From: an uncultured Spirochaetota bacterium
Lineage (GTDB): Bacteria; Spirochaetota; Spirochaetia; SZUA-6; Fen-1364
DNA length: 64,000 nucleotides
Assembly: GCA_963734545.1 (NCBI GenBank)
Contig: CAVTHO010000009.1
Coordinates: forward strand, 160,001-224,000
Direction of reading: 5' to 3'
Of the stretch, positions 1-64,000 are shown in pieces. The notes under the pieces were generated by a model that was given only the letters and a program-made list of their open reading frames with translations, had not been told where the DNA came from and searched no databases. Numbering within the stretch: position 1 is the stretch's first letter; each line of letters starts with the position of its first letter. Both the position numbers and the translations under genes were made by a program.

Positions 1-363
1 CGCGTCGAGCAGGGAGCGGGACGCGCTGTAGAGGACGTCAAACACGACAAAGCTGACCGGCCAGGCGCCGGCACCGTGTCTGCTTTGAAGGACGAGCTCG
101 AAATCAGGCTTGCCGTCGCGAAGAACAACCAGCTCCCCGTCCAGGACGAGGCCGTCGGGGAGCGCGGCCAGGCCGGCAAGGGACGGGTAGCGCGCGGTGA
201 TATCCACCCCGTTGCGGCTCACAAGGCGATGCGCGCCGCGCTCCACCAGGGCCTGCGTGCGGATGCCGTCCCACTTGAACTCGAAGAAATGGGCGTCCGA
301 ATCGAATGGCTGGCCGAGGACGGCGAGCATGGGGGGCACGAACCGGGGAAGCGCCTTATCCAA
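1..363 (-). CDS. ligD: ATP-dependent DNA ligase, LigD ligase-domain type (partial, runs off the window)
   Basis: Manual translation from TTG 363: MDKALPRFVPPMLA...FEFKWDGIR (KxDG motif I)...LVLDGELV (III)...FVVFDVL (IIIa); overlaps the Ku stop codon. Confidence 0.85.
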   Translation of the reverse strand, partial: MDKALPRFVPPMLAVLGQPFDSDAHFFEFKWDGIRTQALVERGAHRLVSRNGVDITARYPSLAGLAALPDGLVLDGELVVLRDGKPDFELVLQSRHGAGAWPVSFVVFDVLYSASRSLLDA

Positions 364-1255
364 CCTTCTTCTTCTTGGTCGTTGCGGCTTTGGCCGGCTT
401 GGCGCTGGGAGCCTGCTTGAGCCCCGCCTTTGCCGCCTGCTTGTCCTCCACCGTTGCCTGCGCGCCGCTGGCTGCCTGGGCCTCTGCCACGCTGCGCTTG
501 AGGGCCTCCATGAGATTGATGATCTTCGGCTCCTCGGGGTCACGGATCTGGACGACTTCCTTCCCCTCGATCTTCATCTGGATCAGCTTTGTCAGCTTTT
601 CCTTGTACACGTCGTGATACTTTGAAAAGTCGAAGCTCTTGATCATCGAGGCTTTGATGAGCGTGTCCGCCAGGGACATTTCCGCATCGGACACTTCCGT
701 TTCAGTGATCTCGTCCTTGAACGCGGAGGCGGCCTTCACCTCGTCCTTCCGGTTCAGAACGGTCATGGCCAGCACCCCGTCTATCGGCCGCAGCATGACC
801 ACCTGCTCTTTCTGGGAGATGACCACCTCGGCCATGGCGCACACCTGGTTCGCCAGCATGCCCTTCAGCAGAAGGTTGTACGGTTTCTGGCCCACGGGCC
901 CGTCCGGCGTCAGGAAGTAGGTCCGGCCGCCCAGGTAGATCGTGCTGAGGTCCTCCGGCTTGATGAACCCGTCTATCCGGATGGACTTGTCGCTCTCGGT
1001 GCGCAGCTTGTCGATCTCATCCTCGTCGATGATGACATACTGCCCTTTCGAGTACTCGTAGCCCTTGACGATCTCCTCGCTGCTGACTTCACCAACCTCA
1101 GGGGCGAACTTCTTGTACTGGATCCGCGTGTGGGTTTTTGCGTGAAGCTGGTGGAGCGTGATGTCGCTCCCGGTCGACGTGGACGTATATGCCTTGACTG
1201 GCACTGAAACCAGGCTGAGCTTCAAGAACCCCTTCCAACTGGCATGGGCTGCCAT
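356..1255 (-). CDS. ku: Ku protein (NHEJ)
   Basis: SWKGFLKLSLVSVPVK N-terminus, IVKGYEYSKGQY, INLMEALKRS and basic tail; GAGGAGG RBS. Confidence 0.95.
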   Translation of the reverse strand: MAAHASWKGFLKLSLVSVPVKAYTSTSTGSDITLHQLHAKTHTRIQYKKFAPEVGEVSSEEIVKGYEYSKGQYVIIDEDEIDKLRTESDKSIRIDGFIKPEDLSTIYLGGRTYFLTPDGPVGQKPYNLLLKGMLANQVCAMAEVVISQKEQVVMLRPIDGVLAMTVLNRKDEVKAASAFKDEITETEVSDAEMSLADTLIKASMIKSFDFSKYHDVYKEKLTKLIQMKIEGKEVVQIRDPEEPKIINLMEALKRSVAEAQAASGAQATVEDKQAAKAGLKQAPSAKPAKAATTKKKKVG

Positions 1256-1454
1256 GAACGCCTCCTCGTACTGCCGTCACAGCGGGATGGGACACGGTCG
1301 TCGGCTCCCCGAAGCGGCCATACCTTCCCAATTCACTAAGGTATTGTCGGCATATTTCGAAGTCAACTTCCTGGGACCGGGAAGCGCCTGGCGCGCATGT
1401 GTGCACACACGGAGGCGAATACAGGGGCAGGCCCGCACGAGAAATCCAGGATTC

Positions 1455-1483
1455 TTGACACATAAGGTAGGAATTCATACGAT
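1455..1483 (+). promoter_or_regulatory. sigma70-type promoter of the TA operon (leaderless)
   Basis: TTGACA-17nt-TACGAT, ATG 6 nt downstream, no SD. Confidence 0.75.
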
Positions 1484-1489
1484 ATTGGT

Positions 1490-1711
1490 ATGAAAACAAC
1501 GGTCTCGGAAAAGGGCCAGGTCACCATCCCGAAGGCAATTCGGGACAAGCTGGGTCTCCGGCCCGGTACAGTCCTGGACTTCGATGCAATAGAGGGGAAG
1601 TTGATAGGAGTGAAAAAGGAGCAGGATGACCGCATCGGCCGATGGCTCGGCAAGGGATCCCTTCCCGGCGCGCTTTCCGTGGACGACTATCTGCGGCGGA
1701 TCCGCGGATGA
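1490..1711 (+). CDS. AbrB/MazE/SpoVT-family antitoxin
   Basis: VSEKGQVTIPKAIRDKLGLRPG motif. Confidence 0.92.
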   Translation: MKTTVSEKGQVTIPKAIRDKLGLRPGTVLDFDAIEGKLIGVKKEQDDRIGRWLGKGSLPGALSVDDYLRRIRG

Positions 1712-2119
1712 TCACCGCAGTGGACAGCTCCGTCATCCTTGACGTGTTGACCGGGGACCAGGGCAATACGTCTGCGAGCCTCGCCGCTCTGCGAAAAGCT
1801 TCGCGGGAAGGCCGGTTGATTGTCAGCGAGAGTGTGGTTGCCGAGGTTCGGCCGGTATTTGAATCCAATTCCCTCTTCGAGGAGTTTCTGGGGGACTGGG
1901 GCCTGGAGTTCATGCCCTCCACGCTGCGCAGCTCGATCCGGGCGGGCGAGATGTTCCGTCAGATGCTGGCACGGAAGAAAAAGCAGGAGGGCAGGATACT
2001 GCCCGGATTTCCTTATTGGCGCGCACGCGCTCGAACACGCTGATCGATTGCTTGCCAGGGATCGGGGTTTCCTGCGCGACTACTTCACCGAGCTGGCCCT
2101 CTGGGACCCGTCGCGATAG
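1708..2119 (+). CDS. vapC: PIN-domain VapC toxin (frameshift ~2003)
   Basis: [12 protein letters not shown]...VVAE, then PDFLIGAHA...LLARDRGF in the next frame; ATGA overlap with the antitoxin. Confidence 0.88.
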
Positions 2120-2162
2120 CCCGCCTGGGAGGGACGCAGGATTGAGAGACAAAAGGGAGCTG

Positions 2163-2771
2163 ATGCAACTGGAGCTTGCCGAATGGCGCAGACTGACAGG
2201 GGAGCTGTATGCGGCGGTACGCACGTCCTCCACGGGAGAGGGCGAGCAGGCGTGGAGAGCTTTTGTGAACACGCGGAGCGAAATGTTCCGCGCCCACCCT
2301 CAATCGCCGCTTACTGCCCGACAAAAGAAGACCTTCCAGGCGCTGCTCTACTTCCCGTACAATCCGGCCTGGCGATTTCAGGTCCGGGCAGAGCCTCTCG
2401 AGACCGCGGCCGCTGCCCGATCGCTGGCCGTCGATCTGCCGGAAGGAAAGGCCGGTCTCCTGCCTTTTGCGCACGTCCACTTTGCCTCTGTGCAGCTCAC
2501 GCTGTACTGGATCGAAGGGTACGGTGGGGGACTCTTCCTGCCTTTCAAGGACAGGACGAACGGCACCGAGACATACGGCGGGGGCCGCTATCTGTACGAC
2601 ACGATCAAGGGCGCGGACCTCGGAGCCGGTCCTGACACGATGCTGCTCGACTTCAACTTCGCCTACAATCCCTCGTGCGCATACAGCCCGCAGTGGACGT
2701 GTCCGCTCGCGCCTGCGGAAAACAACCTGCCGCTGCGTATCGAGGCGGGAGAGCTTGCTTTCGAAGGGTGA
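2163..2771 (+). CDS. DUF1684 family protein
   Basis: FKDRTNGTETYGGGRYL and LDFNFAYNPSCAYSPQWTCPLAP. Confidence 0.9.
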   Translation: MQLELAEWRRLTGELYAAVRTSSTGEGEQAWRAFVNTRSEMFRAHPQSPLTARQKKTFQALLYFPYNPAWRFQVRAEPLETAAAARSLAVDLPEGKAGLLPFAHVHFASVQLTLYWIEGYGGGLFLPFKDRTNGTETYGGGRYLYDTIKGADLGAGPDTMLLDFNFAYNPSCAYSPQWTCPLAPAENNLPLRIEAGELAFEG

Positions 2772-2775
2772 GCGC

Positions 2776-3477
2776 CTATCGCGAGGCCCGCTTCGGCGCT
2801 GCCCGCCGTGTGAGCTCCCTGGGCGGCGGCGGGGTGAGGCCTTTGGTTACCCGCGTCCCGATGGATTTCATCAACGGCCCCACGACCTTCTTGAATGGAA
2901 TAGCAAGCGGATAGTCGTGATTGTACGGCGCAGCCCAGTGCCGCCCGATGAGGGTCGCGTAGACCGACAGGGTCTGCTTGGCGGCCATGAAGTCCCGCGC
3001 GCTGAGAATCTCGTCGGCAAGTCCGAACGGGATGCTCCGCATGAGCGAGCCCCGCGCGTACTCCACTGCCCATACTCCATCCGTGAAGTTCATGCCGCAG
3101 GCCTGGCCTTTGCCCACGAAGATGCGGTCTCCCGGTCGGTACACCCGCTTTTCGAACTGCCCCTCGGCGTAGTACCAGGTCTCCCCGTCGATCACCGTGT
3201 CCCAGAACGCCACGCGGTGGCGCCCCGAGTGGCCTTCGGAACCGATGGGGGTGCCCCAGATCATCACGTACTCCTGGAGCGACGCGAAGTAGAGCTTCAT
3301 CTGGATCATCGCGCCCCCTGCAATGCTGTAGATCCAGGGCTGGCTGTTGTCGATATGGCCCGGGTAGCGCTCCTCGACCGCCCGCGCGAACACATCGAAC
3401 ATCTCCGGCTTGCGATGGCCCAGACAGGCCATGGCACACTCATCGATCACCTCGGGGTCGAAAATGTATCTCTTCAT
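2776..3477 (-). CDS. ERG2 / sigma-1 receptor family protein (C-8 sterol isomerase-like)
   Basis: WIYSIAGGAM..LYFASLQEYVMIWGTPIGSEGHSGRH..DT..VEYARG matches the sigma1R/ERG2 core; AGGAG RBS before ATG 3477. Confidence 0.85.
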   Translation of the reverse strand: MKRYIFDPEVIDECAMACLGHRKPEMFDVFARAVEERYPGHIDNSQPWIYSIAGGAMIQMKLYFASLQEYVMIWGTPIGSEGHSGRHRVAFWDTVIDGETWYYAEGQFEKRVYRPGDRIFVGKGQACGMNFTDGVWAVEYARGSLMRSIPFGLADEILSARDFMAAKQTLSVYATLIGRHWAAPYNHDYPLAIPFKKVVGPLMKSIGTRVTKGLTPPPPRELTRRAAPKRASR

Positions 3478-3533
3478 GGCTCTCCTCGCATGACACACAT
3501 GGTAGCCGAGCTTGCATAGGTTGGCAAGGTACT

Positions 3534-4793
3534 CTATGAGATCATCCTGGCCAGGAACTTCGAACGGAAGGTGTTCCCCATCACCACCCGCTGAACGGGA
3601 GGAAGCGCAAGGAACGCCCCCACCACGGCACGGAGAAAGCGATGGCTCGCAAGGTTGGGATTGTTGAAAAGGAAATTCTGCAGAGTGCCGCGTTCGAGCG
3701 CCTGAAGCACAACTCTTTCGACCGTATTCTCGGGCAGGAGGACCCTCTGTCCGCGCGGGACGAGACGCATTGCTTTCTTCCGGCAGGCAAGACCGCACAC
3801 CCCGCAGCCGATGCAGAACGTCGAGTCCACGGCAGGCTTCCGGGTCGCCGGCGTGCTGTCACTCATCTGGATTGCATCAATCGGACAGGCGTCGGCGCAC
3901 CTCCCGCAGCCCGCGCAGAGCGCGTTATTGCATTCGGCAATGAAGCGTGATGTCACAAGGATGTTCGGATACCCGAACTTCCTTATTCCGTTGAGGACGG
4001 TGCAGCAGCACTTGCAGCAGAGACAGATGAACTGGACGTCCCGCCGGACATTATCCGCGTTCAGGACGAGCCTCATTTCCTTTGCCCGCGCGAGCAGCTC
4101 ATGCAGCTCGCTCCTCGATACCGGCCGGGCAAGATTCCTGCGCACCGCGTAGTCGACGTCCCGCCCGAAGCTCACGCACATCTCCAGCGGGCTCTCGCAA
4201 TTCTTCTGGCCCAGGTGGAGCATCTTGTGCCGGCACGAGCAGATGCCGACCGCCGCGCCGGGTGCCTGATCAACCAGGGCGCTTGCTTTCTCATGGTCCA
4301 GCACTTCAACGTGCGGCGATGCAACCGCGTCAACGTGGGGGATGGTGCGCAGGACCGATACTTTCTGACCACGTCCGAAATTGGCTTTGAGGAACTCGTC
4401 GCTTCCCAGCAGGTAATCCTTGAAGAGCTTCGCCATGCGGGCAAAATCAAGCTCGCCGTCCGTGCGCATCATGGTGTATTCGAAAATCCCGATGACCATG
4501 GGCGAGACGGTGTAGTGGAACTCATCACCGATCTCGAGGTCCATGACCAGCCCCTTTGCGGCGAGTCTTTCCAGCGCCCGGCGAAGTTTCTCCACCTCGA
4601 TGCCCGTGATCTGTCGAAGACGCGGAAGTGTCGTGAGCCCCGCGGGTATCCGGGAAACGAGCTCCGCCTCCTCGACGGTGTACAGCTCACGCAGGACCGC
4701 GCGGAGAGCCTCGTTCCATGGAGTGCGGACGGTGAGCCCGTCGATTGCAGTGCCCAGATCCCGGTAGACATCCTTGGATGCGAGATGACCCAT
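3534..4793 (-). CDS. 4Fe-4S dicluster protein with N-terminal HTH-like region
   Basis: CAGCGRCADACP and CIGCGVCGLAC, plus CSCRH and ICLCCKCCC clusters. Confidence 0.85.
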   Translation of the reverse strand: MGHLASKDVYRDLGTAIDGLTVRTPWNEALRAVLRELYTVEEAELVSRIPAGLTTLPRLRQITGIEVEKLRRALERLAAKGLVMDLEIGDEFHYTVSPMVIGIFEYTMMRTDGELDFARMAKLFKDYLLGSDEFLKANFGRGQKVSVLRTIPHVDAVASPHVEVLDHEKASALVDQAPGAAVGICSCRHKMLHLGQKNCESPLEMCVSFGRDVDYAVRRNLARPVSRSELHELLARAKEMRLVLNADNVRRDVQFICLCCKCCCTVLNGIRKFGYPNILVTSRFIAECNNALCAGCGRCADACPIDAIQMSDSTPATRKPAVDSTFCIGCGVCGLACRKKAMRLVPRGQRVLLPENTVERVVLQALERGTLQNFLFNNPNLASHRFLRAVVGAFLALPPVQRVVMGNTFRSKFLARMIS

Positions 4794-4795
4794 GT

Positions 4796-6052
4796 CTAGC
4801 CTCCGGCTGTCTCGGCCGCCGGGCTCTTTCGTGAACCTGCCACGAGCGCCAGCACCGCGCCGGCCGCAAAGAGGACGATATTCAGAACAAACGGCAGGTC
4901 CTTGTTCATGCCGGAGAGAGTTCCGGCAATCCATCCGAACGGTGACGTGAGCAGGATGATGCCCACGGCAAGAATCGACAGAATACGGGCGCGTTCCTTC
5001 GCGCTTATGGTCAGCACGGTCATCCTGTCCACGAGCGGATTGACGGCGGCAAAGCTGCACGCTTCCAGGACAACACTGACAATGAGAGAAGGATATCCGT
5101 GTTCGGGGGTGGTGATCAGCACCACCTGGCTCGCGACAAACCCGAGAAACCCGACAACCATCGGCACCTTGAAGTGCATCTTGTTCAGGCGCGGCATCAG
5201 GACAATGAAGAATGCGATCATGAAGGCGGATTTGATAAAGGGAAAAATGGCAATGCTCTCGGCAGGGAAATGCAGCTTCTCTGTTACGATAATCGCCCAG
5301 AAGGTGCCGCTGATCAGGCTGGAAATGCTGAGCACGAGCATAATGCCGGCGGTAAGCAGGGTCCATGGAGTGCGCACGAGCTCGGACAACACGTGCCTGT
5401 ACTCGCGGAGCACGTGGAACATGCTCTGATTGCGCGTCTCCTGCAGACGGATCTTCCCCTGTGCGGTCTCTTCAGTGATTACATATGTCACGATTGCTTT
5501 GACCGCAAACATAAAAGCCGCAAACAGATACAGGCCGCGCATGGTGGGAATAAGCGAAAAGATGCCGATCAACACCCCTGCCAGCGGCGCGATGAACCCC
5601 ACGATCAGGTTCGCAATGTAGATCCAGGTGTAGATATCCACCAACTGACGGGGGTCGGCATCCTCCACCAGCAGGCACGACCATGAATTATGGGTGATGC
5701 GCCAGGCGCTGTTGACAACGCCCGCAGCCAGGAAATACCAGAAGTTCTGCGCCAGTGCCGAGATCAAGGACGGGACCGTCCACGCCAGTATGTCGAAGAT
5801 CAGGGTGGTGCGGCGGCGTCCCAGCTTGTCGGTCAATACTCCGCTCAGCAGGGCAAAGGCGATCTGGAACCCCCAACTGATGCTGAGGATCAGGCCGATC
5901 TGCCTGTCCGCCAGGCCGAGGGATACCATGTAAATAGAAACATAGGGGATGTATAGATTGTAGGGGATGGCCCACAAGGGCTCGGTATAGACGCACCCGC
6001 GCGGGTTCCCGCGCAGGCTTTTCAGAGTGATGATGAGGGAATGGTCATTCAT
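4796..6052 (-). CDS. MFS transporter
   Basis: GVLTDKLGRR motif A, about 12 hydrophobic segments; start MNDHSLII. Confidence 0.9.
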   Translation of the reverse strand: MNDHSLIITLKSLRGNPRGCVYTEPLWAIPYNLYIPYVSIYMVSLGLADRQIGLILSISWGFQIAFALLSGVLTDKLGRRRTTLIFDILAWTVPSLISALAQNFWYFLAAGVVNSAWRITHNSWSCLLVEDADPRQLVDIYTWIYIANLIVGFIAPLAGVLIGIFSLIPTMRGLYLFAAFMFAVKAIVTYVITEETAQGKIRLQETRNQSMFHVLREYRHVLSELVRTPWTLLTAGIMLVLSISSLISGTFWAIIVTEKLHFPAESIAIFPFIKSAFMIAFFIVLMPRLNKMHFKVPMVVGFLGFVASQVVLITTPEHGYPSLIVSVVLEACSFAAVNPLVDRMTVLTISAKERARILSILAVGIILLTSPFGWIAGTLSGMNKDLPFVLNIVLFAAGAVLALVAGSRKSPAAETAGG

Positions 6053-6148
6053 TACGTGTATGCGGAAGTATGGAGCGAAATTGACTCCCGCGTCCACGGC
6101 ACATACTATGGTCCAGAGGGTCACCGGGAGCCGGCAGTCATCGAATCG

Positions 6149-6973
6149 ATGGAATCGACCGTCCAAGATCTTGCGCATCTCATGCGGGGCCGCAGGACGC
6201 TGGTTCTCAGCGGGGCGGGAATCAGCACGGAGTCGGGAATTCCAGACTATCGCGGCCCGAATGGTTCCCTGCGGACGCGCCACCCCATGCAATATCACGA
6301 GTTCGTCGGATCCGCGGAAGCGCGCCGGCGATACTGGGCTCGCAGCGCGATCGGCTGGGCCCAGGTGGGCAAGGCCCTGCCCAACAGGGGCCATGCCGCC
6401 ATCGCCCGACTCGAGCAGCTCGGGGTCGTCACCGGTGTGATCACGCAGAACGTCGATGGCCTGCACCAGGCGGCAGGAAGCCGCCGGGTGCTCGAGCTGC
6501 ACGGCTCGCTCGCGGAAGTCCGCTGCTTGTCGTGCGGTTTCTTGGAGATGCGCGACCACCTGCAGGGCCGGCTTCTCGAGGAAAACCCTGGATGGGCTTC
6601 CTCGCCGGTTGAGGCGGCCCCGGATGGGGACGCCGAGATACCACTTGAAACCGTGGCTTCCTTTTCGATTCCGAGCTGCCTCCGGTGCGGAGGAGTCCTC
6701 AAGCCGGATGTGGTATTCTTCGGTGAGAGCGTGCCCAGGCCCCGAGTGGAGGCCGCATGGGGCATGCTGGCAGAGGCGGGGTTGCTCCTGGTTGTCGGCT
6801 CGTCTCTGGCGATTTTTTCCGGGCTCAGATTTGTGCGCCAGGCGGCCAGGGAGAACAAGCCTGTGGCCATCGTGAACCAGGGAGATACCCGGGGGGACGA
6901 AGTGGCAGCGGTCCGGATAGGAGGGCGCCTGGGTGACGTCCTCCCCTCGCTGCTGGACGCATTGGAGGGGTGA
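6149..6973 (+). CDS. cobB: NAD-dependent deacylase, class II (SIRT4-like) sirtuin
   Basis: GAGISTESGIPDYRG, TQNVDGLH, ELHG, APDGDA, CxxC pairs, LKPDVVFFGE. Confidence 0.9.
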   Translation: MESTVQDLAHLMRGRRTLVLSGAGISTESGIPDYRGPNGSLRTRHPMQYHEFVGSAEARRRYWARSAIGWAQVGKALPNRGHAAIARLEQLGVVTGVITQNVDGLHQAAGSRRVLELHGSLAEVRCLSCGFLEMRDHLQGRLLEENPGWASSPVEAAPDGDAEIPLETVASFSIPSCLRCGGVLKPDVVFFGESVPRPRVEAAWGMLAEAGLLLVVGSSLAIFSGLRFVRQAARENKPVAIVNQGDTRGDEVAAVRIGGRLGDVLPSLLDALEG

Positions 6974-6993
6974 TCGAAAAAAGGAGCTGAAAC

Positions 6994-7581
6994 ATGATGT
7001 CGCATCCATTCAAGTGGGTTTCGGAGTCGTCGAGAAAAACGGTCTTCTGGGTCCTCTTTGGCCTCGCAATACTATTGATGATCGCCCTCCAGGTCCTCGG
7101 AGCGCCTTTGAAGACACAGGCCGCGCCGGCAGGAATCGTATCATTCGAGCTTGCGGGAAGCATCAATGCCGCTGAAAAGATCGTGAGCTCGTGGGACGGG
7201 CAGGCAAGGACGTACGCGGGCCTCAACCTGGGACTCGATTATCTGTTCATTTTCGCGTATGCGGGCGCGATCGGACTGGGGTGCGCTCTTCTTGCAGCAA
7301 GCGTTGCCAGGCGCCACAAGGTATTTGCCTCCATTGGATTTGTTCTCTCCTGGGCACAGCTCCTCGCCGCGGCATGCGATGCAACAGAAAACTACGCGCT
7401 CATTTCGCTTCTCCTGGGGTCCAGGGTCAATGGATTGGCCCTTCTTGCCCGTGCGTGCGCAATACCGAAGTTCCTGATCGTGCTGCTCGGGCTCGCTTAC
7501 TTTGCCTTTGCCCTCATCGTCCTGCTCGTCTGGGCGGCCCGTCGGAAGCAAAATCTGCCCTCCGGGATGCAAAGGCGGTAA
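6994..7581 (+). CDS. Conserved 4-TM membrane protein of unknown function
   Basis: Four hydrophobic helices with GIVSFELAG, LDYLFI and DATENY motifs; AGGAG RBS. Confidence 0.75.
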   Translation: MMSHPFKWVSESSRKTVFWVLFGLAILLMIALQVLGAPLKTQAAPAGIVSFELAGSINAAEKIVSSWDGQARTYAGLNLGLDYLFIFAYAGAIGLGCALLAASVARRHKVFASIGFVLSWAQLLAAACDATENYALISLLLGSRVNGLALLARACAIPKFLIVLLGLAYFAFALIVLLVWAARRKQNLPSGMQRR

Positions 7582-7649
7582 GGATCAGGACTCGCGGAAA
7601 CTGATTTTCGCTGTGCAAATCACCACCTCGGCCTTATAATCCGGGGCGT

Positions 7650-8692
7650 ATGAAGGCCCTGGTGAAAAAAGGCCCGGGAAAGCGGCTGGAGATGCAGCAG
7701 GTCCCGATGCCCGTGGTCGGGGGCAACGATCTGTTGATCCGGGTTACCAAGGCCGCCATCTGCGGCACCGACCTGCACATCTGGAACTGGGACGAGTGGT
7801 CGCAGCGCACCCTTCGGCCTCCTCTGATCACGGGACACGAGTTCGTGGGACGGATCGTCGACATGGGCGCCAAGCGTCAGCGGCTACGAGATCGGCGAGC
7901 GCGTCTCCGGCGAAGGCCACATCGTCTGCGGCGTCTGCAGGAGCTGCCGCGCGGGGCGCCGGCACCTCTGCACCAACACGGTCGGCATCGGCGTGAACCG
8001 TGACGGCTGCTTTGCGGAGTACCTCTCCCTGCCCGCGCCGAACGCCTGGCACGTGCACCCGGGGATCCCCTCGGAGATCGCCTGCTTCCTCGACCCGCTG
8101 GGAAACGCCACGCACTCTGCCCTCTCCTTCGACCTGGTGGGAGAGGACGTTCTGATCACGGGAGCGGGGCCCATCGGCATCATGGCGGCGGCCATCTGCC
8201 GGCACTGCGGCGCACAGCGGATCGTCGTCACGGACGTCAACGACTACCGCCTGGGGCTTGCTGCCAGGATGGGGGCCACCATGACGGTGAACGTGTCCCG
8301 GACCTCCATCGAGGATGCGCGGAAGGAGCTGGGGATCATCGGGTTCGACATCGGCCTGGAGATGTCGGGAAACGGCGCGGCGTTCGAGTCGATGCTGGAG
8401 AACATGTACCACGGCGGGCGTATCGCGCTGCTGGGCATCCTTCCCAACTCGACGGGAATCCGCTGGGACCAGGTGATCTTCAAGGGCCTGGTCATCAAGG
8501 GGATCTACGGCAGAGAGATCTTCGAGACCTGGTACAAGATGCAGACGATGCTGCAGAGCGGGCTCGACGTGAGCCCGGTGCTCACACACCGGTTTCCCTT
8601 CGAGCAGTTCGAGAAAGGGTTCGAGGTCATGCAGTCCGGGCAGCTGCGGCAAGGTGATCCTCGAGATCGCGGAGGATGAAGAAGATGCTTGA
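7650..8692 (+). CDS. tdh: L-threonine 3-dehydrogenase (frameshifts ~7875, ~8640)
   Basis: [43 protein letters not shown]; corrected end CGKVIL. Confidence 0.93.
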
Positions 8693-9904
8693 CCATGACG
8701 CGCGGAGGGAGCTGGGTGAGCGGATTGCCGAAATCCGTTCCGCGGGGACGTACAAGGAGGAGCGGGTCATCCAGACGCCGCAGGGGGTGCATCTTCGCGT
8801 GCGGCCGGGAAACGAGGTGCTGAACTTCTGCGCCAACAATTATCTCGGGCTCGCCTCCCACCCGCGGGTGCTCGCTGCCGCGCACGCGGCCTCGACCGCT
8901 GGGGATACGGCATGGCGTCGGTGCGTTTCATCTGCGGCACCCAGGAGGTGCACGCGGAGCTGGAGAAGCGCATGGCGGCGTTCCTGGGCACGGAGGACGC
9001 GCTGCTGTACTCTTCCTGCTTCGACGCCAACGGCGGCGTCTTCGAGCCTCTCCTGGACAAGGACTGCGCGCTCATTACCGACCAGCTCAATCACGCTTCC
9101 CTCATAGATGGCGCGCGGCTGTGCAAGGCAAATCGTTTCATCTACGCCCACGCGGACATGAGCGATCTGGCGGAGAAGCTCGGGGAGGCGTCAACCGCGC
9201 GGCTCAGGATGATCGTCACGGACGGGGTTTTCTCCATGGACGGAGACCTGGCGAACCTCCCCGAGATCTGCGCGCTTGCCGAGAAGCACAGGGCAATGGT
9301 CATGGTGGACGACAGCCACGCCACGGGATTCATCGGCAGGAAAGGCAGGGGCACGGCGGAGCACTTCGGCGTGACCGGCCGCGTGGACATTATCTCCACG
9401 ACGTTCGGCAAGGCACTCGGGGGCGCCACGGGAGGATGCCTCGCAGGCAGGAAGGAGATCGTCGAGCTCCTTCGCCAGAGGAGCAGGCCATACCTGTTCT
9501 CCAACTCGCTGGCGCCGGTGGTGGCGGGAGCGAGCATCGCCGTCATCGAGATGCTCAGTGAAAGCACCGAGCTGCGCGACAGGCTCGAAGAGAACACGGT
9601 CTTTTTCCGGCAGGCCATCACAGACGCGGGATTCGACGTGAAGCCCGGCATACACCCCATCGTTCCCATCATGCTCTACGAGGAGAGCCGGGCCGTGGAG
9701 ATGGCGCGCCGGCTCCTGGATGAGGGCATCTACGTCATCGGCTTCTCCTACCCCGTGGTGCCGAAAGGCCAGGCCCGGATTCGCGTGCAGGTCTCCGCCG
9801 TGCACACTCGAAACGACCTGGAAAAGGCCGTGTCGGCATTTGCCCGGGTGGGAAGGACCATCGGCCTGCTGAAACAGGATGCGCGGAAAAACTTGACCGT
9901 GTGA
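8685..9904 (+). CDS. kbl: 2-amino-3-ketobutyrate CoA ligase (frameshift ~8890)
   Basis: [56 protein letters not shown]. Confidence 0.93.
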
Positions 9905-10020
9905 GTCGGCCATGTTACGCTTCGAGCGCAATCCGCTGCCTTGCACGGCACACCGTGCAGTTCCGCGGATTCGGTCTTCCCGATAAACGTGCCGCCAATC
10001 CTGGATTCAGGGGGAGAGGA

Positions 10021-11934
10021 ATGGAAAACACTCTTGTAAAGGTGCATTGGTCGGTCGCCCAGAAGTATCCTGATTCAGCTGCACTCATGAGCAAGGACAA
10101 GAAAGGTGAGTGGTCCTCGGTCACTTTTCGTCAGTTCGCCGCCTCGTACGAATGTTTCGGAGCGGGTCTGCTCGAATTCGGCGTGAAAAGAGGTGACCAC
10201 GTCGGGGTCATTGCCGACAACCGGAAGGAATGGCTGTTCGCCAATCTGGGCATCCTCGGAATCGGTGCGGCGGATGTTCCCCGCGGCTGCGACACAATGC
10301 CCGACGAGGCGCGATTCATCCTCCACCATGCGGATTGTGGAATCAGCCTTGCGGAAAACGCGGAACAGCTCAGGAAGATCCTGGGAAAGAAAAAGGATCT
10401 TCCGCTCCTCAAGACCATCATCGTCATTGACGAGGAGTTCAAGCCGGAGGACTTCAGGGAGCCGACCGAGGGCGTGCAGATCGTCACCTATCAGCACATC
10501 ATGGAGCTCGGCAGGAAAAGGCTCGCCGCCGATCCGCAGGCGTACCGGCGCGAGATGGAGAAGGGAACGCCGGAAGAGCTTGCCACCATCATCTACACCT
10601 CGGGTACAACAGGTGAGCCGAAGGGCGTCATGCTCACCCACGGAAACTTCCTGCACAATATCCGCACCATCCCGAATGCCATTCACGTGGGACCCACCGA
10701 CATATTCCTGTCGGTCCTTCCCGTGTGGCACTCCTTCGAGCGCATGATCGACAACTTCGCCCTTTCCCAGGGCACGGCCCTTGCGTACTCCAAGCCTGTC
10801 GGGAAGATCATGCTCGCCGACATGGCGGCCGTGAAGCCCACGATAATGGCGTCGGTTCCCCGGATCTGGGAAGGGGTGCGGGCCGCGATCTACCGCAACG
10901 TGAACGAGGAAGGCGGAATCAAGAAGGCGTTGTTCCAATTCTTCGTTGCTGTGGGCAAAGCTCATGCCGCGGCGTCGGCCCTCGTCCGCGGACTCTTCCC
11001 ACGGTTCACGCGCAGGTACCGTATCACGGATTTCCTTATCGGCATCCTTCCCTTCATCCTGCTTTTCCCTCTCAAAGCCCTGGGCAATCTTCTCGTGTTC
11101 AAGAAGATCAAGGCCCGGCTGGGAGGACGGTTTCGTTTCACCGTTTCCGGTGGCGGAGCGCTTCCCCCGTACGTCGACAAGTTCTTCCAGGCCGCGGGAG
11201 TGCTCCTCCTGGAAGGGTACGGCCTCACGGAGACCACGCCCGTGGTATCCGTGCGGCTGCAGGATCATCCCGTACCGGGCACGATCGGTCCGCTCCTGGC
11301 CGAGATGCAGATGAAGCTGCTGGACCCCGAGACGGGTGTGGAAGTGGGACCGGGGAAAAAGGGAGTCATCTACCTCAAGGGTCCCAACGTCATGAAAGGC
11401 TACTACAAGCGGCCTGACAAGACGGCGGAGGTTCTTTCAGCCGATGGCTGGCTGAACACGGGGGACCTGGGCATGGTCACCTGGAAGGGCGAGATCCGGA
11501 TAATCGGCAGGACCAAGGAGACAATTGTTCTCCTTGGCGGGGAGAACGTCGAGCCGGTTCCAATCGAGGATACGATTCTCGAAAGCGAATACATCGACCA
11601 GGTCATGGTGGTCGGCCAGGACCAGAAATTCCTGGCCGCGCTCGTTGTGCTCAACGATGAAGCGATGGAGAGATACGCGAAGGAGCAGGAGATCGGCTGG
11701 ACGGACAAGACCGATCTTCTGAACAACTCGCAGATCCTGGAGCTTGTCTCCGATGAGATCAACTCCCGGGTCAACGCAAAGGGCGGCTTTCGGGAGTTCG
11801 AGCGGGTCTTCCGGTTCAAGGTGCTGCCGAAACATTTCCAGCCCGGCGTGGAGCTCTCCGCCAAGCAGAGCATGAAACGGAGCGTCATCGCCGATATCTA
11901 CAAAAAGGAAATCGCGGGCTTGTTCGAGATCTAG
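10021..11934 (+). CDS. Long-chain fatty acid-CoA ligase (AMP-binding)
   Basis: IYTSGTTGEPKG, EGYGLTET, WLNTGDLG. Confidence 0.92.
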   Translation: MENTLVKVHWSVAQKYPDSAALMSKDKKGEWSSVTFRQFAASYECFGAGLLEFGVKRGDHVGVIADNRKEWLFANLGILGIGAADVPRGCDTMPDEARFILHHADCGISLAENAEQLRKILGKKKDLPLLKTIIVIDEEFKPEDFREPTEGVQIVTYQHIMELGRKRLAADPQAYRREMEKGTPEELATIIYTSGTTGEPKGVMLTHGNFLHNIRTIPNAIHVGPTDIFLSVLPVWHSFERMIDNFALSQGTALAYSKPVGKIMLADMAAVKPTIMASVPRIWEGVRAAIYRNVNEEGGIKKALFQFFVAVGKAHAAASALVRGLFPRFTRRYRITDFLIGILPFILLFPLKALGNLLVFKKIKARLGGRFRFTVSGGGALPPYVDKFFQAAGVLLLEGYGLTETTPVVSVRLQDHPVPGTIGPLLAEMQMKLLDPETGVEVGPGKKGVIYLKGPNVMKGYYKRPDKTAEVLSADGWLNTGDLGMVTWKGEIRIIGRTKETIVLLGGENVEPVPIEDTILESEYIDQVMVVGQDQKFLAALVVLNDEAMERYAKEQEIGWTDKTDLLNNSQILELVSDEINSRVNAKGGFREFERVFRFKVLPKHFQPGVELSAKQSMKRSVIADIYKKEIAGLFEI

Positions 11935-11983
11935 CCGGAGAGGGCGAAAGGAACGGTCCCGCCGTCGGAGCAGCGGCGCGGGC

Positions 11984-13051
11984 TCAGCGGCCCGCTGTCT
12001 TCAGAAGGCGGTCCGGCTTCACGATGCCTTTCTCGGTGATGATGCCCGTCACGAGGGATGCCGGGGTGACATCGAATGCGGGGTTCCGCGCGCGCGCGCC
12101 GGAACTCGCAATCCGTACCGTCCTCGTGATGCCCGCCTCATCGGGGCCTGCCGCGGTGAGCACCTCCGCTTCTCCCCGCTCTTCGATCGGAATGGAGTCT
12201 CCGGTCGGGCACGCGAAGTCGATTGTCGATGTCGGCGCGGCGACGTAGAAGGAGATCCCGTTCTCCCGTGCAAGGACAGCCTTCTCATAGGTGCCGATCT
12301 TGTTTGCCACGTCTCCATTTCTCGCAATCCGATCCGCGCCCACGATGACGATGTCCACCTCTCCCCGGCGCATGAAGAAACCCGCCGCGTTGTCGGGAAT
12401 GACGCGAAACTCGATCCCCTCCCCCGCCAGCTCCCAGGCGGTCAGGCGCGCTCCCTGGAGACGGGGCCGGGTTTCATCCACCCATACGAAGAGGCGCTTC
12501 CCCTCCCGCTTCGCCCTGTACACCGGCGACAGCGCCGTTCCCCAGTCGGTGAATGCGAGCCATCCCGCGTTGCAGTGGGTGAGCACCCGGGCGCCGTCCC
12601 GTATCAGAGGCGCGCCCGCCTCCCCGATCCGCCGGCCCGCATCCACGTCCTCCTCCGCAAGCGTGTCCGCCTCCGCGCACGCGGCCTCCCGGGCGCGCGC
12701 CACATCGGGGAGGGCACCCAGCGCCGCGGCACGCACGCGGTCAATGGCGTAGAAGAGGTTCTGCGCCGTGGGACGCGTGGATTTCAGGAGAGACGCGGCG
12801 GCGTCCATGTAGGCGCGGAACTCCGTCAAGGAAGCCGGCGCCTCCCGGGCAGCCTGGGCCACTCCGAATCCCCCCGCCACGCCGATTGCGCCCGCTCCCC
12901 TCGTCACCATGTCCTTGATGGCGCGCGCCGTAACGCGATGATCCGGTGAGTCGAAAATGGCAAACTGGAAGGGCAGCAGGATCTGGTCGATCATGCGCAC
13001 CGTCCCGCCTTCCCTCCAGACCGTCCGGTAGGGGGTGCCGTTGACGAGCAT
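11984..13051 (-). CDS. mtnA: S-methyl-5-thioribose-1-phosphate isomerase
   Basis: RGAGAIG, TRPTAQNL, LTHCNAG, DETRPRLQGARLT, ANKIGTY, NPAFDVTP. Confidence 0.93.
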   Translation of the reverse strand: MLVNGTPYRTVWREGGTVRMIDQILLPFQFAIFDSPDHRVTARAIKDMVTRGAGAIGVAGGFGVAQAAREAPASLTEFRAYMDAAASLLKSTRPTAQNLFYAIDRVRAAALGALPDVARAREAACAEADTLAEEDVDAGRRIGEAGAPLIRDGARVLTHCNAGWLAFTDWGTALSPVYRAKREGKRLFVWVDETRPRLQGARLTAWELAGEGIEFRVIPDNAAGFFMRRGEVDIVIVGADRIARNGDVANKIGTYEKAVLARENGISFYVAAPTSTIDFACPTGDSIPIEERGEAEVLTAAGPDEAGITRTVRIASSGARARNPAFDVTPASLVTGIITEKGIVKPDRLLKTAGR

Positions 13052-13097
13052 GAGGGGAACTATAGCGCACCTTTCGCGGATCAGATAGGATGCGGCC

Positions 13098-14727
13098 ATG
13101 GTGCACAGCATCGCCATCGCCGATGTCCCCTCCACCACACCCCTGTTCGCCGATTTCTGGAAAGGAAAGGAAACCTTTCGCGGCCTTCTTCCCCGGCATT
13201 TCATGGATCCGCGCGCCTTCTCGGAGCAGGCCGGCCTGCTTGCCCGCGCCCGCTACGACCGCGGCACGCTGTGCACGGTGCTCCGCGAGCAGAACGAAAG
13301 GTTCGGCGCGGGCGCACAGACGCTGCGGTCCATCGACGCGCTGGAGGGGCCCGGCTCCATGGTCGTGATCGGAGGTCAGCAGGCCGGGTTGTTCGGCGGC
13401 CCCCTCTACACGGTGCACAAGGCCCTGACGATCATCGTGCTCGCCCGCAGGATGGCGAAACAACTGCGACCGGCCGGTGATCCCCGTGTTCTGGATCGCC
13501 TCCGAGGACAGCGATCTCGCGGAGGTGAATCACACCTTCGTTGTCGACAGGGACGGTCGGCTGCGGGAGCTTCGTCTGCACGAAGCGGTGGAAGCGAAGC
13601 TTCCGGTCTCCCGTGTGCGCCTCGGGGAGGAGATCGGGCCGCTCATGAACGAGCTGGCCGCCGCGCTTCCCGAGGCAGATGGCGCGGAGAATGTACTCGC
13701 CGACCTGCGGGCGGCGTACGCCCCCGGCCGCACCTATCCGCAGGCCTTCGGCTCCTGGATGACGAATCTCTTCGGCGAGCAGGGACTGGTGCTCGTCGAT
13801 CCTTCCGATGTCCGGCTGAAACGGATGGCGCATTCGCTTTTCGAGCGCGAGATCAGGGAGAACAGCCCGGTGAGCGCCGCGGTCATCGCGCAGACCCGCC
13901 GGATGATCGAGGCGGGATACGCGCCGCAGATCGAGCTGCGGGAAGGGTTCCTCACTCTTTTCCACCAGGACCCTGCCCGGCAGGCCATCGCGCTCCGCAG
14001 GAACGGATTCGAGCTGAAGTCGACCGGGAAGACCTTTACAGCGGAGGAGCTCGCCGGTCTCCTGGAGCGCAGCCCGGAGAGCTTCACTCCCAACGCGGTG
14101 CTGCGTCCCCTGTACCAGGACACGCTCTTTCCCACGCTGGCTGCGGTCCTCGGTCCATCGGAGATCGCCTACTTCTCACAGCTCACGCTGGCCTATGAGC
14201 GGATGGGCATCCCGATGCCGATCGTTTTTCCCCGCTCCTCCCTCACCCTGGTGGAACCGAAAATGGAGAAGCTCATGGCCAGGCTCGGCGTGGGCCTGAG
14301 GGACCTCCTCGTGCGCGGGGAACGAATAATCGACGACATATTGAAGAGAGACATTCCCGAGTCCCTCACCACGCGGGTCATGGAGGGCAGGGCCTCTGTG
14401 ACGGCAGCCTGGAAAACGATCATCGGCGAGATCGACACGCTTGATCCCACGCTGCATCGGACGGCGGAACTGGGATCAGGCAGGGCCCTGCGCCAGTTCG
14501 ATTTCATGGAAAAGAAGATCGCGCAGGCAGCCCGGAAAAAGAACGGGATCCTCCGCGGGCAGGTGGAGAGGCTCGTCGCCGCCCTGGCGCCCAGGAACGG
14601 CCTGCAGGAGAGGACGCTCACGGCGCTCCCCTTTCTTGCGCGCTACGGAAAACAGATTCTCACCCAGGCAGCGGAAGGCATCGATCCGTTCGCCCCCGAG
14701 CACAGGGGGCTGGTGGTGGATCAATGA
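13098..14727 (+). CDS. bshC: Bacillithiol cysteine-adding enzyme (frameshift ~13470)
   Basis: GGQQAGLFGGPLYTVHKA, PVFWIASEDSD, PNAVLRPLYQD, GPSEIAY, LQER. Confidence 0.9.
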
Positions 14728-15446
14728 CGCTGGACATACTGGCATTCGGCGCGCATCCGGATGACGTGGAGCTGGCCGCGAGCGGTACCCTGATCAAGGC
14801 GGGACGCGGCGGCGCGAAAACGGGCGTGATCACCCTCACCCGCGGAGAGATGGGCACGCGCGGCACTCCCGCCGCGCGGGCGGCTGAGTTCGAGGCGGCA
14901 GGTGACGCGATGGGTCTCACTCATCGGGAAATGCTCTCCCTGCCGGACGGCAGGCTGGCCCCGGACCAGGGGGCAAAGGAAGCCGTGGTTCGGGAGATCA
15001 GGGAGCATCGGCCGCGCATCGTCCTTCTGCCCTATTGGGAGGACAGGCATCCCGATCACGGCGCCGCTTCACGCATCATCCAGGAGGCGGCATTCCTGGC
15101 GGGACTTCGCAAGCTGGAAACCGGCCAGGAGCCGCACCGCCCGTCCGAGCTTGTCTACTACATGGCCAGCTGGGAGTTCGAGCCGAGCTTTATCGTCGAT
15201 ATCAGCGACGTGATCGAGGACAAGATCAAGGCGATCCAGGCATACGGCACGCAAGTGCACAATCCGGGCTACGCGGGGAACGAGCCGCCCACCTTCATCT
15301 CCAGCCAGCACTTCCAGGAGCTGCTCATGACCCGCATGGCCCACTACGGACACCTCATCGGAAAGAAGTACGGGGAGCCCTTCCGCATCAAGGGTCTGAT
15401 CGAGGTGAAAGACCTGCTGGAGTCTTTCGGAAGCCGGACGTTTTAG
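14724..15446 (+). CDS. bshB1: Bacillithiol biosynthesis deacetylase
   Basis: LDILAFGAHPDDVEL, LTRGEMGTRGT, DRHPDH; overlaps the bshC stop. Confidence 0.9.
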   Translation: MTLDILAFGAHPDDVELAASGTLIKAGRGGAKTGVITLTRGEMGTRGTPAARAAEFEAAGDAMGLTHREMLSLPDGRLAPDQGAKEAVVREIREHRPRIVLLPYWEDRHPDHGAASRIIQEAAFLAGLRKLETGQEPHRPSELVYYMASWEFEPSFIVDISDVIEDKIKAIQAYGTQVHNPGYAGNEPPTFISSQHFQELLMTRMAHYGHLIGKKYGEPFRIKGLIEVKDLLESFGSRTF

Positions 15447-15490
15447 CTCTCCCCTTGCGATGCAGGGGATTGCCTGGTAATGCGCCCCTC

Positions 15491-15628
15491 TTAATCGTGG
15501 ATAACAGTCACCGTGGTGTAGCGAGTCGCCGAGCCAAAGCTATGACTTACCGCACACTCGCTCTGAGTAATGAAGTGTACTTTCTTCACTTCGGCGAGAA
15601 GCTGATTCAATGCGGTTTCAAGTGCCAC
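15491..15628 (-). CDS. Putative 45-aa small ORF
   Basis: GGAGGAGG 7 nt before GTG; MALETALNQLLAEVKKVHFITQSECAVSHSFGSATRYTTVTVIHD*. Confidence 0.4.
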   Translation of the reverse strand: MALETALNQLLAEVKKVHFITQSECAVSHSFGSATRYTTVTVIHD

Positions 15629-15733
15629 GGAACGGCCTCCTCCGGGCTTCGGAGATCAAGCAGCTTCTCATAGTAGAACCACGCGCAGGGAATGCAAGGC
15701 CCAATCGGGTGGATGTACAACTCGGCTCGCCGC

Positions 15734-18634
15734 CTAATGGCCCGTTGGCCCTGAAGGCTTATCTGCGCCTTGCTTCAGAATGATGGTCGCACCCCCTGGC
15801 ACACCCGACGTCTGCTTTAATTCGATGGAAGCGCCGTTTTCTAGAATCTTGATTACCCTCTGCTCCTGGACCACGCGGAACTCAACCGACCGGCTTTCTC
15901 CTCCCGTGAGCGCGAGATCGAAAGACTCGGGCTCAATTCTATGGTAGCTCGGAAGCTGTCCCCCTGCGATACGAAGCACATAGTTTCCCGGTCGCACATC
16001 CTGGAAGCTGAAATCCCCATTGGGGCTCGTCAGCTTTCGCCGAATCTCGGCACCGTTGGCTATTTCGATGATCACGTTTCCGAGGCCCCCGAGTCGTGCG
16101 CGATTGGTTTCCCCTGATTCTGCGCCCGATCCTTTCTGATCCAACGGAAGGTAGGCGCCGGCCTCGTCCGGGAACCCGTACACGCCGACGTTCCCCGTGA
16201 CCGAGCAACTCTTGATCATCCCTATGGCGAGGGAAATCGTCGACCCGCTCGGTGCCGTCACCGCCAGAGGCATCGGTTCCACTGGCACCATACCGGGTCT
16301 TACGGTCGCCAAATCCACGTGGACGTACTTGGTTCCCGATTGGGGAAGGTAGAACGTGAACCGTCCCTTCGCATCGCTGAGCGCCGCAAGGCCGTCCAGA
16401 CGGAGCAGGACCCCTGGCATGGGCTCATCAGTCGAGGCGTTGTACACGCGACCCGTTACAGTTGCCGTATCCGGCTTTCGGCTGATCGGCAGATCGAATG
16501 GCACCCCATAAGTGAGTTGCAGAGAATAATAGGGCGTCCAGGACTCCGGATCATAGGTGAGTCCGACATCAAGCTGCGCCGTGAGAGTAGTGCCCCATGA
16601 GAAGGCAGTCGTGAGTTTGGCTCCGACGGACGCCAGAAGCTCGGTGAAACCCGCCTGGCTGAAAATGTAGCTGTTGCCGGCCTTTGCTTCCAGCTGGGTT
16701 TTCGCTTTCGAGTATCGAGCGTCCACCTGCCAGCCCGCAACATGTGAAGCATTCCCGTTTGAATCCAGCCTGCCGTTGTAGAGGAGCGAAGCGGCATACC
16801 ATGCCGTATCGGCTGGTTGAAACTCGAAAGAGAGGTTGTGCTGTTGCTCCAGGGACGAAACCCCATTTGCTTTATCGAACTCGAAGCCTGCCGAGGACGC
16901 AAGGCCGATGGCGAACGGCTTGAGGGGCTGGCGCAGCGAGAGTCGGAAGATGTTTTGCCAGGAGTCATATCTCGGCGCGGGAAGCCTGTCTATGCGTCGC
17001 CAGTTTTCCCAGTCCAGCCTGAGCCGCATGCCCCACCGTGGTATTTCTCCCTCCGCGCCCAGAGAGATCTCCATGGTCCGATCTGCCGACAGTTGCGCAG
17101 GATCAAGGAGCAGGTTGGCATCAGCCATCGAGAAGCCGCCGTGCAGGGTGAGGAAGGGGGGCAGGACGCGCACGTGGACGAGCGTACGCAGGGATTGTGT
17201 GTCGCTGAACGTTCCCTGAAAACCAGGCCATGCCCTGACGAATCGCGCGGTCCAGGAAACAGGTTCGAGATTGCCCTGGGACCATGCAAAGACCGCCGGG
17301 CGGAGGCTGCCGGAAGTATCGTCCTGGATCGCCGTGTCAAGCTGAAACTGGAGGTTCTCCGTCGGATTGTATTGCTGCATCAGGCCGAAGGAAATGCTGT
17401 CCGTAATCGGCGAGAAGGCGCTCAGCCCCGCGCGGTACACCACGTCGTCCCATTGCCCCGATCGGGGAATCGTGAAGTCAGCGGTCCCGCCTATCGCCTG
17501 CGCCCCCTGCGGCGACCAGACGTCCTTGTAGTACAGGCCGCCGAAACGAAACGGGGAGAGGTTCACCATGCCCCGGATTCCCCGGCCGAACACGTCCTCA
17601 GCGAGCAGCGGAGAGATCGCGTAGGGGAGATCCCCCAGCCCCAGCTCGCCGTAGCGACTCTCGTACTGGAAGCTGTAGCGGTCCGTCGGATTGAAGAGCG
17701 GATCAAAAGTGGTGTCGACCCGTTTGCGAAGCTCCAGATCGACTCTGTGCTCGCCGGCCTCGTCTATGGTGCCATGAGCTTTCACGGATTCCTCGAGACC
17801 CGCGGTCAGCTTCTGGTCATAGCCGCTTAAAATTGTCGTCTCGGTGAAAAACGGCACCGCGTGCGAGAGGATCCTGGCGTCGACCGAAAGTGGGACGACC
17901 TCGACAGAGCTTGCGGCAATTGCCAGCGGTGCGCCTGGTCCCGTGGCTCCAGCTTCCTCAGCCGGATGTAGGCGCACGGTGACCTGGAGGGGGTGGAGCA
18001 CAGACGTGACCAGCAGCGGGTCCGTACGCACCGCGATGCTGAACACTTTTACATCACCGGCAGGCACGATCGTCCCCGCCGCGCCCCCAAGACCGCTGAT
18101 CTTGAACGGGAACAGGGACCCGCTCGTCACGTCAACCTCGACCTCAACGTCCGTGTTCCCGGTGTTGGAAATAACAAAGGATGTCGTGTATTCCTTGCCG
18201 GCAATCACGAAAGAGGGGCGTTCCAGGAGCTTCAAATCGAGGGCAACCTCGGGCAGGACACGTACTTTGAGGTCGCACCCCGCGCTGAGCGTCGGGTCGT
18301 CGAGGTCTTTCACCCGGTACGCAACGACGTACTCTGCGGCGGCGGCACGAGACGGAACGAGGAAAGAGACCACGTGAAGGTCGGTCGCCGAAGGCGCCAG
18401 GACGAACGGTCCCTCCTGCGTGAGCGCCTTCCAGCCGGGAGGAAGCGAAGGCTCGAGAATCAGCGTGCGGGCCTGCGGGCCGCTGTTTGATACGGACAGC
18501 GCGAAGGTGACTGCCTGCCGGGTATGAACCTCGAGAAGATCCACCCCTGTCGTCCTCACGGTGACCGGCAGATTCTCCGCACCGGCCGTGGTTGCGACTG
18601 CCAGCAGGAGAATCGGGATAAGGCGGCGGAGCAC
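15734..18634 (-). CDS. Large exported usher-like protein (N-terminal Ig-like repeats, central beta-rich region, C-terminal beta-sandwich repeats)
   Basis: Signal peptide; VSNSG/ISNTGN Ig-like repeats; GELGLGD; amphipathic beta strands; TVTGRVY..SDAKGRFTF and TSPNGDFSFQDVRPGNY repeats. Confidence 0.65.
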   Translation of the reverse strand: MLRRLIPILLLAVATTAGAENLPVTVRTTGVDLLEVHTRQAVTFALSVSNSGPQARTLILEPSLPPGWKALTQEGPFVLAPSATDLHVVSFLVPSRAAAAEYVVAYRVKDLDDPTLSAGCDLKVRVLPEVALDLKLLERPSFVIAGKEYTTSFVISNTGNTDVEVEVDVTSGSLFPFKISGLGGAAGTIVPAGDVKVFSIAVRTDPLLVTSVLHPLQVTVRLHPAEEAGATGPGAPLAIAASSVEVVPLSVDARILSHAVPFFTETTILSGYDQKLTAGLEESVKAHGTIDEAGEHRVDLELRKRVDTTFDPLFNPTDRYSFQYESRYGELGLGDLPYAISPLLAEDVFGRGIRGMVNLSPFRFGGLYYKDVWSPQGAQAIGGTADFTIPRSGQWDDVVYRAGLSAFSPITDSISFGLMQQYNPTENLQFQLDTAIQDDTSGSLRPAVFAWSQGNLEPVSWTARFVRAWPGFQGTFSDTQSLRTLVHVRVLPPFLTLHGGFSMADANLLLDPAQLSADRTMEISLGAEGEIPRWGMRLRLDWENWRRIDRLPAPRYDSWQNIFRLSLRQPLKPFAIGLASSAGFEFDKANGVSSLEQQHNLSFEFQPADTAWYAASLLYNGRLDSNGNASHVAGWQVDARYSKAKTQLEAKAGNSYIFSQAGFTELLASVGAKLTTAFSWGTTLTAQLDVGLTYDPESWTPYYSLQLTYGVPFDLPISRKPDTATVTGRVYNASTDEPMPGVLLRLDGLAALSDAKGRFTFYLPQSGTKYVHVDLATVRPGMVPVEPMPLAVTAPSGSTISLAIGMIKSCSVTGNVGVYGFPDEAGAYLPLDQKGSGAESGETNRARLGGLGNVIIEIANGAEIRRKLTSPNGDFSFQDVRPGNYVLRIAGGQLPSYHRIEPESFDLALTGGESRSVEFRVVQEQRVIKILENGASIELKQTSGVPGGATIILKQGADKPSGPTGH

Positions 18635-18635
18635 C

Positions 18636-19460
18636 TTACTGCTTGAGCACGAGGGTAACGTTGGCGCCGAATACATCCTCGTCCCCGCAATCGACGACGA
18701 TCAGGGCTTTGTAGGAAGGATCCTGGACACCGATCAGATCCACCGTGAACCGCACCGAGGTCCCCGGATACATCCTCTGTTTCCCGCCGTCGAACTTGCC
18801 GACTTTGGTCCCCCTGGAATCGTAGAGCTCGGCCCACAGAGTGCCGCGCAGCCATCGCTCACCCGTGTTTTGCACGTCGACGAGGAGTAGTCTCTTTTCT
18901 TTTTCGCTGACCAGACTGATCTGGCTGAACTTCAAGAGCCGGGTGCCGGTGGCACCTATGTGGGTCACGATCTGGACCGCGTAGCGCAGCACCTGGCTCA
19001 CCCCCACGCCGGTGTTCTTCGGCCCGGGCTGGCTGGACTCCGCGGACCCTTCCGGGACGGGCTCCACCATGACAACGCTCCAATAGGTCCCGGCCAGCGT
19101 TGCATCATTCGGCACCTGGACGCTGAAGTGCAGCGACACGGTCTCATTCGGCGGGATCGTAACCTGCTGGGGAGACAGCGTCATCCAGCGGGCATTGGAC
19201 CTCGGGAGCGCGCCGGGATCTCCGTAGAGCACCTTCCCATCCGCATAAAAGAAATAGTCGGTCTGGTAGGTCTTGATCTCCTGCGGCGTTTTCTCGGGAT
19301 TCTTTACATCGATGGAGCCTTCATAGGTGCGTCCCGGCGCCACCTCGTACTCACGAGTGAGCGATCCTGTAACGATGATCCCCGCGTAACACGCAAGCGG
19401 CGCAGCGAGCAAACCAACCATGACGGCAACGATGCGAACGTTCATATTCCTCCGGCTCAT
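18636..19460 (-). CDS. Exported pilus-chaperone-like protein (PapD/DUF916-like, two Ig domains)
   Basis: Signal peptide; WMTLSPQQVTIPPNET, YWSVVMVEP, LRYAVQIVT, DVQNTGERW. Confidence 0.7.
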   Translation of the reverse strand: MSRRNMNVRIVAVMVGLLAAPLACYAGIIVTGSLTREYEVAPGRTYEGSIDVKNPEKTPQEIKTYQTDYFFYADGKVLYGDPGALPRSNARWMTLSPQQVTIPPNETVSLHFSVQVPNDATLAGTYWSVVMVEPVPEGSAESSQPGPKNTGVGVSQVLRYAVQIVTHIGATGTRLLKFSQISLVSEKEKRLLLVDVQNTGERWLRGTLWAELYDSRGTKVGKFDGGKQRMYPGTSVRFTVDLIGVQDPSYKALIVVDCGDEDVFGANVTLVLKQ

Positions 19461-19463
19461 CTG

Positions 19464-20009
19464 TCAGAACTCCGTCACGGTGTACGTGACGCTCGTTACA
19501 TCGCTGGGCGTCACCAGATTGGGAGCAGACACGCCACGAATCTGAAGCTGGCATCGGATGTTTCTCACTGCTGTTCGGGTGTTGCAGCGGAAAAGCTCCG
19601 TGGGGACGTTCGTGACCTGCTGATAGACATTCAAGGGTCCGACGAGGTTGCCCGCGGGGGTGCCATTGTTGGTACGCCGGATCCACAATTGCAGGTTGGC
19701 GCCCCAGGTGGCGGTATAGGTCCTGCTGACAGTGACTACCCACCCCGTCATCCCGCCCGTGAATGGAGCGTTCACTCGCAAAACAGTCTGGTTGGCCGCA
19801 CTGGTGTAGGTGGTTGTGGTAAAATCTCTTCCCGCTGCCGGAACCGGTGAGGGCGCGGCCGGGATGGTGACCGTCCAACCGCCGGCGCCGGTCGAGATCA
19901 CCAAGGCCAGCGGGACGGCGGGCTCTGCGACAACAAGCAAAAACAGCAGATTGAGAACTAGGCTCCCCGCTCGAACCGGCTGTGGAAGGGATGAAAAAAA
20001 ATCGCGCAT
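19464..20009 (-). CDS. Minor pilin-like exported protein
   Basis: Signal-like N-terminus, Thr/Gly-rich beta content, Cys pair, C-terminal VTYTVTEF strand. Confidence 0.6.
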   Translation of the reverse strand: MRDFFSSLPQPVRAGSLVLNLLFLLVVAEPAVPLALVISTGAGGWTVTIPAAPSPVPAAGRDFTTTTYTSAANQTVLRVNAPFTGGMTGWVVTVSRTYTATWGANLQLWIRRTNNGTPAGNLVGPLNVYQQVTNVPTELFRCNTRTAVRNIRCQLQIRGVSAPNLVTPSDVTSVTYTVTEF

Positions 20010-20011
20010 GC

Positions 20012-20068
20012 GAAAAAAAACGGAGAGGGCCGGATCGAGGCATTACGCCTCTCCACTAGCCCTTCCGT
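20012..20068 (-). terminator. Intrinsic terminator-like structure after the major pilin-like gene
   Basis: GGAGAGG...CCTCTCC stem followed by G and a U8 tract on the minus strand. Confidence 0.55.
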
Positions 20069-20084
20069 CCTTTCAGTGGTCGGC

Positions 20085-20624
20085 CTAGCTGGCGTCGGTC
20101 AATGTGAAGGTCACGGTGACCAGGTGGTTGTCGCCCACAGCGAGGTTCGCGACAGTATCCACTTGCAAGGTGTACGTCAGCTGCGCTCCATTGGCAGCCT
20201 GGCCGGTGACGCAGCTCGGAATCGCCGTGACGATGTTCAGCGCAGCCGCGCCAATCGTGACAGCTGCACCCGCAGTCCCGCAACCGCCGGTGACCGAGGT
20301 CGCCTGCACGTGCAGAGAGGTGCCGGCAGGCGCGGCATCAGCGCCACCCCACTGCACGGAAATGTTCCTGTTGGTTCCGGTGGCATTTACCGTGGTATAC
20401 CACAGATATTTGCTGTTGTCCGTTTGGCCGACAGGGGCCAGTCCTCCTGCTGCCGGAGCCTGCACGCTCAAAGTGACCGTGGCAACGTTGTTAAGGCTCA
20501 TCATGACGATTTCAGGCACATTCAGCTGAACCGAATGGGCTGCCGAGCTGGTTGCGGCAAACGCGCCGGCACCTACAAACAGACAAAGAGCGGCAATTAA
20601 TAGAGTTTTTCTAATGAAGTTCAT
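20085..20624 (-). CDS. Major pilin-like exported protein
   Basis: Sec signal ending AFA, alternating N-terminal strand AAHSVQLNVPEI, Cys pair, C-terminal VTVTFTLTD; AAGGAGG RBS. Confidence 0.7.
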   Translation of the reverse strand: MNFIRKTLLIAALCLFVGAGAFAATSSAAHSVQLNVPEIVMMSLNNVATVTLSVQAPAAGGLAPVGQTDNSKYLWYTTVNATGTNRNISVQWGGADAAPAGTSLHVQATSVTGGCGTAGAAVTIGAAALNIVTAIPSCVTGQAANGAQLTYTLQVDTVANLAVGDNHLVTVTFTLTDAS

Positions 20625-20740
20625 TTTTCGTCCTCCTTGCTTCTCAGAACCGGAACGCGTGTTCGCTCACCCGGCCTCTACAAGGAGTATAGTCTCCGCT
20701 TTCGCGTAATTCCAGAAAAAGCCCTGCTATTTTCGCCTAT

Positions 20741-21046
20741 CTAGCTGTTCGTCGCCACCATGTCATAGTCGGTGAACACGACATCCCCGCCGACCAGCTC
20801 GGGAGAGTAGACCGATTCGAATCGTTTCACGGCCGCCGATTCACCGTGGGCCCTGTGCGCAGCCTCGTTGTCGAATATGAAGAAGTGCACGAAGCGTGTC
20901 GCATCTTCCTTTTGCTGCCACGCCACGTACAAGCGCGTGCCGGGTTCGTTGGCTTTCACGAAGCGGACAAACTCCTCGATTGACCTCTTCACCCTATCTA
21001 CTGCTCGGGCGTTCACCCGGTATTCGGCGATTTGATAGATTGCCAT
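20741..21046 (-). CDS. ABM (antibiotic biosynthesis monooxygenase) domain protein
   Basis: ANEPGTRLY..F.HF..FDNEAAHRAH; GGAGG RBS. Confidence 0.85.
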   Translation of the reverse strand: MAIYQIAEYRVNARAVDRVKRSIEEFVRFVKANEPGTRLYVAWQQKEDATRFVHFFIFDNEAAHRAHGESAAVKRFESVYSPELVGGDVVFTDYDMVATNS

Positions 21047-21165
21047 GAGGCCCTCCTATGGGCCTCAAATATATGCAAGAGAATGCTTGCATGTCAAATT
21101 CGGCGAAAGCCGCGTGACGACGAACGGTGGACCTCCCCCCGGATCAGCCTGCGCGCTCCACTCCG

Positions 21166-22523
21166 CTACAGAGCGGCACCGTTTGAGGCGATCACCCTCT
21201 GATACCAGTTTGCGCTCTTTTTCCACGTGCGCGCCTGCGTATGAAAGTCGACGTGGGTAATCCCGAACCGTTTGCTGAACCCGTACGCCCATTCGAAGTT
21301 GTCCATCAGCGTCCAGAGAAAGTAGCCTTCCAGCCTCACCCCGTCATTGATGGCCCGGTGGGCCTCGGAAAGGTGGGTGGATATGTAGTCGATCCTGTCG
21401 TCGTCCTGCACCTGCCCATCCACGACCAGATGGTCAGGAAAGGCAGCTCCGTTCTCCGTGATGACAATGACCGGGTCGTCATACTCCTTCTTCACCTGCA
21501 TGAGGATATCGTACAGCCCTTCCGGAAACACCTCCCAGCCCATCTCCGTCCGCTCGCACTCTTTTCGGAGCGCATGTTGGTACCCGAGGAAGCCTCCCGC
21601 GTCGCTCGCGTACACCCTTTCGGGGAAGTAGTAGTTCAGGCCGATGAAATCAACGGGGTTCGTTTTCAACAGCTCGAAGTCCTGCCGCTCCGTGTGAGGA
21701 GCCACTTTGTTCCTGGTATACAGGCTCAAGATGTCGTCTGGATACGAGCCCTTCAGGACAGGGTCCAGAAACCAGCGATTGGTCTTGCCGTCCGCGAGCC
21801 GGGCCGCCTCGATGTCCGACACACCGTCGGTGAATGGATAGACCGGGTGAACGTCCAGGGCGATGCCGATCCGGTGCTTGCCGGGACTCAGCTGCCGATA
21901 GGCCTGTACGCCGAGGGAATGCGCGTGCAGGAGGATGTGCGACGCCTGCACCGCCGCGCCGAAGTCCTTCAGCCCCGGCGCATGGATTCCCATCTGCATG
22001 ACCGGCGAACGAGGACACCTGGGGCTCGTTGAGCGTCATCCAGATTTTCACCCGGTCACCGAGCCGCATGAAGACCGATGCGGCATAGTCGGCAAACCAG
22101 CTTGCCGTGTCCCGATTGGTCCAGCCTCCCCTGTCCTGAAGTGACTGCGGCAAGTCCCAGTGATACAGGGTGGCGGCAGGTTCGATACGCGCCTCCAGCA
22201 GCGCGTCCACGAGGGTCTCGTAGAAATCCAATCCTCTTGGATTGTGCCTTCCGTTTCCCATCGGAAACACGCGCGGCCAGGAAATGGAGAACCGGTAGGA
22301 CGCCGAGCCCGAGGTCCCGCATGTTCTCGATGTCGTCCCGCCACCTGTGGTAGTGATCGCAGGCAAGGACCCCGGTCTCCCCGGTCTCGATGGCGCCGGG
22401 CACCTGGCAGAAGCGGTCCCAGATCGACTCGCCCTTTCCATTCTCCCGTGCGGCGCCCTCGATCTGGTAGGCGGCAGTGGCTGCTCCCCAGAGAAACCCC
22501 GTCGGAAAACCGCTTGAAGGCAT
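21166..22523 (-). CDS. GH1 beta-glucosidase (frameshifts ~22300, ~22000)
   Basis: [38 protein letters not shown]. Confidence 0.92.
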
Positions 22524-22529
22524 GGATTC

Positions 22530-22558
22530 ATTATAGAAACGGCAGTCCGAGGTGTCAA
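22530..22558 (-). promoter_or_regulatory. Consensus sigma70 promoter of the GH1 gene (leaderless)
   Basis: TTGACA-17nt-TATAAT, 6 nt before ATG. Confidence 0.85.
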
Positions 22559-22662
22559 ACAACACTCCGGATTGCGGTGGACCATGCATATCATTAAACC
22601 GGTTTGACCGGGAGAGCATCCTTCCGTATCTTAGATTCAAAAGATATTCTTCCGGAGCAAAC

Positions 22663-25228
<2,566 letters not shown>

Positions 25229-25242
<14 letters not shown>

Positions 25243-25549
25243 GCGGCCGGTCCAGCCTCCGGACCGCCGCTGCTGCCTCGAGGGGAACCTGGAAGACCTT
25301 GTGCGGCGATGCTCCGCCGAGCTTCAACACCACGCTGCCCGGCGGAACGCCGAGGGCTTTTGCCAGGACCCTCGCGACCTCTCCATTCGCCCTGCCCTTT
25401 TCGGCAACCGCCCGGACCGAGACGTGGAGCTCCGCGCCGCGGACGCCGAGAACAGAGTCCTGCCGCGCCCCCGGCTTCGCCTTGACCTTCAGGGTCACGA
25501 AATCGGCGTGAATTGAATAGAAGCCTCCCGGATCAGCCAACGCGGTCAC
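25229..25549 (-). CDS. DUF167/YggU family protein
   Basis: [19 protein letters not shown]. Confidence 0.85.
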
Positions 25550-27783
25550 TTCACCTCGAACACAACCCTGTCAGAGCCCCGCGCGCTCGTCAAGGAGATC
25601 GAATGAGCTCCGCGTACGAGGGGCACGCTGACCGTGGCAAGCGCTGCCCCGCGCGCCAATACGACTCCGTCGAATGCCAGCCATGCCTCTTCTCCGCTTC
25701 GGACCGCCAGAACGGCGGGAATCCTCTCCGTGCCCGACCTCAGTGTCTGGTCGAGATAGAATACCTGACCGTTCACGGGAAAAAGAATGCGCACGGATTC
25801 ATCCGGATCCAGGAAGCTTTCCTGAAGGAGGGCTGCGGGCGCTTTCGGGTTGGCGTGATACGCGCAGGAGTCCGGCACCTCGGCCGCGTTTCTGAAGTAC
25901 TCGCTCCGCGTGGATGGACACCATTGCGTCTCCCTCTTGCCGGTGAGGGTGCAAATCCGCGTCTCCACGACGTGTGCCGGCGCGGCGAAGTCCCTCGAGA
26001 CCAGGGCGCGGGAATCGCGCGCGGTCAGCCAGGCAAGCACATCGGTCACGATCTGCGTGGGGACGACGCTGCCCGTCTTGTTGATCACCGTTCTGCCGTC
26101 GAAGTTCCCTGCCCAGACGCCCACCGTGTACAGGGGGGTCGCGGCCACGCACCAGAGGTTGGTGAACTCGCTCGAGGTGCCGGACTTGAACATGGCGGGG
26201 AAGTCAGTGCGGAAATACGTGTGCGTGCCGAAGCCGGTCGCCCGGGCAGAGGGATCGGAGAGGATGTTGCAGATGATCCATGCGGAAAACGGATCGAAGA
26301 TCCTGCGGCCCGCTCCGCTTCCGCCGCGCGCCAGAACGAGGTCGGGCAGGGTGCCGCCGCGCGGAAAGACGGTGAATGCGCGGGTGAGCTCCAGCAGGGA
26401 GATCTCCGCGTTGCCGATCGCGGTTCCCAGGCCATACCGGGCCGCTGCATCGGGGGGCAGGGCGAATCCCAGGTCTGCCAGCGTGCCCAGGAAGCTTTCC
26501 AGCCCGACGTGAAAGAGCGTGTAGACCGCGGGCACGTTCAGGGAGCTGGCCAGCGCGGTGCGCAGCCGCACCACCCCGTGGCTCCTGTTGTCGAAATTCG
26601 ACGGCTTGTAGCTCACCTCGTCAGACGCTCCGAACACCATCGGCACATCCGGCAGCAGAGTGGCCGCGGTCCACCCTTTCTGGATGGCGCTTGCATACAG
26701 AAAAGGCTTGATCGTGGACGCGCTCTGTCTTCGGATGAGCACGCCATCCACCTGCCCCGCGTGCGCCGTGTCCCGGAAATCCCCTGATCCCAGCCAGCCG
26801 AGCACGGCACCTGTCGCATTCTCGATGACCACCACTGCCGCGTTGGAGACGCGCGCGGCGGCGTAGCGCTGCAGGGAGAACCGCACCCGGCCCTGTATGA
26901 AATCGTTCAAGCCCAGGTCCAGCGTCGTCCGCACCTCGCCGCCGCTTGTGTCGATATTCCCGCCCGCCACCCGACCGGCGATGTACCGCGCGAAGTGCGG
27001 GGCGGCCGCGCCGGGACGCCCTGATTTCGCTCCGCGCACGGCCCGCTCGATCTCCCCTGCATCGATCCCCAGCCCCTTTTTCACCGCCACATCGCGCGCG
27101 GCGGCGATCAGGGCATCAGGATGCTCGAACGGATCATAGAGAGTGGGATTGCGAGGGATGATGGCCAGGATCAGGAGCTCCGCCGTCGACAGGGTGGACA
27201 GCTCTGCCCCGAAATACGTCCAGGCGGCGGCGCCGATCCCGCGCGTATTCCGGCCGAACGGCAGGGCGTTCAAGTACAGGGCAAGGATCCTGTCCTTGGT
27301 GAGCCGCGACTCGATGCGCAGTGCGTCCCCGGCTTCGACGAGCTTCGCGAGAACGCTTCGCGGGTGGGGGGATATGATGCGCGCAAGCTGCATCGTGATC
27401 GTCGATGCTCCCGATCGTGCGCCATGGCCCCGCACCCGGTCTGCAAGGGCCCGTACAATGGCGGCCAGGTCCACGCCCGGGTGGAATCGAAACCTTCCGT
27501 CCTCGAGCCTTACGAAGATGTCCTCTGCCGCCTTGGGAATCCTGGCCGGGTCCACCCGCTCCTCGAAGGAGCCCCCCCTTCCCGGCATCAGCGCGATGAG
27601 GAAGCCGTGCCGGTCCGTGATTCGCGCCCCCGAGGCGTCCGAGAGAAAGGCGTCGAACGCAGGCCATGGCAGCCAGAGGAGGGCCGCTGTCAGGAGCGCG
27701 GGAGCGCCGATCAGCAGCACGGAGCGCGCAAGGAGCCTCCGGCCGGGATTCAGCCGCGTCGGGAGGTCCGGGAGCCCAGCCAT
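25546..27783 (-). CDS. pbpC: Penicillin-binding protein 1C
   Basis: EDGRFRFHPGVD, GASTITMQLAR, STIK, SLN, KSGT, C-terminal ILFPVNG domain. Confidence 0.9.
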   Translation of the reverse strand: MAGLPDLPTRLNPGRRLLARSVLLIGAPALLTAALLWLPWPAFDAFLSDASGARITDRHGFLIALMPGRGGSFEERVDPARIPKAAEDIFVRLEDGRFRFHPGVDLAAIVRALADRVRGHGARSGASTITMQLARIISPHPRSVLAKLVEAGDALRIESRLTKDRILALYLNALPFGRNTRGIGAAAWTYFGAELSTLSTAELLILAIIPRNPTLYDPFEHPDALIAAARDVAVKKGLGIDAGEIERAVRGAKSGRPGAAAPHFARYIAGRVAGGNIDTSGGEVRTTLDLGLNDFIQGRVRFSLQRYAAARVSNAAVVVIENATGAVLGWLGSGDFRDTAHAGQVDGVLIRRQSASTIKPFLYASAIQKGWTAATLLPDVPMVFGASDEVSYKPSNFDNRSHGVVRLRTALASSLNVPAVYTLFHVGLESFLGTLADLGFALPPDAAARYGLGTAIGNAEISLLELTRAFTVFPRGGTLPDLVLARGGSGAGRRIFDPFSAWIICNILSDPSARATGFGTHTYFRTDFPAMFKSGTSSEFTNLWCVAATPLYTVGVWAGNFDGRTVINKTGSVVPTQIVTDVLAWLTARDSRALVSRDFAAPAHVVETRICTLTGKRETQWCPSTRSEYFRNAAEVPDSCAYHANPKAPAALLQESFLDPDESVRILFPVNGQVFYLDQTLRSGTERIPAVLAVRSGEEAWLAFDGVVLARGAALATVSVPLVRGAHSISLTSARGSDRVVFEVK

Positions 27784-28721
27784 GCGAAGAACCTCTCGCC
27801 GTAGAACATGAACGCAAGACCGGCAAGGGCCAGGGGCACGCCGAAATGGAGCAGCGGCGTGGCGGATTCACCGGCAAAGCCCAGCCCGATCAACAGGGCG
27901 ATCAGCGGATTCACGAGGGCGTAGCTGACGAGCCTTTCCGCCGGCTCGACGCTCACCAGGTAGGTGTACGCGCTGAACGCGACGGACCCGACGACGCCGA
28001 GGTACAGCACCCCGACGAGCGACGCGGCCGACATGGAAGAAACCAGGACCGCGGGTGACGGGCCGACGGCCAGGCTGATCACGAGGCAGACGATACCGAC
28101 GAACAGCATCTGGATGCCGCTGTTCACCGTGTTGTCGCCGCTCACGGGGAACCGATGCCCGAGGCTGGTGGCCAGACCCCACGACAGCATCCCCACCAGG
28201 CCGATCACCACGGAAGGGTTGAGGCTCGATCTGAGCGAATGCCCGTTGTACAGCAGCACCGCCACTCCGCCGAATCCGATCACGACTCCCAGCACGCGTG
28301 CCAGCGTAAGACGCTTGCGCAGCAGCAGACGGTCAAAAACGGCGACCACGATCGGAGCGGAAGAGGCAAGAAGCGCGGCGATGTAGCTGTCGATATTGCG
28401 TTCCGCGATCGTGATTCCTCCATTGCCCACCATGAGGAGCAGGACGCCGAGGATCACGGAGGAGACGACATTGCGCGGCGAGGGCAGGCGCCTCAGGCCG
28501 CCACGGGCAGCCGACGCTCCCAGGAGAAGCGCGCCTCCGATGGTCCATCGGATCGCAAGAACCCAGGCGGGGGAAATCGTGGCAACCGATTGACGGATGA
28601 AAAAGTAGGTCGAGCCCCAGACCACATAGATGGTGGCATAGCAGGCCACAATGACGGCGGGTTGGCGCCGCGGCACCCTGCCCGGTACTCCGTGCGGTTC
28701 GCTGAGGGGAGATCGTTTCAT
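27750..28721 (-). CDS. EamA/DMT family transporter
   Basis: YVVWGSTYF, about 10 TM segments, SYALVNP. Confidence 0.9.
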   Translation of the reverse strand: MKRSPLSEPHGVPGRVPRRQPAVIVACYATIYVVWGSTYFFIRQSVATISPAWVLAIRWTIGGALLLGASAARGGLRRLPSPRNVVSSVILGVLLLMVGNGGITIAERNIDSYIAALLASSAPIVVAVFDRLLLRKRLTLARVLGVVIGFGGVAVLLYNGHSLRSSLNPSVVIGLVGMLSWGLATSLGHRFPVSGDNTVNSGIQMLFVGIVCLVISLAVGPSPAVLVSSMSAASLVGVLYLGVVGSVAFSAYTYLVSVEPAERLVSYALVNPLIALLIGLGFAGESATPLLHFGVPLALAGLAFMFYGERFFAWLGSRTSRRG

Positions 28722-28865
28722 TCGGGCGTGTCCGTGAATCTTGTACCATTTTTGCGCGGAACAGGCCAAGGCGCCCCGTAGACAGGGATGGCGAGGGGCG
28801 CCGAGTCCAGGGAAGGACGGCAGGCGCCCTTGCCCAAGGAGGCCGCGAGAATCTACCATCCGCGC

Positions 28866-29909
28866 ATGCAAAAGAACGCACCCCGTTTCGTTGTGGTGGG
28901 GCCAGGGGCCATCGGCGGCGCGACCGCGGCACTGCTTGCACGGGCCGGCAACGATGTCACCCTGGTGTGCAAGGACGGAGAGCTTGCCGCCCGAGTGTCC
29001 AGGCAGGGCCTGCGGATTCGGGGCGCCAGGGGCGACGCGAGCGTGCGCCTGCCGGCGGTCGCCGCAATCGAGGCTTTGGCGGGTGAGTTCGACTACGGGC
29101 TCATCGCGGTCAAGGCGCCTGACCTGCCCGACGCGGCCCGGCGCCTCCTTCCTTTCCTGCGCCCCGACTCGCTCGTCGTGTCCATGCAGAACGGCATCTG
29201 CGTGGATGCGCTGGCTGCCGTGGTGGGCGCGGCGCGGACGGTCGGGTGCGTGGTGGGATGGGGCTCCACAATGCTCGCCCCGGGCGATATCGATGTCACC
29301 TCCACCGGCGAGCTTCTCATCGGCATGGCTGCCGGGGACGGCGGCGGGCGCCTGGAGACGCTGAAGAAGGCGCTGGACTCGGTTGCCGACACCCTGATCG
29401 TGAAGGACGTCCTCAGTCACCTGTACTCGAAGCTCATCATCAACTCCTGCATCACATCCGTCGGCGCGCTCTGCGGGCTTCCCATGGGCAGGATGCTGGG
29501 CCGGCGCGATGCGCGGTCTCTCTTTGTCGCGATCATGCGCGAGGCCATTGCAGTGGCCGACGCGATCGGGCTCACGGTGCCCGAATACGGAGGCAGGCTG
29601 GACTACTACACGTTCCTCCGCGGGTCAGGGCCGCTTGCCGCGCTGCGGCGCTCGATCCTTCTCCGCCTGATCGGATTCAAGTACCGGCGCCTCCGGTCCT
29701 CCAGCCTGCAGTCCCTCGAGCGGGGCCGGAAAACCGAAATCGACTATTTCAACGGCTACATCGTGCGGCGGGGAAAGGAGAAAGGCGTGCCGACCCCGGT
29801 CAATGCCATGATCGTCGCGCGCGTGAAAGAGATCGAGGCAGGCACGCGCGCGATCTCCACGAAAAACCTCGCCGGTGTTGACATCCCCCCCGTCATCCCC
29901 GTACCTTAG
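28866..29909 (+). CDS. panE: Ketopantoate reductase family protein
   Basis: GPGAIG, VK, QNG, KLIINS, SSSLQS..GRKTEIDYFNG. Confidence 0.85.
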   Translation: MQKNAPRFVVVGPGAIGGATAALLARAGNDVTLVCKDGELAARVSRQGLRIRGARGDASVRLPAVAAIEALAGEFDYGLIAVKAPDLPDAARRLLPFLRPDSLVVSMQNGICVDALAAVVGAARTVGCVVGWGSTMLAPGDIDVTSTGELLIGMAAGDGGGRLETLKKALDSVADTLIVKDVLSHLYSKLIINSCITSVGALCGLPMGRMLGRRDARSLFVAIMREAIAVADAIGLTVPEYGGRLDYYTFLRGSGPLAALRRSILLRLIGFKYRRLRSSSLQSLERGRKTEIDYFNGYIVRRGKEKGVPTPVNAMIVARVKEIEAGTRAISTKNLAGVDIPPVIPVP

Positions 29910-29914
29910 CGGGC

Positions 29915-31707
29915 ATGACCGGCAACGAGCTGAGGCGCATTTACATCGATTTTTTCAAGGAAAAGGGCCACGCGGAGATCTCCGGAAAGTCCCTCATCCC
30001 GGAGAACGACCCCACTGTTCTCTTCACCACGGCGGGGATGCACCCCCTGGTGCCCTATATCCTGGGAGAGCCGCATCCCGCGGGAAAGAGGCTGGTGGAC
30101 TGCCAGAAGTGCATGCGCACGGACGACATCGACGAGGTGGGCGACTCCGCGCACCTCACCTTCTTCGAAATGCTGGGCAACTGGTCCCTGGGGGACTACT
30201 TCAAGAAGGACGCCATCGCGTTCAGCTACGAGTTCCTCACGTCGCCCCGGTGGCTGGGCTTCTCCGCGGATTCGCTTTCCGTGACCGTCTTCGCGGGAGA
30301 CGGCGAGGTGCCGCCGGATCACGAGGCGGCGGAGAACTGGAAATCCATCGGCATTCCGGAGGAACGCATCCATTTCCTGCCGCCGCAAGGACAACTGGTG
30401 GGGACCGGCGGGTCAGACCGGACCGTGCGGCCCGGACACGGAGATGTTCATCGACACGCGGCAGTCCCCGCCTGCGGCCCCGACTGCAAGCCGGGGTGCC
30501 ATTGCGGAAAGTACATCGAGGTCTGGAACGACGTGTTCATGCAGTACAACAAGACCGCGGACGGAAAGTACCTGCCCCTCGCGCAGAAGACCGTGGACAC
30601 GGGCATGGGGGTCGAGCGCACCCTCGCCATGATCCAGGGAAAGAAGACCGTCTTCGAGACCGAGCTGTTCTGGCCGATCATCGAGCATCTTCAAGAAATC
30701 ACGGGCAGGACGTACGGCGCCGAGCCGGCGGTCGACACGTCCTTCCGCATCATCGCGGATCACCTGCGCTCCTCCGTGTTCATCATCGGGGACGACCGGG
30801 GCGTGAAACCCTCCAATCTCGGCCAGGGCTACATCCTGCGCCGGCTCATCCGCCGCACCATCCGTCACGGCCGCAAGCTCGGCCTGGAGGGCAGCTTCCT
30901 CGGGGCGCTGGCCGCTCGATGTCATTGCCATCTATGAGGAGTTCTATCCCGAGCTGCGCGAGCGCGCGGAGATGATCACGACGGAGCTGGGGCTGGAGGA
31001 AGAGCGGTTCTCCGAGACTCTGCAGAAGGGCGAGCAAGAGTTCGAAAAGCTGCTGCCCAATCTCATGAAGAACCCGCAGAAGATCATCCCGGGCCGCGTG
31101 GCGTTCCGCCTCTACGACACCTATGGGTTTCCCATCGAGATCACGGAGGAGCTGGCGCGCGAGCACGGCATGGCCGTGGACAGGAAGGGATTCGACGAGG
31201 CCTTCGAGAAGCACCAGGAGCTGTCCAAGGCGGGCGCGGAGAAGATCTTCAAGGGCGGCCTGGCCGACCATTCGGAGATGACTACCCGGCTGCACACCGC
31301 CACCCATCTCCTCCACCAGGCGCTTCGCATGGTGCTGGGCACGCACGTGGCGCAGAAGGGCTCCAACATCACCGTCGAGCGGCTTCGATTCGACTTCTCC
31401 CACCCCCAGCCCATGACGGAGGAGGAAGTCCGCAAGGTCGAGGCGATCGTGAACGAGCAGATTGCCCGCAAGCTGCCCGTGACCATGGAGGTCATGACCA
31501 TCGAGGAGGCGCGCGCCGCCTCGCGCCATCGCGCTGTTCGGGGAGAAGTACGCGGAAAAAGTGAAGGTCTACACGATCGGGGACTTCTCCAAGGAAGTCT
31601 GCGGAGGACCGCACGTGGAAAACACGGGCGTTCTGGGCAGGTTCGTCATCCAGAAAGAGCAGTCATCCTCGTCCGGCGTCAGGAGAATCCGCGCGGTGCT
31701 GGAATAG
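29915..31707 (+). CDS. alaS: Alanine-tRNA ligase, short form (frameshifts ~30385, ~30463, ~30918, ~31522)
   Basis: [52 protein letters not shown]. Confidence 0.95.
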
Positions 31708-31733
31708 CCTTCCGCGGTACTCCGCGGAGTTGG
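31705..31733 (+). repeat. REP-like hairpin, copy A
   Basis: TAGCCTTCCGCGGTACTCCGCGGAGTTGG starting at the alaS stop. Confidence 0.75.
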
Positions 31734-31801
31734 GCCGAAGGCCGCGCCTACAGGGCTCGCTAAAGTGCATCCCTGCACTCGCTCGCCCTCGCCATCCCTG
31801 G

Positions 31802-32906
31802 CTACGCCGGCTTCTGCAGCTTCTCCAGCAGCTCGCCGATCCCGAGGTTCTTGATCCCCATGCGCTGCGCGCGCACGAGCACCTCCAGCGCCTTTTCCTT
31901 CTTGTCCAGGGCGAGCCAGCTCTGCGCGATCTCGATGTAGAGCCGCGGATTCTTCGCGTCGTTGACCAGCAGCCCGGAGAGGCTCTCGATGGCCTCCAGG
32001 TAGTTGCCCTTCTCCTTGTTGATGAGGGCGAGCCCGAGGACCGCGTAGCTGTCGAACTCGATGTTCAGCGCCTTGCTGTAGTATTCCCGGGCGGTGTCGA
32101 GCTCGTTCATTGCGCGGTAGGAATCTCCGATGCGGGTCAGGATGACCTTGTTGTCGGGGTCGGCATCCAGGATTTTCTGCCAGTAGAACAGCGACTCCTG
32201 CGGATCGTTCATCCCGCGGTAGCAGTCCGCGAGCCCGAAGAGGGCGTAGAAGTTGTTGGGCTGGATCTCGAGCGCCTTCTTGAAGTACGGGATGCCCTTC
32301 TCGTAGGTCTTGAGCTTGCGGTAGCAGTTGCCTATGGAGGTCAGCACCCAGATGTTCTTCGGGTCCTTCTCGTGCATCCGCTCCCAGTAGCGTGAGCGCC
32401 TCCCGGTACTCCTTCAGGTCGAAGTGCAGGTAGCCCAGCCCGGTGAGAGCATACGGGTTGCCCGGATCGATCTCCAGGATCTTGTGGTAGATTTCCTTGG
32501 ACCTGTTGAAGTCCAGCACCTTGCGATACGCGTCGGCGATCCGGGTGAGCACCGTCACGTCGCTGTCGCCCTGGTCCAGGTACTTCTCCCAGATCTCGAT
32601 GGCCCTGTGGAACTGCTTCAGGGACCGGTAGCTGTCCGCCAGCCCGACGAGGGCGTACTTGTTTCCCTCGTGATGCGTGAGGCAGTCCTCGTAGTAGCGG
32701 ATGGCCTCGTGGTAGGACTTGCGCTTGCGCGCCGCGTCCCCCATGCCCACGAGGGCGTAGTTGTTCTGAGGCTCCACTTCGAGGATGCGGCGGAAGTTCT
32801 CCTCCGCCTCCGCAATGTGGTCCTCCTTGAGGAGCTGGTAGCCCCTCTTGGAAAGCTCGGATATCGACGCCGGGACGGGCGCGGACGTCTTCTCCTCGTT
32901 GCTCAT
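31802..32906 (-). CDS. TPR protein (frameshift ~32392)
   Basis: About 9-10 TPR units (NNYALVGMGD, VLTRIADAYR, ALFGLADCYR). Confidence 0.9.
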
Positions 32907-33251
32907 TGTATTTTCGATTTCCCCTCTGCCAGCCATTGTTTCATTACCATGTGCGATTTTTTCCACCATCGCGGCGATCTTGTCCGGAGCGGGGGCCAGC
33001 CAGTACGCCTGCAGGGCCTCGAGCGGCTTTCCCCCCTTGGCGTGGTGGTCTCCTATTCTGATCAGTCCATCGGAATACTTCGTGGTGATGAATATCCGCT
33101 GTGCGAGGCCGAACTCACCCTTATTGAACAACTGGTTGCCCTTTCTAATGAGCGCCGCTCGCTGCTCGCTAGTGAGTGGCGCTGGTTTCTCGCCCGTTAC
33201 CTTCAGAAAGCCGCCTGAGGGCAACTTTTTAAGGATGTCCTGGGTGCTCAT
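32903..33251 (-). CDS. Conserved small hypothetical protein, spirochaete type (frameshift ~32952)
   Basis: ALIRKGNQLFN..RIFITTKYSDGLIRIGD; corrected end MVMKQWLAEGKSKIQ* gives an ATGA overlap with the TPR gene. Confidence 0.7.
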
Positions 33252-33339
33252 CCTTGCCTTCACTTCAAGATACTTGATTAATTCAGCTAGAGTAAATAGC
33301 TCGGGCCGCGATCACGGCACGAACGGAGCCTGCGGCCCT

Positions 33340-33936
33340 CTATCCGATTCGCCCTTTCGAGGACATTTCCTCGCTGCTTGCCTCGTACGCCTGGTGCAAC
33401 GCCTTGCCCAGCGCCTTGAAGGCCGCCTCCGCCATGTGATGGCTGTTCTCCCCTCTGCGGATGTCCACGTGCAGGCTGATGCGCGCCTGCGACGCGAGGG
33501 CGGTGAAGAACTCACGGAGAAGAGAGAGGTCGAATGTTCCCGCCATGGGCTGGGGAAAAGACGCGTGCCAGGACAAGGTGGGCCTGCCGCACACGTCGAT
33601 CGTCACCTCTGCCAGCGCCTCGTCCATCGGGACCACGGCATGGCCGAATCGCGTCACGTGCCCGGTCTTGGCCAGCACATCGGCAAAGGCCTGTCCCAGC
33701 ACGAGCCCCGTGTCCTCCACCATGTGATGGGCGTCCACCTCGAGGTCTCCGGTGCCTTCCAGGCTGAGGCCCAGCCTGCCATGAAACGACATGCTCGTCA
33801 GGAGATGGTCCAGAAACGGCAGACCGGTGCGAATTGCTCCCGGGACGGCTGTGTCCGGGTCGAGGGTAAGGGTGATGTCTGTCTCTCGCGTCTTGCGCGT
33901 GACCTGCACTTTCCGGGACGGCACTCCGAGTTCCAC
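33340..33936 (-). CDS. hisB: Imidazoleglycerol-phosphate dehydratase
   Basis: RKTRETDI, FLDHLL, DAHHMVED, PMDEAL, NSHHMAEAAFKA. Confidence 0.95.
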   Translation of the reverse strand: MELGVPSRKVQVTRKTRETDITLTLDPDTAVPGAIRTGLPFLDHLLTSMSFHGRLGLSLEGTGDLEVDAHHMVEDTGLVLGQAFADVLAKTGHVTRFGHAVVPMDEALAEVTIDVCGRPTLSWHASFPQPMAGTFDLSLLREFFTALASQARISLHVDIRRGENSHHMAEAAFKALGKALHQAYEASSEEMSSKGRIG

Positions 33937-33939
33937 CTT

Positions 33940-34024
33940 TCCGGCGCGGTACTCCGCGCATTCGCTTCAATCCGGCGCGGTACTCCGCGCATTCGCTTCA
34001 AACCTGCGTGGTACTCCGCGCATT
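33940..34024. repeat. 31-bp tandem repeat (about 2.7 copies) with a palindromic core, in the hisB leader
   Basis: TCCGGCGCGGTACTCCGCGCATTCGCTTCAA x2 plus a degenerate third copy. Confidence 0.9.
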
Positions 34025-34076
34025 TATCCCTATTGTATACACCCGACGCTGAAAATCAAATCCGGCGCCTGGACCG

Positions 34077-36792
34077 CTACGCGTGCACCACCTCCCTGCC
34101 GTTCCTCGCGCGTACTATCGCGCGCACGTAGATCTTCGCGATTTCGTTGAGGATGATCGTGGAGAAGGACAGCAGCCACACAATGCCCCACTGGAGAGCG
34201 TCCAGTCCGACGAGCTTGAAGTAGGAGGCGAGTCCGGGGACCAGGACGACGATCACCTGCATGAAAGAGCAGAGAAAAAAAGCGCCGATGAGCCAGCGGT
34301 TCTTGAAAATGCCGACCGAGATCAGGGACTTGGTGATATGACGGGTGTTGAAGGCGTGGAAGAGCTGGCTGAGGCTCAGCACGCAGAAGGCCATGGTGCG
34401 CGCCAGGGGGAGCCCTGTTTCTTCGCCGCCGCCCAGGGACAGGCCGATGAGGTAGGCTGCCAGGGCGAGGGAGCCTTTCACCAACCCGTTGAGAATGATG
34501 AAGGGCACGCCGCCGTGCGCAAAAAGGCTCTCCTTCGGGTTGCGCGGTTTTTCCCTGATGGCGTCCGGGTCGCCGGGATCCATGCCGAGGGCGAGGGCGG
34601 GAAACGTGTCCGTCACCAGGTTGACCCACAGCAGGTGGATGGGCAGGAGCGGAATGGGCATGCCGATGAGGATCGGGAAAAAGATACAGAGGATCTCGCC
34701 GAGGTTGCACGAGAGGAGAAAGAATATCGCCTTGCGGATGTTGGCGTAGATGTGGCGGCCTTCCTCGACGGCCTTGACGATGGTCTTGAAGTTGTCGTCG
34801 GCGAGGATGATGTCCGACGCGCCTTTTGCCACGTCCGTCCCGGTGACGCCCATGGCGACCCCGATGTCCGCCGCCTTCAGGCTGGGCGCGTCATTCACGC
34901 CGTCTCCGGTCATCGAAACGACATGCCCATCCGCCCGGAATGCCTTCACGATGCGCACCTTGTGCTCGGGTGACACGCGCGCAAAGACGCGGACCGTCTT
35001 GACGCGCCCCGTCAGGGCGGGGTCGCTCAGCGTGTCGATTTCCGGGCCGGAGAGGGCCTCATCCTCGCTCTTCGCTATCTCGAGGGCACGGGCGATGGCG
35101 AGGGCGGTGGCCTTGTGGTCTCCGGTGATCATGGCCACCCCGATGCCGGACGCCCTGCAGACCGCGATGGAATCCTTGACCTCCAGCCGCGGCGGATCGA
35201 TCATGCCGACGATGCCGAGGAATACGAGTCCCTCCTCGAGCCCCGCGCCCTCGGGCTTTTCGGAATCTTCCAGCTCGCGGTAGGCGGCGCCGAGGACGCG
35301 CAGGGCCCTGCCCGGCCATCTCGTCCGCCTCGGCAAGGATCGCTTCCTTGCGCCGTTTGTCCAGGGCCACGGCTGACCCGTCCGACATGACCCGGTCGCA
35401 GGACTCCAGGAGCCGGTCTGCCGCGCCCTTGGTCATCACGAGGCGCTGGGCGCCGCGGGCATGGACGGTGCTCATCATCTTGCGGTCCGAATCGAAGGGC
35501 AGCTCCCCGATGCGGGGTGCGTCTGCAAGGATGACCGACTTGCAGATCCCCGCGGCGTTTGACAATTCGAGGAGGGCGATCTCGGTCGGATCGCCGGTCG
35601 CATCATCCGGGTTGCAGGCGGTGACGCCGGGCGCCCCGAGGGAGGCATCATTGCACAGAGCTATCGCCTCCAGCAGGAGCCGCTGGCCGGACCGCGAGGC
35701 ATCGATGGACGATGCGTTTCCAGATGCGCCGTCCGCGGACCATTCCACGACGGACATCCTGTTCCGGGTGAGGGTTCCTGTCTTGTCGGAGCAGATCATG
35801 GTGACGGCCCCCAGGGTCTCGACAGCCGGAAGGCGGCGGACGATCGCCTTCTCCCTGCTCATGCGCTGGACGCCGATGGCGAGCACGATCGTCACGATCG
35901 CGACGAGGCCCTCGGGGACGGCGGCCACTGCGAGGGACACCGCGGTGAGGAAGAGCTCGAACAGCGTTTTCTCCGCGATGAGCCCGCGCCGGATAAGCTC
36001 CTCGCCCACGGCGATGGCGAACAGGAAGCCACAGAAAATGAGGATGACCACGCCGAGCTTCCTGCCGAAATCGTCCAGCTTCTTCTGGAGGGGAGTCTCT
36101 TCCTGCTCCTCCGCATCGAGCATCGTGGCGATGCGCCCCAGCTCGGTGTCCATGCCCGTCCCGACGGCGAGTCCCAGGCCGCGGCCATAGGTGGCCAGGG
36201 TCGAGGAATACCCCATGTTGAGCCGGTCGCCGAGGGCCGAGTCCCCGTCCACGACCAGGTCGGCGCGCTTCTCCACGGGGACCGACTCGCCGGTGAGCGA
36301 GGCCTCCTCCACCTTGAGGTTGACCGCCTCGATCCAGCGCAGGTCGCAGGGTATCACGCGTCCCGCCTCGATCACGACGACGTCCCCGGGCACCACCTCA
36401 TCCGAGGCGATCTCGCGGGGCGAACAGTCCCGCACGACGACGGCCCTGGGCGCGGAGAGTTTCTTCAATGCCTCGAGGGCTTTCTCCGCCTTCGATTCCT
36501 GGATGACTCCGACCACCGCATTGATGATGACCACGGCGAGTATAATCACCGCGTCCGACCCTTCGCCGAGGAGGACGGAGATGCCGGCCGCGGCCAGGAG
36601 GATGTAGATGAGGACGTCCTGAAACTGCTCCAGCACGCGCCGGAAGAGGCTCTTGCGCTTCCTGGCGGCGAGGCGGTTGGGGCCGCAGGTCTCGAGCCTG
36701 CGCGCCGCCTCTGCCGAGTCGAGGCCCCTCGAGGGATCGACACGGAGCGCGGCAATCGCCTGGGCAGTCGTCTTGACGTGCCATTGATCCAT
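34077..36792 (-). CDS. P2A-type cation-transporting P-type ATPase (frameshift ~35318)
   Basis: LTGES, VPEGL, CSDKTGTLT, TKGA, MITGDH, TGDGVNDAP. Confidence 0.93.
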
Positions 36793-36809
36793 CACATCCT
36801 CCTTTCTGC

Positions 36810-36856
36810 AAAAAAAAATCGCCCGGCCGCGGCGTTGCCGTCGCCACCAGGCGATT
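36810..36856 (-). terminator. Riboswitch expression-platform terminator
   Basis: ATCGCCTGG...CCGGGCGAT followed by a U-tract; its 5' arm overlaps the 3' strand of aptamer P1. Confidence 0.8.
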
Positions 36857-37004
36857 GGTCTTGCTGACACTCGCGTGCAACGTGGACCGGGTCCGCGGCT
36901 CGTGATTCCTGTCTCCGCGGGATGACAGGCAGATGCCGCTCGCCGTGCTGACGATCCACGATCACCGGAGCCTCGAAGCTCCGGAGAAGCTACTCCCCAT
37001 TCGC
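36851..37004 (-). ncRNA. yybP-ykoY (Mn2+) riboswitch
   Basis: GGGGAGTAGC, CGTCAGCAC, GCAAGACC; P1 GCGAATGG/CCAATCGC; TATAAT at 37012-37017; sits upstream of a P-type ATPase. Confidence 0.85.
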
Positions 37005-37075
37005 TGCCGGTATTATAGGGCCCCTCCCGGGATTGCACAAGTGACGGCAGAAGGCGTCCAGGGGACCGGCGCTCC

Positions 37076-39700
37076 TCAGCCGGCGGCGCGCGCGAGGGCC
37101 CGCCGGACCTCGGAGGCAAGCACCGAGGCCACGACCGGTTTCAGAAGGTAGGGCAGCCGTGTCTCCTCGAGGAAGGACCGGGTGACCGGATTGAGACTGT
37201 CACCGGTGATATAAATCAGGCGCCTGAGCAGTCCGGGGCGGCTGACACGGATCCACTCGTAGAGCTCCTTGCCGTCGCGGTCCGGCATCCTGAAGTCCGA
37301 GATCACGAGGGAATAAGCAGTCCCGTAGGCCAGGAGTGCGACCGCCTCCTGTCCATTCGCGGCGCTGTCCACCATGCACCCGAGGCTCTCCAGGTAATGA
37401 TACACGAACTCCCGGATGGCCGGCTCGTCCTCTGCAACGAGGATCAATGCGCCTGCCAGGTCGATCTCGCCGGCCGGTTCCGGCTCCTGTTCCCCGTCGC
37501 CGGCAGGCAGCTCCACGGTGAATGCGGTGCCCTCGCCGGGGACGCTCCGCACGCTGATATCGCCGCCCAGGGCCTCCACGATCGCGAGGGACACGGCCAG
37601 CCCGAGCCCGGTGCCGCCGATTTCCCGGCGCGTGGTGAAAAATGGATCGAACACCTTTCCGAGCTGCTGGGGCGCAATGCCCTGCCCCGTGTCGGAGACC
37701 TCCGCCCAGACACGGCCGATGTCTCTCCAGGTCCGCACGCGAAGCTTCCGCTCACGCGTCGCGGTATCCCGCGGATTCGGCGTCGCGGTATCCCGCGGAT
37801 TCGGCGTCGCGGTATCCCGCGGATTCGGCGTCTCGGTATCCCACGGATTCTCCGGGCCCGGCATCGCGGGTTCGCCGAGCGCGTGCTCGGCATTGTCCAC
37901 CAGGTTGTGAAAAACCTCCCAGAGCTGGTCCGGGTCAGCCATGACAGCAGGGATGCCGTCGGTGAGCTCCAACGACACCTCGATCCCCGCTGCCTCCAGA
38001 CTGCCCCGGCGCAGCTCGATCACCGAGGCGGCGGCGCTGTTCATGGAGCACGCCTCTCTTTTTTGCGGGCGCTCGGCCGAGGTGCCGAGAAGCCCCTGCA
38101 CGATGCCCTGGGCGCGCATTGCCTCGGCGAGGACCCGGTCGAGATCCTGCTGCAGCGCCGCGTGGGTGCGCCCGCGCACCCGCGCCATCTCCATCGAGGC
38201 GGTGATTCCGGCCACCGCGTTGCGCAGCTCGTGCGCCACCCTGGAGACGATCTCACCGAGCGCGGCGAGCTTCTCCGACCTCCGCAGCTTCTCCTCCATG
38301 CGCTTTCTCTGGGTGATGTCCCGCGCAATGCCGTGGATCTCAGCCTCACCGTGCGCACCGCCGCTGCGCACGCTTTCCAGCTCGAGGATCACCTCTTCCC
38401 CCAACCGGGTGAGCAGGGTGAGCTCGCGCGGCAGGGCGCCCGGCGTGGTGAGCGGCCCGCCGCCGCTCTGCAGCAGTCTCTCCCGTGCGTCCGGCGCCAT
38501 GAAGTCGGGGAGCCTCTTTCCGAGGATCTGATCGAGCGGATAGCCCAGCACGCGCTCCGCCCGCGAGTTGATGAAGACGATCTTCCTCGACGCGTCCAGC
38601 GAGAAAATGATGTCGCGCGCGTTTTCCGTGACGTGGCGGTAGCGCCTCTCGGAGACCTCGAGGGCCGCCGTCCTTTCCCGAAGGTGCCGCACCATGTCGT
38701 TGAACGAGCGGGAAAGTACCCCGATCTCGTCCGCGGAGTGGGAAGGGATCTGGTACTGGAGATCTCCGCTCGCGATCCTCACGGTGCCTCGGAGCAGCGC
38801 ATCGAGGGAACGCGAATACAGCCGCGCGACGATCACCGCCACGAACATGGCCATGGCCAGCCCGATGAGCACCAGGAGCAAGGACCGGCGCAGCACGAGA
38901 GAAACAGGGAAAAACGCCTTGGCCAGCGGCTGTTGAATGTAGACGGTCCATCCCAGCCCGGGCACCGCGCTGCTCACGAGGAGAGTGTCCCGCATCGAGG
39001 GAGAGCCGGGCCCGGCGGGGGCTTCACGGCGAAGGACAGCCGCCTTGTCCGGATACGCGATGAGCGTCCCTTCGGCGGAGACTACGTATGCGAATCCCCC
39101 GGGCCCCGCGTCGATGTCGTCGATGAGCCGCCAGATTTTCTCCAGCGAGAACCGGGCCACCAGGGAGATACCTCGCCGGGGAGCGATGACAAAGGTCATG
39201 CTGGGCAGACCGTGGAAGTCGATCTCCACCGGTGAAGTCCACGCCGTCCCCTGCATGGCATTCCGCAGCGCCTCGGGGGGAAACTCCCCCATGTCCACCG
39301 ATCCCAGCCGATTGTCCGCCTTGATTGCCCCGGTACGGTCCACGACCACGACGGTATCGAAGATCGCAGATTCCATCACCTTCTTTTCCAGCAGCACGCT
39401 GCTCACCCAGGGCATGCGGTCGAGGAACTCCAGGACGGCCGCGTTTTCCGAGAGGTCACGGCGCGCACCCTCGATGTAGCTGCTGATCTCCCCCGCGGCC
39501 CTTCGGGCAATCTGCTCGTTGCGCTGCCGCACGTTGAGCCGGAGCTGCTCGGTGGCGAACCGCACGATGAAACCGGCCGTAAGGGAGACGGAGAGGACGA
39601 GGAGGACGATGCTCCCGAGGGCGAGCTTCACCCACATTTGATGCAGGAAGGGCAACTCTGTCTTGTCCGGGCTCCATCCAGGTGACTCTTTGCGGCGCAT
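37076..39700 (-). CDS. Hybrid sensor kinase (Cache-HAMP-PAS-HisKA-HATPase-REC)
   Basis: Two TM segments, DEIGVLSRSFNDM, VAHELRN, NLVDNA, DTGQGI, GTGLGL, AEDE..ISDFRMP. Confidence 0.92.
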   Translation of the reverse strand: MRRKESPGWSPDKTELPFLHQMWVKLALGSIVLLVLSVSLTAGFIVRFATEQLRLNVRQRNEQIARRAAGEISSYIEGARRDLSENAAVLEFLDRMPWVSSVLLEKKVMESAIFDTVVVVDRTGAIKADNRLGSVDMGEFPPEALRNAMQGTAWTSPVEIDFHGLPSMTFVIAPRRGISLVARFSLEKIWRLIDDIDAGPGGFAYVVSAEGTLIAYPDKAAVLRREAPAGPGSPSMRDTLLVSSAVPGLGWTVYIQQPLAKAFFPVSLVLRRSLLLVLIGLAMAMFVAVIVARLYSRSLDALLRGTVRIASGDLQYQIPSHSADEIGVLSRSFNDMVRHLRERTAALEVSERRYRHVTENARDIIFSLDASRKIVFINSRAERVLGYPLDQILGKRLPDFMAPDARERLLQSGGGPLTTPGALPRELTLLTRLGEEVILELESVRSGGAHGEAEIHGIARDITQRKRMEEKLRRSEKLAALGEIVSRVAHELRNAVAGITASMEMARVRGRTHAALQQDLDRVLAEAMRAQGIVQGLLGTSAERPQKREACSMNSAAASVIELRRGSLEAAGIEVSLELTDGIPAVMADPDQLWEVFHNLVDNAEHALGEPAMPGPENPWDTETPNPRDTATPNPRDTATPNPRDTATRERKLRVRTWRDIGRVWAEVSDTGQGIAPQQLGKVFDPFFTTRREIGGTGLGLAVSLAIVEALGGDISVRSVPGEGTAFTVELPAGDGEQEPEPAGEIDLAGALILVAEDEPAIREFVYHYLESLGCMVDSAANGQEAVALLAYGTAYSLVISDFRMPDRDGKELYEWIRVSRPGLLRRLIYITGDSLNPVTRSFLEETRLPYLLKPVVASVLASEVRRALARAAG
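37757..37852. repeat. 24-bp in-frame tandem repeat x4 inside the kinase gene
   Basis: CGTCGCGGTATCCCGCGGATTCGG x3 plus a degenerate copy; encodes TPNPRDTA repeats. Confidence 0.92.
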
Positions 39701-39870
39701 GAGGCCGCCATTGTGCCCTTTGGGGCCCCGGGCATCAAGCCAGCCACGAATGCCACGGAATACCGTGGCCGCGGTCTCTGTGACATTCGCGGCCTCGAAT
39801 ATCGCGCGGTGACCCCGGCTGCGAGTCTCCGTTGACGGCTGACAGGCGAGGGCTTACAGTTCGCCGGGAC

Positions 39871-41097
39871 ATGACAAAAAGCATACCGGGCACGCTCCCC
39901 GCGGCGGCGGTTTCAGGGGCGCTCCATCTGCTTGCGCTTCTCCAGTTCATTGCTCATCGCGGCCAGTACAGCCTGCCGGCCGAATGGACGCGCGACTTCT
40001 GCCTTCTCCTGGGACTGTCATTTCTCCTTCTCGTTGTGATGCACGTCGCGCCTTCGCTCCGCGCCCGCGTCGCCGCGGCGGTGGTCAAGACAGTCGCGTT
40101 CCTCATCGTCGGAGTGCCTTTCGGAGCCTTCCTGGACATCCGCTACATGCTCATGTTTTCCCTTCTGTTGGACGCGAGCTTCGCTTTCCCTCCCCCCGTT
40201 GACATCGCGCTCTCCGCTGCGGCGCTGACAGGATCCGCTCTCTTCCTCGTTCCGATGAACGCTTTCTCCGTTCCCCTGGCGTCGCCGCGGCTCCTCGATT
40301 GGGCTTCGTTCTTCTTCATCGGTGCTTCGCTCCTGCTTCTTCTTGCCTTCACGCGCAGGCTCTCGGGACGCGACAAGGAGAACGGAGCGAGAATCGCGTC
40401 CCTGAATGAGCTCATATCAAAGCTCATGAGCACCAGCAGGGATTACCTGGAGTACGCGGCCCGGGTCGAGCGGGAGTCAACGGAGAACGAGCGCAACAGG
40501 ATCACCCAGGACCTCCATGACGTCGTGGGTCAGGCCTTCACGAACATTTATGCCATGATGGACGCCTCCCTCAAGCATCCCCCCTCGCTCCCCGCGGAGA
40601 CAGGGGAGCTTCATGCCTGGGCAAAGGAGCAGGCGCAGAAGGGGCTGAACGAGACGCGCGCCATCCTCTACCAGCTCCGCTCCATTCGTGAGAAAGAACC
40701 GACAGGCATCCTCGCCATAAAAAACCTCGTGGACACTTTCAGCTACTCCACGAAGGTGAAAGTCAGGGTCGAGTGGGGGAATCTTCCCTGGGAAGTGGGA
40801 GAAGTCCTGGATGCCGTGCTCTACCGGCTCGTGCAGGAGTCCCTCGTGAACGCTTTCCGACATGGCAACGCCACCGAGATCCAGATACACTTCTGGGTGG
40901 GCGAGGATACCCTCTCCGTGGACATACAGGACAATGGCAAGGGCAGCCTTGCCGCAAAGAAGGGCATCGGGCAGGAGAGCATGGAGAGCCGGGTCCTGGC
41001 GGTCGGCGGCGCCATCACGTTTGCCGGCAGCAGCCAGGGCTACAACGTGCATGCGACCTTCCCCAGGAGCCTCGCAATCGCGGGCGGGCACGCGTGA
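39871..41097 (+). CDS. Membrane sensor kinase (HisKA_3/NarX type)
   Basis: ERNRITQDLHDVVG, QESLVNAFRHG, DNGKG. Confidence 0.9.
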   Translation: MTKSIPGTLPAAAVSGALHLLALLQFIAHRGQYSLPAEWTRDFCLLLGLSFLLLVVMHVAPSLRARVAAAVVKTVAFLIVGVPFGAFLDIRYMLMFSLLLDASFAFPPPVDIALSAAALTGSALFLVPMNAFSVPLASPRLLDWASFFFIGASLLLLLAFTRRLSGRDKENGARIASLNELISKLMSTSRDYLEYAARVERESTENERNRITQDLHDVVGQAFTNIYAMMDASLKHPPSLPAETGELHAWAKEQAQKGLNETRAILYQLRSIREKEPTGILAIKNLVDTFSYSTKVKVRVEWGNLPWEVGEVLDAVLYRLVQESLVNAFRHGNATEIQIHFWVGEDTLSVDIQDNGKGSLAAKKGIGQESMESRVLAVGGAITFAGSSQGYNVHATFPRSLAIAGGHA

Positions 41098-41756
41098 AGA
41101 TACTCATCGTGGATGACCAGAAGCTCTTTGCCGATTCGCTCAAGAAAGTCCTCCTCTCGGAAGACCGGTCCGTCGAGAGCGTGGCCATTGCGTACAACGG
41201 CGCGGAGGCCCTCGCCGAGATGCTGAAAGAGGCGCCGGACGTCATCCTGATGGACATTCACATGCCCGTCATGGATGGCATCGAGGCAACCCGCCTGATT
41301 CATCGCAAGTACCCTGGCGTGAGAATCCTGATGCTCACGACCTTCGGATACGACGAGTACGTCAAGGCGGCCCTGGACAAGGGCGCCGTGGGGTACCTGC
41401 TGAAGGACATCTCTTCCTCCGAGCTGCTGGCCTCCATCCGCGCTGCGCAAGGCGGAGTGCGCATCATCTCACCGCAGGTACTGGAGGGGATCGCGGGGGT
41501 GCAGCGCCGCCCCCCCGAAGGACCGAGAGTGCCGCCCTGGCTCAGGGACCTCACCGGGCGCGAGAGGGACATCCTCGTGCTGGCGATGAAAGGGTTCAGC
41601 AACGAGGAGATAGCGGAGAAGGTCTTTCTCAGCCTGCAGACGGTGAAAAACTACCTCAGCTCGATCTACGGAAAGCTGGGGGTGGAGAACAGGTTCCAGG
41701 CAATGCGGCTCGCAATGGAGTTCAAGATCGACTCGCTCGTAGACACGGATGCGTAG
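41094..41756 (+). CDS. NarL/LuxR-family response regulator
   Basis: ILIVDD, ILMDIHMP, LTGRE..SNEEIAE..TVKNY. Confidence 0.93.
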   Translation: MKILIVDDQKLFADSLKKVLLSEDRSVESVAIAYNGAEALAEMLKEAPDVILMDIHMPVMDGIEATRLIHRKYPGVRILMLTTFGYDEYVKAALDKGAVGYLLKDISSSELLASIRAAQGGVRIISPQVLEGIAGVQRRPPEGPRVPPWLRDLTGRERDILVLAMKGFSNEEIAEKVFLSLQTVKNYLSSIYGKLGVENRFQAMRLAMEFKIDSLVDTDA

Positions 41757-41811
41757 CGCGCGGAACGCCCCCGATGACGGGACATAGCCAGGGAGGGCGA
41801 GGCCGCGAAAT

Positions 41812-41847
41812 CGGTACTTTCGTACCGGCGATTGTGACTTCCGTAAC
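41812..41847 (+). promoter_or_regulatory. Putative response-regulator binding sites upstream of the ABC operon
   Basis: Inverted repeat CGGTAC-TTTC-GTACCG and a related GTGACTTCCGTAAC 21 nt downstream. Confidence 0.5.
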
Positions 41848-41975
41848 TTGCGGGCCCTCCCTGCCCCGCCCACACTGCGATTGAGTGTGGATGCCTCACG
41901 CCGGGGCCGGCCTTTCCATCATCCCCGGTTCACGGCGGACGCGCTCACATCACTCTCGAATCGAAGGAGGTTGGC

Positions 41976-43232
41976 ATGAAAAAACTCATTGGTGTCGTGA
42001 TGGCGGTCGCGCTCGCTGCCGGCGTCTCGTTCACCGCAGACGGGGCGCCTGTCACCATCTCTTACATGACCTGGGACTCAGGCGTCGGCTTCGACATCAC
42101 GCAGAAGGCCGTCGATGCCTTCCAGATCAAGTTTCCCAACATCAAAGTTGAGCTGCAGAGCGTGCCCCAGGGCTACGACGAGAAGGTGATGACGGCCAAC
42201 GCGGCAGGCAACACGCCGGACGGCCTCCTGATGTGGAACACATCTCAGTTCGCGGAGGCGGGTGTCGTGGAGAGCCTTTCGCCCTACATCGCCAGGGACA
42301 AGTACAACATGAACAAGTTCCTGCCGGTCCTGAAGGCATGGACGGAGTACAAGGGCGGCACGTGGGGGCTTCCCAAGGACTGGACGCCGCGCGTCATCTG
42401 GTACAACAGGAAGGTGTTCGACGACGCGGGCGTCGCGTATCCCCAGGACGGGTGGACGTGGGCAGACTTTACCGCCACGGTCAAGAAGCTCACCAACGGC
42501 AAGCCGGGCAAGGACGCCCGCTACGGATACGTGGCGATCCCCGGGCACACCTATGCCATCCAGCAGTACATCTGGTCAAATGGCGGAGACCTGGTGAGCA
42601 AAGACGGCCGGACGGCTACCGGCTACATCAACTCCTCCAGGGTCGTCGAGGTCGTGAAGTGGTACAAGGGCCTGTATGACATGTCGATCACCACCGGCGC
42701 CCAGGACCAGTACCAGAACCTCGGGCAGACCGAGTTTCAGTCCGGTATAATCGGCATGATGGACAACGGCGTGTGGCCCCTTGCCACCTTCAAGGACGAC
42801 AAGAGCCTGAGCTTCGACATCGTGGCCCCGCCTGTCCCGAGGAAGGGAGCGGCCTTGAAGCCCATCATCCACAGCGCGACCTGGTCCATGTTCGGCAAGG
42901 CGAAGAACAAGGACGCAACGTGGCAGCTCATCAAGTTCCTTGCCGACCCTGAAGGCCTGCGGATCCTCACCAAGGGCTTCTGGGCAATCCCGAGCATTTC
43001 TTCGATCAGCGAGGAGATGGGTTTCACAAAGGACCCCATCCTCAGGAAGTTCGTCCAGGTCGGCAGCAGGCCCACTATTGCTCCCGTGTTCGTGCGCAGC
43101 CCGAAGTGGTTCGAGGCCGACAACGAGTTCCTGGCCGCTCTCCAGAGCATCTTCATCTCCGGCGCGGATATCCAGTCGACGCTCGACGCCGCGGCGGCGA
43201 AGATGGATAAAATCCTGCAGGGAACCAGGTAG
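41976..43232 (+). CDS. Sugar ABC transporter substrate-binding protein (CUT1)
   Basis: Signal peptide, WYNRKVFDDAGV.YP..WTW. Confidence 0.92.
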   Translation: MKKLIGVVMAVALAAGVSFTADGAPVTISYMTWDSGVGFDITQKAVDAFQIKFPNIKVELQSVPQGYDEKVMTANAAGNTPDGLLMWNTSQFAEAGVVESLSPYIARDKYNMNKFLPVLKAWTEYKGGTWGLPKDWTPRVIWYNRKVFDDAGVAYPQDGWTWADFTATVKKLTNGKPGKDARYGYVAIPGHTYAIQQYIWSNGGDLVSKDGRTATGYINSSRVVEVVKWYKGLYDMSITTGAQDQYQNLGQTEFQSGIIGMMDNGVWPLATFKDDKSLSFDIVAPPVPRKGAALKPIIHSATWSMFGKAKNKDATWQLIKFLADPEGLRILTKGFWAIPSISSISEEMGFTKDPILRKFVQVGSRPTIAPVFVRSPKWFEADNEFLAALQSIFISGADIQSTLDAAAAKMDKILQGTR

Positions 43233-43246
43233 GTTCTCTTGAAAAA

Positions 43247-43274
43247 GGACCGGGGGGCGCCGGCTCCCCGGTCC
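43247..43274 (+). terminator. Intercistronic hairpin after the SBP gene
   Basis: GGACCGGGG...CCCCGGTCC. Confidence 0.5.
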
Positions 43275-43306
43275 TCCGGTGAACGGGAAAGGCATCGGCA
43301 CCAGAA

Positions 43307-44212
43307 ATGAGACACCTAGGCGCGTCCGCCCGCGAACGTTTTTCCGGCTTCCTCTTCATCTCGCCCTGGTTGATCGGCTTCATTGCATTCTACGCGGGCC
43401 CCATGCTCTTCTCGTTCATCGTGAGCTTCACCAACTGGGATTTCTTCAAGAACATGACCTTCGTGGGCCTGCGCAACTATTTCAGGATTTTCAGCCCTGA
43501 TGAGTATGCGCTGCCCGGCCTGCTGAAGACTTTCCTCTTTGTGGGCCTGGAGGTGCCGCTCCAGCTCATCGGCGCGCTTGCCATTGCGCAGCTCCTGACG
43601 AGGAAGCTCAGGGGCGTCAACCTCGCGCGCAGCCTCGTGTACCTTCCTGCCGTGATCTCGGGTCCTGCGGGAGGCCTCATCTGGCGCTTCATGCTCGGCA
43701 AGCAGACGGGGATCTTCAATTACTTCCTGTCGTTCTTCGGCGTGAAGCCGATTCCCTGGATCGATGACCCTCACTACGCGCTGTTCTCCATCATCTGCAT
43801 CGGGCTCTGGGCGGTGGGACAGCCCATGATCCTCTTCCTCGCGGCGCTGCAGGGCGTACCCGACGTCTTCTACGAAGCCGCGGAAGTGGACGGGGCAAGC
43901 GCGACGCGGAAGTTCTTCCGCATCACGCTGCCGATGATATCACCCACGATACTGTTGAATGTGATCATCATCATGATCAACCAGTTCCAGATGCTGGCGC
44001 CTCTGATCGTCATCACCTCGGGGGGACCCGCCAAGGCGACATACCTCTACTCCTACGTGGAATACGACAACGCGTTCCGGTTCATGAAAATGGGCTATGC
44101 CTCGTCTCTCTCGTGGCTCATGTTCGTCATCATGCTCGTCGTCACGCTCCTTTTGTTCCGGTCCTCCCGCAGGTGGGTGTTCTCCTACAGCGAAAGGGGA
44201 GATATCCTGTGA
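43307..44212 (+). CDS. Sugar ABC permease (MalF type)
   Basis: YEAAEVDGA..FFRITLPM EAA motif. Confidence 0.93.
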   Translation: MRHLGASARERFSGFLFISPWLIGFIAFYAGPMLFSFIVSFTNWDFFKNMTFVGLRNYFRIFSPDEYALPGLLKTFLFVGLEVPLQLIGALAIAQLLTRKLRGVNLARSLVYLPAVISGPAGGLIWRFMLGKQTGIFNYFLSFFGVKPIPWIDDPHYALFSIICIGLWAVGQPMILFLAALQGVPDVFYEAAEVDGASATRKFFRITLPMISPTILLNVIIIMINQFQMLAPLIVITSGGPAKATYLYSYVEYDNAFRFMKMGYASSLSWLMFVIMLVVTLLLFRSSRRWVFSYSERGDIL

Positions 44213-45048
44213 GGGCCTCGCGCGTGGGGAGCATTGCGGGAGCAGGCGTTCGCTACCTCATCCTGCTCGCGGTGAGCGTCGTGTTCCTCTTCCCCGTCTA
44301 CTGGGTGTTCCTCAAGGCAATCAATGGACCCATCGCCATCTTTCAGTATCCCCCCGACATCTACCCCGTTCGGTTCAGCCTGGCCAATTTCCAGAATGCC
44401 TTCCACAATTTCCACCTGGCCAGGAACTTCCTCAATACGCTCAAGATCATGGGCTTCGCGCTGGTGGGCGCTTCCCTTTCCTCCGCGGTTGTCGGATTCG
44501 GATTCGCGCGGATGCGTTTTCGGGGAAGAAACCTGCTCTTCATCGTGGTGATCGCGAGCATATTCGTCCCCTGGGACGTGAAGGTGATCCCTCAGTTCAT
44601 GGAGTTCAGCGCGCTGGGATGGATCAACACCTACCTGCCCCTGCTCGTGCCCCTGTTCTTCGGCTATCCCTTCTACATATTCATATTCCGCCAGTTCATC
44701 ACACAGATCCCGTACGAGCTCGACGAATCAGCCATCATAGACGGCTGCAGCCGCGTGGGCATCTTCATCCGGATCATTCTGCCGAACCTCACCCCGCCGT
44801 TCATCACCGTACTCGTCTACGAGTTCGTGCGGGTCTGGAACGACTTCCTCGACCCTCTCATTTACCTGAACAAGTCCAGCACCTATACGCTGAGCCTCGG
44901 CATCTACCACATCATCTCTCCGTGGTTCATGGACTGGGGGGCCCTGCTCGCCGCTTCGGCCCTCTCCGTCCTCTTCCCGGTTGTGCTATTCTTCGTATTG
45001 CAGAAATATCTCTTCGGAGGCCTCGTGCTCTCCGGGATCAAAGCGTAG
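44209..45048 (+). CDS. Sugar ABC permease (MalG type)
   Basis: ELDESAIIDG, WNDFLDPLIYL. Confidence 0.93.
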   Translation: MRASRVGSIAGAGVRYLILLAVSVVFLFPVYWVFLKAINGPIAIFQYPPDIYPVRFSLANFQNAFHNFHLARNFLNTLKIMGFALVGASLSSAVVGFGFARMRFRGRNLLFIVVIASIFVPWDVKVIPQFMEFSALGWINTYLPLLVPLFFGYPFYIFIFRQFITQIPYELDESAIIDGCSRVGIFIRIILPNLTPPFITVLVYEFVRVWNDFLDPLIYLNKSSTYTLSLGIYHIISPWFMDWGALLAASALSVLFPVVLFFVLQKYLFGGLVLSGIKA

Positions 45049-45075
45049 CCCTTCCGCGGTAGTCCGCGGAGTTGG
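45046..45075 (+). repeat. REP-like hairpin, copy B
   Basis: TAGCCCTTCCGCGGTAGTCCGCGGAGTTGG at the permease stop. Confidence 0.75.
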
Positions 45076-45135
45076 ATGGCGAGGTCGGCCGAGGCCATGG
45101 ATGGCCGAAAGGCCGACCGTTGAGGGAGGGTTACT

Positions 45136-46287
45136 GTGACAAAGACACTCGCGGCCGTTCCCCCCATGGGATGGAATTCATGGAATGGCCTCGGCGCCCG
45201 GGTGAGCGAGAAGTCAGTTCGGGAGGTGGCGGCAGCGCTCGCGTCATCCGGCATGCGCGAGCTGGGCTACCGGTATGTGGTGATCGACGACTGCTGGTCG
45301 ATGAAGACGCGGGATTCCCATGGCAACCTGGTGCCGGACCGCGAACGGTTCCCCAACGGGATGGCGGCGCTGGCCGAATTCGTGCACTCGCTCGGCATGA
45401 AGCTCGGGATCTATTCCGATGCGGCCGAGCTCACGTGCGGCAAATACCTGGGAAGCCTCGATTTCGAGGAGCAGGATGCAGCCCTGTGGGCCTCGTGGGG
45501 AATCGATTTCCTCAAATATGACTACTGCCACGCGCCTGCCGACCAGCTGACGGCAATTGCACGCTACCGACGCATGGGCGAAGCGCTCCGATCGACAGGA
45601 CGCGAGTTTCTCTTCAGCGCCTGTGAGTGGGGCGGGAGGAGCCCCTGGCTCTGGGCGCGAGATATCGGGGCTCAGATGTGGCGCGCAACCGCGGACGTCC
45701 TGGACAGCTGGACGGATGTCTTTGTCCCCCAGGCTAACTGGACAGGGATTGGAATCGACACCGCCATAGAGGCAGCTGTTCCACTGCACGAGTACGCGGG
45801 TCCCGGCGGCTGGAACGACCTTGACATGCTCGTCATCGGCCTCAAGGGCCGCGGAAACATCCCGGGTGAAGGGGCCACGTTCTTCGAATACCGATCACAG
45901 ATGTCGATGTGGTGCATGCTGTGCTCGCCTCTTATGATCGGCTGTGACATCACCGCCATGGACGAGAAGACCCGCGAGCTCTTGACGAATCCGGAGGTGA
46001 TCGCGCTGGACCAGGATCCGCTGGGAAAACAGGCAATGCGCATCCGGTCCGGGTCGGGTCAGGAAGTCTGGAAGAAGCCCCTGTCGGACGGCTCCACGGC
46101 CCTTGCGCTGCGCAACAGAGCGTCGAGCGCCGCCGATATTGCGGTGCGCGCCGGCGACCTGGGCCTGCTCGACTCATACAGGGGGCGCGTACGCGATCTC
46201 TGGAAGCATGAAGACGGAGACTTCAGCTCACCGCTCTCCCGCCGGGTTCTGCCGCACGATACCGTGCTGCTGAAGATCGGGCCGTAG
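45136..46287 (+). CDS. GH27 alpha-galactosidase family protein
   Basis: PPMGWNSW, IDDCW, DFLKYDYC, WRATAD, WNDLDML. Confidence 0.93.
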   Translation: MTKTLAAVPPMGWNSWNGLGARVSEKSVREVAAALASSGMRELGYRYVVIDDCWSMKTRDSHGNLVPDRERFPNGMAALAEFVHSLGMKLGIYSDAAELTCGKYLGSLDFEEQDAALWASWGIDFLKYDYCHAPADQLTAIARYRRMGEALRSTGREFLFSACEWGGRSPWLWARDIGAQMWRATADVLDSWTDVFVPQANWTGIGIDTAIEAAVPLHEYAGPGGWNDLDMLVIGLKGRGNIPGEGATFFEYRSQMSMWCMLCSPLMIGCDITAMDEKTRELLTNPEVIALDQDPLGKQAMRIRSGSGQEVWKKPLSDGSTALALRNRASSAADIAVRAGDLGLLDSYRGRVRDLWKHEDGDFSSPLSRRVLPHDTVLLKIGP

Positions 46288-46293
46288 AGCCTC

Positions 46294-48912
46294 CTACGTG
46301 CAGAGCCTCACCAGGGTGAGGCGGCGCGATCGCAGTCGAACCTCCGCCATCCCATCGACAACCGGCAGGGCATCACGATCGTCCTCGAGCGTTCCGCAGA
46401 GAAATGCGGCGCGCACGGGCGCTCCGCCGGGCCGCAGCCGGGCCGTCGTCTCATCCCTCCCCACGCATGTCAGGCGCAGCATGGTTCCCCGGCCGTCTGC
46501 CGCCGGCTTTGCATGATTGACGAGGACCCCTTCCCCTTCAACCACGAGCAGCCTGCCCTCCCGCGCGCCATTCGTGACGAACGCCGGATGCGCGAGCAGG
46601 GGGTGGATGAACTCTCGCGCGCACGGGATGAGCCCTGCCGCGTCCGCGGCAGAGGATGTCAAAAACCCGTATCGAAGCACGGTGAGGCCGGGCTGGGTAA
46701 GGGGGTAGTTGGTGTACCAGTAGTTGTTCATCGGCCAGGCCAGAAGGAGCGGTCTTTCCGGCCGCGGCACTTCACCGAGCAGCCGGCCGAATCCGAATCC
46801 GCCTGCCTGCACGAGCGTTGCGTCCGGACAGAAGAGGGCAGCCACCCGGCCCGCGCCCTGCATGGCCGCGAAGGTGTCGACGCTCATCCATCCTCGACTG
46901 CTTCCCGGAAGCTGCTCCCTGTCGAGCTCCACCGGCACTCCTGCCGTGTCGAACAGGCACTGCCACGAGGCGGGGAGATCGAGCGGAAAGGCGAAGTAGA
47001 TTGACTCAGGCTCCGTGCAGTCCGTCTTGTCCAGTGCTGCCTCCAGCTCCATGCAGGGAGAGTCGGCCCGCAGGGTGATTCGCTGCCGCAGGCTCCTGAC
47101 CCCGGGCGCTTCCAGATACCGGATGAAGGAGATCGAGTCGGCGTCCCGTTCGACGCCGAGAGAGAGCAGGCGGGAGGCCCGCCGCCGCTCGGCGCGCCAC
47201 CCGGTTTTCCAGCAGTGCTGATCGAGCTTCTCCCTTTCCAGGTCCCGTTCATAGAAGGCCTTCCGCGTGCCGTCAAAGAGCGGGTCGGGCCGCTCATGCA
47301 CGACATCGAAGAAAGCATATTCGCTCTCTCTCGGAACAGCTTCCCATCCCAGGGTCTTGTCGAGAAGCGAGGTGACGCGTCCCGTGGAGGAATCGAATGA
47401 AAGCCGATGGAAGGGCGACTCGATGATTGTCGAGGTTCCTCCCTGCACACGGGATGCAAGCCCGGGATTTCTCGGGGCGGGTACAAGACCGGAGAGCGGC
47501 AATTTCATCCAGCCGAAAGCCGGCAGCTCGAAGGGACCGTAGACGACACCGCGCGCACGTCCCTCGGCCTGCTCCGCCCAGGTGAAACGGACACTCCGCA
47601 GGCTCTTGCCCGGTTGCTTCCACGTGTCGGGCACCCGCACGTACGCCCGGCGCGCCGTTTGAACGGGATTCAGTATAAGGAGGTGATCGGGTCTCGCGGA
47701 CTGCGCCGGATTGGCCGCCAGGCTTTCCAGCTCGCCGATGAGCAGGTATTCCGCGCGCTCGCGCGCCTGATGTGCAAGCGCGGTCTTCAAAGCGGATTGC
47801 GCACGCGCGGGAGGCAGCTCGGGCGCGGGGTCCCAGTAGGTCCACGTATGCTCGCAGAACAGCGCGAGGTCCGCCCACGCCTGATCGGAGACTTTCTTCG
47901 CGGCCGCCCTGCGCGGAATCCCGGCTCCCCGCTCCTCGGCCGCGCGGGCCCCGGAGAGCAGCTCCGCGCGCTCGAGAGTGAACCGCGCCTTCCTGCTCAC
48001 CGCTGTCTCGTACGCCGTGCTGCCACTGCCGAAGCTCCAATAGTCGGTCCAGTCGCCGCTCAGCACCGGGAGGGAGGCGGGTGCAATCCTGCGGAGCCGC
48101 GCGAGCAGGTCCGCAGGAGTGACGTAGCGGATAGGGGGAGTGCCGACCGACTCATTCCATTGCCTGATGAGCCCCGCCACCCAGGGATTCGGCGGCGAAT
48201 TGTCCCAAGCTTCAGGGGAGTTGGTGGTCGTCAGGTAGAGGAAGTCATGCGGGTATCCGCTTTGCTCGAGGCGCGCGCAGAAGCCTGACAGGCCTTCCCG
48301 CATTCGCTCTATGGAATTGTCCCAGGTCCTCAGGAGCTGATCGAACATCGTGTAGTGGCTGCCGTTCATGACCAGGAGCCTGCGCCCCGAGGGGGCTGTC
48401 CAGAGGAAGACCCCCGGTCGCGGTGAGACGAAATGTCCGTTGTCAATATTCACTGCCATGGTCAACAGCTCGATGCCCGCGTCCATCATCAGGTCCGCGA
48501 GCGGCCACGCGACGCCATTCACGTCATGCTGGTTGAGGGTGACAATGGGAATCCCGAACCTGCGTCGCAGCGCCCCGAGCGGGGCAAGCTGGCGGCTGAG
48601 AATCTCGGCGCTGCACAACGGCGACGTGTTGTACTGCATTGCCGAGATGCCAAGGCGCCCCTGGGAGAGAAAGGTCTGGAACCGGTGGAGGTCCTTCTCG
48701 TCCGCGGTCTCCATCCAGCGCAGGACAGGCGCGGTTACCTCGCAGGTCCATTTGGGCCGCGAGTGCGCGGGCCAGTCGGCAGTCTCCGACAGCATCTCGA
48801 GCGCCTGGTCGATGTATTCGCTGTGGAGCTCCCAGACGATGGGCGGGGAGTGCGTGTAGCCCACGTCCAGGTGGCTGTGATGCAGGACGAGGATCTCCCG
48901 GATCTCCGGCAT
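46294..48912 (-). CDS. GH38-like glycoside hydrolase
   Basis: HHSHLDVGYT, QHDVNG, GDWTDYW, CEHTW, MNNYWYTNY. Confidence 0.75.
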   Translation of the reverse strand: MPEIREILVLHHSHLDVGYTHSPPIVWELHSEYIDQALEMLSETADWPAHSRPKWTCEVTAPVLRWMETADEKDLHRFQTFLSQGRLGISAMQYNTSPLCSAEILSRQLAPLGALRRRFGIPIVTLNQHDVNGVAWPLADLMMDAGIELLTMAVNIDNGHFVSPRPGVFLWTAPSGRRLLVMNGSHYTMFDQLLRTWDNSIERMREGLSGFCARLEQSGYPHDFLYLTTTNSPEAWDNSPPNPWVAGLIRQWNESVGTPPIRYVTPADLLARLRRIAPASLPVLSGDWTDYWSFGSGSTAYETAVSRKARFTLERAELLSGARAAEERGAGIPRRAAAKKVSDQAWADLALFCEHTWTYWDPAPELPPARAQSALKTALAHQARERAEYLLIGELESLAANPAQSARPDHLLILNPVQTARRAYVRVPDTWKQPGKSLRSVRFTWAEQAEGRARGVVYGPFELPAFGWMKLPLSGLVPAPRNPGLASRVQGGTSTIIESPFHRLSFDSSTGRVTSLLDKTLGWEAVPRESEYAFFDVVHERPDPLFDGTRKAFYERDLEREKLDQHCWKTGWRAERRRASRLLSLGVERDADSISFIRYLEAPGVRSLRQRITLRADSPCMELEAALDKTDCTEPESIYFAFPLDLPASWQCLFDTAGVPVELDREQLPGSSRGWMSVDTFAAMQGAGRVAALFCPDATLVQAGGFGFGRLLGEVPRPERPLLLAWPMNNYWYTNYPLTQPGLTVLRYGFLTSSAADAAGLIPCAREFIHPLLAHPAFVTNGAREGRLLVVEGEGVLVNHAKPAADGRGTMLRLTCVGRDETTARLRPGGAPVRAAFLCGTLEDDRDALPVVDGMAEVRLRSRRLTLVRLCT

Positions 48913-48922
48913 GAGGAGTCGG

Positions 48923-50675
48923 CTACTCTCTCTCGTGCAGCAGCACCTTGAGCTGCTTGATCTCGCTCACGAGCCGGTCCCTGCCCATCTCCCTGAACCG
49001 GCGCGGCACCATCTCGCGGCTCGTGCACTCCAGCACCGCCACAAGGTTCTGCAGCTCGATCTCGTGCGGATACGCGGGCGGCATGAAGTCCTGAATCGTT
49101 TCCTCCAGGTCCCCCTTTGTCACGAAGACGTGGTTGTTCATCGCGGAGAGGAACTTGGCGCGAATGAGCACCGATTCGAGGTCAGCGCCCGAGAACTCGT
49201 ATTTGTACCGACGGAAGAGGTCGGCCACGTTCGTCTTCTGCATGCGCAGGTTGAGCTTCTTGACCAGCGTGGCGAACAGGTCTTCTTTCTCCTCTATGTT
49301 TTCCGGGTAGAAAAGGGCGAGGTGCTCCTCCGCCCTCCCCTGCCGCTTGAGGTCGATCGGCAGAAGGTCCGGACGGCAGGTAATGAGAAACCAGATTATC
49401 TTTCCCCGGTACTCGGTGTTTCCCATGAAGGAGGCGATCTGGCCGAAGATCCTGTTGCTCGTTCCCGAATCCCCGTCCTGGTTCCTGTCTCCCAGGAAAG
49501 CGTCCGCTTCGTCGATCATCACCCCGACGGGCGCCATGGCCTTGAGGATGTTGAGGATCTTCTCCAGATTGCTCTCCGTGACGCCCTGCCACTTGGAGCG
49601 GAAATTGCGGAACTTCACGATCGGGATGCCGATATCCCCTGTAAAGGCGGTGACCATGAAGCTCTTGCCCGTGCCCACCGGACCGGGCAATGAGATACCC
49701 CATGGGCAGCACGTCGAACCGGCTCTCGCGGATGGCCTTTGCGGCGCTGCGAAACCTCTTTTTCACGAAATCGTGACCGGAGACGGCCGAAAGGTCGTGC
49801 TCGCTCTCGATGAACTCCAGGAGGCCGACCGCTTCCGCCTCGATAATCTGCTTCTTCTTCTCTTTCAGATAGCCGAGCCCGATCTCCCGGTCCTCCTGGA
49901 AGCTCTCCGCGGCGAGCTGGTTGAGGTTCACGAGGTTCAGGCCGCTCGTGATGCCGGCGAACTCGGGTATGGTGAGCGTTTCCTCCAGCAGGAGCTTGCC
50001 GTTCCTGTCCAGGAAATGCAGGAAGCTCTCCCGCACTTTCTCGTCCGGAATGGGGAGGTTCACCTTGATTGCGCTGGGTGAGCGCACGATGGTCGGGTTG
50101 AGGTCCGCCAGGTTCTCCGTAAGAAGGAGGATCGATACGTCGCCCTGCGTGAAGATCGGATCATTGGCCCAGCGATTGAGGGTGACCAGGCAGTAGCGGT
50201 CCTCGTCGGTATAGCGGGAGATATCCGTGTTGGGGACCACCGTTTCAGAGTAGTCGATGATGAGCACGATGCGCTTGTTGTGCGTGATATTGGCGTAGAA
50301 GTATTTCTCCAGATGGCTGAGCGCCTTCACCGGATTGCGTGAGAGCAGGTTTCCCGGCGTGGCGTGCGGCATGAGATGCTTCATCTTCTCCAGATAGTCT
50401 TTTTTCATTTCGGGCTTGCAGAAGCTCACCCCAGAGGAGCGGTCATAGAAAACGATGATGTCCCTGTTTCCGAAAAGCACCTCGGACACGTAGTCCTGTA
50501 TCTTCACGAAATTGAACTCCCCCTCTTTCATCTTGTGAGGGAGAAAATCCCGTATGTTGCCGGAAAGCAGATAGAGATTCGCGGTCTTCGAGCAGTACTT
50601 GTAGGAAAGCTCCTGCGCCCAGGCAGGGAGCACCTTGATGAAGGGCAAATTCTTGACAATGAGCTGTTCAGCCAT
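48923..50675 (-). CDS. AAA+ ATPase with degenerate N-terminal AAA domain (Ycf46/SpoVK-like; frameshift ~49687)
   Basis: GPVGTGKS, SKWQGVTE, VMIDEAD, LKRQGR, FSGADLE. Confidence 0.85.
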
Positions 50676-50795
50676 CGTTCCCCTCCCAAGGAATAGATAA
50701 GCTACCTATGAGTATAGGGGCAAAAACAGTACGCCGTCAACCTTCGGGAAAGTGAGATGGGAGGGTGAGACTGGCCGGCGCGGCGTGGAAGAGAC

Positions 50796-50832
50796 AAAAA
50801 AAGCGCCTCCGCGGAGTATCGCGGAAGCGCTA
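50796..50832 (-). repeat. REP-like hairpin, copy C, with U-tract (probable terminator)
   Basis: Minus strand TAGCGCTTCCGCGATACTCCGCGGAGGCGC then T7, 6 nt after the SBP stop. Confidence 0.7.
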
Positions 50833-50838
50833 TGACTT

Positions 50839-51834
50839 CTAGCGGATACCCTGATCGATCAGGGGCTTGATTGTCCCGACGTTCTGCGGAGTCACGGTTC
50901 CGACGCCGGTGTCGATGTGCAGACCGGGGATCAGGTAGCGCTTGGTCATGACGATCTGCATGACCGGGAAGGTAGCCCTGAAGGTAGAGCACCTGGTCGA
51001 AGCTCGCGCTGATCCAGCCGCCCTGAATGGCGCTGACCGTGGCGGGTGAAAGGTCGATGCCGCCGCAGATGATGTCGCCGGGCTTCTTCCCCGCCGCCTG
51101 GAGGACCTTGGGAAGGACGGCGGTGATGCTGCCGTGCTGGGTGCCGATGGCCTTCAGATCGGGATGGGCCTGGAGGTACGCGGTGAGGATGGGGATGGCC
51201 AGCGAGGTGTCGCTGTCCACTGCGGCGGAGACATCCAGCTTGTCGACCTTGAGCCCCGCCTTGGCCAGCGCGTCATACACGCCCTGGCTGCTCCTGCTCC
51301 TGCCTTCCTGGTGCCAGATGTCATAGACAAGCGCCTTGTCGCCCGCCTTCAGGCCTGCCCTCACCATCGCCTGCCCCGTCAGGTAGCCGCCCTGATACAG
51401 GTCGGCGCCCGCATATCCAAAGCCCTTGGTCTGGTACTTGGCCTCGATGGTCGGGAGCGGGTTGTTGCCGCTGGTGACGATGATGCCCTGGGCCTCGGCC
51501 TGATCCACGAGCGCCGCGAAGGCGGGCTCTCCGGGATGTCCCATGATGGCGATGCCGTCAGGGTTGGCAGCCATGGCCTGCTTGAACTGGTCGATCATGG
51601 TCTGCTGATCCCACTTCGAATACTGCTCGATCAGCTTGACATTGTTCAGGGCTGCGGCCGCCCGCGCGCCGTTGGTCCGTGCCAGCGTAGCGCCGTCCCC
51701 CTGCGTGCCGCCGCACTGCATGTAAATGACGATCTGCTTGCCGGCGGCTTCCTTCTGCCCCCGGCCCATGCCTGAGTGGAGAAAAGGACGCCGAAAACGA
51801 CGAGTGAAAGAACTACCCACTTCAACTTACGCAC
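50839..51834 (-). CDS. Monosaccharide ABC substrate-binding protein (CUT2; frameshifts ~51770, ~50967)
   Basis: AMAANPDGIAIMGHPG, GADLYQGGY, DQVLYLQGY. Confidence 0.88.
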
Positions 51835-51968
51835 GGATACCTCCCTCTGTGAATGGAATAAGGCCTTACGCCTCGAAGACGCGCGGCCGCTCTGGTGAAG
51901 AACTGAAAACCAATTCCCCCTTTCATGACGGGATCGAGTGCCCGCGTGCCAACGGCACGCGATTTCGC

Positions 51969-53028
51969 TCATGCGTTATCATCGCGCTTGTTCTCTTTGC
52001 CCGGCGGCGCCGCTTCGGGCACGGCCCATTTGCGGGCGGTTCGGGACAGCATCGAGATGCCTTCTTCACCGATGACCACGTTGAGGATCACCGAGGCTGC
52101 CATGACGAGCCCCTCCACGAGCTGCACCCAGTAGCCGCCGATGCCCGTGGCAACGACGCCGGCTTCCAGGGAACCTATGATGTAGGAGCCGAAGAACGTG
52201 CCCACGAGCACGCCCGTGCCACCGGCAATGGAGGTACCGCCGATGAAAACCGCGGCCATCACGGGAAGAAGCATTCCCTGTCCCTGCGTGGGGAAGAAGA
52301 CGTTGATTTCCATCGTAAGGAGAAGCCCGGCAAAAGCGGCAATCACGCCGTGCAGGGTGAAGAGCCGTATCCGGGTGGCCTCCACGTTGATACCCATCAC
52401 GCGCGCAACCTCGGCATTGTCGCCGATGAACATGATCGCCTCGCCGAACTTGTGCCTGTTGAGAATGAACCAGAAAAAGACCGTGAGCCCCAGGGCCCAG
52501 AGCGCCTGGACGGGAAAGATCCCGAAGAGCCGGCCGACGAACACCGTATGGATCGTCGTGGAGATGATCTCCTGGATGTTGATCTGGAGCCCTCCCGCGA
52601 TCAGGAGCGTGACTCCGTACCAGAAGAACTGAGCGGCCAGGGTGGCCATGATCGAGGGTACCCGCAGCCGCGCCACCAGGAGGCCGTTGACATAGCCCAC
52701 CAGCGCGCCGGCCGCGATGGCAAGAATGAAGCCGATCAGGGGCGTCGTCGGAAAGGTCTTGAACCACCAGGTGAAGACGAACCCCGCCAGTGCCACCACG
52801 GCGGGAAAGCTCAGGTCGATCTCACCTGCGGTGATGATGAAGGTGAGCCCGAGGGCGAGAACCAGCATGGGGGGCACGGTCTGAAAGAATGACATGTAGA
52901 TCCTGTAGCCGGTGAACACCGAGGGCGCGGTGAAAATGAATACCACGTACAGGACGGCGAGCACCATCCGCGATGGGCAGGCCCTCCAGCTTGCCGAGAA
53001 ACGCGAAACGAGACGTTCCTCGATTCAT
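51969..53028 (-). CDS. Monosaccharide ABC permease (frameshift ~52970)
   Basis: GEIDLS, PSIMATL, AAVFIGGTSIAGG. Confidence 0.9.
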
Positions 53029-53815
53029 GGCTTCACCTTGTCCTTCAAGCCGTGCGAGTACTCGAGGAGGAACTCGTCCAGTTCCTTCAGGGATATTTCC
53101 GCCTTCGCGATGCTTGCCACGATCTCCCCCCTGTCGATGACGATGAAACGGTCGGAGATCTCGTAGACGTCGGTGATGTTGTGCGAGATGTAGATGCTCG
53201 CCTTTCCCGCCTCCTTGATCTTGTGCACGAAGTTCAGCACCTTCCGCACTTCCTTCAGGGAAAGCGCGACCGTAGGCTCGTCGAGGATGATGAGATCTGC
53301 CTCGAAATGCATTGCCCTGCCTATGGCCACACCCTGGCGCTCTCCCCCGGAGAGCTTGTTCGCCTTCGAATCCACGCCGATCCCCTTGCCCCGAAAACCG
53401 ATGGTGTTGACCATGATCTCGGTGGCGACCTGCTTTTCCTCTTTGACCTTCAGGAATCCGAACGGGTAGGTGATCTCCCGGCCGATGAAGAAGTTCCTCC
53501 ACATGGCCTGCTTTTCCCCGAGAGACTTGTCCTGGTAGACGGTCTCGATTCCCAGCGCGTGCGCCTTCTTCACGGTATAGGAGCGCGTGTCGACCTTCTG
53601 ATCCGCGATGTAAAGATCCCCGCTGGTGGGCGGGAAGACCCCGGTGAGAATCTTGACCAGCGTGGACTTTGCCGGCGCCGTTGTCGCCGATGAGCCCGAC
53701 GATTTCATTGTGACCGACCTCGAAATTGATGTTCTTTCAGCGCGCACACCGATCCGAAGTACTTCTCGATGTTGACCATGCGCAGCGCGGTGCGCTGCTG
53801 GGGAGGTTCAGCCAC
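53025..53815 (-). CDS. Sugar ABC ATP-binding protein (frameshifts ~53735, ~53672)
   Basis: NIEKYFG, GDNGAGKST after frame correction, LSGGERQ, ILDEPT. Confidence 0.9.
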
Positions 53816-53967
53816 GAATCGATCTCCTTTCATGCGGTCCCGCCTGATGAGCACAGTGGCGACCCGTGACAAGAAAAAGGTACAGCCTATGCCTATCGAC
53901 TGGGCGCATGATAACATGCGAGCATTGACTTTGCAACATTTTTTTCAAGAACTCTTGGGCCGCAGCA

Positions 53968-54094
53968 TGTATCATATCAGATATTCTGGCCTGATTTGAC
54001 AATCCGAGCAGCAATGGGGAAAGAAAAGCAAATCCGGAGGGAATTATAAGCTTTGACTTTCTGCCAGGGATAAGGTACAACTTGTATCATCAGG
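53968..54094. promoter_or_regulatory. Putative repressor operators in the divergent promoter
   Basis: TTGTATCATCAGG (54082-54094), TTGTCAAATCAGG (minus, 53990-54002), related ATGTATCATATCAG (53968). Confidence 0.45.
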
Positions 54095-54104
54095 AAACTG
54101 AAGG

Positions 54105-55220
54105 ATGAAGAAGCATCAGGTCATAGAAACCTGGATCAGGAACAGGATCGACGAGGGAGTCCTTGTTCCCGGAGAGAAGCTTCCGTCAGAGAGCCAGCTC
54201 TGCGCCCAGTTCGGGGTCTCCCGAAACGCTGTGCGGCAGGCAATTCGCAATCTCATCCACGAGGGGCTCGTTGAAAGCACCAAGGGCGTCGGCACATTCT
54301 GCCGCACCCGGCGTCCCGCGTCGCCGCTGTCTGCGAATATCGGGCTGGTCGAGTTTTTCATAAGCTCCTACATCTACCCGGAGATCATTCGCGGCTGCTA
54401 CAACACGCTTTCGCGCAAGGGGTTCGCCCTTCTGCTCAATCAGTCCGAGTACAACCTCGAGCAGGAACGGGCAATCCTCCAGGATCTGCGGAAAAAAAAG
54501 GTCGGGGGAATCATCATCGCTCCCATCTATGGCGCGGGGGACCGCTCCAATGCTCTCCTGCTGGAGGAGATCCAGAACGAGGGCACCGCGGTGGTCCTCT
54601 GCGATGATTATTTCCCCGGCAGGAATTTCAGCAGCGTCACTCTCGACTATTGCACGTGCGGGGAGGAAGCCGCGGCCCACTTGTGGAAAAAGGGGCATCG
54701 GAAGATCGGCATCTTCTACCAGAAGGATTTCCTGGTCAAGGCGAACAGGATGAAAGGCGTGCTGGATTTTCTCGGGAGGCAGGAGGCTCCGGTACGGGCC
54801 GCCTGGATCGTGGGGTTCAACGGGCAGGGCCCGACGAGCCAGGCTTCTGCCGCGGCGGAGCGGTTCCTGAAGGGAGCAAAGGAGCTTCCCAGCGCGTTCG
54901 TCTGCGGCAATGACGAGGACGCCCTGCATCTCATCGAGGTTGCCGAAAGGCAGGGCATCCGGGTGCCGGGAGATCTCTCAGTCGTGGGATTCGATAATTC
55001 GGACATTGCGCAGCTGGAGAAGATCTCCCTGACCTCGGTCGATCACCCCAGCTTCGAGATCGGTGAGAAGGCGGCGAACATCCTCCTCGACAAGATATTC
55101 CACCCGGAGATCCGGTTCGTCACGCACACCATCATCACCCCGCACCTGGTGGAACGCAGCTCCGTGCGCAACCTTGTGCCCGCGGCCCCCATTCCACCGA
55201 GCACCCTCCTGCAGCGCTAA
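54105..55220 (+). CDS. AraR-type regulator (GntR wHTH + LacI-type sensor)
   Basis: LPSESQLCAQFGVSRNAVRQA; VPGDLSVVGFDN, LTSVDHP. Confidence 0.9.
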   Translation: MKKHQVIETWIRNRIDEGVLVPGEKLPSESQLCAQFGVSRNAVRQAIRNLIHEGLVESTKGVGTFCRTRRPASPLSANIGLVEFFISSYIYPEIIRGCYNTLSRKGFALLLNQSEYNLEQERAILQDLRKKKVGGIIIAPIYGAGDRSNALLLEEIQNEGTAVVLCDDYFPGRNFSSVTLDYCTCGEEAAAHLWKKGHRKIGIFYQKDFLVKANRMKGVLDFLGRQEAPVRAAWIVGFNGQGPTSQASAAAERFLKGAKELPSAFVCGNDEDALHLIEVAERQGIRVPGDLSVVGFDNSDIAQLEKISLTSVDHPSFEIGEKAANILLDKIFHPEIRFVTHTIITPHLVERSSVRNLVPAAPIPPSTLLQR

Positions 55221-55312
55221 CAAGCGCCACGCGTAGCGTGGCAGCCACGCGCGCCTTTTGCAGCGCCAGTCGTGCCATTCACCGATTAAGACACCGGGCG
55301 AAGCGCAGTGAT

Positions 55313-58300
55313 TCATACGAGCTTTCTTTCCCGCGCTTCCTCCATGATCATGCGGTTCCACCTGTTGCGCCAGAGGAAGGAGCTCCTTTCCGCGGGAGCG
55401 TCGATCCTGCTCGCGCGTTCCTGCAGGCTCTTCAGGGATTTGCTCAGCACCGTCATCTTGTCGTCCACCTCCTCGGAGCCTGCTTCGGGCAGGACCCGGG
55501 AGTACAGATAGTTGAACCAGTAGACCGCCGGGTCCACCTCGAGAGACTTCTCTCCCCGGGTGAGCTGGTGCAGCTCGCCGATGCCTTCCTGCCGGAACCC
55601 CCGCATGCCCAGAAGATAGGCGCGCAGCCCGGACAGGATGCGGCGCAGGAACGCGTCTCCCCGGCTGAGCCGGAAGCACCTGCCCTCGACCGCGGTGAAC
55701 CCGTCCCGCCAAGGCACGCCTTCCGGTGAGGGATAGCGAACAGACCAGGGAAGCGCGAGTCCCCTTTCGACGTAGAGAGACGCGTTCTCCAGGCTTTCTG
55801 AAAAAAGGGCGCTTTCCGCCAGGAAGAGGAGCACCTCCCTTGTCTGGGAGAGGCTCTCCAGGAGCCGGGTTCCCGAGCGCAGGTCTCCGCTGTGAACGAG
55901 TGCCCTGCCCAGCCACGCGCGCAGGACGGGTACGGCGGTTTCCGCCGTATAGAGCGTAGCGAGGCACAGGCAGGTCTGCAGACACAGGGAGCAGGAGTCA
56001 TAGGATCCCACCTGGAACTCGGTCCTGGCCTTGAGGAAGAGCAGAAACAGCTCCAGCTCCCGCCGATACGTCTCGCGCGCCATTTGCAGGCCCTGGTCGA
56101 TCGCGGCAAGGCACTGCGTGTAGCGGCCGTCTACAAACAGGCAGTCCGCAAGGTAGACGGCCGTCCACAGGGCGCCTGGGGCGTCTCCGGCCTCGTGGCA
56201 GAGTCTTTGGGAGAGCCCCAGGTACTCCACGGCCTCTCCCAGCCGTCCCTCGGCCAGCATGGCGGCGCCCAGCCAGAGGTAGCAGGCGCGCTCGCCTCTC
56301 TCCGCCGTCGGAGTCTCCGGGCTCGCCTCCCGGGTCTCCTGGTAGAGAAGCATCCCGCGCTTCAGCTCATCCAGGGCAGCCACGGCATTGCCCGGTGAAA
56401 AGAAAGAACTTGGCCCGTTCGATGGAGACTTCCCCGGCGAGCGTGCCCAGGGCACCCCCCGCCATGCCCTTCTGCGCCTCGGCCTGCGCCCCGTCCGCGG
56501 CGTCCTGTTCCTCCTCCATCAGTGCGGCGCGAAGCCGGCCGATTGCGGTCACGGCCGCGAGCCGCCGGGCCTGTTCGGGCGCCGGGGCGACCGCGAAATC
56601 CAGCGAGCGCGGCTCGCAGAAGGTCCGGGCGCCTGCCGCATCGTTCTCATCCAGCTTGCGCCGGATTATCTCCGGCAGGACGCCGAGGGCCAGGTCCGTC
56701 TTTCCGCTTCGCGCCAGGAAGGTGAAAAGGAGCACAGGGTGCCGATACTTCCCGGTCGTCCAGAGGGAGATCAGGTGCGCAATGAAGCGCTCCCGCAGAC
56801 CAGCGCCCTCTGCGCCGAGAAGCTCCTCCAGCTTCCGCCGAATGGCGGGGAAACGCGGAATGAGCGAGGTTTCCTCCGCGAGCAGCCCCGAAAGCTGAAG
56901 ACTGGAGAGGGACCTCTCTGCGGCGGCGAGCTCGAATCCCGCCCCTGCCAGGAAAGAGAGGAACCCCTGCCGGTCCAGCAGGCCGCCGGCGAGGTACAGC
57001 GCGTACAGGAGCTGGAAGGTGTCATCATGCTGGGTGCGTATGAGGTACCAGGAAACGGAGAGCGGGTTGGCAGGCAGCGGGGCCTCCTCGTCCGCCGCCT
57101 GAATCCACTCGTTGCGGCCGCCATCCGCGCGGATCCGTCCCGTCTTCCAGAGATACTGAAGGTAGGAAACCACCGTGACGTACAGACCGCCGGAACGGCT
57201 TCGCACGCGGCGTGCCACAGACTCCGGGATTTCCAGGCCGGGGAACAGATGCCGCGCCAGGGAGCGGATGTCGCGCTTGCCGAGCGGATGAACGTAGAGG
57301 GGGCGCAGATCGAACGCGGCCAGCTCCTCCGGTGGATTTTTCTCCACGCTGGAGAGCAGGGGGAGGAAGCCGGGCCTGAGGAGAAGATCGTCGAACAGGC
57401 GCGCCAGGACCGCGCGCGCCGCGGGATGATACGATTCGACCCCGTCGCACACGAGGACCGCGGGCAGGAACTTCTCTTCCGCCATCCGCGTCCATGCAAG
57501 GAGGTAGAGGCGGAAGCCGAGGCTGAAATCTTCCAGGATATGATCGGGAAGCAGCCTCGACTCTCCCGCGCGTTCCGGTCCCTCGATGGCCTGCAGCCAG
57601 ACGAGCAGGCGGCCGACCTCGTCCCAGACCGCGCGTTCGGGCCCGTGAAGGAAACGGGGAACCTCGGCGAGCGTGGCGGGCAGCAGGGCGCCGAGAAACG
57701 GGTGCAGCGGCGAGCGCCTCTTGAAGAGAGTGCGCATGCGCAGGATGGGAGGCTCGCGGCTGCCGCGAAGGAGTCGCGAGGCGAGCTCGGCAAGCAGGGC
57801 GGTCTTCCCCACGCCGGGGGGCCCGTGCGCCAGGAGGATTTCCCGGGACTCACCCGTGTTGAGCCGGGGCGAGATGATGTCCAGCGCCCGGCCGACCAGG
57901 GCCTCCCGGATCCACGGCCGCGGCGAATGGACGGTCCGGGCAGGCGCCTCCCGAGGCCTCACCTGGCCGGTGGCGCGGTAAAGGGACCCGGCCTTCACCG
58001 TCGAAAGGGCATCTGCAAAAAGGAGCACACACTCGGGAGCCAGCCATACCTGCTCGTCGGCATCCGCCTCCTCCAGGAGCTCCCTGATCCGGGAAGAAAG
58101 CTCGTGCCCTCCCAGGGGGGGAAAGGAAGCCAGAAGGATTGCGAAGCCGAACAACTCCTCGCGCCGCGAGGAAAGGAACTCCTTTACCCTCCACGCGGCG
58201 GAGGAGGCGGCCGTGATGTCGAGATCCGGCTCTTCACCGAGCTCCGCCATCCAGGCCTTCTGGCCGGCTTCGGCGAACGGGGCGGCGCGCGGCCCGAGCA

Positions 58301-58409
58301 TGGCCGCGAGCCCTTCCTCCACCACCGGGAGGCTGCCCGCGCGCAACCGCACGAGTTGCCGATAATTGCGCAACTCTGCGATAATGTATACCATATGGGC
58401 ATTATTCAT
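55313..58409 (-). CDS. STAND-like P-loop ATPase with C-terminal TPRs (frameshift ~56392)
   Basis: GPPGVGKT, VLVCDGVE, SGGLYV (GxP-like), TPR-like helices. Confidence 0.7.
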
Positions 58410-58438
58410 GAATGAGCGCACGGTGTGAAGGGGAATAG

Positions 58439-59005
58439 ATGGAGTCCGGTGAGTCTCTCGAGTTGAACGGAAAGCAGAGCAGGACCGTCCGGCTGAAAGT
58501 GAGCCCGAAAGCCGATTTTCGGGACGTGCTGCGCACCCTCGGAGAAATCAGCATACCGACCACACGAGTGAGCGACGAGAATATCCGGTTCGCCATCCTC
58601 GAGCTTCTCAATAATTCGATCCGCGCCCACCGGGAAAAGGGCGAGGCACGCGACATCTGCCTCGACCTGACCGTCTCCGGCGGGAGGCTCGTGATCGCCA
58701 TTCGTGACTTCGGCGGCGGTTTCGATCCCGAGAAGCTTCCGTACAACTTGCATGCGGATGCGGCCACCCTCGACCTGCGCTCCCGCGCGTTCGAAGAGTA
58801 CCAGAAGGCCAACGGCTACAAACGATTCGGGATGGGGATCTACGTGGCAAAGAAAACCTTCGAGGACTTCCGACTGGTTTTTCTGGACGGGATGGACAGG
58901 CCTGCCGCCTGGATGCCCGGCAGGGTCATCGGGACCCTCATCACCCTGTCAGTGAGAATGGATGCGGGCCAGCCCGCAGAGTTAGGAGCCGCCAGTGGGC
59001 GCTGA
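58439..59005 (+). CDS. Stand-alone HATPase_c protein (RsbW/anti-sigma kinase-like)
   Basis: ELLNNSIRAH N-box, RDFGGGFD G1, FGMGIY G2, no HisKA domain. Confidence 0.8.
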   Translation: MESGESLELNGKQSRTVRLKVSPKADFRDVLRTLGEISIPTTRVSDENIRFAILELLNNSIRAHREKGEARDICLDLTVSGGRLVIAIRDFGGGFDPEKLPYNLHADAATLDLRSRAFEEYQKANGYKRFGMGIYVAKKTFEDFRLVFLDGMDRPAAWMPGRVIGTLITLSVRMDAGQPAELGAASGR

Positions 59006-59336
59006 ACAGAGACAGCAGCCGAGGGTTTCCGGCTACGCCAAGGCGCTTCTCGTCGGGCCGAACACCCCCGGCTACATCAGGGACTTGAGCCGCACGGGCT
59101 GCCAGGTGGCGTTCGTGCAGGCCGTCGACGCGGCTGCCGGAGATCTCATCAAGGTACGCGTGATCGACGAGCACGACCCCGCCGTCCCTGAGTTCCAGAT
59201 CAGCATTCGCGTGCGCAGAATCAAGCCGGACGCGCTCTGGTGCGTGCTGGGCGGGGAGATAGAATCCGTCAGCGGCAACGAGGACCAGCGCGTCTTCGAA
59301 AAGCTCGTGGATTACTACGCGGGGGCAGGAGCCTAG
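58995..59336 (+). CDS. PilZ domain protein
   Basis: RQQPR (RxxxR) and DLSRTG (DxSxxG). Confidence 0.85.
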   Translation: MGAEQRQQPRVSGYAKALLVGPNTPGYIRDLSRTGCQVAFVQAVDAAAGDLIKVRVIDEHDPAVPEFQISIRVRRIKPDALWCVLGGEIESVSGNEDQRVFEKLVDYYAGAGA

Positions 59337-59376
59337 GCAGGGATGCCTACCGCGCCGAACGGGTGCGGCCTGCGGC

Positions 59377-59886
59377 CTACCAGTGATCCTTTCCCGATAT
59401 CTGCTTGAGGGGCTTGCGCGGAGTGGGGTCCGGCACCGAGTCAGGGTGCCCCGCCAGGATGACCAGAACCACGCGCATGGAGAAGGGGATCGAGAGAAGG
59501 TCGCACACCTCCTGCTCATCGAAGGTGGTGATGCAGCAGGTCCCGAGCCCTTCGTGAACGGCCTGCAGGACCATGTGCGAGGCCGCGAACGCGAGATCGA
59601 TCGGGTAGGAAAGCTGGCCGTTGGGCATGTGGTAGTCGATATTCGTGGTGCACACGGCGATGATCAGGGGCGCCTGGCCCACATAGTCCTGGCCAAAGGC
59701 GGCCTCCATCATTTTCTGCCGCGTCTCCTTCTTCTGGATGGCGACGAACCGCCACTCCTGCCTGTTTTTCGCGGAAGGGGCGAGACGGCCTGCCTCGAGA
59801 ATGCGCTCCACCTGCTCTTTTTCCACGGGCTGGGACGTAAAGGATCTTATGCTTCTCCGCTGGAGGATTTCAGGCAGGATTTCCAT
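59377..59886 (-). CDS. Nitroreductase family protein
   Basis: RRSIRSF, APSAKNRQEWRF, GLGTCC. Confidence 0.92.
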   Translation of the reverse strand: MEILPEILQRRSIRSFTSQPVEKEQVERILEAGRLAPSAKNRQEWRFVAIQKKETRQKMMEAAFGQDYVGQAPLIIAVCTTNIDYHMPNGQLSYPIDLAFAASHMVLQAVHEGLGTCCITTFDEQEVCDLLSIPFSMRVVLVILAGHPDSVPDPTPRKPLKQISGKDHW

Positions 59887-60038
59887 GTGTTCTGCAAAAT
59901 CGTAGTGAAATTCAATCCGATTTGCAAGGTCGCCTGTGTCCGTCCCTGGACTCGGCGTCCCTCGACATCCTGTCTACGGGTCGGCGATTCTCAGGCTCGA
60001 TTGACGCCCGCACACCCTTCTCCTATGCTGGAATATGC

Positions 60039-62260
60039 ATGAAGCGATTCCTCGGTCTGGCGGCTCTGTTATGCATGATGCAGGGAGCGCTCGTTGCAGG
60101 GGCGGACCCCGCGGCCCCCTCCGCCCGACTCCCGGAAGAGGTTCTGGCTGTCTCCCGTTTCTTTCCCCGGCCGGAAGGCTCGCGGATGGAGAAAGACCTG
60201 GTCACCTGGATCGAAACGCGTCTCTCGTCCCTCGGGGTCGCTTTCATCCCGTTCGATTTCGGCCGATCGGATTTCCAGCACTCCTTCTCCTCCTGCATCA
60301 GGGTGGATATTCCCGGCGCAGTCCGTGATACGCTCATACTCGCCGTGCCGCTCAACAGCCCGCCGGATGCGGAGAGAGGAAGAGACGGGTCCATCAACGT
60401 GGCCCTCGCCCTCGACCTCATTGCCCAGGTGAAAAACAGGCAGCCACCCGTCAGCCTCACGGTTCTTTTCCTCGGTGCCGAGTACGGAGACACGAGCGCG
60501 TATCCGATGGGCAGCACCCTCTTCCTCCGTGATTTCCAGCCGGATTATCGGGCCGCCGTCCTTTACCTGAATTTTCGCGCCGTGCCGTCACGGGTGCTCG
60601 TGCGCGGCGGGGGCAGGGGAATCGTCTCTCCCTATTGGCTGATGAACAGGTGTGTGGACGCCCTGCGGGGAGCACGGATCCCCTTCCGCCTTCCGGGGGA
60701 AGAAATACAGATATTCCGCATGGGCACGACAGGCGAGCATACCGCCATCGAGCCCTATCTCAAGGCCGGCTACCCGTCCGTCGGGCTGGAAGGAGAGAAC
60801 GGCGAGATCGCGTCGCTGAACGAATCCGAATGGCTTCTCTCCTTTTCATCATTCCTGCGGGGCATCATAGCAGCAAACTCCACCGGTATTCCCGAGGAGT
60901 GGGACCGGCACTACCTGCTCCTGCAGGCGGGCGGGATCTCCCTCATCATCGGTGAGAAACTGAATCTCTCGATCCTCCTGGGAACGCTGGCTGCCACCCT
61001 CCTCTTTTCCCTCGCGTTTCGCAGGGGCCTCAAGAAGTACCAGCGCACCCTGGCAAGGAATATCCCCTCGATCATCCCCCTGGCAGGCCTGGCGTTCCTG
61101 TTCCTGGTGGCGGGCACATACGCCCTCAAGGGGATCCTTTCCGTGCGCGGCTTTTCCATCCTCTGGACGTATGTGCCGCTGGAGTTCCTTGCTCTCAAGG
61201 TCTGCATCGCCCTTTTCCTGTACGCGGCGCTGTACAATGTCATGCGCAGGCTGCCGTTCCCGCGCAACGGCAGCTTCTACTCCGCGGCGGCCGTCTTCTT
61301 CCTGCTCATCGACATCGGGGTGGTCGCGGTCTTCAATATCTCGTTCACCTACTATTTCCTCTGGGCGTTCATATTCGTGTTCCTCTCCACGCTCGTCCGC
61401 AATCGATACATGAAAGCTCTGTTTTTTTTACCCGCTCCGGTCTGGGCTCTTCGCGGGCTGATAACCGTTTTCCAGGCGCCGGCGCTCCCCTTCTGCCACT
61501 TTCTCCTTCTCTCCCCTCTCTGGGGAAACCTCCTGGCCGCGGCCGTGAGCCTGCCGATCATCCTGATGGTGCTGCGGTTGGGCCTGCTTTTTCCCGGGCA
61601 AGGGGATCATGCGCCGCAGGGTGCGGGAGTTGGGATTGGCCGGCATCCTGCTTGTCACCGGCAGCGCGCTGGCCGTTCATCTTGCCACCTTCTCTCCCTT
61701 TTCCGACTCCCGGCCGCAGCCGCTTGTCGCCACGCAGACCATCCGGGTGGCCGCCACGGGAGAAACAGAATCCACCTCGCTGGACATAACGAGCCCGGCG
61801 CCGCTGGGGTCGCTTTCCATCTCGGACTCGAGAGGGGCGCGTGCCGTCTATCCAGCCGGTACCGCGGTCCGCTACTCGCTCCCGCTGGTCGCCTCGCCGC
61901 TCCAGATCGCGCAGGACTCGAGCGAGTTCCTTCAGCAACGCAACATCCTGCTTCGCGTCCAGATGCCGTCCAGCCCCCGGCAGCGTCGTCGTGACGCTCA
62001 CCTCGGAGGATGATTTCATCCTTTTCGACAGCTCGTACCCTCCCGTCCGGGAGAGCCCGCGCCAATACCGGCTGCTCATCGGCGCTTTCCCGCCGAATCC
62101 CCTGCCGCTGCAGCTCACTCTTCCTTCGGGCGGGGCATTCACGCTCACCCTGACCGCGGAGTTCGACGCGCCCCTGATCGGGGCGGCGGTCGGTGCGGGT
62201 CCCGAGATGCGGGTGAGCACGCGCGTGCGGGTAGTGCGAAGCCTGGGGGTGAAGACATGA
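60039..62260 (+). CDS. M28-peptidase-like multi-pass membrane protein (frameshifts ~61600, ~61980)
   Basis: Signal peptide, PRPEGS, VLFLGAE..GS, about 9 TM segments, C-terminal beta-rich domain. Confidence 0.65.
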
Positions 62261-63469
62261 GCGGCGATCCGCCCCGCCCCGTCGTCTTCCACGTGGACCT
62301 GGATGCGTTCTACGCCTCCGTGGAGCAGAGGGACAACCCCTCCCTGGCCGGGCAAGCCCGTCATCGTCGGCGCCGCCCCCGGACACCGCGGCGTGGTCTC
62401 CGCCTGTTCCTACGAGGCGCGTCGCTTCGGAATCCATTCTGCCATGCCTATCTCGCAGGCGTACCGGCGCTGTCCTCAGGGAGTCTACCTGCCGGTGCGC
62501 ATGGAGCGCTACCTCGAGGTTTCCCGCGACGTCATGGCCATACTCGCCGGATACACGCCCCACATGCAGCAGATCTCGGTGGACGAGGCATTCCTCGACC
62601 TCACGGGCACCGAGCGGCTGTTCGGGCCCCCGAGGGAGACGGCCGCGCGGCTGAAGGCCGAGGTGCGTGAAAAGACGGGTCTCGCCATTTCCGTGGGCAT
62701 CGGGCCGAACAAATACCTGGCAAAGCTCGCCACGAACGCGGGCAAACCGGACGGCCTGGTGGAAGTCAGCGCGGAGAATGCCGAAGCGTTCCTGGACAGT
62801 GTGCCGCTGAAGGACCTGTGGGGAATCGGAGAGAAGACGCTGCAACGCCTCACCGAGCTGAACATCACCGCCGTCCGTCAGCTCCGCGGACTACCGGAGC
62901 CCGAGCTCGCCCGGCTGCTGGGAGCGGGAGCCGCCGGCTTTCTCTCCACGGTCTCCCGCGGCGCGGACCCGGGCATCTTCTCCGAGGAGCCGCGCAGCAG
63001 GTCGCTGTCCAGCGAGACCACGTTCGAGAGGGACAGGAAGGACAGGGCGGGAATCGAGCGGATACTGCTCGAGCTGTGTCACCAGGTCATGTTCCGCATG
63101 ATCGAAGAATCCTGGAAATCGAAAACCCCCAACCTGAAGCTCAGGTTCCACGACTTCACCACGGTGAGCGCGCAGAAGACGTTGAAGCACTGGGTGTCTT
63201 CCGCGGAAGAGCTCTACGCGGTGGCGCTGGAGCTCCTCGCATCGCGCTGGAGCGGTGGTACCCCCATACGGCTGATAGGGATCGGGTTTTCAAATCTCTC
63301 CCCCGTGGAGGCGCAGGAGCAGCTCGAGCTTTTCACGGATGAGTTCTCCAGACAGAAAAAGGTGGAAGAAGCCGTCTTTCGCCTCCGCCGCAAGCTGGGC
63401 GACGTGCCGCTCACCAAGGCGAGCCTGATGAAAGGCGAGCTGCGAAAGAAGCCCCCTACCACCCCTTGA
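62257..63469 (+). CDS. dinB: DNA polymerase IV (frameshift ~62350)
   Basis: HVDLDAFYASVEQ, SYEAR, SVDEAFLD, KYLAKLA..KPDG. Confidence 0.94.
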
Positions 63470-64000
63470 GAAGCTCTCTGGCCTTCTGCAAGTCCTTTGC
63501 CTGGGCCACGGTGAGACTTTCCAGACTGCCCAGCTCGCTCACGGTGAACCGCGCGAGTGCCCTTGCTTCCTCCCGGTCGGACACATCCGGCACGGCCGCC
63601 CCTGCCTCATAGAGGGATCCCTTCTCCAGCGGCGTGACAGCCGTGTCGAGCTTTGCCGCCCTGGCTTTCAGTTCGCTTGCCCGCCGGCTCCCGGACCAGT
63701 CCCTCTTGTAGAGGGACTTTGCAAGCTCGTTGTAGAAGTCGTAGACCAGTTCCTTCTCGGTGCCTGCCTGAACCTGTGCCTGGCGGAGATCAACGGCCTT
63801 TCGTCCAAGGGAGACCGCGGCTTCGATGCTGCCGAAGGACAACGGCCAGCCCGGCAGCTCGCGATAGAGCTGGCCCAGGACAAAGTAAGCGTCGCTGCGC
63901 TCGGGATTGATGGAGAGCTCCTTTACCAGGAGGTCCTTCATCGGACCCGCCTTGGAAAGTGAGTCGAAGATTCCCCTCACCTGGCCCCAGCGTCCGATGT
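63456..64000 (-). CDS. TPR-like hypothetical protein (partial)
   Basis: GRWGQVRGIFDSL..AYFVLGQLYRELPGWPLSFG; reading frame open to the window edge. Confidence 0.7.
   Translation of the reverse strand, partial: IGRWGQVRGIFDSLSKAGPMKDLLVKELSINPERSDAYFVLGQLYRELPGWPLSFGSIEAAVSLGRKAVDLRQAQVQAGTEKELVYDFYNELAKSLYKRDWSGSRRASELKARAAKLDTAVTPLEKGSLYEAGAAVPDVSDREEARALARFTVSELGSLESLTVAQAKDLQKARELLKGW

Follow-up and report, generated by a model that had tools for sequence, protein, structure and literature searches.

A candidate donor-strand pilus operon with its own putative outer-membrane barrel protein in an uncultured spirochaete

In the Elr and Pam pili, as the preprints describe them, the shaft is built of subunits that act as both strand donors and acceptors, while the tip is an acceptor-only subunit. 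According to the Elr preprint, the WxLIP protein ElrE donates a strand to the ElrD pilin and resembles CsuC, CfaA, Caf1M and EcpB by Foldseek. Chaperone-usher systems of the archaic type extend to Deinococcus-Thermus, according to PMC4654587. The window analysed here, a stretch of 64 kb from an uncultured Spirochaetota bacterium, contains four genes that we read, at a probability of roughly 0.6, as a pilus operon of a two-membrane bacterium, whose thin surface fibre would be assembled by a donor-strand route through a putative barrel protein, U, and with a pilin-chaperone module related to WxLIP-WxL.

Layout of the locus and its recurrence in other genomes

The genes and the elements that may govern their expression are as follows.

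20631-20638, minus strand: Shine-Dalgarno-like AAGGAGGA, 6 nt ahead of the pilA ATG (direct sequence reading)
20085-20624, minus strand: pilA, 179 aa, intact ORF
20008-20084, minus strand: terminator- or attenuator-like stem-loop in the pilA-pilB gap, followed by eight consecutive U
19464-20009, minus strand: pilB, 181 aa, intact ORF
18636-19460, minus strand: chaperone gene, 274 aa, intact ORF
15734-18676, minus strand: U gene, 980 aa with the first ATG as start, or 966 aa with a GTG start at 18634

The original prediction of four co-oriented, frameshift-free genes with signal-peptide-like N-termini agrees with these four intact minus-strand reading frames, each of which opens with a charged stretch that gives way to a hydrophobic one (judged by eye for all four proteins). 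The strings VTVTFTLTD, VTYTVTEF and AAHSVQLNVPEI quoted at that time are each found in the translations, and the length of ~966 aa given for the fourth protein corresponds to the GTG start, which lies 1 base past the chaperone stop codon; the ATG start at 18676 creates a 41-nt overlap with the chaperone gene. The gaps between pilA and pilB and between pilB and the chaperone gene are 75 nt and 3 nt, respectively, and no extra copies of pilA, pilB, the chaperone gene or U occur within the window. Homologues are numerous: the chaperone has 580 at E≤1e-3 among 2224 candidates, a chaperone profile search of a 1.84-billion-protein library returned 6004 representatives at E≤1e-3 (735 at E≤1e-30), and the best E values reach 1e-277 for U and 1e-52 for pilA. 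The genes are therefore real rather than chance reading frames of DNA with a G+C content of 62%.

The stem-loop between pilA and pilB has a folding energy of -33.9 kcal/mol (z = -3.74), with 1 of 200 shuffles as stable; it was absent from the output of a simple terminator scan. A strong ribosome-binding site precedes pilA and a terminator-like hairpin comes after it, and the genes for pilB, the chaperone and U are closely coupled. Such a layout is typical of fimbrial operons, and for this reason it was counted in favour of the pilus reading. In related loci, 'a' genes are followed by a hairpin with a T-run in just 17 of 97 intergenic gaps, a scarcity that counts against that reading; the corresponding figures are 0 of 52 for 'b' genes and 1 of 71 for chaperone genes.

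Chaperone relatives were present in 473 of 573 candidate stretches from a species-genome collection, and the locus counts that follow rest on the 79 loci fetched. A U homologue lies directly after the chaperone gene in 77 of these; of the two others, L050 stops at a contig edge and L033 has 2.2 kb downstream and no U. Pilin-like genes are present in 73 of 79, and the usual order is one or more pilins, a pilin lacking the N-terminal strand, the chaperone and the barrel protein. Where 3 kb or more of upstream sequence was available (57 operons), 1 to 7 'a' genes are present in 55, and a 'b'-type gene immediately precedes the chaperone gene in 42, with 8 more recognised by eye. The only other neighbours conserved across the 79 loci are antisense shadow ORFs inside the operon genes and signalling genes (27/79). 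Co-occurrence of the four genes elsewhere had been set beforehand as one of the tests on which the prediction would stand or fall, and the genes do co-occur, with their order kept in many genomes. The four-gene set recurs in many bacterial phyla; similar clusters, mentioned earlier for Bacteroidota, were located there and in Ignavibacteriota, and the system is found on Deinococcus plasmids too. It is best read as a widespread system that has not been annotated so far.

The chaperone-like protein and its candidate relatives

The third protein had been described as a 274-aa two-domain protein with chaperone-like motifs, a description that fits a soluble protein comprising a signal peptide, an N-terminal Ig-like domain (~27-170) and a C-terminal Ig-like domain (~171-274), with no membrane anchor, and whose top family leads are reported donor-strand chaperones. 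Across the family, 267 of 269 proteins have no hydrophobic segment beyond residue 60. Pfam WxLIP_PGBD matches residues 39-121 (E 3e-4, under the cut-off), and at E≤0.1 it is found in 45 of 66 family members, at ~residues 37-124, with WxLIP_HBD in 4 of 66. The highest-scoring PGBD match reaches 22.4 bits (curated cut-off 27.3) and the highest-scoring HBD match 21.7 bits (cut-off 28.9). In the Atlas, a homologue with 61% identity has structural neighbours that include clusters with PF06030 in 22-41% and PF11797 in 14% of members. The N-domain also contains a conserved element that may act in assembly.

18957-19085, minus strand: conserved beta-hairpin of the chaperone N-domain, residues 126-168, candidate donor strand

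This hairpin consists of YWSxxMVEP, a loop and a long alternating strand, with R159 and Q163 invariant. Its position matches that of the DUF916 hairpin which, according to the Elr preprint, donates a strand in ElrE (residues 141-152 of ElrE), and by analogy it may give a strand to the pilin. On the pilin side, a lead comes from a 54%-identical pilin homologue, whose nearest Pfam-named embedding cluster is WxL (PF13731; score 0.93), with 169 of 256 features shared against a guide value of 170, an agreement that shuffled proteins often reach about as well. Pfam WxL at E≤1 was found in 0 of 54 pilA and 0 of 49 pilB members.

One alternative is a donor-strand pilus whose link to WxL/WxLIP is spurious, a system that either branched off, with great divergence, from the archaic or alternative chaperone-usher pathway and kept a genuine usher homologue, or arose independently out of generic Ig-like domains. 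Every WxLIP match is sub-threshold and is shared with generic Ig-like families, namely NPCBM_assoc, FixG_C and fn3_5, the last of which matches 52 of 66 chaperone members and is no rarer than WxLIP. The name 'P pilus assembly chaperone PapD' is attached by JGI to 2 of the 120 listed chaperone homologues, the occurrence on Deinococcus plasmids agrees with the reach of archaic systems noted above, and the WxLIP chaperones themselves have a fold similar to that of CsuC and EcpB (Elr preprint). Nevertheless, this explanation is unlikely. The N- and C-domain leads correspond to both halves of a single known protein, placed in the correct order, with WxLIP_HBD at residues 154-257 in the member P0145. 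Moreover, membrane-anchored variants exist, since 2 of the 269 family members have a linker, membrane helix and tail, which is the WxLIP topology. Matches to PapD_N, PapD_C, Usher, Fimbrial and SCPU of Pfam were absent from 66 chaperone, 30 U, 54 pilA and 49 pilB members, and none of the hhalign comparisons with E. coli Fim-type profiles was significant: chaperones gave a probability of 6.5%, ushers 19% (E 1.2e-3, in the barrel region of U, a placement that favours the offshoot) and subunits 47% in an alignment covering the signal peptide and N-terminus only. Of the original prediction of a divergent donor-strand system of chaperone-usher type, the donor-strand part is favoured by the conserved operon, the paralogous pilins, the chaperone leads and the barrel-region matches of U, while membership of the chaperone-usher family is not upheld.

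Pilin-like proteins and the putative barrel protein U

Two segments of pilA stand out.

20502-20555, minus strand: candidate donor strand of pilA, N-terminal extension, ~residues 24-41, ATSSAAHSVQLNVPEIVM
20094-20120, minus strand: VTVTFTLTD, the strand at the C-terminus of pilA, where the family is most conserved

The pilA signal peptide spans ~residues 1-23, with cleavage placed by eye after AFA and before A. There are 142 pilA homologues at E≤1e-3, and the 120 listed bear only the name 'hypothetical protein' and no Pfam domain; likewise, the 54 aligned homologues show no consistent Pfam family. The pilB protein (family n=49) is a paralogue of pilA without the N-terminal extension: hhalign of the family profiles gave a probability of 95.6% (E 1.3e-8) over 122 columns from pilA residue 42 and pilB residue 38, a separate comparison of trimmed slices gave only 48%, and an iterated pilA profile recovered 53 of 58 pilB-set ORFs. 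The alternating N-terminal strand noticed originally in the first small protein is indeed extra in pilA and absent in pilB. It falls outside the region that aligns with the pilB family and amounts to ~15 additional residues with conserved alternating hydrophobics (V32 in 45/54, V36 in 44/54, I39 in 41/54); the segment is moderately conserved, with a single position in the top fifth. In pilB and 8 further chaperone-adjacent pilins, the mature chain opens straight at the core strand. In both families conservation peaks at the C-terminal strand, whose mean information content in pilA is 3.11 bits versus 2.17 for the mature protein, with T174 invariant. The Cys pairs reported earlier lie in the mature parts (C115/C138 in pilA, C142/C153 in pilB) but are not family features, being found in 8 of 54 and 1 of 49 members. 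These patterns suggest that pilA is likely the polymerising (major) subunit, its extension serving as a putative donor strand, and that pilB is likely a tip subunit that only accepts a strand.

The protein U, a putative outer-membrane pore for secretion and assembly, divides into three regions.

17891-18577, minus strand: two N-terminal Ig-like domains of U, ~residues 34-262 (NPCBM_assoc, FixG_C and Ig_VWA7 in family members)
16472-17890, minus strand: central amphipathic beta region of U, ~residues 263-735, putative outer-membrane barrel
15797-16471, minus strand: two transthyretin-like domains (CarboxypepD_reg) at the C-terminal end of U, ~residues 736-960

Domain matches at the family level bear out the earlier description, in which Ig-like repeats at the N-terminus are followed by an extended amphipathic beta region and by beta-sandwich repeats at the C-terminus. 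The chaperone N-domain matches the first Ig domain of U at a probability of 93.7% (E 2e-7; 82-86% in separate slice runs). Porin_4 is found at E≤1e-3 in 5 of 30 U members, 3 of them over the curated cut-off, and OMP_b-brl in 2 of 30, while a PDB profile search with U gave weak matches to porin, OmpF and TodX. The centre contains 24 amphipathic segments at thresholds of 1.0-1.6, a count that cannot tell barrel from sandwich and has no specificity, as the soluble parts of U have 5.0-6.2 segments per 100 residues and the centre 5.0. PF13620 matches residues 739-813 (E 2.3e-10) and is listed for each of the 30 members; the two CarboxypepD_reg domains match one another at 97.7%. An additional C-terminal SPOR domain in 2 of 30 members suggests a periplasmic location.

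Porin_4 and CarboxypepD_reg domains are common in porins and typical of receptor-type outer-membrane proteins, so U might instead be an uptake or secretion channel with a 274-aa periplasmic partner, through which the small Thr-rich proteins would be exported as monomeric surface, sheath or substrate-binding proteins. A fibre has been seen for no member of the family, and a large adhesin-like subunit was not found, nor was a donor-only terminator subunit. This explanation without a fibre is, however, distinctly improbable: 1 to 7 tandem paralogues lie ahead of the chaperone gene, a split at a fixed gene position into proteins with and without the N-terminal strand makes no obvious sense for monomers, the top family leads of two components are pilus proteins, and the small proteins have ordinary signal peptides with no conserved lipobox in the pilA or pilB family alignments (by eye). 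A fibre formed without strand exchange, of amyloid or self-donating TasA type, with a chaperone that keeps subunits unfolded and U exporting them as in curli or Fap, is very improbable, for although Thr, Val and alternating strands abound in the pilins, and strand-donation fibres without a chaperone and matrix fibres are known (Elr preprint discussion; paper titles), Pfam reveals no CsgG, CsgE, CsgF or Fap-like component in the operon, the ~470-residue barrel region is much more than an unfolded chain needs, and an Ig-like chaperone with an acceptor-only paralogue suits exchange better.

Proposed assembly and comparison with known pili

In the donor-strand reading that we prefer, Sec would export all four proteins, and the soluble periplasmic chaperone would bind each newly exported pilin, completing its presumably incomplete Ig-like fold with the hairpin strand of the N-domain. 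Chaperone-subunit complexes would be taken up by U through its periplasmic Ig-like and transthyretin-like domains. As an acceptor only, pilB would enter first and become the fibre tip; pilA would then be added singly, each N-terminal strand filling the preceding subunit's groove and driving out the chaperone, and the fibre would exit through the large U barrel. The binding and strand-donation steps, the order in which subunits assemble and their passage through U are each inferred.

The nearest known relatives of these proteins appear to be those of Gram-positive WxL/WxLIP (Elr) pili rather than Pap, Fim or Ecp; chaperone and pilins together most likely form a module distantly related to the WxLIP-WxL (Elr) one of Bacillota. 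The difference between pilA and pilB in the N-terminal strand parallels the shaft/tip split of Elr and Pam pili, as given in the preprints. Unlike Elr of Bacillota, the present system has no membrane anchor or sortase and has an outer-membrane partner instead. It is thus best read as the counterpart, for cells with two membranes, of chaperone-guided donor-strand pili, equipped with its own non-usher barrel and following a route that is probably related to the known pilus pathways yet separate from them.

Operon layout and setting in the window

The reading of the operon with the most support is pilus assembly along the lines of the chaperone-usher pathway, with steps of binding, exchange and export that we infer. 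Within the 64-kb window the operon consists of four genes only, and all of the sequence strings quoted in the original prediction were found in ORFs of the window. The features, with gene coordinates from the ORF list, are as follows.

20085-20624, minus strand: pilA, small pilin-like protein, likely major subunit (179 aa)
19464-20009, minus strand: pilB, small pilin-like protein, likely tip acceptor (181 aa)
18636-19460, minus strand: chaperone-like protein with two Ig-like domains (274 aa)
18681-18701, minus strand: Cys motif D257-C258-G259, in the region of chaperone residues 254-260
15734-18676, minus strand: U, putative outer-membrane barrel protein (980 aa)

Direct reading of the sequence places AAGGAGGA upstream of pilA, six bases from the ATG. 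The 75-nt gap between pilA and pilB contains a stem-loop (-33.9 kcal/mol, z -3.74) followed by eight U, while the spacing from pilB to the chaperone gene is 3 nt. Two starts are available to U: an ATG at 18676, which overlaps the chaperone gene by 41 nt, and a GTG one base past the chaperone stop codon, the latter matching the 966 aa originally predicted for this protein. Inverted repeats of the kind that would mark a fimS-like invertible promoter are absent from the borders of the region upstream of pilA, and no sigma-54 promoter was found there. Elsewhere within the window, searches returned no second copy of any of the four genes, no Rfam family and no tRNA.

The flanking genes are unrelated to the operon and comprise an ABM-like ORF and a GH1 beta-glucosidase gene upstream, and bshB1 and bshC on the other strand downstream. 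The latter two, for bacillithiol biosynthesis (13477-15446), score above NCBIfam cut-offs in an otherwise spirochaetal-looking genome. Neighboring genes are frame-broken at 21166-25511 and 13098-14727: ClpB is present as four overlapping plus-strand pieces in three frames (22552-25511), the beta-glucosidase is split over three frames (21166-22736), and the N-terminal ~115 residues of BshC lie in a different frame from the remainder. These breaks may be assembly errors or pseudogenes; no such break affects the 4.9-kb operon or the other long genes in the window. Third-position G+C is 0.67-0.78 in the four operon genes and 0.76-0.84 in six other window genes, a mild difference.

Protein families, conserved neighborhood and hosts

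Of 2224 candidates in a homology search with the chaperone-like protein, 580 are homologues at E≤1e-3. Identity to it is 48-91% in the best 120, and a source name different from 'hypothetical protein' is attached to just seven of them. The only function-suggesting names among the listed homologues are the JGI label 'P pilus assembly chaperone PapD' (two proteins) and 'peptidoglycan hydrolase-like' (one protein), all within the best 120, and one marginal RefSeq label, 'FimB/Mfa2.' A profile of 66 homologues searched against a library of 1.84 billion proteins recovered 6004 representatives at E≤1e-3, 1918 at 1e-10 and 735 at 1e-30. In NCBIfam none of the four proteins has a family, and Pfam lacks one for the system as well; the Stx1a B-subunit row (E 0.14) that did appear in NCBIfam was taken as chance because the matched residues, 5-29, fall in the signal peptide. 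A PDB profile search with the chaperone gave no matches at E≤10.

Pfam matches to the window chaperone are all sub-threshold, the top two being WxLIP_PGBD and fn3_5. The WxLIP_PGBD match (E 3e-4) aligns residues 39-121 with profile positions 22-109 of 121 and scores 21.2 bits against a gathering cut-off of 27.3, with no HBD match in this protein. Among the 66 family members at E≤0.1, fn3_5 was matched in 52, WxLIP_PGBD in 45 and WxLIP_HBD in four. In 81 further representatives at E≤5e-4, PGBD was matched in six, always at about residues 31-124, and HBD in one, where residues 154-257 align with profile positions 10-118 of 138. No member reaches the gathering cut-off of WxLIP_PGBD (PF06030) or WxLIP_HBD (PF11797), and the domain order and profile coverage of the sub-threshold matches agree with WxLIP. 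Judged by these positions, each half of the chaperone leads, weakly, to the corresponding half of a single known protein.

The family is soluble and has a median length of 270 aa, with no hydrophobic stretch beyond residue 60 in 267 of 269 proteins. The two longer members, P0125 (528 aa) and P0126 (408 aa), extend through a proline-rich linker and a single membrane helix to a cytoplasmic tail, a WxLIP-like topology. Conservation is highest in a YQTD...RSNA...W block and next in a hairpin at residues 126-168, which closes with a long alternating strand and in which R159 and Q163 are invariant. The lone near-invariant Cys of the family, C258 (61/66 rows), lies in a V-D-C-G-G-D-D-V-F-G motif near the C-terminus; metal binding and an intermolecular disulfide are possibilities for its role.

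At E≤1, WxL, SCPU (PF05229) and Fimbrial (PF00419) were matched in 0/54 members of the pilA family and 0/49 of the pilB family, with no consistent Pfam match in either, and single-sequence and profile searches of PDB sequences with both proteins matched no solved structure. The 120 listed of 142 pilA homologues are all named 'hypothetical protein' and have no Pfam domain. The pilA and pilB families are related to each other (hhalign 95.6%, E 1.3e-8, 122 columns; 48% only with trimmed slices and other settings). This alignment starts at pilA residue 42 and pilB residue 38, leaving ~15 residues of pilA after the signal peptide without a pilB counterpart. The segment has the approximate family consensus x-T-A-x-Q-T-V-T-h-x-V-x-A-I, with V32 conserved in 45/54 rows, V36 in 44/54 and I39 in 41/54, and the mature chain of the pilB family opens directly with a core strand, I-x-I-x-V-T-G-x-W. 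Conservation of this N-terminal segment is only moderate, whereas both families are most conserved in the C-terminal strand (VTVTFTLT in pilA). The Cys pairs noted earlier in the two window proteins did not hold up as family features, being present in 8/54 pilA rows and 1/49 pilB rows.

Thirty members of the U family share a plan of two N-terminal Ig-like domains, a central region and two CarboxypepD_reg domains. The Ig-like domains correspond to NPCBM_assoc at ~40-115 and FixG_C or Ig_VWA7 at ~155-235, and CarboxypepD_reg is listed in all 30 members; window U itself has a CarboxypepD_reg match at residues 739-813 (E 2.3e-10) and weak Ig-like matches. Barrel families were matched in the central region of the U family, with Porin_4 at E≤1e-3 in 5/30 members (three above the cut-off) and OMP_b-brl in 2/30, but not in window U, which matched neither at E≤1. 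A PDB profile search with U returned 31 rows, of transthyretin-like domains and weak porin, OmpF and TodX matches only; taken together, single-sequence and profile searches of PDB sequences with the operon proteins brought up no chaperone, pilin or usher. A dyad-hydrophobicity scan of residues 262-740 counted 24 amphipathic segments at thresholds of 1.0 to 1.6; this count was rejected as evidence of a barrel because soluble parts of U have the same density, and it shows only that there is room for a large one. Two of the 30 members carry an added C-terminal SPOR domain. SPOR domains bind peptidoglycan, and the C-terminus of U should therefore be periplasmic. The N-domain of the chaperone matches the first Ig domain of U (93.7%, E 2e-7; 82-86% in slice runs), with chaperone residues 64-83 (~20 residues) lacking a counterpart. 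Conservation in U peaks at residues ~330-370 (17570-17690), in the early part of the central beta region. The family consensus there is approximately G-D-x-x-Y-S-L-S-P-L-T-E-x-x-x-Y-G-R-G, with G348, L357 and G366 invariant, and the stretch may be an in-folded loop or plug-like element.

A scan of a one-genome-per-species collection (185,579 species) found a chaperone relative encoded in 473 of 573 pattern matches, and fetching the best 80 of the 473 relatives gave 79 loci. By tblastn, U adjoins the chaperone gene in 77 of these; one of the other two stops at the chaperone gene (L050), and the second has 2.2 kb of downstream sequence but no U (L033). Direct tblastn detected pilA in 20 loci and pilB in 21, as the small proteins diverge faster, while iterated profiles identified 196 pilin-like ORFs in 73 of the 79 loci; the pilA profile also recovers 53 of the 58 ORFs of the pilB set. 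The common order, on a single strand, is at least one 'a' gene (a pilin with the N-terminal strand), one 'b' gene (the pilB type, without it), the chaperone gene and U, so that the whole is an operon of subunit(s), a periplasmic chaperone and a putative outer-membrane assembly protein. Among 57 operons with at least 3 kb of upstream sequence, 'a' genes number none in two, one in 29, two in 16, three in four, four in three, five in two and seven in one. The 'b' gene is immediately upstream of the chaperone gene in 42 of the 57, and in eight of the other 15 the chaperone-adjacent pilin opens with the core strand, as judged from N-termini read by eye.

A search of the 79 neighborhoods for a sortase, adhesin or terminator subunit revealed no other recurrent gene family beyond signaling genes and antisense ORFs. 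The latter lie antisense to the chaperone gene in 48 loci (18960-19850, plus strand, in the window) and cluster like a conserved family; they were rejected as genes, being shadows of a conserved coding strand in G+C-rich DNA. Signaling genes occur within ~5 kb in 27 of the 79 loci (L010, L014, L016, L018, L020, L031, L055, L056, L061, L062, L067, L068, L077 and others). All five neighboring ORFs of ~455-470 aa that were tested encode NtrC-type sigma-54 response regulators, and the three tested of ~265-270 aa all contain HisKA, the kinase phospho-acceptor domain, with HATPase_c also in two. Seven of 183 pilin genes have the motif TGGCAC-N5-TTGCW in the 250 nt upstream, compared with an expectation of 0.0035 per 250 nt (approximate positions L001:1202, L010:2897, L014:6070, L016:6128, L029:1319 and 2397, and L049:833); in the window there is neither this motif nor a sigma-54 regulator adjoining the operon. 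Two loci are unusual in their gene content. In a Bacteriovoracaceae MAG (L038, 220-14100) a single chaperone gene is surrounded by 14 or more pilin-like genes, with part of a second U gene also present, and a Treponemataceae MAG (L001, 1372-10920) contains two complete, adjacent systems.

The 63 loci with a phylum label represent 16 phyla, including Spirochaetota, Planctomycetota, Ignavibacteriota, Thermodesulfobacteriota, Zixibacteria, Pseudomonadota (Chromatiales), Bdellovibrionota, Bacteroidota and Synergistota. In a FastTree phylogeny of 77 chaperones the window protein is nested in a group of eight Spirochaetota rows (SH-like support 86), in agreement with the probable spirochaete origin proposed from the sequence. 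Two MAGs titled 'uncultured Clostridia bacterium' (L047, L049) contain the operon, barrel protein included, and are either two-membrane Bacillota or bins with misplaced contigs. Cultured carriers include Thiocapsa marina 5811 and Thiohalocapsa marina DSM 19078 (L075 and L042). On plasmid 2 of Deinococcus deserti VCD115 (NC_012529.1, 87735-91583; L081), three adjacent genes are of the pilin, chaperone and barrel types: a 164-aa pilin-like protein (pilA profile E 9e-19), a 256-aa chaperone homologue (31-32% identical) and an 839-aa 'carboxypeptidase regulatory-like domain-containing protein.' A more distant variant on two other Deinococcus plasmids (L086, L087) has a different order, namely a hypothetical protein (291-293 aa), a chaperone-like protein (272-281 aa), a small protein (175-181 aa) and a large protein (1058-1090 aa). 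tblastn of the plasmids with U gave no match at 1e-6.

Proposed assembly pathway and its alternatives

In the proposed pathway, a periplasmic chaperone would keep the subunits by strand complementation, an acceptor-only subunit would start the fiber, strand-donating subunits would lengthen it, and the fiber would leave through a large barrel with periplasmic docking domains. Several of its features are those of the chaperone-usher pathway: an operon plan of subunits, periplasmic chaperone and large outer-membrane protein, with the major subunit gene first and a hairpin after it; a soluble, two-domain, Ig-like chaperone; subunits with an N-terminal extension and a conserved C-terminal strand; and, in U, a putative outer-membrane protein with a large beta region and periplasmic domains on either side.

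A rival of lower probability is that the operon is a very divergent but true chaperone-usher lineage. By every sequence test run, the parts fall outside the chaperone-usher families. Neither PapD_N (PF00345) nor PapD_C (PF02753) was matched in the window chaperone (E≤1) or among the 22 families listed for the 66 members (E≤0.1), and hhalign of the chaperone family gave 6.5% against five E. coli K-12 chaperones and 0.4% against FimC alone. Usher (PF00577) was not matched in window U or the 30 members, no usher is among the 31 PDB rows, and hhalign of the U family gave 19% against five ushers and 1% against FimD. The Fimbrial and SCPU subunit families are, likewise, absent from all 54 pilA and 49 pilB members, and the 47% obtained by hhalign for the pilins against twelve E. 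coli subunits is confined to the signal peptide and N-terminus. An usher has a 24-strand barrel with a plug inside, one N-terminal domain and two C-terminal domains; the flanks of U differ from these terminal domain families, being CARDB/NPCBM-like and transthyretin-like. The chaperone-pilin module seems closer to a soluble form of the WxLIP-WxL module known from Bacillota, and U looks like a separately recruited barrel.

A second rival, that the proteins form an outer-membrane channel complex rather than a fiber, would accommodate the porin-like matches within the U family. The small proteins speak for a fiber: a putative donor strand plus acceptor body in one, beside an acceptor body only in the other, is by analogy the shaft and tip subunit pattern of donor-strand pili, and the available parts of the sources describe the same donor-acceptor logic for Elr pili (bioRxiv 10.64898/2026.10.17.759780) and Pam pili (PMC13278184). 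The weakest rival is a fiber held together without strand exchange.

The reading of chaperone-guided donor-strand assembly can be extended to a joint evolutionary one, to which a probability of about 0.4 is assigned: chaperone-guided donor-strand pili would include a third, ancient branch in two-membrane bacteria, with this operon as its first example. On this account the chaperone-pilin module and the WxL/Elr pili of Bacillota would descend from one ancestor, perhaps together with the Pam pili of CPR bacteria, and the WxL-type module would extend beyond Bacillota. The pore would be no usher homologue but an independently recruited large barrel with chaperone-like Ig and transthyretin-like flanks, and the 'usher' function would have arisen at least twice. 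The membrane-anchored form and the soluble form with a pore would then be two solutions to one assembly chemistry across the divide between one and two membranes.

Donor-strand exchange pili were long held to be chaperone-usher systems of the Proteobacteria type. Two 2026 preprints, in their available parts, extend this chemistry to Gram-positive (WxL/Elr) and CPR (Pam) bacteria, which are without an outer membrane or usher, and the available part of a 2026 review of bacterial surfaces deals with the classical pathway only. Full-text searches of the open literature, several of them loosely aimed, found neither this operon described nor a WxL-like system that has an outer-membrane component or occurs in two-membrane bacteria. 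Since no earlier description was found there and the nearest reports, as far as available, concern bacteria without an outer membrane, the system is taken to be an apparently undescribed variant among known kinds of pilus system, seen in a spirochaete-like genome and widespread. If the reading is true, it offers a candidate adhesion or biofilm fiber for environmental Spirochaetota, Planctomycetota, Ignavibacteriota, Zixibacteria, sulfate reducers, purple sulfur bacteria and Deinococcus, an evolutionary link that joins the Gram-positive route to the Gram-negative one, and another type of assembly pore in the outer membrane for comparison with ushers.

Comparison with type V, WxL/Elr and Pam pili

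A link to the type V pili of Bacteroidota (FimA/Mfa1, with a FimB/Mfa2 anchor) is suggested by RefSeq, in which the chaperone homologue of D. deserti bears the name 'FimB/Mfa2 family fimbrial subunit.' The label traces to a marginal Pfam match to Mfa2, with 21.7 bits against a cut-off of 21.2 over 58 residues of a 277-position profile. The pilins described here differ from those of type V in not being lipoproteins, and, to our knowledge, type V operons contain neither a chaperone nor a barrel protein.

The WxL (Elr) pilus consists of WxL pilins and a DUF916/DUF3324 (WxLIP) chaperone, ElrE (bioRxiv 10.64898/2026.10.17.759780; PMC10599100, each as available in part). According to the available text of the preprint, of October 2026, ElrE of Enterococcus faecalis is a membrane-anchored chaperone; a hairpin strand of its DUF916 domain complements the WxL pilin ElrD, which then polymerizes by donor-strand exchange, and Foldseek matches of ElrE include CsuC, CfaA, Caf1M and EcpB (bioRxiv 10.64898/2026.10.17.759780). 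The chaperone described here is similar in that the best Pfam leads for its N- and C-domains are PGBD and then HBD, in the same order, and, as judged from the same portion of the preprint, in having a conserved hairpin late in the N-domain, at the place of the ElrE donor strand. The ~20 residues without a counterpart in U recall the 20-residue 'buttressing loop' insert that this text describes in PGBD. The small pilins with an N-terminal alternating strand, the acceptor-only subunit and the adjoining pilin and chaperone genes are further points of likeness. Atlas results, which come from stored homologues of the window proteins and hence belong to those homologues, point the same way. The structural neighbor clusters of a model of a 61%-identical chaperone homologue include WxLIP_HBD (14% of members), WxLIP_PGBD (22%) and LysM with WxLIP_PGBD (41%). 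For a 54%-identical pilA homologue, all 30 nearest clusters are unannotated, and the nearest Pfam-named embedding cluster is WxL (PF13731, 75% of members; score 0.93, 169/256 shared features). This embedding link is a lead only; it is independent of the chaperone lead and indicates the same known system.

There are also differences from WxL/Elr pili. A survey at Pfam gathering cut-offs placed the WxL system in Bacillota only, in 48 of 4,698 genera, according to the available part of the preprint (bioRxiv 10.64898/2026.10.17.759780); the WxLIP matches reported here lie below those cut-offs, so the present chaperone family would score beneath the survey as there described. The chaperone is soluble in 267 of 269 proteins, whereas a membrane helix is reported in the same text for 96.7% of WxLIPs, and a C-terminal membrane helix is found here in P0125 and P0126 only. 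Among the gene families that recur in the 79 neighborhoods there is no LPxTG base subunit, sortase or large tip adhesin, whereas a putative outer-membrane protein of ~970 aa is a constant part of the operon, and the hosts are two-membrane bacteria of at least 16 named phyla.

The Pam pili of CPR bacteria are likewise donor-strand fibers with dedicated PapD-like chaperones encoded in the same operon, and their PamT is a single-domain tip pilin without a donated strand, in the available description (PMC13278184). The Atlas neighbors of the chaperone homologue also include a Saccharimonadota cluster, that with LysM and WxLIP_PGBD (41%). Pam chaperones are, however, membrane-anchored and operate with no outer-membrane component, and Pam pilins have two domains and are reported to be exclusive to CPR bacteria; the likeness drawn here is to the published description only, as far as available (PMC13278184). 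Both the Elr and Pam preprints, in the parts available, deal with bacteria that lack an outer membrane, and both describe assembly as usher-free (bioRxiv 10.64898/2026.10.17.759780; PMC13278184). The operon would supply the missing two-membrane counterpart of these systems.
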